DNA from: Bacillota bacterium
GTDB taxonomy: Bacteria > Bacillota > SHA-98 > Ch115
Direction: 5' to 3'
Length of the DNA stretch: 44,868 bases
NCBI GenBank assembly: GCA_012842565.1
Contig: DUSO01000037.1
Coordinates: 1-44,868, forward strand
A program made the position numbers and the translations under genes. This document shows, in pieces, positions 1 to 44,868 of the stretch. The notes below the pieces were generated by a model. It was given only the letters and a program-made list of their open reading frames with translations. It did not search any database and had not been told where the DNA came from. Each line of letters begins with the position of its first letter. Positions within the stretch are counted from its first letter, which is position 1.

Positions 1-497
<497 letters not shown>

Positions 498-583
498 GCC
501 CCCTCCCCGCTCGGTTTCATTCCAAGCAGCGCAATCGAACAAATGCTGAACGACTTCCGGACAGCCGCCCTTCCCACCGCACC

Positions 584-592
584 ATTATACCA
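584..592 (-). promoter_or_regulatory. Extended -10 sigma-A promoter for the ABC ATPase gene
   Basis: TGgTATAAT on the minus strand about 90 nt upstream of the start; weak -35. Confidence 0.5.
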
Positions 593-783
593 CTCGCGCA
601 TACCCGTGCGATATCTCTCAACACCCTCGTCGCGCCTCTAGTGCTCCATTTCATGAATTTCAATAGGGTATCAGGCCACCAACTCCAATGACCTGAGGTA
701 GTCATATGTAAATCGATCCAGTATGACCTCCGCGAACTTATGAAACAGAGTACTAGCCGGCCCAAGCCTCTTGTGGAGTATCA

Positions 784-810
784 GCAGGATTGGAACAGAA
801 TCTGTCGAAG
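784..810 (+). promoter_or_regulatory. Sigma-H-like promoter upstream of hemerythrin
   Basis: GCAGGATT-N12-GTCGAAG fits the Bacillota sigma-H pattern RNAGGA...RNNGAAT. Confidence 0.55.
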
Positions 811-983
811 TAGTTGGCTAGTTGACGGAAGATGTTGGGTTGAATCAGAACACCATACAATGTGGTTCTGCTGTTGCTTTTATTTGTCTTCCTGGTGTTC
901 TAACTGGCGCTTCCTCACCGGCGGATACGTGGGTGCCGATGTCCCACCTAATGACTGACGCGAATAGAGGGGTGGCGGAGAAG

Positions 984-1388
984 TTGCTCAAATGGACCGA
1001 GGATCTTTCCACCGGTATTGGAGTCATCGATGATCAACACAAAGAGCTGTTCAAAAGGGTCAATAGCCTGCTCTCATCTATGAGCCAGGGCAAGGGGAAA
1101 GAGCAGGTAGCTGCGGTGCTGGGCTTTCTCAGTGACTATGTTGTAACTCACTTTGGCACCGAGGAGCAGTATATGGGGGCCCATGGATATCCGGGGCTGC
1201 AAGCCCATAAAGGCGAACACGCTTCGTATGTCGAAAAGCTCTCGCGCCTCCGAGAGAGGTTCGACCGGGAAGGGCAGAGTTCCCTTCTGGCTATTGAGTC
1301 CCAACGCCTTCTCGTAGACTGGTGGTTAAATCACATCGGGAAGACGGACAAGGCCTTGGGAGCCTTTTTGAAAGCGAAGGGTATCTGA
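984..1388 (+). CDS. Single-domain bacteriohemerythrin (non-heme di-iron O2-binding protein)
   Basis: WTEDLSTGIGVIDDQHKELF, HFGTEE, YPGLQAHKGEH and WWLNHI..TD supply the full H/E/D ligand set. Start placed at TTG 984 after GAGGGG rather than at 822. Confidence 0.92.
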   Translation: MLKWTEDLSTGIGVIDDQHKELFKRVNSLLSSMSQGKGKEQVAAVLGFLSDYVVTHFGTEEQYMGAHGYPGLQAHKGEHASYVEKLSRLRERFDREGQSSLLAIESQRLLVDWWLNHIGKTDKALGAFLKAKGI

Positions 1389-1503
1389 CTGGAAGTCCGT
1401 CGCAAACCCCCCATATGAGGCATAACAAGCAGGATCCGGTCGTCTTTGCGGATGATGACCATTCCCTTACCTCTACTTCACTCAAGGAGGATTTGCGGCG
1501 TAC

Positions 1504-2223
1504 ATGTGGTCGAGTACTCGAACGCAGTCTCCTCGCCTCCAGTTGTTTCTATTGGGCGTGCAAAGTGCTATCCCGATTATGGCCGGCTACATTCCGGTTG
1601 GATTTGCATACGGGGTACTGGCAAGACAGTCCGGGCTTTCTCTCCTCCAGTCAACGGCGATGTCCATAGTTGTATATGCAGGCTCCTCCCAGTTCATCGC
1701 CGTAAGTATGCTCGCGGGCGGCGGGGCAGTCGGTGCGGTCATATCTACGACCTTGTTGGTCAACCTGAGGCATTTGCTTTTCAGCGCATCCCTCGCGCCC
1801 TATTTCCGTCGTTTTCCTTCACCGGTGCTGGCATTCCTTTCATTCGGTATCACCGATGAAACATATGCAGTCGGCATCGGACAATACCCGGATCGCGAAC
1901 CCCGGGGAGCCCAGGTCTTGGGCCTTCACCTTGCCTCTTATCTTTCCTGGATCATAGGCTCATGTATCGGGGCTGCGGCCGGGGGAATCGTCGGGGATGG
2001 CGCGAGATGGGGGCTCGACTTTGCCTTACCCGGGATGTTCATTGCCCTTTTGATTGGCCAAATCAAAGATGGCATTACGCTGATCGTCGCTATGCTATCC
2101 GGCCTGATTTCCATAACACTTGCCAGATTCCACAGCGCAACCTGGGGCGTAATCCCGGCTACGATAATCAGTGCTGCGGTGGGGGTGGTCTTCAAGCAAT
2201 GGATTCAAAGACATTCGCCTTGA
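1504..2223 (+). CDS. azlC: AzlC-family branched-chain amino acid exporter, large subunit
   Basis: PI..GY.P.G.AYG, MS..VYAGSSQF, VNLRH, F.ITDE.YA and GLDFALPGMF motifs; AGGAGG RBS. Confidence 0.9.
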   Translation: MWSSTRTQSPRLQLFLLGVQSAIPIMAGYIPVGFAYGVLARQSGLSLLQSTAMSIVVYAGSSQFIAVSMLAGGGAVGAVISTTLLVNLRHLLFSASLAPYFRRFPSPVLAFLSFGITDETYAVGIGQYPDREPRGAQVLGLHLASYLSWIIGSCIGAAAGGIVGDGARWGLDFALPGMFIALLIGQIKDGITLIVAMLSGLISITLARFHSATWGVIPATIISAAVGVVFKQWIQRHSP

Positions 2224-2531
2224 TGCTTGGGGGAATGTTTTTAGTCACCTATGCTTCACGTGTCCTGCCCATTATGGTTCTCAGCAGGCTGAGGATGCCG
2301 CAGTGGCTGCTCAACTGGTTGAGCTTTGTGCCTGCAGCCGTCCTGACAGCACTCCTCGCGCCGGCAATTCTCATGCCCGACGGATCCGGCGACCTTATCC
2401 TGGGCCTGAATAATCAATACCTCATTGCTTCCATTCCCACCCTGGTTATGGCGATCCGGACCAGGAACCTCATTCTCTCGGTAGCTGTCGGAGTAGTCAC
2501 GATGGCCATTCTAAGGTACTATCCGGGCTGA
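2199..2531 (+). CDS. azlD: AzlD-family small subunit
   Basis: Start reset to ATG 2199 (MDSKTFALMLGGMFLVTYASRVLP...WLSFVPAAVLTAL...TRNLILSV); overlaps the end of azlC. Confidence 0.88.
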   Translation: MDSKTFALMLGGMFLVTYASRVLPIMVLSRLRMPQWLLNWLSFVPAAVLTALLAPAILMPDGSGDLILGLNNQYLIASIPTLVMAIRTRNLILSVAVGVVTMAILRYYPG

Positions 2532-2585
2532 ATATAATCCACTAATCCACACTATACATCCCCGTTATTGATAACCTGGTTCTCG

Positions 2586-2612
2586 GGAACTTAATGCCCA
2601 CCTAATTCGTTA
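2586..2612 (+). promoter_or_regulatory. Putative ECF sigma promoter for the efflux operon
   Basis: GGAAC-N17-CGTTA, the typical ECF AAC...CGT layout. Confidence 0.4.
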
Positions 2613-2721
2613 TTACAATTTTGGAGAGCAAAGTCTCCCTCCAGAACCTTTATTTCCCGGGGCGCCCCATTTCGTCGCTGAAGAGCCTCTTGTCAAAAGG
2701 ACTGCAGAAGGGTGATGGCCA

Positions 2722-4122
2722 ATGCATGTATCAAGGCAACCGGCACCGGTGCGTGGCGTGATCTTAGCATTTTCCCTTTTATGCCTGTGGATCTATCCAC
2801 ACCCTGCCCTCGCCAGTCAGGGTTCAGAGGCTCTCTCCTTGAAGGAAGCAATCGATCTGGCCCTCGCGGCAAGCCCCAATGTCGCTAATGCCGAAGATGC
2901 CCTGGCAATCGCACGCTCCAGCTTTTCACTGGTGGCGCGGGAAAAGCCTATTAATCCAGTGGTGAAGCTCGATGCCGGAGTGGAGGCTCGTTGGGATACA
3001 GGCTGGAAGCCTTACGGAGATACGAAGCAGATCTCCTTGAGCATTGAAGACTCGGTCCCGACCGGTAGGTACCTGAACGGGCCGTCCAGTGAAGAAAAAC
3101 TTGCAGCCTTGCGCGTGAGAGATGCAGAAAGGAACCTTGAACTCGCGAAAGAGGACATCATATATAAGACCCTGTCCGCCTATATAGCCGTCCTCAAAGC
3201 CCAGAAGTCCCTGGCATTAGCCCAAGAATCGTTTGATCTGGAGCAAACCTTGTTTCTGGATACAAAGACCAAACTGGAGCTGGGGGTTGCTTCAACCCCG
3301 GATCTCATCAAGTCCCAGCAGGCACTGGATGAGGCTAGGGCCAGCGTTTCCAGGGCCCAGGCCGCTTTGGAGGTATCATGTTTTCAATTCAACCAGCTCA
3401 CCGGGCGCCCACCTGAAACCCCGGTGATCCTGGTAGACCAGCTTAAGTACAATCGTTCGTCCTATAACCTTGACCAGATGATCGCAAGTGCGCTGGAAAA
3501 ACGCGCCGAAATCCAAAAGGCAAGAGATGATCTGACAAAGGCGAAGGTAAGCCTTGATGACGTGCTGCAGTCTCAAAAACCCGTCGTGACAATCTCGGGT
3601 GGCTACGCCGGGGAGGATTGGTCCTTTGGCCTCTCGACCAAGAGTCCCAGGTGGGACCTGGGCTGGCAGGCAGGTGGCCGCTATAGTGAGGGTAAAGTCG
3701 AGGCTCCTGAGACTTGGACTGGATGGCACGTTGGACTTGATATCTCCTGGACCCCTTTCGACGGTGGGATAAGCAAGGAGAAGGAAAGAGAAGCCCGAAT
3801 AACGGTCACCCAGATGGAGCGGCAGATCCGCGAGCAGGAGTCCCAGCTAGCCCTTTCGGTACGCCAGGCCTACAATGACCTCAAGGCTGCGCAAGATGCG
3901 GTGCTGAATACCGAAACCTCGCTAAGGCTCGCCCAGGAGAACCTGAGGATTATAGAGTTGCGCCGCCAGGGGGGGTATGCCACCGACCGGGACGTGAAAC
4001 AGGCGGACCTTGCCGTACTCCAGGCAAGGATTAACAATGAGTTTGCCATATACGACTGTATACTGGCTGAGGCCAGATTGCGACGGGCAGCAGGCCAACC
4101 ATTTGGGGTGGAGGAAGGATGA
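2722..4122 (+). CDS. TolC-family outer membrane efflux protein (TolC-1)
   Basis: Signal peptide (ALA-SQ), LSLKEAIDLALAASP, two OEP repeats, ...ISWTPFDGG, and amphipathic beta segments. Confidence 0.88.
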   Translation: MHVSRQPAPVRGVILAFSLLCLWIYPHPALASQGSEALSLKEAIDLALAASPNVANAEDALAIARSSFSLVAREKPINPVVKLDAGVEARWDTGWKPYGDTKQISLSIEDSVPTGRYLNGPSSEEKLAALRVRDAERNLELAKEDIIYKTLSAYIAVLKAQKSLALAQESFDLEQTLFLDTKTKLELGVASTPDLIKSQQALDEARASVSRAQAALEVSCFQFNQLTGRPPETPVILVDQLKYNRSSYNLDQMIASALEKRAEIQKARDDLTKAKVSLDDVLQSQKPVVTISGGYAGEDWSFGLSTKSPRWDLGWQAGGRYSEGKVEAPETWTGWHVGLDISWTPFDGGISKEKEREARITVTQMERQIREQESQLALSVRQAYNDLKAAQDAVLNTETSLRLAQENLRIIELRRQGGYATDRDVKQADLAVLQARINNEFAIYDCILAEARLRRAAGQPFGVEEG

Positions 4123-5483
4123 ATATCATGAGGCCCTCCCGGAGGAAATCGGTGATAATTGTATGCCTGATAATAGCAGTGGTTGCGGTTGTGGGAGTTT
4201 TGGGGTGGCAGAGACTTCACAATAACCGAAATGCCCGGGCATTATCGACCAGTATGGAGGAGATACCTGTTCGTGCCGGGGATGTGGCGGCTACTGTCTC
4301 TGCTCTGGGCAACCTCGAGCCATATGTGAGGGTGGAGGTCAAGTGTGAGGCTGCTGGCAAGATAGAAAGGGTATTCGTCGAGGAGGGAGATCCTGTTAAG
4401 AAGGGCCAACCTATTGCAAGAATCGACCCAGGAGACCTGCCGGTCAAACTCAAGCAGGCGGAGGCTGGCTACCTTTCGGCCCGGGCAAAGCTCAATAAAC
4501 TACTGGCGGGACCTGACGCATCTGACCTTGCTCAAGCTGAGGCATCCTATGAACAGGCTCGTATCTCCCTTGAAGACGCCAAGAAGCAATTGTCCCGTGA
4601 TGAGGCCCTGTTCCGCACCGGTGCCATATCAGAACAGCAACTCCAGGAGAGCCGGTCAAGGGTCAAGCTGAATGAGCAGCAATTCCTGGCTGCCAAGGAA
4701 AAGCTCGAGTCCCTGCGCCGGGGGCCGGATAAAGAAGATATCGAGGTCGCGCGCGCGGAGCTGGCTCAGGCTGAAGCAAATCTCGATTCAATTCGGAGCC
4801 AGGTGAATTCCCTGACCGCTACGGCCCCCATAGATGGTACGGTAACAGATATCAAGGTGCAGGTCGGCGACGTCGTTAAAGAGGAAACAAGCCTGGCCGT
4901 GATCGCTGATCTCACCAAGATGAAAGCCGTGATCCCCGTAAACGAGATCGATATACCCAAGATAGCCCCTGGACAACAGGTATTGATAACACTGGATGCT
5001 CTGCCAGGTCAGAGATTCCAGGGTAAAGTCTCCTCAGTCGGGTACGAGGGGCAAATCAAGGACAATATAGTTACTTACGAGGTGACAGCCAGTATCCCCA
5101 ATCCCGGCGGGAAGCTCAGAGGGGGTATGACGGCGGATGTAACCGTGGTCTTGCAGTCCAAAGAGAATGTCCTGGTTGTCCCCATAGAGGCCCTCCAGGA
5201 AAGACGCGGGCAAACCATTGTGCTTGTCCCGGGCGATGACGGCCCCACCCGCAGACCGGTCAGGGTCGGCCTGAGAAATGACTCGGTTGCGGAAATCGTG
5301 GATGGCCTTTCCCTGGGAGATCGTGTCCTGGTAAGAAGGGTTAACCAGGTGACATCACCAGGTTCCACCGTCCCTCGCGCGCAGTTCGGAAACCCGTTCG
5401 GAGTGACACCACCGGGCTTCTCTACCCCTCGCACGCCATCCGGAAACCGATTCGGAACGGATATGTCCGAGGGGCGTCGCTAA
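4119..5483 (+). CDS. Periplasmic adaptor / membrane fusion protein (MacA/YknX-like)
   Basis: N-terminal TM anchor, lipoyl halves ([18 protein letters not shown]; APIDGTV), long coiled coil, VNEIDI, LRGGMT. Confidence 0.92.
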
Positions 5484-5533
5484 CTGACTGCCGGCAGACT
5501 GCCCCGTGGATACAGTGTGCCAGGCGCCAGAAT

Positions 5534-6352
5534 ATGCTGAAGGCGGTGACTCAGGGCTTGACAGAGCAATCAAGACCAGCCCTCATCGAAGTCAGAGACC
5601 TGGTCAAAATATACAGAATGGACGGGGTCGAGGTAAGGGCGCTCCGGGGCGTATCCTTTTCCATATACCCGGGCGAGTTCGTAGCCATAATGGGGCCATC
5701 AGGATCCGGCAAGTCGACCCTGATGAATATCCTGGGATGCCTCGATGTGCCTACGCAGGGTACCTACAAGCTTGAGGGTCAGGAAGTCTCCAGTTTCAAT
5801 GAAAACCAGCTGGCGGAGATAAGAAACCGGAAGATAGGGTTTGTGTTCCAGACCTTTAACCTTCTCCCAAGGCTCACTGCTTTGCAGAACGTCGAGCTCC
5901 CACTCCTGTATGCAGCGGTGCCCCGCGCCAGGCGCAAGGCCATCGCCATCGAGGCACTCGAAAAGGTGGGCTTGAAGGAAAGGATGTACCACCGGCCGAA
6001 CCAGCTTTCCGGAGGGCAAGCCCAGAGGGTGGCCATTGCCCGGGCTCTGGTCAATGACCCTTCAATTATACTCGCCGACGAACCTACCGGCAATCTCGAT
6101 ACGCGCTCGGGCGAGGAGATCATGCAGATATTCCAGGCCCTTAACCGCCAGGGAAAGACTATCCTGATCGTAACCCACGAACGGGACATTGCCCTTCATG
6201 CAGAGAGGATACTCCACTTTAGAGACGGGCTCTTGCTATCCAATGAAACCGTCGAATCCCCGGTCGATGCATCCACATATCTCACTGAGCATGCCGGGCA
6301 TGAGAAGGACGGGGATTCGGTGGCGCCAGCTGAGGGAGTGGTGATTCAATGA
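5534..6352 (+). CDS. ABC transporter ATP-binding subunit (MacB/YknY-like)
   Basis: [44 protein letters not shown]. Confidence 0.95.
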
Positions 6353-7560
6353 ATCTGGCCGAAAGTCTCATGACGGCCATATCAAGCCTGAGCAGCAATA
6401 AGCTGCGGTCATTCCTCACCATACTCGGGGTAATCATTGGTGTGGCGGCGGTCGTAGCCATGGTGTCTGTGGGGGAAGGGGCCCGTACGCGGGTTACATC
6501 TCAGATAGGGAGCCTTGGATCGAACCTTGTGACCGTCACCCCCGGCCGTATCCGTGCCCTGCCCGGTATGGCCTTCGGTGCCCGGGGGGCATTCAATATC
6601 CTGACATATTCCCATTTTACGGAACTCAAACAGGCGGGATTACCGGGCGTTGCAGCCATCCTTGCTGAAGCCTCGACAAGGAAGGTAATCAGGTATGGGA
6701 AAAACAGCACCACTACGATGGTAGTCGGCACAACCCCTGAATACTGCGATGCCCGTAATTTCCACGTTGAATCCGGCCGTTTCTTTACGCAATATGACCT
6801 TGACCAGATGACCTGCGTGGCCGTTTTGGGCCGCACGGCTGCGGAAGACCTTTTTGGGATCGCTGACGCGGCGCTTGGCGCTACGATCCGGATAGGAAAT
6901 GTAAATTTCAGGGTTATCGGCGTGATGGAGAGCAAGACAATGGGAGGAAGGGATCTCGGTGACCAGATTTTCGTGCCGATTACTACTGCACAGATGCGGC
7001 TCACCGGAAACCGCTACCTGCAGAGCATCACCGTCCAGGCCACATCAGCTGAGAATACCGGGCCTGTTTACAACCGGCTCTATGAATTCTTCTTGCGGAA
7101 ACTAAAGGATCCCGAGAAATTCACGGTCACGAACCAGCAGGACATCCTCAATACAATTGAAGGCGTCACAGGGACGCTTACCCTGCTCCTCGGGGCTATC
7201 ACGGGCATTTCGTTACTCGTTGGCGGCATAGGGATAATGAATATCATGCTGGTCTCAGTTGCCGAAAGAACACGGGAAATAGGCCTGCGCAAGGCCATTG
7301 GAGCAAAACCCCGGGACATACTCATCCAGTTCATAATCGAATCCTCGACGCTCAGCGGGGCTGGCGGAGTCGTCGGGATCCTCTCGGGAATCGGACTTGC
7401 AAGGCTGATCGCCCGCTTCTCCAACTGGTCGACTACGATATCTCTTGCTTCTATTGCAATTGCTCTATGCGTCTCTATTGGGGTGGGGCTTTTCTTTGGC
7501 ATTTATCCGGCGCAACGTGCGAGCCGTCTCAGCCCAATCGTCGCGTTACGCTATGAATGA
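6349..7560 (+). CDS. MacB/FtsX-type ABC permease (YknZ-like)
   Basis: [64 protein letters not shown]. Confidence 0.95.
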
Positions 7561-7594
7561 CCATAGACTGCAGGTATTTGGAGGTGTTTGAGCC

Positions 7595-8740
7595 ATGCCA
7601 TTCCTATCTCCCCGGGTATTCCGCAACCGTAAACTGGCGTGTATGTTTATCGCAGCATTAATGAGCCTTGCCGTGATCACGGCCCCCTCCCTGGCACAGG
7701 ACCAGAATCCCAAAGACCAGGGAAAAGGCCTCACTTTGCAGCAGGCGGTGGAGCTTGCCTTAAGGCAAGGGAGTGCAATAAGGCTGGCTTCTCTCGATCT
7801 CAAAGACGCAGAGGTGTCATACAGACAGGCGACGGCTGACCAGCTCCTGAAGCCATCCGTCCTTACCGCACTATCCGCTGAAACAGCATGGGTTGTTGCA
7901 CAGAGGAACTACGAAATGGCAAAGGCGGATATAGCGACCCAGGTGGAACAGGCGTATTACGATGTGCTCAAGGCGGAACGAGGCCTGGTTCTTGCTCAGG
8001 AAAACCTGGAGCGGGCAAGAGAGCAGCTCAAGACCGCGGAGAGCAAATTCAAGCTCGGCATGGTGGCACAGATTGATGTCATCGCCGCGGAGGCGGAAGT
8101 TGCAGGTGCAGAAGCCAATCAAAGCAGGGCTGAGGCAGACCTCGCGCTAGCCAGAATGAAGTTCAACCGTGTTATAGGAGTCGCCCTTGATTCGCCGGTG
8201 AAACTTACAAGCCAGTTCTCGTATGATCCCATCCCTCTAGATCTAGAGAAAGCCATTCAATATAGCCTCTCCCACAGGCTCGAGATCAAGAAGGCCGAGG
8301 ATGCAGTGGCGCTAAAAGAGAAAGAGGTGGAAGTTTACAACAATGATTTCACCCCGTCTCTGGTCCTGGAGAAGTCCCGGATCGGCCTTGAAACTGCGCA
8401 GGCTGAGCTTGATGATACGAAGACTAACATCATTCTCGAGGTAAGGCAAAACTTCGAGAGCCTCAAGGACGCTGAAAGACAGGTGCCCCTCCAGGAGAAG
8501 GCACTGGCGAAGGTTAAGGAAAACCTCCGAATCGCTAAGGCCCGCTACGATGCAGGGGTTATCACAGCAATGGAACTTGCAGATGCGCAAAGGGCCGTAT
8601 ACCAGGCAGAGACCGACTATCTCAAGGCGATGTTTGACTATAACGTGGCCAGGGCGAAGTTCTATAAATCCCTCGGGATGCCCCTGGAAGAAAGGCCGAA
8701 TGCTGCAAGCCAGCTTGGGGCAGGTGGTACAGGGAGGTAG
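7595..8740 (+). CDS. TolC-family protein (TolC-2), apparently lacking beta-barrel strands
   Basis: Signal peptide (SLA-QD), LTLQQAVELAL, VEQAYYDVL, KFKLGMVAQIDV, RYDAGVITAMEL. No amphipathic beta segments in either repeat. Confidence 0.82.
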   Translation: MPFLSPRVFRNRKLACMFIAALMSLAVITAPSLAQDQNPKDQGKGLTLQQAVELALRQGSAIRLASLDLKDAEVSYRQATADQLLKPSVLTALSAETAWVVAQRNYEMAKADIATQVEQAYYDVLKAERGLVLAQENLERAREQLKTAESKFKLGMVAQIDVIAAEAEVAGAEANQSRAEADLALARMKFNRVIGVALDSPVKLTSQFSYDPIPLDLEKAIQYSLSHRLEIKKAEDAVALKEKEVEVYNNDFTPSLVLEKSRIGLETAQAELDDTKTNIILEVRQNFESLKDAERQVPLQEKALAKVKENLRIAKARYDAGVITAMELADAQRAVYQAETDYLKAMFDYNVARAKFYKSLGMPLEERPNAASQLGAGGTGR

Positions 8741-8831
8741 CTCTCCCCGAGCACTGGATAGACCTCGCTCCGTGTCAACTCACAACGTGATGGGGAAATC
8801 AAGATGGCGACAACACATGGCGGAATAGGCA

Positions 8832-8860
8832 TTGACTTTCTGGATTCCCAACCGTACAAT
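8832..8860 (+). promoter_or_regulatory. Sigma-A promoter of the thiamin operon
   Basis: TTGACT-N17-TACAAT immediately upstream of the TPP aptamer. Confidence 0.8.
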
Positions 8861-8886
8861 ACTGATAGATATTGAAGATATACGTT

Positions 8887-9015
8887 GCTCGCAGGGGGAG
8901 CCCCACATTGCGGGGCTGAGAGTGCGGGGCTGACTCGCAGACCCTTTGAACCTGATATAACATGGCCGCTTGTGGCTATGTTTCTGGGTAATACCAGCGC
9001 AGGGATTGACGGAGC
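8887..9015 (+). ncRNA. TPP riboswitch aptamer with an extra hairpin in J4/5
   Basis: GGGGAG-P3-CTGAGA-P3a-ACCC-TTTGAA-CCTGAT...CTGGGTAATACCAG-CGC-AGGGA, upstream of thiamin genes. Confidence 0.92.
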
Positions 9016-9030
9016 CCAAGACACAAAGCA

Positions 9031-9064
9031 ACCGCAGACCCAAGCTGGGCTGCGGTATTTGTTT
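9031..9064 (+). terminator. Intrinsic terminator forming the TPP riboswitch expression platform
   Basis: ACCGCAG(A)CCCA-AGC-TGGGCTGCGGT followed by ATTTGTTT. Confidence 0.75.
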
Positions 9065-9164
9065 CGCGGTCTACCGTGAGAGGCGACCTGCCTGGAGGGC
9101 GCAGCGCGAGTTGGCGCGCACGGGCGCGGCTTGGCGGGCACACGACCCGCTGGAGGCGATTCTT

Positions 9165-10274
9165 TTGAAATTCGGCCTTTACGTGATTCTTGATGGTAGT
9201 TTCGTCCGTGGGGGACCTCATCGTGGGACATCGTACGAGGACCTCGCCAGGGCAGTCCTGCTCGGCGGGGCAAGGGTCGTCCAGCTCAGAGACAAGGAGA
9301 TGCCTACGCGAGACCTTATCAACGTGGCAAGGCGCCTAAAAGAGATCGTCCACGCGCAGGGAGGCATCTTCATAGTGAATGACAGGGTGGACGTCGCGAT
9401 GGCCGTAGACGCTGACGGCGTACACCTGGGGCAAGAGGATATGCCTGTGGAGGTCGCTCGGCCGCTACTTGGGTATGGGAAAATCATCGGTGTATCGGCT
9501 CGCACTGTAGAGGCCGCCATCCGGGCGGAGAAGTCCGGAGCGACATACATAGGGACTGGAGCCATCCGGTCAACCTCAAGCAAACAGGATGCCACTGTGA
9601 TAGGTATCAACGGGCTGCGGGAGATTTGCAGGGCGACGGAGATACCCGTGGTCGCCATCGGGGGAATCACGACAGAAATGGTTGAGCCGGTAATCGAGGC
9701 CGGCGCCAGCGGGATTGCTGTCATCTCCGCCGTGCTGGGGGCACCTGACATCACGGGAGCTACTATGGAGCTGTATGCCAGGGTTGATGCAGCATTAGCC
9801 GCGAGGGACCGTGAGCGGATGCGGAGGGAATACCCCCAGGGCCCCAGGGTGGCTGCAAGTGTCCTGGTGTTTGACGGCACTGGACGGGTATTGCTTGCCA
9901 GGAGGGGGTGTGACCCGAATTACGGGAAGTGGAGCCTGCCCGGCGGGCTGGTAGAGCTCGGAGAGCGGGTGGAGGAGTGCGCGGCCAGGGAAGTATACGA
10001 GGAATGTGGCATAGAGGTGGAATTAAGAGGAATAGTGGATGTGGTGGATGCCATTATCCGCGATACAACAGGGCGGGTAAGGTTCGATTATGTGATAGTG
10101 GTCTTTAGAGGAATGCGCCGGAGAGGGGATCTCAGGCCTTCACTTGAACTCCTCGAGGCAGCATGGGTGCCGTTGAATGAAGCACAGGGGCTTGACCTCA
10201 CCGATACCACGCGGGATGTGCTGCAAAGATATGTCGGGTCGACGCCCGATGGCGCATTAACGAGGGGGGATTAG
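9165..10274 (+). CDS. thiE: Thiamin-phosphate synthase ThiE fused to a C-terminal Nudix hydrolase
   Basis: ThiE motifs [42 protein letters not shown]; complete Nudix box [26 protein letters not shown] start after GGAGG. Confidence 0.9.
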
Positions 10275-10275
10275 T

Positions 10276-11067
10276 ATGCCACTTGATGACATCGTCATTT
10301 CGGAGGCCATAATCAGGAGGTACTTGGATGACCTTATCTCCTATCTCAAGTCCGTTGTCGCGATCGTGGGGGCCGGGCCGTCCGGGCTTACCGCAGCGTA
10401 CTACCTGGCCAGGTCGGGGCTCAAGACGGTGATTTTTGAGCGCCGGCTCTCGATAGGCGGCGGCATGTGGGGCGGGGGAATGATGTTCAACCATATAGTT
10501 GTGCAGGAAGAGGCCAGGGAAATCCTAGATGAATTTGGAATCAACTACAAACCGTTCCAACCCTGTTATTATACCGCAGACTCCATTGAAGCTGTAACCA
10601 CGCTGGGCTCCAGGGCAGTCAAGGCCGGAGCCAAGATCTTCAACCTCCTGACGGCGGAGGACGTCATGCTCCGCGACGACCGTGTAACCGGTCTCGTCCT
10701 CAACTGGAGCGCCGTAGATATGGCTAAACTACACATAGACCCTCTCACCATCGAGAGCTCGTTCACCGTAGACGCTACAGGTCACGACTGCCAGGTCGTG
10801 CGTATCCTTCAAGACAAGCTCAGGCTGAAACTCGCTACGCCCAGCGGAGGGATCGAAGGGGAAAAGGCAATGTGGGCTGAACGGGGCGAGGGCGCTATCC
10901 TTGCCAATACCAGGGAGGTTTACCCCGGCCTTTTCGTAGCAGGTATGGCGGCAAACGCGGTCTTCGGCTCTCACAGGATGGGCCCGATTTTTGGCGGAAT
11001 GCTCCTCTCAGGCAGGAGGGTTGCTGAGATAATCCGCGAACAACGTGAAAGGGAGAGCCGGATTTGA
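10276..11067 (+). CDS. thi4: Sulfide-dependent (non-Cys) adenosine diphosphate thiazole synthase Thi4
   Basis: [23 protein letters not shown] (His at the yeast Cys205 position), [19 protein letters not shown]. Confidence 0.93.
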
Positions 11068-11149
11068 TAAGAGCTATCTCAGAGAGCCTCGACACAGGGT
11101 ACTTCTTTCGGGATGATCCTCTATTTTCGATGGGAAAAGTGGATTTGAG

Positions 11150-12670
11150 TTAGCCCGGCGCCGGGCTGGGGCCTGGTCCTGTCCTCTCCAACAACGCCAC
11201 AGACTCCACGTGCGAAGTCTGCGGGAACATGTCTACAGGCTGGATCACTCTCACCCGGTAGCCGGACAAAGTGAGCCGTTCGAGGTCGCGGGCGAGGCTC
11301 GCGGGATTGCATGATACATAGATAATGCGGGGAATCCCGGCTCTCGAAGACGCCTCGACCACAGCCCTGTCACACCCCGACTTGGGGGGGTCAAGCACCA
11401 GGACGTCGACCTTTACCCCCTGTTCGAGGAGTTGCCCCAGCGCCGCGGCGGCATCCCCCTGGAGGAATTCCACGTTATCTATGTGGTTCAAACCCGCGTT
11501 GACGCGCGCATCCTCTATGGCTGAAGCCACGGCCTCCACGCCATAAGCCTTTTTGACCCTTTGGGCGAGAAAAAGCGTTATGGTGCCGACGCCGCAATAG
11601 AGGTCAAGGGCGACCTCATTGCCAGATAAACCTGCGAACTCAACGACTTTGCGATAGAGTACCTCCGCCTGTGCTGGATTGACCTGGTAAAAGGACCCGG
11701 CTGATATCCTGAAACGGAGCCCTCCCAAGACGTCTTCGATGTGATCCTTCCCCCAGAGCACCCTGAAACGGTCGCCGAGGATGACGTTTGTACGCCGGGT
11801 GTTGATATTCTGGACGACAGAGCACACGGCAGGAATAGCATCGTGAAGGGATTTGCCCAAGGCCTCGCCATGAGGGAACCCCTCCCCGTTGGTGACAAGG
11901 ACCACCATGGCCTCGCCGGTAAAAAAGCCTATCTTGATTATGACGTGCCGGAGGAAGCCCTCTCCCGTCTTCTCATCGTAAGCCTCGAGCCCTGCCTGTC
12001 CGGCCAGGGCCAGCGTCTCCCGCAGGATCATGCCTGAAAGCGGGTGCTGTATCCGGCAATCCTCACAGGGCACGATTACATGGGTCCCCCTGGCATAAAA
12101 GCCGCCTACGAGGCCCTTTCTTTCTCCTGTGAGGCCCTTCCCCTTTTGTGCGGTCCTTTCCCTCTCAATACGGCCTCCGAGCACCCTACCGGGCCCCGCT
12201 CCAGCCACTGCTACGGACTTCACAGGGTACTGCGCCTTGTTGCGATAGCGCCACGGCTCCTCCATCCCCATCGTGGGCTCGACCCTGATCCCCTTGAGAT
12301 GTCCGATGCGCTCCAAGGCATCGGTCACCAGGCGCCGCTTGAGCTCCAACTGTTCACTGTAGTCCAGGTGCTGCAGCTGGCATCCCCCGCACTCGCCAAA
12401 CACCTGGCATACCGGGGATGTCCTGGCGGGCGAGGGAATCATGATCTCTAATACCTGACCACGCCCATAATTCTTCTTTACCGTCGTTATCCTGGCGCGT
12501 ACCCTCTCGCCAGCCAGCGCCCCGGGGAGAAAAAGGGCGAAGCCGTCTATGCGGGCAACGCCCTCACCCTCGTGGTTTAACCCGGTCACACTGACCTCTA
12601 TAGTCTCACCATGTCTTACCGGAGGTACAAGCCTAGATGACCGATTCAAGCTCGTAGAATTCGAGTCCAT
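11150..12670 (-). CDS. rlmD: 23S rRNA m5U1939 methyltransferase (TRAM domain and 4Fe-4S cluster)
   Basis: TRAM domain, [49 protein letters not shown]. True start may be TTG 12649. Confidence 0.92.
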
Positions 12671-13748
12671 GTGCTTCCGCGACGCCCCTGTGGACTATCT
12701 TGCCGCCCACAACATTTACCCCGCGGGCAAGCGCCTTATTCTCTTTGATAGCCCTGATATATCCCTTATTTGCGATCTCCAACGCATAGGGTATCGTTAC
12801 ATTGGTCAGCGCATACGTAGATGTCCGGGCTACAGCTCCCGGCATGTTCGCGACCGAGTAGTGGATTACTCCGTATTTCACATAGATCGGGTCGCTGTGA
12901 GTGGTAGGGTGGTCGGCAGTCTCGACACATCCTCCCTGGTCAACAGCGACATCTACGATTACAGAGCCCGGCTTCATCTGCTTTACCATGGACTCTCTGA
13001 CGAGCTTCGGGGCTCTTGCCCCGGGAATCAGCACGGCCCCGATCAGTAGGTCTGCGTATCTAACTGCCCTCTCGATATTGTAGCTATTGGACATTACAGT
13101 TATAACATTCCCGTGGAGTATCTCATCGAGATACCGGAGGCGGTCCGCGTTCTTCTCGATTATGGTCACATGAGCACCCATTCCTATTGCGATCTTGGCG
13201 GCGTTGGTGCCGACGGTACCCCCGCCGATTATGACTACCTCGGCCGGGGGCACGCCGGGAACGCCACTCAGGAGGATGCCCCTGCCTCCGTGGATATTCT
13301 CGAGGTATTGAGCCCCGAGCTGCACGGCCATGCGACCTGCTATTTCGCTCATGGGCGTGAGGAGCGGGAGCGCCCCGCTATCCAGCTGGACGGTTTCATA
13401 GGCAATGGCGACTGTCCTGGATTTCATCAGTGCCCTGGTGAGTTCTTCGCTGGCAGCCAGATGAAGGTAGGTAAAGAGCACCTGTCCCTCGTGTAAGAGG
13501 CTATATTCCTGCGGCAAAGGCTCCTTGACCTTGAGGATCATCTCCGCGGCCTCATACACGGCCCGGGCATCCTTTACCAGGTTCGCGCCTGCCTCTGCAA
13601 ATGCCGTGTCGGGAATGCCACTTCCCTCACCTGCCCCGGACTCAATTATGACTGAATGGCCCGCTCTTCGAAACTCTTCGACTCCTGCCGGAGTGATGGC
13701 TACCCGGTTTTCATTGTCTTTTAGCTCCTTCGGGACCCCAACGATCAT
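12633..13748 (-). CDS. ald: Alanine dehydrogenase
   Basis: [55 protein letters not shown]; GGAGG RBS before ATG 13748. Confidence 0.96.
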
Positions 13749-13826
13749 CCTGACCTTCCTCCCATGAGCCATGATACCCGCCGTATAAGGCAAGTGATGC
13801 TGCCATGAGACGACACCCATACTAAC

Positions 13827-13853
13827 GTTCGACGGTATCTCTCATGTTCCTCC
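13827..13853 (-). promoter_or_regulatory. Sigma-H-like promoter of ald-rlmD
   Basis: GGAGGAAC-N12-GTCGAAC on the minus strand. Confidence 0.5.
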
Positions 13854-13947
13854 TTGTCACCGGGCGAGCCATCCGGGCCAGGCACGAGGGTCAATATGGC
13901 AAGTCAAATCCCGGCGGTTGCTCTCTGAAGGAGGGACCCTCTAAACC

Positions 13948-15060
13948 CTAAACCCGCTTCCCTGCCAGCCGGGCTACTTGAGACAGATCCTGAATCAATT
14001 CCTTGAGCGCCAGCTCCACCAATTCAGGATCGGGGTTCGGGCATTCCGCTTTGCCTTCGTGTATTCTCATTACGAGCCCGTCAGCCCCGGCAATGATAGC
14101 TGCCTTTGCAATAGCGGGAGCAATGTTGGCTGGACGCCCCGTGCCCGGGGCTCCCGCTCCGGACCAGGCGCATGACCCACCTTCCGCAAGCCGGGCGTAG
14201 GGTAATCCAACTATAAGCGGGAGGGAGCAGAGACTCTTGGCTGTCGCGACAGCCACCAGGTCAGGTGCCCCGGCCGGGTCCCGGAGACCCACAAAAGCAG
14301 TATCTTCATATAAGACTACGTTGCAATTGCCTCCCGACACAATACAATCAGCAGCTTCCAGCCATTCCTCTATCCCATGGGTGCCCCCGCGGGCGAGCAA
14401 CACCGGTTTCCCTGCCCCTATGACTGCATGAGTCATATCCTGGCTTGCCAGGTCGTGCGCGCTGACCTCCAGGACATCCGCATAGTCTTCGACCGCTGCA
14501 ATATCCCCGGGGCTTTGGACTCCTACTACCACTGCAAGCCCCGTCGCCCGAGAGACCTCCGCCAGCACCTTCATCCCGCCCAGGGAGACCCCCACAGCTC
14601 CGGGCCCTGCGGCACCACCGGCGCCCTTAACTGCCGCAGCTGCCCCATCTTCGGGCCCCACATGATTACCGGCATAGGGCCCGCAGTATATCCCGGTGCA
14701 GCCGGCCCCCAGGAGAGCCTCCGAGATTGCCACAAGGAAGGACCTATTCTCGTATTCTGCGGCTGGCAGCGGCCCTGCCATATAGACCAACTCGTTCCCG
14801 CCTATCGAGACATCCAGGAGCGCTTCCCGGATAATCTGCCGGGCGGCCCCTATCATACTCTCTGCACCGAGGAGCGATTCGAGACTTGTGCCTATATACT
14901 CCGAGTCCTGCGGCTTCGACTGCCTTAACCTGACTGCACATCTCCTACGGGCCATATCACCCCTCCCTCTACCAGGCCTTGCTATGGCCTCATCACCATT
15001 AGCCCCCAAGTCGTGGCATTTCATATCATAGTAATCCTTAAAAGATAGGCATCCTTGCAC
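13948..15060 (-). CDS. Class I-beta DAHP synthase-like protein with degenerate active site (probable pseudoenzyme)
   Basis: Scaffold motifs retained (VSIGG..LVYMAGP, GKPVLL.RG, IEEWLEAA, GN.NVVL, LPLIV, AAIIAGADGL), but catalytic and metal-binding motifs are replaced. Candidate starts GTG 15060 and ATG 14955 both have GGAGG. Confidence 0.8.
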   Translation of the reverse strand: MQGCLSFKDYYDMKCHDLGANGDEAIARPGRGRGDMARRRCAVRLRQSKPQDSEYIGTSLESLLGAESMIGAARQIIREALLDVSIGGNELVYMAGPLPAAEYENRSFLVAISEALLGAGCTGIYCGPYAGNHVGPEDGAAAAVKGAGGAAGPGAVGVSLGGMKVLAEVSRATGLAVVVGVQSPGDIAAVEDYADVLEVSAHDLASQDMTHAVIGAGKPVLLARGGTHGIEEWLEAADCIVSGGNCNVVLYEDTAFVGLRDPAGAPDLVAVATAKSLCSLPLIVGLPYARLAEGGSCAWSGAGAPGTGRPANIAPAIAKAAIIAGADGLVMRIHEGKAECPNPDPELVELALKELIQDLSQVARLAGKRV

Positions 15061-15196
15061 GGACACTCCCTCCCAATATGGACAAAATCCAAATATACAA
15101 ACAAAACCCAAACCCGGTTCACCGGTCGAGCATAGGCCCTCCTCAGCCCGGGACCCCATCCCGGCCCAGGGCGTTCTCGGGGGATTACGCCCTGGT

Positions 15197-15232
15197 ACAA
15201 ACCAAGCTCCCGCCCCGGAAGGGACGGGAGCT
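15197..15232 (-). terminator. T-box intrinsic terminator
   Basis: AGCTCCCGTCCC-TTCC-GGGGCGGGAGCT followed by TGGTTTGT. Confidence 0.8.
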
Positions 15233-15613
15233 ACTTGCTCTCGTGGTACCACCCTACTTGACCTGTGCTAAGTGCCGGCCCGGCGCCTGCCGTCCCCGGG
15301 ATCTGTCCGGGAAACCCCACACCGGTCCCGCTGTAATCGCCGCTCGCAACACAGGTCCGCTCATGCCAGGTACGGGGCGCGCGAGCCACCCGATACCCGC
15401 TTTCATATAACGGTGAAAGTGCCGGCCCAGCCTACTTGCCCCGCACCGGTCACACCATTCAACCAGCCTTCTGGTCAAGGGTTGAACCAGCCATTCGAGG
15501 TTTCAGCCGGCGGCTCCCGGGAGAACTTCGCCCGACCCGCCCGTACCGCACTTGCACCTGACCGCGGCTCTCTATACGTTAGACTCGGGCTACTTTTCCC
15601 GTTCAAAGCCTTT
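15197..15613 (-). ncRNA. T-box riboswitch, probable Phe (UUC) specifier
   Basis: Stem I (GGCTTTGAACGGGAAAAGTAG...AGAGAG...GGTGCAA...GAAGTTCTCCCGGGAGCC), Stem II with GAAA/AGTA, IIA/B CCGTTA, Stem III GACCTGTG/CACAGGTC, T-box AAGTAGGGTGGTACCACG with CGTCCC antiterminator partner. Specifier at 15523-15525. Confidence 0.9.
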
Positions 15614-15655
15614 CTCTCGACTCCGCTTGTTGGGATGCCAGTATTGATTTATTTA

Positions 15656-15685
15656 ACCTTACCACGATGGCGGGCCGGTATTCAA
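15656..15685 (-). promoter_or_regulatory. Putative sigma-A promoter of the T-box leader
   Basis: TTGAAT-N18-TAAGGT with an extended TG, about 40 nt upstream of Stem I. Confidence 0.45.
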
Positions 15686-15814
15686 ACGCCCAAAGCGGGC
15701 TGGCAGAGGGGCCAGAGGCCATTTCTTGACGGCACAGGGAAATCTCTTGCAGGATCTTACCCTGGATCATCAGGGCTAGCTCCTATGCGCTGACAATATT
15801 TTATCATGGCATAT

Positions 15815-15841
15815 GAAGGAGTTGGGCAATGCGTGTAGAAG
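15815..15841 (+). promoter_or_regulatory. Sigma-H-like promoter upstream of the LacI-iol operon
   Basis: GAAGGAGT-N12-GTAGAAG. Confidence 0.4.
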
Positions 15842-15901
15842 AATTTATTTGTAGTCTACTGTCCCTGGCTATTTGTTGTGTAATTATGTATTGCGTCGTT
15901 T

Positions 15902-15915
15902 TGCAACCGGTTACA
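15902..15915. promoter_or_regulatory. LacI-family operator (cre-like palindrome)
   Basis: TGCAACCGGTTACA, a near-perfect palindrome with central CG, about 55 nt upstream of the LacI gene. Confidence 0.7.
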
Positions 15916-15969
15916 GCAAGCTATCGCGATCCCTCTACCTTCTAACCCAGGCTAGGAGGACACTTTCCG

Positions 15970-17007
15970 ATGCCGGTTACGATCAAAGATGTGGCCAGGC
16001 GTTCCGGCGTTTCAAAGGCCACTGTATCACGGGTACTCAACAATATCCCGGTCGTGAGGGAAGATACGCGCCGTGCAGTGCTGGAGGCTACAAGGGCTCT
16101 GGGGTATACCCCCGATGCCCTTGCACGCGGTCTCACGACAAAGAAGACCAGGACCGTAGCACTCGTGGTCTCTGATATCCGAAACCCCTTCTTCCCCGAG
16201 GTGGCGCGCGGGGTCGAGGACCTTTTGAACAACTATAATTACAATGTCATGCTGTGCAACACCGACGGGCGCCCAGAGAAGGAGGAGGCCTACATCAGGC
16301 TCCTCCTGGAAAAGCGCGTGGATGGCATAATCTTCGCCTCGGTCAAGATGGGAGCAAGCGACCTGTCCCGGCTTCAAAAGAGAGGGCTCCCGTTTGTCCT
16401 TGCCGGCCGTACCCTCCCCGGCGCTGATGCCGATGTGGTGGTGGTCGATAGCGTGCTCGGGGGTTACCAGGCAACCATGCACCTCCTGCAGCTTGGCCAC
16501 ACGCGCATAGGTTATGTAAGTGGCCCGGCTGGTGTCTCTGCCTCGGTTGACCGCCACAGGGGGTACGAACAGGCGTTAAGGCATAATGGCCTGGACCCTT
16601 CGCCGGAACTTGTCGCAGTGGGGGACTTTACACAGGAGGGTGGATATGCCGGCGCAAGTCGCCTTCTCTCCCTTGAGAAGCCCCCAACTGCAATCTTCTG
16701 TGCAAATGACATAATGGCCATCGGGGCCCTCGAGGCCATCTACGAGAGAGGCCTCAAGGTGCCCGAAGACGTGGCTATTGTAGGTTTTGACGATATACCC
16801 TTCGCCAGGCTCAGGAATATCCAGCTCACGACTGTTATGTATCCCAAATATGATCTCGGAGCGATCGCGGCCCGGATGCTCATCGAGAGGATCGAAAACC
16901 CGGCTCCTGATAGGCTGGCGAAGCAGGTCATCCTGCCACCCAGGCTCATCATACGGCGTACTTGCGGCTTCCACCTGGGCAGGAGTACGCCTGGGGCGAC
17001 TACATAA
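15970..17007 (+). CDS. LacI-family transcriptional regulator of the inositol cluster
   Basis: TIKDVARRSGVSKATVSRVLN HTH, YTPDALARGL hinge, periplasmic-binding-type domain with VPEDVAIVGFDD. Confidence 0.95.
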   Translation: MPVTIKDVARRSGVSKATVSRVLNNIPVVREDTRRAVLEATRALGYTPDALARGLTTKKTRTVALVVSDIRNPFFPEVARGVEDLLNNYNYNVMLCNTDGRPEKEEAYIRLLLEKRVDGIIFASVKMGASDLSRLQKRGLPFVLAGRTLPGADADVVVVDSVLGGYQATMHLLQLGHTRIGYVSGPAGVSASVDRHRGYEQALRHNGLDPSPELVAVGDFTQEGGYAGASRLLSLEKPPTAIFCANDIMAIGALEAIYERGLKVPEDVAIVGFDDIPFARLRNIQLTTVMYPKYDLGAIAARMLIERIENPAPDRLAKQVILPPRLIIRRTCGFHLGRSTPGATT

Positions 17008-17107
17008 CCAGCGGCCGTATAAACCGGCGCGGGTGTGCCCAGGCCCGTTATGCATGCCCGTGCCGGTTGGATATAAATGCCGTGCAGGCATACGAGGAGG
17101 GTACCGG

Positions 17108-18289
17108 ATGAAAACAGTTACATTATTTGCGAAGTGGGATCCCAAACCGGAATTCAAGTTGGGATCCAAGGACATCGAGGGCAAACTTACCTACCTCGGC
17201 AGCAAAGTATGGCGCTACCCGGAGCTTAAGATCGTAGAAAAGGACATCCCCAAGATAGGCGCGGAAGAGGTGCTGATCGAAGTCAAGGCGTGCGGTATCT
17301 GCGGTAGCGACGTCCACATGGCACAAGCAGACGATGACGGGTATATCCTCTACCCGGGGCTTACGGCCTTCCCGGTCACACTCGGACACGAGTTTTCGGG
17401 TGTCGTTGTAGAAGCGGGAGAAGGCGCTATCAACAAGAGAACCGGTAAACGGTATGAAGTGGGTGAGCCGGTATGTGCCGAGGAGATGTTCTGGTGTGGT
17501 TCGTGCCGCCCCTGCGCAGACGGGTTCCCCAACCAGTGCGAGAGGCTCCAGGAGATAGGATTTAGCGTGGACGGCGCATTCGCCAAGTATGTCAAGGTCC
17601 ATTCCCGCTACCTGTGGAGCCTCGATGAACTGAGGGACAGGTACTCCGGCGACGATATCTTTCTCGCAGGTAGCCTCGTCGAACCCACGTCAGTGGCATA
17701 TAACGCCGTCATTGAATGCGGGGGGGGAATAAGGCCGGGCGACAACGTGGTGATCTGCGGCGGTGGCCCCATCGGCCTTGCAGCTGTGGCAATACTAAAG
17801 CGAGCGGGAGCTGCAAGGGTGATCCTGTCCGAGCCATCCGACAGCCGGGCAGAGCTGGGCAAGAAAATGGGTGCTGACTATGTGATCAACCCCATAAAAG
17901 ACAACTTCACCGAGGCGGTCCTCGAGCTCACCAGGGGTCTCGGAGCCAAGCTCTATCTCGAAGCCAGCGGCCTGCCCCACAAGGTGTTCCCGGACATCGA
18001 GAGGACTATCTGGGAGGGCAAGTTCATCGGCTCTACAGTCGTCATTGTAGCCAGGGCAGATGCCAAGATGCCTGTAACAGGCGAGGTATTCCAGGTAAAG
18101 AAGGCCACGATCGCCGGCGCGCAGGGACATTCCGGCTATGGGACATTCCCCAGGGTTATAAGCTCAATGGCAACCGGGATGAATATGATTCCCCTCATTA
18201 CCAAGAAGATCACCCTGGATGAGCTCCCCGAGAACATCATCAGGCTCCAGACAGACAGGTCGGAGTGCAAGATCACGGCACTTATGTAG
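17108..18289 (+). CDS. iolM: scyllo-Inosose 3-dehydrogenase (Thermotoga IolM type, Zn-dependent)
   Basis: Distinctive N-terminus AKWDPKPEFKLGSKDIEGKLTYLGSKVWRYPE, CGICGSD.H, GHE, structural Zn CxxCxxC-x7-C; ATG 17108 after AGGAGG. Confidence 0.88.
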   Translation: MKTVTLFAKWDPKPEFKLGSKDIEGKLTYLGSKVWRYPELKIVEKDIPKIGAEEVLIEVKACGICGSDVHMAQADDDGYILYPGLTAFPVTLGHEFSGVVVEAGEGAINKRTGKRYEVGEPVCAEEMFWCGSCRPCADGFPNQCERLQEIGFSVDGAFAKYVKVHSRYLWSLDELRDRYSGDDIFLAGSLVEPTSVAYNAVIECGGGIRPGDNVVICGGGPIGLAAVAILKRAGAARVILSEPSDSRAELGKKMGADYVINPIKDNFTEAVLELTRGLGAKLYLEASGLPHKVFPDIERTIWEGKFIGSTVVIVARADAKMPVTGEVFQVKKATIAGAQGHSGYGTFPRVISSMATGMNMIPLITKKITLDELPENIIRLQTDRSECKITALM

Positions 18290-18318
18290 ACCGCGGCGCT
18301 TACAAGGGGGGAGGAAGC

Positions 18319-19350
18319 GTGTCTTTTCCTGAAAAAAAGATGCTCGGAGCCATTTTTGAAGGGGAGGGGAAGCTCACCCTAAAAGAAGTCGATGTCCCCC
18401 GGGTAAGGAACGAGGACGATGTGCTGCTAGAGGTGGAAATGGCCAGCATCTGCGGCACAGACGTCCACATCCTGGCCACCCCGCCCGGCCATCCGGCGAC
18501 GCCAGGCTCGATCCTTGGGCATGAATACGTGGGGAGAGTGATTGAGATTGGCAAGGGGGTCACTTCCCTCTTGCCAGGGGACCGGGTGGTAGTCGACCCT
18601 AACCTCACCTGTGGCCTGTGCAGGTACTGCCAGATGGGGCTACGCAACATGTGCGAAAACATGACCACGCTCGGCATCTTCATCGATGGCGGTTTCGCCA
18701 GGTACAACGTCGCCCCTGTAAAGGCCCTATACAAGATCTCGCCGAATCTACCCAGGGACCTCGCAGTATTTGCGGAGCCGCTATCATGCGTTATCAACGG
18801 AACGCGCAAAGTGGCACTCCATCCCGGTGAATCGGTGGTGGTCCTGGGGGCGGGGCCGATCGGTCTCCTCTACACCCAGATGTTCAAGGCAGCCGGCGCA
18901 GGAAAGATCATCGTATCGGAGGTAAGCCCCTTGCGTGCTGACCGGGCGAGGGCTTCGGGCGCGCACCTCGTAGTAAACCCAAGGGAGCAAGACCTCGCGG
19001 ACGTGGTAAAACATGAGACCGGCATAGGAGCAGACCTCGTTGTAGACGCAGTCGGGGCGCTCTTTGGAGAGGCATTAAGACTCGTCCGCCGCGGAGGCAA
19101 GGTCCTTCTCTTTGGGATGAACCAGCAAGCCAAGAGCGAAATAAGGCAGTATGATATCACCCGCTATGAAGTGGATGTGATGAGCGCCTATATATCCAAG
19201 AATACCTTCCCGCCCGCCATCAAGGTGCTCGAAAGCGGCGTGATAGATCCGAGGGTACTTATCACTCATAGAATCAGCCTCGAAGATATTTCATCCGGGA
19301 TTGAGGCCATGAGGAATGGCGAGGCGATCAAGGTCGTGATCACTCCGTAG
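18319..19350 (+). CDS. Zn-dependent MDR dehydrogenase (polyol/sugar-acid dehydrogenase-like), substrate unknown
   Basis: SICGTD.H, GHE, CGLCRYC-x7-C, EPLSC, GAGPIG; GTG start after GGAGG. Confidence 0.88.
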   Translation: MSFPEKKMLGAIFEGEGKLTLKEVDVPRVRNEDDVLLEVEMASICGTDVHILATPPGHPATPGSILGHEYVGRVIEIGKGVTSLLPGDRVVVDPNLTCGLCRYCQMGLRNMCENMTTLGIFIDGGFARYNVAPVKALYKISPNLPRDLAVFAEPLSCVINGTRKVALHPGESVVVLGAGPIGLLYTQMFKAAGAGKIIVSEVSPLRADRARASGAHLVVNPREQDLADVVKHETGIGADLVVDAVGALFGEALRLVRRGGKVLLFGMNQQAKSEIRQYDITRYEVDVMSAYISKNTFPPAIKVLESGVIDPRVLITHRISLEDISSGIEAMRNGEAIKVVITP

Positions 19351-19405
19351 GCGAAGCCCGGGCGAGGCGGGTGGTCAGAATAGATGGAGAAAGGAAGAGG
19401 AGAGA

Positions 19406-20380
19406 ATGGGTCTCAAATGGGATCTCCCGCCAAAGGGCGGGCACATGGACAAGGACACTGGAGTATATCTTCAAAACATGACCTGGAAAGAGATTGAGGA
19501 CCGGCTAAAGAAGGACGACATCCTGATCATCCCGGTCGGGTCGACGGAAGCCCACGGCCCGCATGCCTGCATTGGCGAGGACACCTTCCTCGTCACGCGA
19601 ATGGCCGAACTCGTGGCCGAAAAGACAGGGTGTACCGTCGCCCAGCCGGTGTGGTACGGCTCACACCCATATCACCACATGGGCATGCCCGGCACTGTCA
19701 TCGTCCCGGAGGAGATATTCTGCGGCCTGCTCAAGTCGATGATGGCAGGCTTCTGGAACATGGGCTTTAGAAAGATGATCCTACTAAACGGCCATGGCCA
19801 GGAATACGTGATCCCAACCGCCATTCACCAGTTCGCCAAGACGTACCAGGTGCCGGCCATATTGATCAACCTCAACTGGTACCATGCGATCCAGGACCAG
19901 TTCAAGACAAAGGATCAGGGCGGGCCATATGAAACTCACTTCATACACGCCGACGAGGTAGAGACATCGTGGTCCCTGGCCCTATTCCCTGAAATGATCA
20001 AGATGGAACATGCGGTAGACACCAAGGTAAAAGGCTATCTCCCCGACGGCCACATTGACAAGGCCGGCAACCTCCTGCACCGGCCTATTGCGTGGTATGG
20101 CCAGGTGGGCTGCGGGCCCATAGAGGTATTCGCCTATCCCGAGGGGGTTGTAGGCAAGGCAACCCTTGCCAGCGCGGAAAAGGCGCGGCCAGGTGTGGAA
20201 GCCTTCCTCGACTACATGGTAAAGCTGCATGATGACATCCTGAAGACATTCCCGCCGGGCAAGCTACCACCCATCGAGGAGATCACCCAAAGGCCAAAAG
20301 AAGAAATCGAGGCGGCCCTCAAAGGGCCTCTTGCGCCTGGAGGCAGGAGCATCTATTCGTTGCACTACCCTCCGGCTTAG
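19406..20380 (+). CDS. iolN: 3-Dehydro-scyllo-inosose hydrolase (creatininase family, IolN type)
   Basis: PVGSTEAHGPH...GED, NGHGQE, HADEVETS; sits in the iolM cluster. Confidence 0.85.
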   Translation: MGLKWDLPPKGGHMDKDTGVYLQNMTWKEIEDRLKKDDILIIPVGSTEAHGPHACIGEDTFLVTRMAELVAEKTGCTVAQPVWYGSHPYHHMGMPGTVIVPEEIFCGLLKSMMAGFWNMGFRKMILLNGHGQEYVIPTAIHQFAKTYQVPAILINLNWYHAIQDQFKTKDQGGPYETHFIHADEVETSWSLALFPEMIKMEHAVDTKVKGYLPDGHIDKAGNLLHRPIAWYGQVGCGPIEVFAYPEGVVGKATLASAEKARPGVEAFLDYMVKLHDDILKTFPPGKLPPIEEITQRPKEEIEAALKGPLAPGGRSIYSLHYPPA

Positions 20381-20410
20381 CTCCCTTATGTCGTAGGCGG
20401 TAGATTCAAC

Positions 20411-20441
20411 TGCGGTAGGCTGTTGTGTTGAGCCTACCGCA
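20411..20441. repeat. Perfect 11-bp inverted repeat between iolN and iolO
   Basis: TGCGGTAGGCT-N9-AGCCTACCGCA with only a weak U tract. Confidence 0.7.
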
Positions 20442-20466
20442 ACCTTCTCAAAGGGGGGCTTGCCTT

Positions 20467-21288
20467 TTGAAGATAGCGGCGGTGATATCAGTCCAGAAGG
20501 CCAAGTTTGAGGCGGTGGTCTTTAAGGAAGACCTGGAGGGCTCAATTGAACGCATAGCATCTCTGGGTTTTGACGGGGTGGAACTCGCCGTCCGGAATCC
20601 CGACGTCCTCAAAGTCGAAGTCATAAGGGACCTCGTGAAGAGCCACGGGCTCGTGGTACCTGCAATCGGGACGGGCCAGGCATATGGAGAAGACGGGCTC
20701 AGCTTCGCAGACCCGTCGGAGACGATAAGGCGCGAGACCAGGCGTCGCGTCCGGTCCCACATCGAGCTTGCCTCATACCTAGGGGGGGCGCCTGTTATAA
20801 TAGGCCTTATAAGGGGCCGGGTGCAGCCTGGCGTGACCAGGAAAGAAGCTCTCGGATGGGTGCAGGGAGAGCTTGCTGAGGCAGCTTCCTATGCCGCCTC
20901 TCGGGGAACCAGCCTGGTGATAGAGCCTATTAACCGGTACGAGACGGACATCGTAAACACCGTTGACGAGGCCATCGAGCTTATAGAGACTGTCGGGAAG
21001 CCCAATGTCGGGCTTCTCCTGGATACCTTCCATATGAACATCGAGGAGCCGGACATGCTTCTCAGCATCAGGCGCGCGGCGCCCTACATAAAGCACGTCC
21101 ACTTCGCCGATTCCAACCGGTGGGCTCCCGGATGCGGGCACCTGGATTTTGCCGAGATTACCCGCCTCCTGAGGGACGTGGGCTATGAAGGCTTTGTGTC
21201 TGCGGAGATACTTCCCAGGCCGGATCCCGTTAAGGCCGTGGAGGCTGCTGCGGCCACCATGAAGTGGCTTAGGGATTTCAAAGTCTAG
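20467..21288 (+). CDS. iolO: 5-Keto-L-gluconate epimerase (IolO type, xylose-isomerase-like TIM barrel)
   Basis: GFDGVELAVRNP, AIGTGQAY, IGLIRG, EPINRYE, DTFHMNIEE, HFADSNRWAPG.GHLDF; iol context. Confidence 0.82.
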   Translation: MKIAAVISVQKAKFEAVVFKEDLEGSIERIASLGFDGVELAVRNPDVLKVEVIRDLVKSHGLVVPAIGTGQAYGEDGLSFADPSETIRRETRRRVRSHIELASYLGGAPVIIGLIRGRVQPGVTRKEALGWVQGELAEAASYAASRGTSLVIEPINRYETDIVNTVDEAIELIETVGKPNVGLLLDTFHMNIEEPDMLLSIRRAAPYIKHVHFADSNRWAPGCGHLDFAEITRLLRDVGYEGFVSAEILPRPDPVKAVEAAAATMKWLRDFKV

Positions 21289-21291
21289 ATC

Positions 21292-24200
21292 TCAGAGTCT
21301 AAATAGCCTTAGTTGGGCCTCTCTTCGCCCTTTCTTAGGGACGTCCGGCCTTTCTTCACGCTCGAGAAGGCCGGACGGTATCTCCTGCAGGAAAGGCGAC
21401 GGGCTGGAAGGCCTGGGCGCCCCGAACCTGCGGCGCCTGACCGCACGAAGGAGGATCAATTCCTCTCTTGCGCGGGTCATCGCCACGTAAAAGAGTCGAC
21501 GTTCCTCCTCCGGAATGGCCTCGTCTTCCGCGTCCCTGAGCGGGATCAGTCCATCTTCAAAGCCGGTGACAAAGACGACGGGAAATTCCAGGCCCTTGGC
21601 GGCATGCATTGTCATAAGTGTCACGGCCTCCGGCACAAGGCCCTGGCCACCGGGACGGAGGGCGTCCCCCTCTTGCTCGAGCCCCACCCTCGAGACCAGC
21701 GACTCTAGATCCGGGAAGCGGGTGGCCACCAGGAGGAGGCGTTTTATCCCTTCGTCCTCTGAAATCCCGACTTCTTCGGCCCACCTGGCGATCAATTGCC
21801 GGGGAGGCAAGGTGCGGGAAAGCTCTTGATACCGCGCGAGGAGGGACTCCAGAGATGCCTCCGCCGGGCATTTTAACATACCGCCCGAATTGGGTACCGC
21901 CCCGGAACCGGGCGCTACCTCGGAACCGGGCAACCGCATCTGTAGGCACCGGCCCCTGTGAAAGGCGTCTAACGGATTCAACACGCATCGCATGAAAGAG
22001 AGCGCGTCCCGCACGGGCTGTGATTGCAGGAACCCTTCCCTGCCGACTACTCTGTATGGGATTCCTTCTTTTATAAAGCATTCCTCGAGGGCCTCGACTT
22101 GCCTTGAGGTGCGGAAAAGCACTGCGAAATCGGAGAATCCTCTCCCCTCCATAGATGCCTCCCGGTTTGCCCCGGCCGCCTTGCCTCTCCTACTGCGACC
22201 GCTCCTGTCATGATAACCACCCTGCCCATGGGCCTCGAGCATAGTGGTGCCACCGACCGCGCCGGCTATCTCTTTTACCACCGCGATGCCCTCCGATAGC
22301 TCGCCAGGCAACTCCAGATATCTGATCTTAGGGCCCCCGGGTCTCAAGGCAGAGATTGAATACGGGAAACGATCCCGGTTGTTTGCTATCACAGAAGATG
22401 CTGCGATTACTATCTCCGGCGTAGACCGGTAATTGATACGAAGCTCGACGAGACGGGCCCCGGGGAAGTCCTCACGTAACCTGGCAAAAAACCGGTGGTC
22501 TGCGCCGCGAAACCCGTAGATAGCCTGGTCCGGGTCACCGATCACAAATAGCGTCCCTCCATCCCGGGCCCACTGCTTTACAAGTCGGTATTGGACGGGA
22601 TTCACGTCCTGAAACTCGTCGACCAGGATATGGCCGAATCTCTTCAGACTTGCTGGCTGTACCAGTCCCTGCTCCATGAGCCTGAGGGTCTCCAGGAGGA
22701 TATCATCGTAATCGAGTGCGCCGTATTCTCGTAGCTTCTCCTGATAGGCCCTGTATATACCCCGAAGGTCCGGAGGGACATCACTGGAATCCGCATCAAT
22801 GCCCCGGCTCTTCAAGAGGGATATCCTTTTCTGGATATCTCTCGACCGCAGCGAACCCGTCTCCCTTGATTGGGGTGAGCCCGTCTTTTCGACACGGCCA
22901 TCGCCTGACAGCGCATCCAGCGCCTCCTCAAGCACGGAGAGGGAGTCGAATTCGTCGAGGACGTTGAGAGCAGCCTCGCTAGTGAGGCCGGCCTCCTCGC
23001 GGAGAATCTGGAGGCAGATGCCGTGAAATGTGCCGATAGTCAGCTTATCCAGCGGCACGGTCGGGCCGGCCTCTTTGGCAAGACCAGCGCCCCTATTTGA
23101 GCCGGCCTCGCCCAGGAGTGCGGAAATCCTGGCTTTCATCTCGGCTGCCGCCCTGTTTGTAAAGGTGACTGCCGTGATCTCCTCGGGCGGCACGCCCTTC
23201 TCCAGGATCAGGTGAGCGACCCGGCATGCGAGCGTCATCGTCTTGCCGGTGCCGGGCCCCGCCATGACGACGACCGGCCCGGACTCAGCGTTGACGGCCT
23301 CGACCTGGGCAGGATTGAGGCCCTGTACGAGGCTGGAATAAGTCCTATGCGGCACCTGCGGTGCTGCCTCCCCCTGCGAAGAGGCCTCTACCCTTAGGGG
23401 AGTCTCCACCTGCTGCGGGGGAGTCTCCGGTTGCGTATGCGTAAAAGCGCCTGCCTGAGGAGGAACCTCGGCCTGCAACGGAGCCCCAGCCCCCGAGGTC
23501 CGCCTGACAGAGAGGCTGGCCGTAGCAGCTTCCGCAGCAGCCTTATCTCCAGCGAGTCCCCCGGCAAACTCAACAGGCTCCACGGCAAAGAGGACAGCCT
23601 GGCCGCCAGCCCTGGTGCGCTCTGTCTCTCTCATCACTGATACCTTGCCATACTGGCCGTCAAAGCCCGGGATTACCTCAACCTCTCTCTCCCTGACCCT
23701 TCGAATGGCTTCCGCTACAACAGGGCCGGCGATCTCCTGTAATTCCCCGAGAGGGGTTTTCCGGAGCGCGGTGAGCTCTGAGCCCACATTGTTTATGATA
23801 TCCAGGTAACGCCTGCGGACCTGGCGAGCCTCCGGACCCGATCCCAGTGCCGAGGCTATCAATTCCTGGAGAGGGATAAGACTCTCATAATGCCTTGCAG
23901 CATCGGGGACCACCCCTTCATCCCTGTCGGCAAGCTCCTCAACCCTGTGCAACACGCCCACAGTAACCCTCCGCCCGCACACGGGGCAGATCCCCCCGGC
24001 CGCCCGGGTCTCCCGCGGGTGCCAGCGGATGTTGCAGTTCCTATGACCGTCATAATGGTATTTCCCTTCCTCGGGAAAGAACTCGATGGTCCCCAGGAAG
24101 CGCTTCGGATCCCGGTCTTTGAGTGCATCGCGGATACCCGAAAACGATAACTCTGTGTCGAACAGGTTAGCCTCGCGGGCCAGATTGGCGGGCGAATGGG

Positions 24201-24858
24201 CGTCGGAATTAGATACAAGCGCAAAGCGGTCCAGGGCTGAGAGACGCCAGTTCATGGGAGGATCAGACGAAAGGCCCGTCTCAACCGCAAGTATCTGGCC
24301 GGTGAGGTCCTCAAAACACTCCTCTATTGCGTCAAACCCCGAATTGGATCCAAAGAGCGAGAAATGTGGCGTCCAGATATGGGCAGGGATGAAGATGGCT
24401 TGCGGGCACACCTCCAGAGTCATCTCGAGGAGCCTGCGACTATCCAGGCCGAGGATGGGCCTCCCATCGGAACGAATATTCCCGACTGTTTCCAGGCGCT
24501 GGCTTAACGTGTCGGCAGCCTCCAGGCTCGGTAGAAGTATCAGGTGGTGAATCTTGCGGGTTCGGCCCGCTTTTTTGTAGATTGTGCTTATCTCCCCCGA
24601 GATCACAAAGCGAACGCCGTCCCGATTGCCGACGTTCTGATTGCCGGAGGGACCATCCTTCAACCTGTAGAGCCCTTCTTCCGCCGGTTCGAGCTTGTCT
24701 CTGAGCTCATCTCGCCACCCGGGGTGAGTAAAATCCCCGGTGCCCACCACCGTGAGCCCCTTGTAGGCAGCCCATGTGAGAATATTCTCAGGGTTACAAT
24801 CTCTGCTGGTCGCCCTCGAGAAATGTGAATGGATATGGAAATCCGCAATAAACTCCAT
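21292..24858 (-). CDS. Endonuclease Q (PHP domain) fused to a UvrD/PcrA-like SF1 helicase
   Basis: N-terminal DFHIHSHFSRATS, GTGDFTH, DGRP, PAHIWTP, ETGLSSD, SNSDAHS, GKYH.DGHR.C, CPVCG. C-terminal LNPAQ, AGPGTGKT, DEFQD, GDPDQAIYGFRGA, NYRS, HAAKGLEF, EERRLFYVAMTRA. Confidence 0.92.
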   Translation of the reverse strand: MEFIADFHIHSHFSRATSRDCNPENILTWAAYKGLTVVGTGDFTHPGWRDELRDKLEPAEEGLYRLKDGPSGNQNVGNRDGVRFVISGEISTIYKKAGRTRKIHHLILLPSLEAADTLSQRLETVGNIRSDGRPILGLDSRRLLEMTLEVCPQAIFIPAHIWTPHFSLFGSNSGFDAIEECFEDLTGQILAVETGLSSDPPMNWRLSALDRFALVSNSDAHSPANLAREANLFDTELSFSGIRDALKDRDPKRFLGTIEFFPEEGKYHYDGHRNCNIRWHPRETRAAGGICPVCGRRVTVGVLHRVEELADRDEGVVPDAARHYESLIPLQELIASALGSGPEARQVRRRYLDIINNVGSELTALRKTPLGELQEIAGPVVAEAIRRVREREVEVIPGFDGQYGKVSVMRETERTRAGGQAVLFAVEPVEFAGGLAGDKAAAEAATASLSVRRTSGAGAPLQAEVPPQAGAFTHTQPETPPQQVETPLRVEASSQGEAAPQVPHRTYSSLVQGLNPAQVEAVNAESGPVVVMAGPGTGKTMTLACRVAHLILEKGVPPEEITAVTFTNRAAAEMKARISALLGEAGSNRGAGLAKEAGPTVPLDKLTIGTFHGICLQILREEAGLTSEAALNVLDEFDSLSVLEEALDALSGDGRVEKTGSPQSRETGSLRSRDIQKRISLLKSRGIDADSSDVPPDLRGIYRAYQEKLREYGALDYDDILLETLRLMEQGLVQPASLKRFGHILVDEFQDVNPVQYRLVKQWARDGGTLFVIGDPDQAIYGFRGADHRFFARLREDFPGARLVELRINYRSTPEIVIAASSVIANNRDRFPYSISALRPGGPKIRYLELPGELSEGIAVVKEIAGAVGGTTMLEAHGQGGYHDRSGRSRRGKAAGANREASMEGRGFSDFAVLFRTSRQVEALEECFIKEGIPYRVVGREGFLQSQPVRDALSFMRCVLNPLDAFHRGRCLQMRLPGSEVAPGSGAVPNSGGMLKCPAEASLESLLARYQELSRTLPPRQLIARWAEEVGISEDEGIKRLLLVATRFPDLESLVSRVGLEQEGDALRPGGQGLVPEAVTLMTMHAAKGLEFPVVFVTGFEDGLIPLRDAEDEAIPEEERRLFYVAMTRAREELILLRAVRRRRFGAPRPSSPSPFLQEIPSGLLEREERPDVPKKGRREAQLRLFRL

Positions 24859-24975
24859 GATATCGGTGTCTCCTTGCTGCCGCAAGCACCCTGCTGCCAA
24901 GAGCGGCGGGGCCCCGCCCGCCCTGAAACGGCGGGGATATAAGCCAGGTCATGGCGATCGTCTCTTCTTTATTCA

Positions 24976-24984
24976 AGTATACCA
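24976..24984 (-). promoter_or_regulatory. Extended -10 for the EndoQ-UvrD gene
   Basis: TGgTATACT on the minus strand about 120 nt upstream of the start. Confidence 0.4.
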
Positions 24985-25056
24985 GAACCGGACAGCCCGT
25001 GGTGATCGTCCCTACCCGTTCTTGTGTTTCATTCCCTACTTTCCATCCAGCGCTAA

Positions 25057-25084
25057 GCAGGAATTGGGCGTAGATGGCTAGAAT
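25057..25084 (+). promoter_or_regulatory. Sigma-H-like promoter upstream of wzz
   Basis: GCAGGAAT-N13-CTAGAAT. Confidence 0.45.
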
Positions 25085-25183
25085 TAGTCTTTTGTTACTC
25101 ATATCAGCAAATACTGGCTCCAATTGAAGGAATAGACGCGGATATACTCCTTCGGAGCAATCTTCATCAGGGGGAAGTCGGAC

Positions 25184-26107
25184 GTGCCAGAAGAACTAGA
25201 CGAAATCAACCTATGGGATTATTGGATGGTCATCAGGAAAAGGGCCGGTATCATCATGACGATATTCGGGGCTGCGGTCATCGCCAGCGCTGTATTGAGC
25301 TTCTTCGTATTGCCCCCGGTATATGAAGCGACTGTTGCCATCATGGTCCAGGACCCCGGGGGGGAAGGCACCCCGCAATGGTCCCTCGAGACCTATTCGA
25401 GCGTGATGGAGGGTTCCGCCGTCAGGAGGGCCGTGGTAGAAACGCTCAAGCTGGATGAGACTCCGGAAGACCTTAAGGAAATCGCCTCGACAGAGATCTT
25501 GAAGGGTACCAATATACTGCGGCTCAAGGTAAAACGCAATTCGGCACAGGAGGCAAGTGAGATAGCCAACACATGGGCACGCCTCTTTGTAGCCAAGGTC
25601 AACGAGATCAAGATGAATGACCTGTCCCGGGCCATAAACCTCCGGAAGGCCGCCCTCGAGGCGGCCCTGGCCGAGATCAAGGACCAGCGCCCCACAATAG
25701 AATTAAAGCGCTCCCTGGTAGATGAACCCATGGCCTATGAGGCGGTCAAGAGCCTGGTTGGCAACCAGGCCAGGAGGCTTGCAGCAATCCAGGTCAATGT
25801 CGAGGAGCCCAACCCGACCTACCAGGACCTTATAAGCCGGATTGCCGATAGCAGGCTTGCTTTGAAAGACCTCGAGACGAGGCTCGAGTTGCTTAAGACT
25901 GACTCTCAGGTATTCGTGAGGGTGTTATCTCCGTCCCTGCCGCCTGAGTCGCCGGTCGCCCCGAGGAAGCTCCTAAACATAGCCGTAGCTGCCATGTTGG
26001 GGCTCATGGTGGGTGTATTCCTGGCTTTTGCCATGGAAGCGCTGGAGGCGGGGGCCAACAGCCACTCCCCCGGCGCCAAGGCGGGCGCCTCCCAGCCGGT
26101 ATCATAG
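25184..26107 (+). CDS. Polysaccharide co-polymerase / chain-length determinant (Wzz/YveK-like), orphan
   Basis: EINLWDY..VIRKR, TM1, PPVYEA, coiled coil, P.SPVAPRKLLNIAVA..LGL..G TM2. Confidence 0.85.
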   Translation: MPEELDEINLWDYWMVIRKRAGIIMTIFGAAVIASAVLSFFVLPPVYEATVAIMVQDPGGEGTPQWSLETYSSVMEGSAVRRAVVETLKLDETPEDLKEIASTEILKGTNILRLKVKRNSAQEASEIANTWARLFVAKVNEIKMNDLSRAINLRKAALEAALAEIKDQRPTIELKRSLVDEPMAYEAVKSLVGNQARRLAAIQVNVEEPNPTYQDLISRIADSRLALKDLETRLELLKTDSQVFVRVLSPSLPPESPVAPRKLLNIAVAAMLGLMVGVFLAFAMEALEAGANSHSPGAKAGASQPVS

Positions 26108-26174
26108 GAAGCCAAGAGGCGCCAGCACCCCAGATGCGCGCGAGCTAGAGGTCTCTTCAAGCGGACCTGGCGCC

Positions 26175-26432
26175 CTACTCAGGCGGCCGGGCCTCGACCC
26201 CTGCAACCAGGACCGCCCTGGAGATGCTCTCATCGCAGGCAAACTCACTTTCGCCCACTCTGAAGACACAGACCGGCGCCCTCCGGACCAGGGTAACTAT
26301 AGTCCCGGGCAGGAGGCCCATTGCGATGAGCTTTCGGAGTTGAGAGGGGTCGTTCGTCTTTATCTCTACAACCCTCGCCTCCTGCCCGGGGTGCATTTCA
26401 GACAAGCTAGTCCGAGTCCTGCATGTCTTCAA
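26175..26432 (-). CDS. feoA: Ferrous iron transport protein A
   Basis: LSEMHPGQEARV...KLIAMGLLPG...V; overlaps the feoB stop. Confidence 0.9.
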   Translation of the reverse strand: MKTCRTRTSLSEMHPGQEARVVEIKTNDPSQLRKLIAMGLLPGTIVTLVRRAPVCVFRVGESEFACDESISRAVLVAGVEARPPE

Positions 26433-28606
26433 GAGAATGTCACCCCTAACAAGTTAAGCACTGTGTTAGCTATAAAGCCGCAGCCGAAGGCCAGGGCGAA
26501 TACCGCCACCGCTATTCCAAGCGCCACCTTCATACCGCGCTCCTTCACCATTATCGAAAATTGGGCCACGCACGGCACGAAGAGGGTGAGCGATATGCTT
26601 GCCACCAGGAGCTGGTTGGGGGTGAGCGCGCCTGCGCGGTCAAGGTCGAAGAGGCCGGCCGCTCCATAGTCACGCCTGAAGAAGCCAAACAGGAAAGCAG
26701 TCGCCGCCTCCCGTGGCAGGCCTATGGCGCTCACTAGCGGCTCTAATGCACTTGTCGCGACATCAAAAAGCCCGGTTAGCTTTCCGCCCCAAATTAGGAT
26801 GCTGGCCAGCACAAAAACAGGCACCACCTCAGAGAAATACCACTTCATCCGGGCAAAGGTCTTCTTCAATATGTTGCCGAGCCCGGGAACGCGGAGCGGA
26901 GGCAGCTCCATATAAAAGGCCGGAGGGTTTCCGGGCAGTATCCGCGACAGGAGCCATCCACTGGTCGCGAAGGCCCCACCGACGAAAGCCACCCAAACCA
27001 GGAGCGCCCCGGGGTGCCCTGCCAGAAGCGCCATTATGACGCCCAGCTGGGCCGAGCAAGGAATCGCGAGAGCCATGAGAAAGGTTGCGATAATCCTTTC
27101 CCTCTCCGTTTCGAGGGTACGGGTCACAATGGTCGCCATAGTATCGCACCCGAGGCCCAGAGTAAGCGGCACTATTGCGCGGCCGCTCAAGCCGACCACC
27201 TTAAGGAGCCTATCTGACAGCATCGCAAGGCGCGGGAGATAGCCGGAGTCCTCAACCAGCGAAAATGCCAGGAAGAACGTCCCGACAATCGGCAATACGA
27301 TGGCAATCGCGTACCTCAGTCCCAGGGTGATGATCCCATAGTCGCCGGCTATCAAGAGCCGCAGGGGTTCAAAGGGCACGAACGACCCAACGAAACGTTC
27401 TACCAGGGGATTTACCGCGTGGACGAAGACCCGTTCCTCGATGAAGTCCACAAGGGTACCGGCCCCGAACTGCCCCACGAATTTGTAGAATACAAAGTAG
27501 AGAACAGCCAGGAGAATGGGAAATCCCGTCACAGGGTTCATGGTAATCCGGTTGAGCCATGTCCCGACAGGGCTGCGTCTTGTCCGCGACTGCGTGGTTA
27601 TCCCGCGCAGGATCCAGTTGACGTCCGCCTGCCTCCTGACCGTGAGATCATAAGCGAGGGAATGCCCGCTCTTGCTTTCGTACCTCCTGTTCAACTCGTC
27701 TGCATACCGGATGATCTCCTTCCCGCGAGGTTCGCTGTTTTGTAGCAGGTCAAGCGCCCACGCATCCTGCTGCAGGGCCAGCAAGGCCATCATGCGCCTG
27801 CTGAAGGGATGGTCTAACTCCATCATGCTGGTGAGGCTGGCTATCGCCTCCTCAATCTCACGGGTATAAGTCACAACCTGGATGCCCCGGGCGGTTGCGC
27901 AGTCCCGTGCGACCGCACATCCCCGGGCGCCGGGGTTTGGACGCCCTGAAGGTGTCGAGTACGCCCTGATAACGGACTTGAGCCGGTCGATTCCCATCCC
28001 GGATATAGAGGCTGTGCCTACGACCGGTATCCCGAGCCTTCGCTCAAGTTCTTCCAGGTCAATGGTGAAACCTGCCCTTTCGGCCTCATCCATCATATTG
28101 GCGACCAATATCACGGGCAAGCCTGCCTCGATGCACTGGATCGTCATATTGAGCATCCGGGGCAGATTCTTGGCATCTACCACGTGGAGCACAATGTCGG
28201 GCTTCTCCGAAGCCAGCACATCCCTCGTCACCCTCTCCTCGTCCGATATGGGAAGGAGTGAATATGCCCCCGGCGTATCCACGACCTCGTACACACCTTG
28301 TCCGATCAGGCAGTGTCCCCGCGACACATCTACCGTGGTACCCGGATAGTTCGACACCGTCGCATAGAGCCCCGTGAGATTGTTAAAGAGCATGCTCTTG
28401 CCGACATTGGGGCTCCCGACCAGGATGATCTTCTTCGCAACATCGCGTCTGGCTTTCCCGTGTCGGTGGCGCCACCTGTGGCAGTGGCCCCTCCCTGCCC
28501 CGTACCCTGCACCAGGAATCAAGTATCGTCCCCTCCGCAGTTGCCCATTGTCCTCAGCTATTGTCAGCTTCGTGATGTCTCTCCGCCCTTCGCTGCCTCG
28601 CGGCAT
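26429..28606 (-). CDS. feoB: Ferrous iron transport protein B
   Basis: GSPNVGKS, NYPGTT, DTPGAYSL, NMMD, EDSGYLPR, GLGC, PCSAQ, MELPP, PCVA. Exact start uncertain. Confidence 0.93.
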   Translation of the reverse strand: MPRGSEGRRDITKLTIAEDNGQLRRGRYLIPGAGYGAGRGHCHRWRHRHGKARRDVAKKIILVGSPNVGKSMLFNNLTGLYATVSNYPGTTVDVSRGHCLIGQGVYEVVDTPGAYSLLPISDEERVTRDVLASEKPDIVLHVVDAKNLPRMLNMTIQCIEAGLPVILVANMMDEAERAGFTIDLEELERRLGIPVVGTASISGMGIDRLKSVIRAYSTPSGRPNPGARGCAVARDCATARGIQVVTYTREIEEAIASLTSMMELDHPFSRRMMALLALQQDAWALDLLQNSEPRGKEIIRYADELNRRYESKSGHSLAYDLTVRRQADVNWILRGITTQSRTRRSPVGTWLNRITMNPVTGFPILLAVLYFVFYKFVGQFGAGTLVDFIEERVFVHAVNPLVERFVGSFVPFEPLRLLIAGDYGIITLGLRYAIAIVLPIVGTFFLAFSLVEDSGYLPRLAMLSDRLLKVVGLSGRAIVPLTLGLGCDTMATIVTRTLETERERIIATFLMALAIPCSAQLGVIMALLAGHPGALLVWVAFVGGAFATSGWLLSRILPGNPPAFYMELPPLRVPGLGNILKKTFARMKWYFSEVVPVFVLASILIWGGKLTGLFDVATSALEPLVSAIGLPREAATAFLFGFFRRDYGAAGLFDLDRAGALTPNQLLVASISLTLFVPCVAQFSIMVKERGMKVALGIAVAVFALAFGCGFIANTVLNLLGVTFS

Positions 28607-29040
28607 TTAGCGCAATACCCGTAAAACCTCAGGCTGTGGTCGGTTATCTGAAACCCTGTGCTGTCCTCGATTTCCTTCTCCAGGTGTTCAAGCAGGTCCT
28701 GGTTGAACTCGGTGATCCGGCCGCAGCCAATGCAGATCAGGTGATGGTGGAAATGCCCACCCACGTCCGTATTCAACTCATACCTGCTGCCGCTGGCACC
28801 CAATTCCAACTTGGAGACGATGCCCACGCGTTCGAGGGCGTCCAGGGTTCTGTAGACCGTTGCAAGCCCGATGCCGGGATGCCTCTCCATCGTCGCCAGG
28901 TATATATCCTCCGCGCTGGGGTGGGCCCCTATGTTTTCAGCAAGGACCTCGAGGACAGCCTCCCTCTCCGGCGTGACCCTGAGGTCGTTATCAGACATAA
29001 GGTTTATTGCGCGAGCAACCTCCCGCTTTACATCCCCCAT
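28564..29040 (-). CDS. fur: Fur-family transcriptional repressor
   Basis: LRVTPER, HPSAEDIY, IGLATVYRTL, HHHLICIGCG, FYGYCAKC. Confidence 0.92.
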   Translation of the reverse strand: MGDVKREVARAINLMSDNDLRVTPEREAVLEVLAENIGAHPSAEDIYLATMERHPGIGLATVYRTLDALERVGIVSKLELGASGSRYELNTDVGGHFHHHLICIGCGRITEFNQDLLEHLEKEIEDSTGFQITDHSLRFYGYCAKCREAAKGGETSRS

Positions 29041-29071
29041 GAGACGCCCTCCAATTCATACCAGTCTATAT

Positions 29072-29090
29072 GAGAATGAATATCACTTTC
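29072..29090. promoter_or_regulatory. Fur box
   Basis: Minus strand GAAAGTGATATTCATTCTC matches GATAATGATAATCATTATC at 15/19 and lies at the predicted transcription start. Confidence 0.75.
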
Positions 29091-29096
29091 GATTTG

Positions 29097-29125
29097 ATTA
29101 TACCCTGTTCAATATTGGAAGTCAA
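29097..29125 (-). promoter_or_regulatory. Sigma-A promoter of fur-feoB-feoA
   Basis: TTGACT-N17-TATAAT. Confidence 0.85.
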
Positions 29126-29165
29126 CAGACCAGGCGCCCGAAGCCGGGCAAATGAGACGCGACAA

Positions 29166-29192
29166 AAAGGGTTGGACGGGGACATCGAGAAT
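29166..29192 (+). promoter_or_regulatory. Sigma-H-like promoter upstream of the FAH-family gene
   Basis: AAAGGGTT-N12-CGAGAAT. Confidence 0.35.
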
Positions 29193-29294
29193 ACTAAACC
29201 AGGATTCAAAACCCCGGAGCCCATAACATGCAACATGGTAATGCAAGATGACCGGGGTGTAAGCTGCAATATCCGTGGAAGGGATGGATCGAAC

Positions 29295-30275
29295 TTGAAA
29301 CTCGGCACATTCATGTACAACGGGCAGACCTTTACCGGGGGTGTTATCGAACCCGGGATAGGAAGGGAGATCATTGTGGACCTCCAGGCAGCATATGCCC
29401 TCTATCTCAAGAGAAAGGGTGAACCGGACCCGGTTCGCCTGGCAGAGGCCCTTATGCCCGGCGATATGGTGGCTTTGCTAAAAGGCGGTGAGCGTTGCCT
29501 CTCCAACGCCAGGATTGCCGTTGAACTGGTAAGTGAGATGCTCTCCTCAGGTGCCGCCGCCGGACTCACCGGCCTCGACGGCCGCAGGTTGGCCTACGAC
29601 CTGGAGGAAGTAAGGCACCTCGCCCCGCTTCCCAACCCCACCAAGCTCATCTGCATAGGGCTCAACTACAGGGACCATGCAATGGAAATCGGGGCGGCCC
29701 TCCCCAAGGAGCCGGTCCTCTTTTCCAAGTTTTCTAACGCGGTGATCGGGCCCGGCGAGGCGATCATCATCCCGGAGGCATCCAGGGAAATCGACTATGA
29801 GGCCGAGCTTGCCTGCATCATTGGCAAGGCAGGCAAGAACATCCCCAGGGAGCGCGCCCTCGAGCACGTGGCCGGCTATACGATATTGAACGACGTGAGC
29901 GCAAGGGACCTGCAGTTCAGAGACGGGCAATGGATCAAGGGCAAGACCCTCGATTCGTTTGCCCCGATGGGCCCCTACTTGGTTACGGCCGATGAGGTAG
30001 GCGACCCGGGGCATCTGGACATAAAGCTATGGCTAAATGATAAGCTCATGCAAGATTCCAACACCGACCAGCTGATTTTCGATGTTCCCGGTCTTATCGA
30101 ATATATCTCGCGCCTTATGACCCTGACTCCGGGCGATGTCATAGCCACCGGTACCCCGTCGGGGGTGGGCTTTAAGCGAAAACCCCCGGTGTTTATGAAA
30201 GACGGGGATGTGGTGAGGATCCAGGTCGAAAAACTGGGCGTTCTCACAAACCCTGTGTCCTCTTCGACCCACTAG
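29295..30275 (+). CDS. Fumarylacetoacetate hydrolase family protein
   Basis: KLICIGLNYRDHA.E, P..FSK, DYEAEL, NDVSARD.Q, GKTLD.F.PMGP, PGDVIATGTPSGVG; start reset to TTG 29295. Confidence 0.92.
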   Translation: MKLGTFMYNGQTFTGGVIEPGIGREIIVDLQAAYALYLKRKGEPDPVRLAEALMPGDMVALLKGGERCLSNARIAVELVSEMLSSGAAAGLTGLDGRRLAYDLEEVRHLAPLPNPTKLICIGLNYRDHAMEIGAALPKEPVLFSKFSNAVIGPGEAIIIPEASREIDYEAELACIIGKAGKNIPRERALEHVAGYTILNDVSARDLQFRDGQWIKGKTLDSFAPMGPYLVTADEVGDPGHLDIKLWLNDKLMQDSNTDQLIFDVPGLIEYISRLMTLTPGDVIATGTPSGVGFKRKPPVFMKDGDVVRIQVEKLGVLTNPVSSSTH

Positions 30276-30361
30276 CTGCCCAATGCAGCGGCAGTCCGGC
30301 CGGGCCGGTAGGACGGTGGCCCAATCACCGAGCGCCACCTATGCTCTGTAATAGTGCAGGT

Positions 30362-30389
30362 AACACCGAGAGCCACCCTCTCATACAGT
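30362..30389 (+). promoter_or_regulatory. Sigma-K/sigma-E-type sporulation promoter
   Basis: AACA-N16-CATACAGT matches mACm-N16-CATAnnnT, upstream of a spore GH18. Confidence 0.5.
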
Positions 30390-30465
30390 GGTGGAGGGAG
30401 GGTGCCTTTCCCGGATCTTTATCCCGTTAAGGCCGAGACCCGCCCTTCTCGAGGGGTGAGAAAGG

Positions 30466-31449
30466 TTGGTCCATAACCGCGCAGCCGAGGTATGGGGCTA
30501 CTTTGGCGAGGAATCGATGCCGTCCCTGGAGAAGTATTACAATCTGCTGAATGGAATCTTCGGGTGGTGGTTTCTACTTACAAGCGAGGGTTTTTTACGG
30601 GAAAGCGTGAACCTGCGCGCCCTGGAGTTTGCAAGGTCCCATGGCCTCTTGGTCCAGGGTACCGTACACAATTTTGTGCAGACCAGGTTTGTCCGCGAGA
30701 TTGCCCATTCAGTCCTGACCGACCCGCGCGCAAAGGGGAGAGCTATTTCGAATATCATAGCCGCGATGGCGAGATACAGGCTGGATGGAGCCCATATCGA
30801 CCTGGAGAATGTCGATCCCAATGACAGGCAAGCCCTCACCCAGTTCATGAAGGATTTGAGCGAGGCGGCAAGACGGCAGGGCCTCATGGTAACCCAGGCC
30901 GTACCGGGCAAGACAGAAGAGAATCCTCGCCATCCATGGTCTGGGGGTTTCGATTACCGGGCCCTCGAGCCGAGCTCGGACTGGCTGGTGATCATGGCAT
31001 ATGAGGAACATTCGGCTACAGGCCCTCCGGGCCCCCTCGCATCATACAACTGGTACCGCCGGGTGAAGGACTTTGCCATCTCGCAGCTCCCACTGGACAA
31101 GATAATGATTACGACCGGGGTATATGGGTACGACTGGCCAGTCGCGCCGGTAGAGACCGCGACCACCGTAACCTATGCCGATATCCTCCGGATAACCGAG
31201 GTCTACCAGGTCCCGCTCACCTTCGCACCCGATGTACGAGAATGTACCCTTGCCTATCGTGCGCCTGATACCCCCGAAGGCCGGTGGCATGTTGTCTGGT
31301 ACCAGTGCCCCGAGGCAGCCGAATGGAAATTCCGCCTGATAAGGGAAAACGGGGTCAGGGGTACCGCGATCTGGCAGATGGGGCAAGAGGACCCCCGCGT
31401 ATGGGAGCTGGTTGCGAGCATCCTTCTGGCGCCCCTCTCCCAGTCATAG
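30466..31449 (+). CDS. GH18 glycoside hydrolase, YaaH/SleL/YdhD-like spore protein without LysM domains
   Basis: DGAHIDLE catalytic motif, WSGGFDY, IMAYEEH....PGPLAS, YGYDW, HVVWY, IWQMGQEDP; no signal peptide. Confidence 0.85.
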   Translation: MVHNRAAEVWGYFGEESMPSLEKYYNLLNGIFGWWFLLTSEGFLRESVNLRALEFARSHGLLVQGTVHNFVQTRFVREIAHSVLTDPRAKGRAISNIIAAMARYRLDGAHIDLENVDPNDRQALTQFMKDLSEAARRQGLMVTQAVPGKTEENPRHPWSGGFDYRALEPSSDWLVIMAYEEHSATGPPGPLASYNWYRRVKDFAISQLPLDKIMITTGVYGYDWPVAPVETATTVTYADILRITEVYQVPLTFAPDVRECTLAYRAPDTPEGRWHVVWYQCPEAAEWKFRLIRENGVRGTAIWQMGQEDPRVWELVASILLAPLSQS

Positions 31450-31503
31450 CATAACCTCGCGGTTTTCTTGCCGTGAAAGGCCCCACCGCGGCGCAAAATT
31501 GGA

Positions 31504-31535
31504 GGGGGCCGGTCCACTTTGCTGGACCGGCCCCC
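31504..31535. terminator. Strong hairpin between convergent genes (probably bidirectional terminator)
   Basis: GGGGGCCGGTCCA-N6-TGGACCGGCCCCC, a 13-bp perfect stem. Confidence 0.7.
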
Positions 31536-31560
31536 TGTCCGAGGGCCTGTTTGCCATGCC

Positions 31561-32106
31561 CTAATCCCGCCTGCTGCGCACCGCCGCCTGTATCGCGCCC
31601 GCCACCGCCAGCGCGATTACACCACCCGTAAGGGCGGTGAAAAGCTGCGGTAACTGCATAGCCCTGGCAATGGGGGGCTTCACCTCAACTACATATCTCA
31701 CTGCCGATGAGAGTATCAGGAACTTGACAACAGCACCTGCCACAACACCTGTAACCCCGGCCCACAAGGCCTTCCTGCCCGCATTCCTGACCGCGCTGAA
31801 TACCAGCACAAGCGCGGCGTTTCCTATCATTATAAAGGGGATCATTGGACCGAGAGGAGCAGCGAGAATTCCCCTAATAAAGGCGATCCAGGGAGTGAAA
31901 AGCCCTATCACAGCGCCACCGAGGGCGCCCACAAATATGGCAGACAAAAGGAGCATAGCGTTGACGGCGGGACCTGTTACAGGCTGAGGCAAGCCCAACA
32001 TCTGAAACGCAAGGGTGAGCGCGAGCAGCACCGCCGTCCTGGTCAGCCAGCGCAGGCTCTTTTGCCAGGTTTCCTCCTGTTTTTTCAGCCCCTTTTCTTC
32101 TTGCAT
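31561..32106 (-). CDS. ECF transporter S component, substrate unknown
   Basis: About 180 aa, about 6 TM helices, LTRTAVLLAL...Q..GP.VN, P.MIPFIMIGN, PQLFTAL.GG. Confidence 0.75.
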   Translation of the reverse strand: MQEEKGLKKQEETWQKSLRWLTRTAVLLALTLAFQMLGLPQPVTGPAVNAMLLLSAIFVGALGGAVIGLFTPWIAFIRGILAAPLGPMIPFIMIGNAALVLVFSAVRNAGRKALWAGVTGVVAGAVVKFLILSSAVRYVVEVKPPIARAMQLPQLFTALTGGVIALAVAGAIQAAVRSRRD

Positions 32107-32146
32107 AGAAATCACCCCCGACCTAGTGTTAATGTGTTATCGCACT

Positions 32147-33013
32147 CTAGAGCCCCTCAACGGTGCCCTTCTTAAACCCGACTTCCAATTCTGCGATCAG
32201 CATGCCTACGAGGATCAGTAACGCGCCGATGACACCCTTGCGGCCCAGGCTCTCCCCCAGCCAGAGCCACGCGAAGATGGCCGAGAATATGGGCTCTGTT
32301 GCCAGTATGATGGCTACGCGAGTCGGGGAGGTGACTCTCTGGGCTGCATTCTGCACGAAGAATGCCCCGGCTGTTGCAAAGGCCCCGAGATACAGTATCG
32401 AGAGCCAGGAGCGTATTCCCAGCTCAGATGCCCTGAAAACCGGCCCAAGTTGCCCGGTTACAGCCGTATAGGCTATGCCGATGACTGCCGTTGTGGCTAC
32501 CTGCACCAGGACTAGAAGCGGGACATCCATGACCGGAGCATAGCGGCCGACGAATACTATGTGAAGCGCAAACCCAAGCGCGCAGAGGAGGACCAGCATG
32601 TCCCCGACCTGCGGCACCAGACTGCTCCCGGGCTCCATGGTCATCGAGCCAAGCCCAAGCGCGGCGAGTGCGGCCCCAATCAGCGCAGCCCGCCTCGGCG
32701 GCCTGTTCAGGATAAGCTTCGATAAAAATGGCACCATGACTACCGAAAGCCCGGTTATGAACCCCGCCTTGGAGGCGGTGGTATATTTTAGCCCCACCGT
32801 TTGCAAGACATACCCTGAAAACAGGAACCCGCCCAGCACGGCGCCAGCTATTAATGTGTGCCTGTCCAGCCGCCTGAGCCGCCCCAACATCCCGAGGGCC
32901 ATAAGGATCGCGGCCACCGTAAACCGCGTAGCGATGAGCACCATCGGGTCAAAGTATGCTACAAGGCTCTTTACCAGGGGAAAGGTAGAACCCCAGATCA
33001 GCGTTACAGCCAA
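32147..33013 (-). CDS. DMT/EamA family transporter (family-like sequence continues upstream of the annotated start)
   Basis: IWGSTF, RF..A, QTVGLKYTTASKAGFITGL.V, GD, EPIFSA; about 10 TM helices. Confidence 0.9.
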   Translation of the reverse strand: MAVTLIWGSTFPLVKSLVAYFDPMVLIATRFTVAAILMALGMLGRLRRLDRHTLIAGAVLGGFLFSGYVLQTVGLKYTTASKAGFITGLSVVMVPFLSKLILNRPPRRAALIGAALAALGLGSMTMEPGSSLVPQVGDMLVLLCALGFALHIVFVGRYAPVMDVPLLVLVQVATTAVIGIAYTAVTGQLGPVFRASELGIRSWLSILYLGAFATAGAFFVQNAAQRVTSPTRVAIILATEPIFSAIFAWLWLGESLGRKGVIGALLILVGMLIAELEVGFKKGTVEGL

Positions 33014-33070
33014 TAGCGAGCTGTCCGCCAGCCACCGGCGATCCAGACCATATAATCGAGTCGTCTTGCA

Positions 33071-34555
33071 TCATGCCCTTTCCAGCCTATCTTTGAGCAA
33101 CTTGTTCACCAGTCGGGGATTCGCACGGCCCTTCGTCTTTTTCATCACCTGCCCCACCAGGAAGGTCAGCGCTTTTTCCTTGCCCGCAGCGAAATCCGCG
33201 CATGGGCCCGGATTTTCCCGGATTACCTCGGCAATCACACCGGCCAGTTGAGATTCGTCGGAGATCTGGACGAGCCCGCGCTCTTCTATTATTGCCCCGG
33301 GCATCCTGCCTGTCCTGAATGATTCTTCAAAGACTTCTTTGGCGATCCGCCCGCTTATGGTCCCCTTAGCCATGAGGTCCAGTACCTGCACAACGTATTC
33401 AGGAGTTACCGGAGATTCCTCTATGGACTTGCCCTCAGCGTTCAGGAGGCCGAGGAGTTCGCTCATCACCCAGTTGCTTACAGCCTTGGCATCATGATGC
33501 CCTTTCACACATTCCTCGAAGAAATCCGCCAGCGCCCTGGATTCAGTGAGGAGCTCCGCGTCATACTCCGGGAGGCCGTATTCCTTGATAAAACGCTCGC
33601 GCCTCGCCGCGGGGAGCTCCGGAAGCGTTGACCGGACCTGTTCTACCCATTCCCGGTCGATAACCATCGGGACAAGGTCGGGCTCCGGGAAGTAACGGTA
33701 GTCGTGCGCTTCTTCCTTGCTGCGCATTGAGACGGTTACGCCCCTTGCCTCATCCCAGTGGCGGGTCTCGCGGACAATCTCCTCCCCTCGCTCCAGCGCC
33801 CTTATTTGCCTTACCCTCTCGTATTCGAGGCCCTTCTCCACAGCCCTGAATGAATTCAGGTTTTTTAGCTCCGTCTGGGCGCCGAAAGTGGTCGACCCGG
33901 CCCGCCGCACAGAGATGTTGGCGTCACACCGGAGTGAGCCTTCCTCCATCTTGCAGTCAGAAACCCCGATATATCTAAGAATATTCCGCAGGGTGTTGAG
34001 GTAGACATAGGCTTCCCGTGGCGAACGTATATCCGGCTCGCTTACGATTTCCAGCAGGGGTATGCCTGCACGGTTGTAATCCTCGAGAGAATAGCTGGCA
34101 CCCACGATATCCGAGCCCTCATGAATCGACTTGCCCGCTTCTTCTTCAAGGTGCACCCGTCGGATACCTATTCGCCTCACCTCCCCGTCGTAGCTTATGG
34201 TCAGGTGCCCTTCAAGTCCAAGTGGGAGGTCATACTGGGATATTTGGTAGTTCTTGGGAAGATCGGGGTAAAAATAGTTCTTGCGGTCAAACTTGCTGAA
34301 TTCGCTTACCTTACAGTTGAGAGCCAGCGCCGTCCGGATTGCGAATTCCACCGCCCGTTTATTCACGACCGGAAGCACGCCGGGCAGCCCAAGACATATG
34401 GGGCATGTGTGGCTGTTCGGTTCCGCTCCGAACTGCGTGCTGCAGTTACAGAATATCTTGGACGCCGTCAGGAGCTCCACGTGGACCTCGAGTCCTATAA
34501 CCGTTTCGTATTTGAGTTCGACCTCCTTAGAAAGGCCGTGTTCTACAGTCGTCAA
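33071..34555 (-). CDS. gatB: Asp/Glu-tRNA amidotransferase subunit B
   Basis: [68 protein letters not shown], YqeY tail. Confidence 0.97.
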
Positions 34556-34626
34556 TCCGGGTTACCCCCTCGTCATGCCCGCTGCCGGTCGATGTGCTCG
34601 CGTTGTCGCGGGAACTACCGGCAGGG

Positions 34627-36141
34627 CTAATCGTCGCTAAAACTGCCAGCCGGGATACTCGCCCTGTCGCGGCCGCCTGTCTGGAGAGGCGGCTTGGGCG
34701 ACCTTGGCCCCCACGCTGTCTCGAATGCATATGCGGCACGGATCAGGGTAGGCTCGTCAAAATGCTTGCCCAAAAGCTGAAGCCCCACCGGCAGCCCATC
34801 CTGCCCGAAACCGCAAGGGAACGATATGCCAGGAAGTGCGGCGAGGTTGGCAGTTATAGTGTATATGTCCGACAGGTACATGGACAGTGGGTCTTTTGTC
34901 TTCTCTCCTATCCTGAAGGCTACAGTAGGCGATGTGGGCGACAGGACCACATCGCATGCCTCAAAGGCCCGTTCGAAGTCCTGAATGAGGAGGGTACGGA
35001 CCTTGAGGGCCTTTAGGTAATAGGCGTCATAGTAGCCCGAGCTCAGGGCATAAGTCCCCAGCATTATGCGTCTCTTTACCTCAGCGCCGAAACCCTCCTT
35101 GCGTGTCCTCTTGGCCATGGTCACTGAGTCGGGCGCGCCCTTCGCCCTGAGGCCATATCTCACGCCGTCATAACGAGCCAGGTTGGAGCTGGCCTCCGCC
35201 GTTGCCACAAGATAATAGGTCGCAAGGGCATATTCAGAATGCGGGAGCGAGACGTCCACGAGGATGGCCCCCATATCCTGCAGCCTGTTCATCGCCTGTT
35301 CGATGGCCTCCCGGACATCAGGAGCAAGTCCCTCGCCGAAATACTCTTTCGGCACACCTATCTTCAATCCCTTGATATCCGGTATCAGGTACTGTGTATA
35401 GTCGGGGTATTCTCGATTTACCGAGGTTGAATCGCGAGGATCATACCCTGCAATTGCGTTCATCAGGATGGCACAATCAGTCACATCCCTGGTGATCGGG
35501 CCTATCTGGTCGAGCGATGAGGCAAAGGCCACGAGCCCGTAACGCGATACGCACCCGTAAGTGGGCTTTAGCCCCACCACACCGCAGAATGACGCGGGCT
35601 GGCGGATGGAGCCACCCGTATCAGACCCCAGCGCCAGGACAGCTTCTCCGGCACTGACCGCGGCGGCGCTGCCGCCGGATGAGCCCCCCGGCACCCGGTC
35701 CAGGTCCCACGGGTTGCGTGTCGTGAAGAACCCCGAGTTCTCCGTGGAAGAACCCATGGCAAATTCATCCATGTTGGCCTTTCCCAGCATGACCACACCC
35801 TGCGACATGAGACGCTCCACAACGGTGGCGCTATAGGGCGGGATGTAATTTTCTAAAATCCTGGAAGCACAGGTGGTCTTGATGCCACGAGTAGAAAGGT
35901 TGTCCTTTAGCGCGATGGGGATACCGTCAAGCGGGCCGATCTCCTCCCCCCGGGCTATCCGTGCATCGGTGGCACCGGCTGCGGCAAAAGCCTCCTCACG
36001 GGTGAGAGTGATATAGGCCCGTACCAGCGGCTCGACTTCATCGATCCTCCTGAATACCGACTCTACAATCTCGCGTGCACTGGCCTCCTTGCGAAGGAGG
36101 ATGTCGTGCAACTCATGCGCTGTATATTCATATAACTCCAA
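34627..36141 (-). CDS. gatA: Asp/Glu-tRNA amidotransferase subunit A
   Basis: [51 protein letters not shown]. Confidence 0.97.
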
Positions 36142-36226
36142 TCGTATTCACCATCCCCAGCTCGAGCACCTCAACACAGATCCTTGGCCTCATGGCCGAC
36201 CTGCGTTGCTCCGCAGGAGCCTCGCA

Positions 36227-36520
36227 CTATAACTCCGTCTCCATTATCCTCGGCACCTTGAAAAAGCTCCCACTGCGGTCAGGCGCGTTCTTTAAAGCCT
36301 CTTCAACCGGGAGGGACGGGCGCACCTCGTCCTCTCTAAAGACATTTCTCAGGGGCATCGGATGAGCCGTCGGGCTCACCTGGTCTGTATCGAGCTGCTT
36401 TAGTTTGTCCGCATATTCAATTATGCTGGCCAGCTGTCTCGTGAAGCTTTCCTTTTCACCCTCATCCAGCTCAAGCCTTGCCAGGTTTGCTACGTGCTCA
36501 ACGTCGCGTCTTGAGATCGG
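36227..36520 (-). CDS. gatC: Asp/Glu-tRNA amidotransferase subunit C (no canonical in-frame start; missing from the ORF track)
   Basis: Manual translation PISRRDVEHVANLARLELDEGEKESFTRQLASIIEYADKLKQLDTDQVSPTAHPMPLRNVFREDEVRPSLPVEEALKNAPDRSGSFFKVPRIMETEL*, lying between ligA and gatA. Confidence 0.9.
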   Translation of the reverse strand, partial: PISRRDVEHVANLARLELDEGEKESFTRQLASIIEYADKLKQLDTDQVSPTAHPMPLRNVFREDEVRPSLPVEEALKNAPDRSGSFFKVPRIMETEL

Positions 36521-36606
36521 CTCCCCGAAATCACATCAATCCTCATCAATGAGATTATCGCCGGAATAGTACACGGCCATCTCGTGCCCTGCGGCCCCTG
36601 GGCGTA

Positions 36607-40757
<4,151 letters not shown>

Positions 40758-40760
40758 ATA

Positions 40761-42080
40761 TCAGTATTCTGTGACCCCCGTGAAATTGAAGCCCTTGACC
40801 TTTATCCTGGGGACGTAGGCCCCTCCACCCATCATATCATGTAACCGGCGTTCGCGTGAAATCAATTCAACCCGCGAAAGCGCCTCGAGGATCCCCTGGG
40901 TAAACCTGAGGTTTTTGAGAGGCCTTGCTATCTTCCCGTTCTCGATGAGAAACGTCCCGTCCCGGGTCATTCCCGTGAATATCGTCTTAACCGGGTGGAC
41001 CGGGTTTGTGTAGTGGAACCTGGTCACAAATATCCCGCGCCCCATGGAATCGATCATCTCGCCAAGGCTCGATGTGCCGGATTCCATAAACAGGTTGGTG
41101 GCGTAAGGACCTACGGCAAAAGAAGGAGACACTGCGTGTCCGGTGGACTCCCTGCCCTCGATACCGGCAGTATAGGAGTCATAGACAACCCCCCTGGCAA
41201 CCCCGCCGGTTATGAGATCCACTCTTGACTTTGGGACGCCTTCGTAATCGAACCGCGTCGCAAGGCCCGGCTCCGAGAGGCCGTCATCCCAGATCGTGAT
41301 GTTCTCCCCGGTTATTTGCTTCCCGAGGTTGCCGGTCATGAAGCTTCGGCCCTCCTGAAAGGCCAGGGCCCCGAACCCCATATAGGATAGCATGCCTATC
41401 ATGTCCGCTACCGCATATGTGTCCAGGATCACATCATACTCACCCGGCTCAATGGCCTTGGCACCCCTGGATAGGAGGCACCTGTTCACGGCCTCGTCCC
41501 CGGCGGCCTCCACGTCGATGTCCGCGACATTTCGGGAGAGGCGGTCAGCATATCCCGAACCGCCGTCGCCCATAATGACCGTCACGAGGCTGGCAAGGCT
41601 TGTCTTCCCTGAAGCCCTGACACCAAGGGAATTGACCGTGGCGACCTCATAGGAGGCGGTGCTGAAAGAGCCCGATGCGACAAGCCCTGCCTTCCTGGCC
41701 TTTTTTATTATAACATTTACGGCGTCTGCGCGATCCTCCGGGGTAAACTCGTCGGTCTCGCGAAAGAACGTGGCAGCCTCACGGTATTGCCCCGGCCCGG
41801 GCAGCGACACAAAGGAGTGGTTTTCCGGCTGTCTTTCAGCAAAAGCGATGGCTCGCGAGATAACCTCCTCGAGCGACACCTCATCCGTCCGGTTTGTTGA
41901 GGCAACCCCCACCCTCTTGCGGATGACGCACCGGACCGTGATCGTCATATCGCGTTCAGCGGTATTCTGGTGTATTTCTGAATTGGCGAATCGTGTAAGG
42001 AAGCTCCTGCCGCGAACACAGTGCACCTCGGTCTGGTCGCTCTTGGAGAGATTCAGGACCTTCTCGGCAGTAGCCAGCAC
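40761..42080 (-). CDS. pmbA: PmbA/TldE family protein
   Basis: TRFANSEIHQN, FDYEGVP, STGHA, TGMTRDGTFLIENGKI..P.KNLRF; no HExxxH; GTG start after GGGAGG. Confidence 0.88.
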   Translation of the reverse strand: MLATAEKVLNLSKSDQTEVHCVRGRSFLTRFANSEIHQNTAERDMTITVRCVIRKRVGVASTNRTDEVSLEEVISRAIAFAERQPENHSFVSLPGPGQYREAATFFRETDEFTPEDRADAVNVIIKKARKAGLVASGSFSTASYEVATVNSLGVRASGKTSLASLVTVIMGDGGSGYADRLSRNVADIDVEAAGDEAVNRCLLSRGAKAIEPGEYDVILDTYAVADMIGMLSYMGFGALAFQEGRSFMTGNLGKQITGENITIWDDGLSEPGLATRFDYEGVPKSRVDLITGGVARGVVYDSYTAGIEGRESTGHAVSPSFAVGPYATNLFMESGTSSLGEMIDSMGRGIFVTRFHYTNPVHPVKTIFTGMTRDGTFLIENGKIARPLKNLRFTQGILEALSRVELISRERRLHDMMGGGAYVPRIKVKGFNFTGVTEY

Positions 42081-42100
42081 ATCACCCTCCCACGCTTCGT

Positions 42101-43567
42101 TTACCACCGGCCGACACCCACTCTCACCCTGCGAAAGCGGGCTGGGGACGCACCATGTCCCACATGTGCTATCTGCAGGGGCTCGCCCTTGCCGCAGGAG
42201 GGGAGGCCCCACAGGTGCCAGAAATCCTCGTTGGCTATGGCATCACAGCTCCTCCAGAATTCGGGCGTAATGCCGGTGTATGTAGCATTCTTCAACATCC
42301 GGCCCATTTCCCCGTTCTTGATCTCCCATGCGATCTCTGTCCCAAACTGGAAGTTTAGCCTCTTGTCATCTATGCTCCAGCTCTTGTTCGTATCCATGAA
42401 TATGCCGTCTTTGGTATCCCGGATGATCTCGTCCAGGGTCCAATCACCGGGCATGAGGTTGATGTTGGTCATGCGAATTATAGGCATCCTGTTCCACCCG
42501 TCGGCCCGCATGCAGCCGTTGCTCCTCTGGTTTACCCGCCCGGCAGTTTCCCTTGACGTGAGGTAGTTTATAAAGATACCCTTTTTGACCAGCTCCGTAC
42601 GCTGAGCCGGGACTCCCTCGTCGTCATAGCCAAAAGTGCCAAGGCCCCCCGGGACAGTGGCATCAGCTACGATCGTTACCTCAGGAGAACCATACCTGAA
42701 CGTACCCTGTTTCTCCGGGGTAAGGAAGCTCGTGCCGGCATAGCTGGCCTCGGTGCCGAATACCCTGTCGAGCTCGCTGGGGTGCCCGCACGATTCGTGA
42801 ATCTGCAGAGCCAGCTGATTGCTCCCGAGGATGAGATCCGTCGTCGTGCTCGGGCACTGTGGCGCGTCCAGGAGGTCTATGGCCTGCTGGGCTATTTCTT
42901 CCGCGTGCCCGGCAAGGTCGAGGCTCTTTACGAATTCATATCCTTTGGCCGCAAAGTCCCCTCCGAATCCCCCGGGATACGAACGCTCCTGGATGTCATT
43001 GGCATCTGCCGCAACAGCAGATATCCCGGCCCCTGATTCTACGATCTCCTGGGCGATCTCCGCACCATCGCTGCTCAAGAATATCTTCTCCTCCCGCCGG
43101 AATCCCATTGTGGCGGTGGAAACCCGTATCCCCTTTTTCCCTCTCATCAGCCTCTCGGCATCCATGAGGAGCTCTATCTTCTCGTCGATAGAGACCGTAA
43201 AGGGGTCGATGTCGTAACTGGTCTTATATGAATCGCAAATGGCATCGACGGGGCTCAAGGTGACGTCCTCCGTCTTTGCCCTGGCGCTCGCCCTTGCGAT
43301 CCTCACGGCAAGCTCGGCGGTCTTTTCGATTTCCTCGTCATCGAGCTTAGAGCTGGAGGCGAAGCCCCAGCGTCCGTTTACGAGGGCCCGCACTCCAAAG
43401 CCCGATTCCTCCGAGGATTCCAGGGCATCGACCTTGCCGTTCTTGACTACTATGTTTTCGTCCCGCCGGGTCACTACACGGATATCCGCATAGGAGGCAC
43501 CCAGTGCCCTCGCGGTCTCCAGAGCTATTCTAAACCGCCTCAAAGCCGTATCACCAGGCTTTCGCAA
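42101..43567 (-). CDS. tldD: TldD family metalloprotease
   Basis: GFGVRAL..G.WGFAS, HESCGH (HExxxH), DDEGVP, P..RMTN, CGKGEP.Q...V.HG. Confidence 0.92.
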   Translation of the reverse strand: MRKPGDTALRRFRIALETARALGASYADIRVVTRRDENIVVKNGKVDALESSEESGFGVRALVNGRWGFASSSKLDDEEIEKTAELAVRIARASARAKTEDVTLSPVDAICDSYKTSYDIDPFTVSIDEKIELLMDAERLMRGKKGIRVSTATMGFRREEKIFLSSDGAEIAQEIVESGAGISAVAADANDIQERSYPGGFGGDFAAKGYEFVKSLDLAGHAEEIAQQAIDLLDAPQCPSTTTDLILGSNQLALQIHESCGHPSELDRVFGTEASYAGTSFLTPEKQGTFRYGSPEVTIVADATVPGGLGTFGYDDEGVPAQRTELVKKGIFINYLTSRETAGRVNQRSNGCMRADGWNRMPIIRMTNINLMPGDWTLDEIIRDTKDGIFMDTNKSWSIDDKRLNFQFGTEIAWEIKNGEMGRMLKNATYTGITPEFWRSCDAIANEDFWHLWGLPSCGKGEPLQIAHVGHGASPARFRRVRVGVGRW

Positions 43568-43631
43568 AGGGCCCCCAACGAGTACCCGGCCCTGAAAGTC
43601 ATTCCCGCATAGAAAACATCCTTGGACTATT

Positions 43632-43658
43632 ATTCCACATAGAGCGCTCTATCCCTGC
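43632..43658 (-). promoter_or_regulatory. Sigma-H-like promoter upstream of tldD
   Basis: GCAGGGAT-N12-GTGGAAT; its -35 overlaps the last codons of the vapC remnant. Confidence 0.55.
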
Positions 43659-43831
43659 CGCACTCCGGCGGGGAGCATCTCGAAACCCATCTGGTGGAAG
43701 TGAGGGTCAAATGTGAAGGCCTTTTTACAGCCGAGCCTGGACATGATGACAAAGCTTAAGCAGTCGACAAAGCTAAAGTCCTTATCATGATATCTCTGTG
43801 CCAATGGCCAAGCAGCTTCTTCGTCGGCTGG
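43649..43831 (-). pseudogene. C-terminal remnant of a PIN-domain VapC toxin
   Basis: Not in the ORF track. Translates to PADEEAAWPLAQRYHDKDFSFVDCLSFVIMSRLGCKKAFTFDPHFHQMGFEMLP..., i.e. the PIN motifs S..D..S and TFD.HF. No N-terminal PIN half, and no start codon upstream of the remnant. Confidence 0.8.
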
Positions 43832-43869
43832 ACCCGGAGAACATAGACAGGTGGGTTGGATCGTTGTCG

Positions 43870-44112
43870 GTAGATATAGCGGTCATGATCTGTAGATCCG
43901 TCCAACCGTCCTGTCCGCACGGCAGAGGAGGCCATGCGAAACAACGGATCGTCTTCCTTGACCGATTCCCCGCCTCCCATCTCCCTGTCAATGAGGTTTC
44001 TGACCACACCGGCAATGCCGGTATTGTATTTTGCTGCGCTCTCCTTGAGAACGAGGAGGTACTGTGCCTCATCCAGGGTGCACAAGCTCAGGGCTCCCGT
44101 GCCAAGGCCCAC
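43870..44112 (-). pseudogene. Degenerate RHH/CopG-type antitoxin (VapB-like) reading through into the toxin remnant
   Basis: LDEAQYLL.LKESAAKYNTGIAGVVRNLIDRE followed by DPLF...G..D.STDHDRYIY; stop codon lost. Confidence 0.6.
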
Positions 44113-44868
44113 CTAAAACCTCACATCTTCTTTCGAAACATATGCCACCCCGATACAAGTATCTGCGGCTCCGTAGTAGACCAGGTAACCGTCCTCGGTC
44201 TCAGCCTGGCCGCAGCTAAAAACCACGTTGGGGACCAGGCCGTTTCGCTCCCATTCGAGCTCGGGCTCCAGGATGGGCTCATCCTGGCGAGCAAGAACGA
44301 CGGTAGGATTAGCCGGATCCAGCAGAGCTGCACCCAGCCTGTAGGTCCGCGATTCATCTACACCGTGATAGAAAAGCAGCCATCCGTGCCTGGTGCGCAC
44401 CGGGGGCCCTGCTATGCCGATCCGCTGCGACTGCCAGGTACCCGGTATGGGCCTCATTATAATCTGGTGGTCGGTCCAGTTGATGAGGTCATTGGAAAAG
44501 GCAATCCATATGTCCGGCAGCCGGCGGTGAAGAATCACGTACCGCCCCCCGACCTTTTCGGGGAATAGGGCCACGTCTTTATTCGGCTCGTCCAGGAGGA
44601 TGCGACGTCCCTCCCACCGGACAAGGTCAGGGGATCCGATGATAGTTGGCCGCACGTCAAACCAGTCCCTCCCGCCAAACGCGGTATAAATCATGTAATA
44701 GCGGCCGTCCAGGAGGGTGATGCGTGGATCCTCCACCCCCCACATCTCCTGGCTGGTCTCCCCCACCAGAATAGGCACGCTGTATCTCTTGAAGTGTATG
44801 CCGTCTGTGCTCACGGCATAGCCAATCGATGAAGTGTACTTGTGCTCCTCGACCGGACGTTCAAGTCC
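44113..44868 (-). CDS. GH130 family glycoside phosphorylase/hydrolase (5' end beyond the window)
   Basis: Frame open to the window edge. SSIGYAVSTDG, GVEDPRIT, NKDVALFPEK, LHRR, FYHG, YRLG..LLD, PNVVF..G, YYGAADT. Confidence 0.9.
   Translation of the reverse strand, partial: GLERPVEEHKYTSSIGYAVSTDGIHFKRYSVPILVGETSQEMWGVEDPRITLLDGRYYMIYTAFGGRDWFDVRPTIIGSPDLVRWEGRRILLDEPNKDVALFPEKVGGRYVILHRRLPDIWIAFSNDLINWTDHQIIMRPIPGTWQSQRIGIAGPPVRTRHGWLLFYHGVDESRTYRLGAALLDPANPTVVLARQDEPILEPELEWERNGLVPNVVFSCGQAETEDGYLVYYGAADTCIGVAYVSKEDVRF

Follow-up and report, generated by a model that had tools for sequence, protein, structure and literature searches.

A recurrent extra helix in the pyrophosphate-sensor arm of TPP riboswitch aptamers, found in the leader of a thiE-NUDIX/thi4 operon

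The leader of a thiamine operon in a Bacillota bacterium carries a TPP riboswitch aptamer in which a 27-nt hairpin interrupts the pyrophosphate-sensor arm. The question raised by this locus is whether such an RNA still acts as an ordinary TPP switch, acts as a modified one, or has ceased to act at all. TPP riboswitches are more widespread, and better known structurally, than any other riboswitch class, and their pyrophosphate pocket serves as a model for RNA-metal-ligand recognition and as a drug-target template; a natural helix at the pocket loop shows where the TPP fold tolerates, or exploits, large additions. The stretch of DNA analyzed here, referred to as the window, is 44,868 nt long, and the features of the leader and operon are as follows.

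8832–8860, plus strand: sigma-70-like promoter, with −35 TTGACT at 8832–8837, a 17-nt spacer, and −10 TACAAT at 8855–8860 (10 of 12 matches)
8883–9022, plus strand: TPP riboswitch aptamer, RF00059 full model 1–105, sub-threshold (37.4 bits, E = 9.6e-6)
8887–8890, plus strand: predicted 5' strand of P1, partner 9012–9015 (MFE folds of aptamer and leader)
8917–8921, plus strand: UGAGA of J3/2, pyrimidine-sensing loop (sequence and Rfam alignment; role from the text of PMC3764141)
8923–8939, plus strand: optional hairpin P3a, 8923–8928 with 8934–8939 (MFE; aligned to P3a of the model)
8951–8956, plus strand: P4 5' strand CCUG (8951–8954) and canonical J4/5 A-U (8955–8956) (sequence, alignment, fold)
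8957–8983, plus strand: 27-nt insert, comprising a 2-nt linker, a hairpin (8959–8967 with 8974–8982), and a 1-nt linker (folding)
8984–8997, plus strand: P5/L5, CUGG-GUAAUA-CCAG (sequence, alignment, fold)
8998–9003, plus strand: J5/4 C-G (C77 and G78 equivalents) and P4 3' strand (roles from the text of PMC3764141)
9012–9018, plus strand: predicted P1 3' strand (9012–9015), overlapping a candidate antiterminator strand (9013–9018)
9031–9064, plus strand: predicted intrinsic terminator, hairpin 9031–9056 and U-rich tail 9057–9064 (folding)
9165–10274, plus strand: thiE (TMP synthase) fused to a C-terminal NUDIX domain (TMP-TENI, 1.1e-60; NUDIX, 4.2e-24)
10276–11067, plus strand: thi4-type thiazole synthase gene (Thi4, 3.3e-87)

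The RF00059 covariance model matched the aptamer over its full length at about 17 bits below the Rfam gathering score of 54.3 bits, so that a default Rfam scan is silent on the window. The alignment bypassed the P5 region through a local end of 37 nt where 10 are expected, a surplus of 27 nt. P1 is short, with 4 bp in the MFE fold, and the P1 of the Rfam alignment includes non-canonical pairs. The TPP core of the window is complete, comprising UGAGA, CCUG-A-U, CUGG-GUAAUA-CCAG, C-G, and AGGGA. In the pyrimidine-sensor arm, P2 (GGGG/ACCC), P3, and the UGAGA loop both aligned and folded. The elements of the pyrophosphate-sensor arm were likewise all found, at 8951–8956 and 8984–9003, though the 27-nt helix interrupts the arm: the P5 strand CUGG occupies 8984–8987, L5 GUAAUA 8988–8993, CCAG 8994–8997, the J5/4 CG 8998–8999, and the CAGG that closes P4 9000–9003. 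The window therefore lacks a continuous two-helix P4/P5 arm, the hairpin at 8957–8983 being set between U62 and P5. According to the text of PMC3764141, the conserved nucleotides on the pyrophosphate side are U59, G60, C77, G78, and A80, a list that does not include A61 and U62; a metal ion is bound by G60, C77, and G78, and the pyrophosphate is contacted by G78. Equivalents of all five conserved nucleotides were found in the window aptamer, those of U59 and G60 at 8953 and 8954. A preliminary description of this DNA had called the TPP landmarks other than the interrupted step intact, and UGAGA, P4, P5, L5, and J5/4 are indeed all in place; it had also put a promoter and a terminator on either side of the aptamer, and these were recovered, the promoter by a scan and the terminator by folding.

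The sequence also agrees with the 27-nt insert as first described, lying between the J4/5 A-U and the P5 CUGG. The stem drawn at that time (8959–8968 with 8973–8982, including the G-U pairs 8964/8977 and 8968/8973, and a CUUG loop) is present in the sequence, and ViennaRNA predicted 9 of its 10 pairs, enclosing a 6-nt loop, in the isolated aptamer as well as in the whole leader, which leaves the G-U 8968/8973 as a possible 10th pair. Folded by itself, the insert reached −12.2 kcal/mol (z = −4.7), a value equaled by none of 200 shuffles, and in silico deletion of 8957–8983 gave the textbook TPP secondary structure. The insert lies 3' of A61-U62, two nucleotides from the G60 equivalent. Its layout, a 5' linker of 4 nt counted from G60, 9 bp, and a 3' linker of 1 nt, places the window among aptamers with at least 13 nt inserted exactly between the J4/5 A-U and P5, usually as a hairpin with a 3' linker of 0 to 1 nt.

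Downstream of the aptamer, the leader has the parts of an expression platform. The predicted terminator hairpin at 9031–9056 is bulged, with 11 bp and −18.4 kcal/mol, and is followed by AUUUGUUU; a pattern-based terminator scan of the leader returned no terminator, and the element at 9031–9064 was accepted from folding. Promoter-like sites numbered 1, versus 0.2 expected in shuffles. Once the 5' strand of the terminator was blocked, 9013–9018 paired with 9046–9051 (−63.8 versus −74.9 kcal/mol), a candidate antiterminator of 6 bp only. The aptamer is thus found in the leader of thiamine genes, thiE-NUDIX and thi4, together with a promoter, a predicted terminator, and a competing pairing; thiE-NUDIX starts with TTG, 8 nt after GGAGG (9152–9156).

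An RF00059 search with a count of J4/5 insertions across genomes, as the preliminary description had suggested, was carried out in the 41 nearest genomes and gave 71 matches at E ≤ 0.01, in all of which the P4-P5 stretch was classified. In 43 matches, 0 to 4 nt separate P4 from P5 (canonical), while the other 28, in 24 genomes, have 13 to 91 nt at the same site. The sizes are 13 to 16 nt (17 matches, family f3), 22, 22, 29 (the window), 30, 34, 34, 38, 38, 45, 91, and 91 nt; in family f3, 17 of 18 genomes carry the insert. Each of the 23 sub-threshold matches in these genomes is an insert variant and each of the 43 canonical matches passes the Rfam cutoff, so the sub-threshold score is explained by the insert alone. 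Hence 23 of the 28 insert variants score below the cutoff, 11 of the 41 genomes have no RF00059 match above it, and insert variants are the sole TPP-type match in 11 of the 41. In the nearest relatives, the inserts measure 34 and 91 nt and are unrelated to that of the window. The 5' halves of two thiC leaders with 91-nt inserts (L033 and L034) are clearly homologous to that of the window; therefore, the site is conserved and its content has been replaced.

These two inserts, at L033 268–362 (genome G001) and L034 271–365 (genome G003), are the largest seen, occur in genomes of different families, and each form a branched domain of about 28 to 32 pairs (z = −3.0 and −4.2). At the other end of the size range, the thiT leaders of genus g5 (L043 to L047, L192, and L157) have a 15-nt insert that does not fold and that resembles a partial copy of the adjacent P5-L5, as if it had arisen by local duplication.

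The site is also occupied well outside the closest relatives. Across 401 evenly sampled genomes of the phylum, a consensus pattern with a P4-P5 gap of 0 to 30 nt gave 374 matches in 250 genomes, and the same kind of pattern with a gap of 10 to 40 nt gave 51 rows in 48 genomes. Of the 51 rows, 16 were judged to be canonical aptamers preceded by a chance ACCTG and were set aside. The remaining 35 inserts come from 32 genomes and amount to roughly one in ten of some 363 distinct matches to the pattern; these counts are rough because the pattern is strict and blind to inserts longer than 40 nt. One of the 35, of 16 nt, has no evident hairpin. In a scan of all prokaryotes with one genome per species, at least 33 true inserts were present among the 120 matches listed, an insert being counted as true if UGAGA preceded it and the final 8 nt of the gap were free of a P4-like CCUG, a filter that dropped 87 loci. 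Titles were available for 80 of the 120 loci, and the titled inserts among the matches listed belong to Bacillota/Firmicutes (including Dethiobacteria, Syntrophomonadaceae, and Desulfotruncus arcticus DSM 17038, whose thiC leader has two hairpins), Actinomycetota (an 11-sequence Thermoleophilia-type group with two tandem hairpins), and Cyanobacteria (Leptolyngbya sp. FACHB-8, Vacuolonema, and Synechococcales). The idea that the window insert was a singular oddity accordingly fell, since such inserts are frequent in its lineage and recur in other phyla.

Pairing in the inserts is maintained while sequence is not. Altogether, 51 distinct inserts were collected, of which 42 are 20 nt or longer. 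Among these 42 long inserts, 36 fold better than 95% of shuffles, the 3' linker to P5 measures 0 to 1 nt in 39, and the 5' linker after G60 measures 1 to 6 nt in 41. Some inserts of 13 to 15 nt, including those of genus g5, do not fold. Loops are not conserved, and stem sequences differ with pairing kept. In the 11 Thermoleophilia-type sequences, RNAalifold recovered both inserted stems, each with two-sided changes at one pair: AU to GC (3 sequences) in one, and CG to UA (4 sequences) in the other, none of which breaks pairing; two sequences have a non-canonical pair at the innermost position of the first stem. In the same group (L064 to L164, thiT leaders), P2 and the ACCC consensus are replaced by GCG/CGC-type pairs.

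For the window's own hairpin, neither two metagenome pattern scans nor the related genomes held an orthologue with the same stem, and selection on this hairpin is consequently argued by analogy. Among the relatives, the usual place of thiE is within a few kb behind a riboswitch of the thiC or thiD type, apparently as part of that riboswitch's operon, and for this reason no alignment of the window's particular stem was found. Sequencing runs gave a few short contigs over the locus. A contig from run X2 is identical to the window over 8824–9006, hairpin included, and a contig from run X3 spans 8817–9032 with one change, A8960G, by which an A-U pair would become G-U; this change was seen in a single X3 contig at a depth of 2.8 and may be an error. 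A further X2 contig, of 1,790 nt, matches 8911–8955 only and diverges exactly after 8955; a 6-bp hairpin capped by GAAA lies within the 30 letters that follow, and the contig looks like a relative with a different insert at the same point. At the coverage of these few short contigs, four runs held no joints that would mark a hairpin-free variant. The RNA run X12 gave one contig, at 8666–8823, upstream of the leader.

The genes behind insert-bearing aptamers are ordinary members of the TPP regulon. In the related genomes, these aptamers precede thiC (L033, L034, and L042), thiD (L039 and L041), a gene for a thiL-like AIRS protein (L035), an ABC permease gene (L036), and an SSF transporter gene (L040), while thiT follows L037, L038, and every 13- to 16-nt variant that gave a match. 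In other phyla, among the matches listed, 21 of 33 chosen downstream open reading frames match thiamine families, 2 match other families, and 10 are unmatched, the unmatched or off-family frames being short or wrongly chosen.

Because the contact nucleotides are kept and an ordinary thiamine regulon lies downstream, we favor the reading that the window element is a terminator switch that senses TPP and tolerates an extra helix, and we put its probability at roughly 65%. In the mechanism proposed, a transcription-terminating OFF switch would control the thiE-NUDIX/thi4 operon in response to TPP. With TPP bound, P1 (8887–8890 with 9012–9015) would sequester 9013–9018, and the terminator at 9031–9056 would form; with TPP absent, 9013–9018 could pair with 9046–9051 and oppose the terminator. 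The insert would act as an optional third helix, here called P4a, on the pyrophosphate-sensor arm, turning the P4, J4/5, and P5 internal loop into a three-way junction. Since P4a leaves the strand after the J4/5 A-U, it would lie 3' of the metal-contacting G60 equivalent, opposite the C77/G78 strand, and it would abut P5 with a linker of 0 to 1 nt. We infer that P4a is a tolerated, fast-evolving variable insertion comparable to the optional P3a and probably not a new sensor, the insert variant being probably ordinary in function. Tolerance was one of the options raised for the hairpin at the outset, and it is the one that the evidence favors. The near-absent linker to P5 nevertheless weighs somewhat against it, as the same geometry would be expected if the helix stacked on P5 and reshaped the pocket.

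That consideration leads to the main rival, a minority possibility in our estimate, according to which the extra helix, perhaps stacked on P5, is a functional tuner whose three-way junction alters Mg2+/TPP affinity, folding kinetics, or thermal stability while the ligand is still TPP. The fixed site, the regular spacing on both sides of the stem, the compensatory changes that maintain the stems, and the retention of an insert by whole clades, as in 17 of the 18 genomes of family f3, all suit this proposal. They have to be set against lengths that run from 13 to 91 nt, a form that may be one hairpin, two hairpins, or a branched domain, and loops without conservation; moreover, close relatives swap the insert for unrelated sequence, the neutral pattern of variable insertions as described in general terms in the text of Barrick and Breaker (2007). 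A stronger version, which we think quite unlikely, makes the variant a distinct TPP subclass in which the three-way junction would replace the P4/P5 loop and P4a would stack on P5 and rebuild the Mg2+-pyrophosphate pocket. If that were true, affinity, selectivity for phosphate number, or temperature behavior might be unlike those of the crystallized aptamers, and the subclass would account for about one in ten TPP aptamers of a large Gram-positive phylum while being largely invisible to Rfam-based annotation. A change of ligand, from TPP to thiamine, TMP, or some other thiamine-related compound, an option that had also been raised, draws its sole support from the position of the insert next to the pyrophosphate-binding loop. 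The equivalents of G60, C77, and G78 and the UGAGA are kept, however, insert variants stand in front of the full TPP regulon (thiC, thiD, thiE, and thiT), and in 11 of the 41 genomes no other TPP-type match exists, which makes a change of specificity very unlikely.

The low Rfam score and weak P1 could in principle mark a riboswitch in decay that leaves the operon permanently on or off, but the insert alone accounts for the lost score, the architecture persists, with its core conserved and its stems paired, over families and phyla, and insert variants front thiC in genomes without another match above the cutoff; decay is thus highly improbable. We hold an equally low opinion of the proposal that the hairpin serves the expression machinery, by pausing RNA polymerase, by binding a protein, or by re-pairing with the expression platform. 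RNA polymerase pausing matters for riboswitch folding, and a stable hairpin followed by the U-rich stretch 8980–8985 just before P5 would fit a pause. Against this, no stretch of 6 nt or more in the hairpin is complementary to the remainder of the leader, a result that also speaks against the added switching element once suggested for it, and the variants share no conserved loop or stem sequence that a protein could recognize. Barely credible, finally, is the chance landing of a mobile or repeat element of the MITE/REP type in the aptamer: although the insert is a 27-nt inverted repeat, the 24-mer of the hairpin occurs once in the 2.55-Mb genome with up to 3 mismatches allowed, there are no target-site duplications and no terminal repeats beyond the stem around the insert, and unrelated inserts sit at exactly the same inter-nucleotide site in many lineages.

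Relative to known systems, the TPP aptamer with an extra helix is a recurrent structural variant of a known riboswitch class, and it is under-annotated. It shares with the canonical TPP riboswitch, or THI element (RF00059), the order P1 to P5, the UGAGA loop, the thi-box sequence, the G60, C77, and G78 equivalents, the L5 U-turn loop, the terminator platform, and the thiamine genes downstream; unlike the canonical form, the window has a helix of 9 to 10 bp between U62 and the first P5 pair. The HMP-PP riboswitch (thiS motif), a thiamine-pathway class distinct from TPP and of terminator-embedded architecture, exemplifies what a change of specificity would lead one to expect, but nothing in the window is like it and the full TPP core is kept. 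The canonical reference structure is the E. coli thiM aptamer (PDB 2GDI, as cited in the text of PMC3764141). The closest parallel within the class is P3a, which the window has too and which is the only optional TPP stem named in the text of Barrick and Breaker (2007) (PMC2258182). Both are sequence-variable hairpins that turn a junction into a three-way junction in some members; P3a, however, sits on the pyrimidine-sensor arm and is part of the Rfam model, whereas the window helix sits on the pyrophosphate-sensor arm, inside the ligand-binding loop. The additional stem mentioned in PMC4260697 was considered as a J4/5 helix and proved to be P3a.

The text of PMC2258182 further states that riboswitches generally tolerate variable stem-loop insertions at specific sites. 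The J4/5 helix resembles such insertions as they are described there, being long non-conserved stem-loops at fixed sites that leave the core undisturbed and, in unusual positions, give low-scoring bona fide matches; it differs in that the paper's text names no TPP J4/5 site. The curated TPP alignment of that study is reported in the text to hold 907 sequences. In its rows (Additional files 1 and 2), as visible up to the fifth L5 base, the stretch reads CCUGA.U.CUGG and the ungapped CCUGAUCUGG is absent, and the visible J4/5 therefore has only single-nucleotide insert columns. Long blocks of insert columns exist elsewhere in the alignment, in J2/4 (25 columns before GAA-CCUG) and, beyond the visible part of the rows, from the fifth L5 base onward. 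The statement in the preliminary description that length variation is normally found outside this junction is borne out by the visible part of that source, which in its text names P3a only and in its J4/5 has 1-nt insert columns. The description had also conceded that common J4/5 insertions would count against its reading; they are common in genomes and not in the visible rows of the 2007 alignment. Full-text literature searches, with Figure 5 of Barrick and Breaker (insertion sites) outside their scope, returned no description of a J4/5 helix in TPP riboswitches, and the variant is apparently undescribed so far.

The annotation gap has a direct consequence, as 11 related genomes would score as free of TPP riboswitches. 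With 23 of 28 variants under the cutoff and these 11 genomes blank, reconstructions of the thiamine regulon are incomplete for these lineages. The J4/5 helix site is, in addition, a natural scaffold for engineering or cryo-electron microscopy.

Several further observations concern the genome around the riboswitch. A second TPP riboswitch in the same genome (L001, contig C115:197–322) is canonical, scores 60.4 bits, and precedes a permease gene of the cytosine/purine/thiamine family. In relatives, the match to thiE-NUDIX is limited to the ThiE part, and NUDIX homologues lie elsewhere; a role in damage pre-emption has been described for Nudix enzymes associated with thiamine genes. Upstream of the riboswitch, 6349–8740 holds genes for a MacB/FtsX-type ABC permease and an outer-membrane efflux protein (OEP), and downstream, on the minus strand, lies a gene for a TRAM-domain RNA methyltransferase. 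A contig from run X3 carries an extra 15 bases behind 8756, shortly after the end of the efflux gene at 8740, and these look like a tandem duplication of the sequence next to them.

Follow-up and report, generated by a model that had tools for sequence, protein, structure and literature searches.

A phenylalanine-type T-box leader and a predicted non-catalytic DAHP synthase paralogue in an uncultured Bacillota bacterium

DAHP synthase is the gate of the shikimate pathway, and in the genome of the Bacillota bacterium studied here (GenBank assembly GCA_012842565.1, referred to as G000) a gene that resembles this enzyme, stripped of its functional motifs, is located behind a T-box leader. What kind of protein does this riboswitch control? 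T-boxes regulate aminoacyl-tRNA synthetases, biosynthetic enzymes and transporters, and rarely a regulator such as anti-TRAP; catalytically dead paralogues acting as regulators of their active counterparts are well documented in eukaryotes and for a few bacterial pathways. The gene lies on contig DUSO01000037.1, whose 44,868 nucleotides are called the window below. From the DNA of the window, an initial annotation had proposed a Phe-type T-box ahead of a catalytically dead DAHP synthase homologue. We consider it very probable that a Phe T-box controls a selected, non-catalytic paralogue, here named psi-DAHPS. The best explanation overall, to which we give about even chances, is a selected pseudoenzyme that is induced by Phe starvation and most likely acts by co-assembly with the active enzyme AroF.

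The leader of the gene comprises the following elements.

15217..15615, minus strand: full-length T-box leader (RF00230), with Stem I containing a K-turn, the specifier loop, an AG bulge and the distal loop, followed by the F-box CCGUUA, the T-box sequence and the antiterminator/terminator.
15522..15529, minus strand: 3' side of the specifier loop, GAA-G-UUC-U, with the specifier UUC (Phe) at 15525..15523.
15238..15255, minus strand: T-box sequence AGGGUGGUACCACGAGAG, whose UGGU bulge (15251..15248) pairs with the tRNA 3' end ACCA.
15195..15232, minus strand: intrinsic terminator, composed of a 12-pair stem (15232..15205) with nine G-C pairs and the U-rich tail UGGUUUGUAC.

That this T-box is intact, as initially proposed, is confirmed by a match to Rfam RF00230 (15217-15615, minus strand; 88.3 bits, E value 1.4e-19) which spans model positions 1-219, the whole model. 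A scan of the window at the gathering score (93 bits for RF00230) returned no T-box, and the match emerges only at an E-value threshold, the score being reduced by long insertions; seven of the 11 T-box matches in the genome, including the leaders of ileS, valS, leuA, ilvB and trpE, fall below the gathering score. Stem I displays an AGAGA bulge, a distal loop and a specifier loop with an AGUA ... GAA S-turn, in which the codon is positioned ahead of the closing helix; its consensus fold, derived from three homologous leaders, contains 32 pairs, 14 of which show a compensatory change. The terminator shares sequence with the antiterminator's 3' half, and the two structures are mutually exclusive. 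A leader with an identical specifier loop (RF00230, 84.3 bits) is present in G001, which belongs to a sister genus and is the family's one other genome. A pattern search based on stem I and the specifier retrieved three metagenome contigs, each of which possesses a T-box (122.1, 125.5 and 101.5 bits) with the identical UUC-U loop.

Since UGGU pairs with ACCA, the discriminator base of the cognate tRNA should be A73, and the single tRNA-Phe(GAA) of the genome has the anticodon GAA and A73. The fourth base of the bulge follows the discriminator in the genome's other T-boxes as well (serS, UGGC/G73; cysE, UGGA/U73), and the ileS T-box (GAAG-AUC-A-CCCGGGAG) has the same register as the GAAG-UUC-N-CCC of the psi leader. 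The base after the psi specifier is a U (15522), a position where most T-boxes have a purine. This U could pair with the A on the 5' side of the loop, which would shift the register to GAA-GUU-C; the consensus fold pairs columns 19 and 96 in two of the three sequences, and A73 is also found in tRNA-Val and tRNA-Leu. That the leader senses tRNA-Val (GUU, in a 7-nt register), or tRNA-Ser or tRNA-Leu (UCU or CUC), and is without any tie to aromatic starvation is nevertheless very improbable. In G003, a relative from the same order, the T-box (90.6 bits) ahead of an intact 352-aa FL-DAHPS reads UUC-G, with the canonical purine and the pair broken; the UUC-U loop itself stands ahead of an intact DAHP synthase on each of the metagenome contigs L038 and L039; the valS T-box of the genome uses GUC; each of the genome's 10 other T-boxes has a codon matching its own gene either in the register that gives UUC or in one that is one base shorter; and the controlled gene belongs to an aromatic lineage. 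As judged from its sequence, the psi leader is a transcription-attenuating T-box riboswitch reading tRNA-Phe via UUC and UGGU. The initial annotation had arrived at the same specifier, register and A73 preference, and had ranked GUU (Val) as the less likely reading; the valS specifier and the UUC-G of G003 lend no support to Val.

The gene model and the parts of it that bear on the comparisons below are as follows.

14956..15194, minus strand: spacer of approximately 240 nt between terminator and ATG, containing an alternative GTG (15060..15058) and a weak terminator-like hairpin (15066..15049).
13948..14955, minus strand: psi-DAHPS, a predicted non-catalytic class I-beta DAHP synthase paralogue of 335 aa, with SD GGGAGGGG, ATG at 14955..14953 and stop codon TAG at 13950..13948.
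14574..14655, minus strand: G/A-rich insert VGPEDGAAAAVKGAGGAAGPGAVGVSL, present only in G000 (the genome of the window), at approximately residues 101-127 and at the former KPRT substrate loop, as placed by alignments.
14130..14195, minus strand: second G000-only insert ARLAEGGSCAWSGAGAPGTGRP, at approximately residues 254-275 and directly after the former DPSH metal loop, as placed by alignments.

The gene is part of an uninterrupted frame (13948..15252, minus strand) of at most 434 codons. The ATG, with its SD, is the likely start and gives a protein of 335 aa, while the alternative GTG, preceded by GGGAGGGAG, gives the 370 aa of database entry P0001; these two starts bear out the 335 to 370 codons initially assigned to the ORF. 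None of 20,000 shuffled versions of the ORF remained open. The coding score of the frame, 0.324 bits per codon, corresponds to the 18th percentile of the genome's 807 long ORFs, and the two other frames over the ORF score -0.78 and -0.67. In G001 the spacer between terminator and ATG measures only about 30 nt. Between ald and the psi stop codon, no sequence resembling a terminator was found; membership of ald in the conserved unit was nevertheless rejected, as G001 has a convergent GlcD-like gene at that place. The neighbours of the T-box/psi unit are not the same in G000 and G001, and synteny therefore gives no clue to the function of psi-DAHPS.

The relationship of the protein to DAHP synthases (EC 2.5.1.54) is clear. 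Pfam DAHP_synth_1 (PF00793) matches it with 51.1 bits (cut-off 25.5 bits; E value 1.2e-13) over profile positions 75-261 of 270, a two-member psi profile aligned by hhalign with 57 DAHP synthases gives a probability of 99.9 across 245 columns, and in the PDB the top match is 1vs1 (E value 5.7e-21), with 1rzm at 5.8e-13. The protein stays below the NCBIfam equivalog or subfamily cut-offs (NF006421, 93.7 vs 335 bits; TIGR01361, 82 vs 267.75; NF009239, 75.7 vs 279). Every motif replacement listed in the initial annotation is seen in both the MAFFT and the hhalign alignments: AGPC to AGPL, LRGGAFKPRT to IYCGPYAGNH, IGAR to VSAH, KRG to ARG, CERG to YEDT, DPSH to GLPY, EVH to RIH and SDG to PNP. 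A HMMER pairwise alignment to 1vs1, which places AGPCS onto CGPYA, was set aside in favour of the MAFFT/hhalign register, the latter being backed by the orthologue in G001; the first two motifs (AGPC and LRGGAFKPRT) are lost under either register.

Twelve metal, PEP and E4P positions were scored, as given in the site list of PMC6362186; by this list psi-DAHPS of G000 keeps none and its G001 orthologue two. The four metal ligands (Cys of AGPC, His of DPSH, Glu of EVH and Asp of SDG) are L63, Y253, R297 and N307 in G000 and S, M, N and D in G001, where the one ligand kept is alignment-dependent. For the PEP and E4P residues (R of LRGG; K, R and T of KPRT; Q of LQIG; R of GAR; K of KRG; R of CERG) the counts are 0/8 and 1/8, the retained residue in G001 being the R of PAR. 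We conclude from these alignments that psi-DAHPS is a homologue with the barrel scaffold, and not an isofunctional member, of class I-beta DAHP synthase, and it is predicted to be unable to make DAHP; the proposed loss of chemistry agrees with the absence of all 12 functional residues and with NCBIfam scores far under the equivalog cut-offs. Compared with class I-beta enzymes that have a ferredoxin-like domain (Thermotoga maritima 1RZM, Aeropyrum pernix 1VS1 and the genome's own AroF), psi-DAHPS is homologous across the (beta/alpha)8 barrel, but has no metal, PEP or E4P site and carries two lineage-specific loop inserts. Of the N-terminal, ferredoxin-like allosteric domain the first half or more is missing, and a Pfam search of the protein did not report PF18152. 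Residues 1-45 were aligned to the second half of this domain by MAFFT, not by hhalign, and were not accepted as a remnant, the match being suggestive only. Automatic annotation names psi-type genes DAHP synthase or hypothetical protein, and the leader is missed at the Rfam default threshold; pathway reconstructions of these uncultured Bacillota would consequently count an isozyme that does not exist.

An active aroF, as presupposed by the initial annotation, is found elsewhere in the genome. It encodes a normal AroF (284.9 bits, every motif present) and stands beside aroH, tyrA and pheA, the genome thus encoding an AroH-type chorismate mutase and PheA. Intact FL-domain DAHPS isozymes under T-box control occur in other Bacillota (G003 C14, G002 C23, L038 and L039, with Phe UUC; G037, with Tyr UAC). 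The psi unit shares with them the leader class, a near-identical base and loop of stem I (GAAGUUC(U/G)CCC), the UGGU bulge, the protein superfamily with its barrel, and the logic by which an uncharged aromatic tRNA induces an entry protein of the aromatic pathway. In contrast to psi-DAHPS, these isozymes retain AGPC, KPRT, GAR, KRG, CERG, DPSH, EVH and SDG, as well as the whole ferredoxin-like domain.

The search for orthologues in related genomes yielded one, P0121 of G001, whose gene has a clean terminator, an SD and an ATG. It is 37% identical to psi-DAHPS (106 of 283 aligned positions). Among the 41 genomes searched (G000 included), only G000 and G001, both metagenome-assembled, carry psi. 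An exhaustive profile search of 1.84 billion representatives gave only two matches under 1e-30, with the next at 101.9 bits; in word-indexed searches the psi query found only itself above 30% identity and P0121 only itself at E values of 1e-20 or lower; and peptide-pattern scans of genome and metagenome contigs, with 80 and 397 stretches matched, retrieved no relative. Two matches in G040 at 33-39% identity were rejected as members of the family, since they are ordinary DAHP synthases in a trp/aro cluster.

Of the 75 strongly conserved columns of DAHP synthases, seven show an identical replacement in the two psi proteins, and in 25 others the two proteins have replacements that differ. The shared replacements imply that the catalytic loss predates the split of the two genera, that is, the T-box-controlled copy of this family, as read from the alignment, had already lost its chemistry when the two known genera diverged. 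Protein trees disagree on the active lineage from which it descends: a 19-row tree joins psi to the T-box paralogue of G002/G003 (94/100), a quick 28-row tree places it within a 10-row set with aroF types (98 SH-aLRT), and a careful 28-row tree leaves its position beside AroF unresolved, with the bootstrap not settled. With psi branches as long as 5-10 changes per column, no conclusion on the active lineage of origin is drawn from these trees.

If the chemistry was lost that early, has the gene been maintained since, or is it a non-functional relic, a dying isozyme whose frame is still open by luck and whose T-box is cheap or not yet degraded? The silent sites of the two genomes are saturated, as indicated by their AroF pair (82% identical, pS 0.878). 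For the psi pair, pN is 0.447 and pS 0.783; dN is 0.68, compared with 0.13 for AroF, which corresponds to about five times the protein divergence of AroF and is below saturation, while dS is saturated and dN/dS of psi is therefore not quantifiable. This high rate of substitution and the low-complexity, G/A-rich inserts of G000 fit strongly relaxed constraint, and together with the loss of all catalytic residues they are what a relic would show. Seven differences between strains fall within the ORF; four are synonymous (a fraction of 0.26 is expected by chance; binomial p of about 0.08 in a tiny sample), and the three that alter the protein are all situated in the G000-only inserts (V121A and G126D in the first, G273R in the second). 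The family is tiny, and at least 12 other motif-poor DAHPS-like representatives in metagenomes indicate that such loss is frequent.

A relic nevertheless appears quite improbable. Both lineages keep open, in-frame and alignable ORFs, with an SD and a start codon, across saturated silent sites, and all alignment gaps are in frame; of 5000 neutral simulations at 0.5 hits per site, seven kept the frame open, and of 5000 at 1.0 none did. Moreover, pN is below pS, codon usage is gene-like, and the leader combines compensatory changes with an invariant specifier loop. Contigs from RNA libraries hint at expression but do not prove it: those of library X3 cover pieces of the ORF and leader, those of X6 the leader only. 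These comparisons support the view that psi-DAHPS has since been kept under purifying selection in both genera and is not a decaying pseudogene, in line with the pseudoenzyme originally suggested.

Selection on a protein that has lost its chemistry raises the question of what it does, and the genome's own AroF is the candidate partner. Each of three runs of a complex prediction for AroF with psi-DAHPS scored 0.87, and the highest score among three controls was 0.01. This result may reflect memory of solved DAHPS homo-oligomers, would be expected for any paralogue of a solved homo-oligomer, and indicates likeness, not binding. In the calibration of this approach, 58 of 80 solved complexes attained the mark, as did two of 110 mismatched pairs. 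The runs share at least 83% of their contacts, with a pLDDT for psi of at least 69 (about 70), and the predicted interface equals the paralogue interface, formed by the equivalent helices in both chains. Identity between the two psi proteins is 16 of 36 residues at this interface and 68 of 253 in the rest of the barrel (Fisher p 0.048); between psi and AroF it is 12 of 36 compared with 74 of 253 elsewhere (p 0.70), i.e. no greater likeness.

On this basis the following sequence of events can be proposed. When tRNA-Phe is uncharged, the antiterminator would form and the psi gene would be transcribed; psi-DAHPS, made under Phe limitation, would co-assemble with AroF as a non-catalytic subunit via the conserved paralogue interface; and the activity of AroF, or its feedback inhibition, would be altered, as the hybrid oligomers would lack part of the paired allosteric domains. 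We put forward co-assembly with AroF, suggested by the model of the complex, as a tentative mechanism that falls somewhat short of even chances.

A different function is conceivable, in which psi-DAHPS has acquired a new ligand or active site, e.g. as an enzyme or sensor for a non-phosphorylated aromatic intermediate or for Phe, acting alone or with the AroH-type chorismate mutase or PheA that exist in the genome. Several new polar residues at strand ends are common to both orthologues (LEV, with Q to E; L-Y-E-D, with C to Y and R to D; GAPDL), the R of ARG/SRG is retained in both, and the pocket has gone from strongly basic to neutral or acidic, a non-random direction. T-boxes, according to the account in PMC2494555, mostly control enzymes or transporters of the cognate amino acid. 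Such neofunctionalization is unlikely in our judgement: the columns with the same new residue are far fewer than those in which the orthologues differ, the active-site loops of the two orthologues contain unrelated indels that a conserved new site would not easily tolerate, and a new ligand would come without family or fold evidence.

For the preferred reading, a selected pseudoenzyme that co-assembles with AroF, parallels exist in other pathways. HisZ is reportedly an inactive HisRS paralogue that regulates HisG. The AdoMetDC prozyme of Trypanosoma brucei, as described in PMC5201418, resembles psi-DAHPS in being an inactive paralogue retained by selection beside the active enzyme. Hetero-oligomerization that changes activity or allostery is proposed in all these cases; for psi-DAHPS both the complex and its effect are no more than predicted, and the prozyme and HisZ systems are not induced by a riboswitch. 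Another comparison is anti-TRAP (rtpA) of Bacillus subtilis, which PMC2494555 treats as a regulatory protein controlled by a Trp T-box. In both systems a T-box for an uncharged aromatic tRNA switches on a non-enzymatic protein which, for psi-DAHPS by hypothesis, influences pathway control through its binding to a further protein; anti-TRAP, however, is a small zinc-ribbon protein unrelated to the enzymes of the pathway, while psi-DAHPS would be a full-size dead copy of the first one. Full-text searches found no literature on a dead DAHP synthase paralogue; supplementary T-box catalogues, which may list DAHPS-associated T-boxes, were outside their scope.

A second degenerate lineage was found on metagenome contig L040, which encodes a DAHPS-like protein behind the same T-box class (UUC-U and UGGU). 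The protein is 73% identical to P0197, keeps three of the 12 sites and has no FL domain. In this lineage KPRT is lost, GAR is changed to GAH, K to Q or H, CERG to CETG, DPSH to YPCY or YPRH, and EVH to QVH; unlike psi-DAHPS, to which it is only 28-30% identical, this lineage still has the metal Cys, the LRGG arginine and the Asp. Since the trees do not group it with psi, L040/P0197 probably represents an independent loss of DAHPS catalysis, as far as the sequences allow one to judge. A dead DAHP synthase long kept under a Phe-sensing riboswitch, together with this separate lineage, suggests a recurring coupling of tRNA charging to the allosteric control of pathway entry. In its strongest form, which seems to us unlikely, the dead subunit would mix into AroF oligomers and free the only DAHP synthase from Tyr/Phe feedback, in an arrangement that arose more than once (psi; L040/P0197); if true, carbon would enter the shikimate pathway even though another aromatic amino acid is abundant. 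For P0234, another degenerate protein, a search for its context in 401 genomes of the phylum (G000 included) gave a best match of only 46% identity. Besides the T-box class, L040/P0197 and psi-DAHPS have the changes Q to E and R to H in common.

The leader and the gene psi, a putatively non-catalytic paralogue of class I-beta DAHP synthases, lie together on contig DUSO01000037.1 of the source genome, G000, and display the following features.

Features of the psi unit
psi leader, minus strand: K-turn
psi leader, minus strand: specifier loop AGUA/GAA
psi leader, minus strand: AGAGA bulge and distal loop
psi leader, minus strand: F-box CCGUUA
15238-15255, minus strand: T-box sequence AGGGUGGUACCACGAGAG
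15232..15205, minus strand: terminator of 12 pairs with a U-rich tail
13948..15252, minus strand: psi open frame, at most 434 codons (ORF listing)
15060..15058, minus strand: alternative start GTG, SD GGGAGGGAG upstream, 370 aa product (database entry P0001)
14955..14953, minus strand: start ATG, SD GGGAGGGG upstream, 335 aa product

The initial annotation described an uninterrupted ORF in which each functional motif of the DAHP synthase scaffold had been replaced. A single open minus-strand frame is indeed present, encoding 335 aa from the ATG or 370 aa from the GTG, and the listed replacements are correct in both the MAFFT and the hhalign register. The protein is taken here as 335 aa, because its orthologue in G001, a genome from a sister genus of the same family, starts at the ATG position. 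Alignment to Pfam DAHP_synth_1 (51.1 bits, E 1.2e-13) places psi within the homology family, the nearest solved structures are I-beta DAHP synthases (1vs1, E 5.7e-21; 1rzm, E 5.8e-13), and profile-profile comparison with 57 DAHP synthases gave a probability of 99.9 over 245 columns (psi residues 46-334). NCBIfam scores were 82-94 bits, against cut-offs of 268-335. According to PMC6362186, the metal ligands of DAHP synthase are C, H, E and D, phosphoenolpyruvate (PEP) is bound by the R of LRGG, the K of KPRT, the Q of LQIG, the R of GAR, the K of KRG and the R of CERG, and erythrose 4-phosphate (E4P) by the R and T of KPRT; psi retains none of the 12 metal, PEP and E4P residues in this site set. 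G/A-rich inserts at approximately residues 101-127 and 254-275 occupy exactly the former KPRT and DPSH loops. A normal aroF, which the initial annotation proposed to locate elsewhere in the genome, was found on contig C14: AroF scores 284.9 bits, has all motifs and a complete ferredoxin-like domain, and is adjoined by an AroH-type chorismate mutase, tyrA and pheA. By their sequences, then, a Phe-type T-box, a predicted dead paralogue and the real AroF occur in the same genome. The prephenate dehydratase gene pheA is divided between two contig ends (G000:C14:44-337 and G000:C195:112-384), which is an assembly break and not a broken gene.

The leader possesses the complete set of transcriptional T-box parts. 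An Rfam search at the gathering score returned no match upstream of psi; under an E-value threshold, RF00230 matched 15217-15615 over the full model length (88.3 bits, E 1.4e-19; gathering score 93). A match below the gathering score is normal in G000, where 7 of 11 T-box matches, including the leaders of ileS, valS, leuA, ilvB and trpE, score less than 93 bits because of long insertions (leader lengths 330-426 nt), and most of the T-boxes in G000 would escape default Rfam annotation. No T-box was found ahead of pheS in G000. Compensatory changes affect 14 of the 32 pairs predicted for Stem I when the leaders of G000, G001 and G003 (a genome of the same order) are compared. A 1620-nt subsurface metagenome contig resembles leader positions 15369-15613 (roughly 87-94% identity, with 54-55 nt at 15444-15499 replaced by other sequence) and may represent the leader of a further relative; it ends before any gene.

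The specifier was calibrated by comparing the loop of each of the other 10 T-boxes in G000 with the gene downstream: serS (UCC), proS (CCC), a trpB-like gene (UGG), cysE (UGC), a membrane protein (UGG), trpE (UGG), leuA (CUC), ilvB (CUC), ileS (AUC) and valS (GUC). The 3' side of the psi loop reads GAA-G-UUC-U-CCCGGGAG and that of ileS GAAG-AUC-A-CCCGGGAG; the flanks are exactly equal, and UUC (15525..15523) accordingly occupies the codon position of the psi leader. In G000 the final base of the UGGN bulge follows the discriminator (serS UGGC with G73, cysE UGGA with U73), and the psi bulge is UGGU while the single tRNA-Phe(GAA) has A73. The ileS register and the tRNA thus agree with the Phe-type reading first proposed. 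The base following UUC is a U (15522), where all ten other G000 leaders carry a purine. The same UUC-U loop recurs in G001 and in all three metagenome contigs that match a stem-I plus loop pattern, two of which carry an intact DAHP synthase behind it, and G003 has UUC-G; as judged from these loops, the U at 15522 is not decay. The loops of these relatives make the alternative Val (GUU) reading unlikely, as the initial annotation had held, and we regard it as highly improbable that the leader reads any specifier other than UUC. Among the Trp-specifier T-boxes, those at G000:C149:5487-5834 and G000:C90:19355-19746 have UGGU despite G73 in both tRNA-Trp genes, implying a G-U pair, and that of trpE has UGGC, matching G73. 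The gene behind the T-box on C90 encodes a multi-helix membrane protein of 192 aa that belongs to no obvious family and is a candidate component of a tryptophan transporter.

A word-indexed search of 5.8 billion clusters for relatives of psi above 30% identity returned only psi itself. A two-sequence profile searched against 1.84 billion representatives gave two matches below 1e-30, psi and the G001 orthologue P0121; the third scored 101.9 bits, and the nine next-best matches inspected were ordinary DAHP synthases with intact motifs. G001 is the sole other species genome of the family in the collection. P0121 (295 aa, 37% identity, 106 of 283 aligned positions) retains 2 of the 12 sites listed in PMC6362186. 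Its gene has a T-box upstream (84.3 bits, specifier loop identical to that of psi), followed by a strong terminator, an SD and the start ATG. The neighbouring genes differ between G000 and G001, and the conserved unit is therefore the leader plus the gene.

The AroF pair is 82% identical with a pS of 0.878, so silent sites are saturated between the two genomes. At this saturation, the psi pair has a pS of 0.783 and a pN of 0.447, with a dN of 0.68 vs 0.13 for AroF; the proposed search for orthologues and selection yielded an orthologue and a pN below pS, while dN/dS itself is not quantifiable. A freely drifting sequence would not keep the frame open: in a simple neutral simulation it survived 0.5 hits per site in 7 of 5000 runs and 1.0 hit per site in none of 5000, and 0 of 20000 shuffles of the ORF remained open. 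All gaps between psi and P0121 are in frame, and gene-like codon usage is found in the psi frame only. Among 75 strongly conserved DAHP synthase columns, 22 are kept in both proteins, 21 in one, 25 are changed differently, and 7 carry the same new state (Q to E, C to Y, R to D, I to A, D to G, G to P, and one shared gap). These seven indicate that the chemistry was lost before the G000 and G001 lineages split and that the gene has been retained since. In other public runs, near-identical strains carry 7 ORF differences, 4 of them synonymous vs 0.26 expected, too few for much weight; the three non-synonymous ones all fall inside G000-only inserts. Contigs of two RNA libraries cover the leader, and one of these libraries also covers pieces of the ORF, a hint, not proof, of transcription. 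Comparison of the two metagenome-assembled genomes reveals an open, partly conserved protein that appears to be under selection. With an orthologue behind the same leader and both frames open at saturated silent sites, psi is, as first suggested, not a simple decaying pseudogene, and that it is a relic not yet lost is quite improbable.

Intact DAHP synthases are also found under aromatic T-boxes. G003 carries a UUC leader (90.6 bits) followed by an intact enzyme of 352 aa that includes the ferredoxin-like domain, and in G002, another relative, this gene also occurs, at the end of a contig; on the metagenome contigs L038 and L039, intact enzymes follow leaders with the UUC-U loop (122.1 and 125.5 bits). 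In G037, of the same phylum, a Tyr (UAC) leader precedes another intact DAHP synthase (L018:805-1048, 70.7 bits; ferredoxin-like domain present); the base after UAC is C, again a pyrimidine at the "conserved purine" position. The simplest history would start from a Phe-controlled isozyme whose chemistry was lost in the ancestor of the G000/G001 family. The psi branches are long (5-10 changes per column) and their placement shifts between protein trees, which are thus unable to confirm that history.

The same DNA pattern also detected L040, a metagenome contig of 65% G+C, on which a full T-box (101.5 bits, UUC-U loop, UGGU bulge) is followed by a DAHP synthase-like gene (L040:406-1628, minus strand). 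Its 277-aa product is without the ferredoxin-like domain, is 73% identical to the metagenome protein P0197, and by manual alignment reading retains 3 of the same 12 sites. The L040 lineage and psi were not joined in any of the trees made, and catalytic loss under a Phe leader is, by these residues, placed in at least two lineages. All seven crude motifs are present in 182 of the 269 proteins collected; besides psi, at least 12 full-length metagenome representatives lack most of them (P0141, P0147, P0150, P0152, P0173, P0179, P0188, P0192, P0197, P0203, P0234 and P0256), with changes such as AGPC to AGPF or AGPY, loss of KPRT, and DPSH to DPTN, DPSQ or DPGR. Several of them still have a ferredoxin-like domain, and P0173 carries a tail resembling chorismate mutase. 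In a quick tree of 36 rows these representatives are dispersed among intact enzymes, and catalytic loss thus seems to recur in DAHP synthase paralogues.

Full-text searches of the literature returned nothing relevant on dead DAHP synthases or on pseudoenzymes controlled by a T-box. We infer that psi would act by binding; a new ligand or catalytic site in its barrel is conceivable, though rather unlikely. A model of AroF with psi reached 0.87 in three runs vs 0.01 for the best of three controls (at least 83% contact agreement; partner pLDDT at least 69); in calibration, 58 of 80 solved complexes attained this mark, as did 2 of 110 mismatched pairs. Since DAHP synthase homo-oligomers have been solved, this result is possibly memory of the family interface, and the prediction points to likeness to that interface, not to binding by this copy. 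The predicted psi interface comprises residues 191-196, 228-241, 272-290 and 326-330, and its blocks GAPDLVA and IAKAAIIAG are the best conserved between psi and P0121 (identity at 16 of 36 interface residues vs 68 of the other 253 barrel residues, p 0.048). No extra likeness of psi to AroF was found there (12 of 36 vs 74 of 253 elsewhere, p 0.70). The ferredoxin-like domain is allosteric in the Thermotoga maritima enzyme. At least its first half is missing in psi, and all of it in L040 and P0197, which makes it plausible, by analogy, that mixing psi-type subunits into AroF would alter feedback inhibition.

The gap between terminator and ATG (14956-15194, minus strand) is about 240 nt in G000 vs about 30 nt in G001; it matches no Rfam family and contains both a weak terminator-like hairpin (15066..15049) and the GTG, which is in frame and has an SD of its own. 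Some 200 nt downstream of psi, on the same strand, lies an alanine dehydrogenase gene, ald (12633-13947, minus strand; TIGR00518, 557 bits; start likely near 13748), which is absent from the corresponding position in G001. No terminator-like site was found between psi and ald in G000, which makes read-through from the T-box unit into ald possible.
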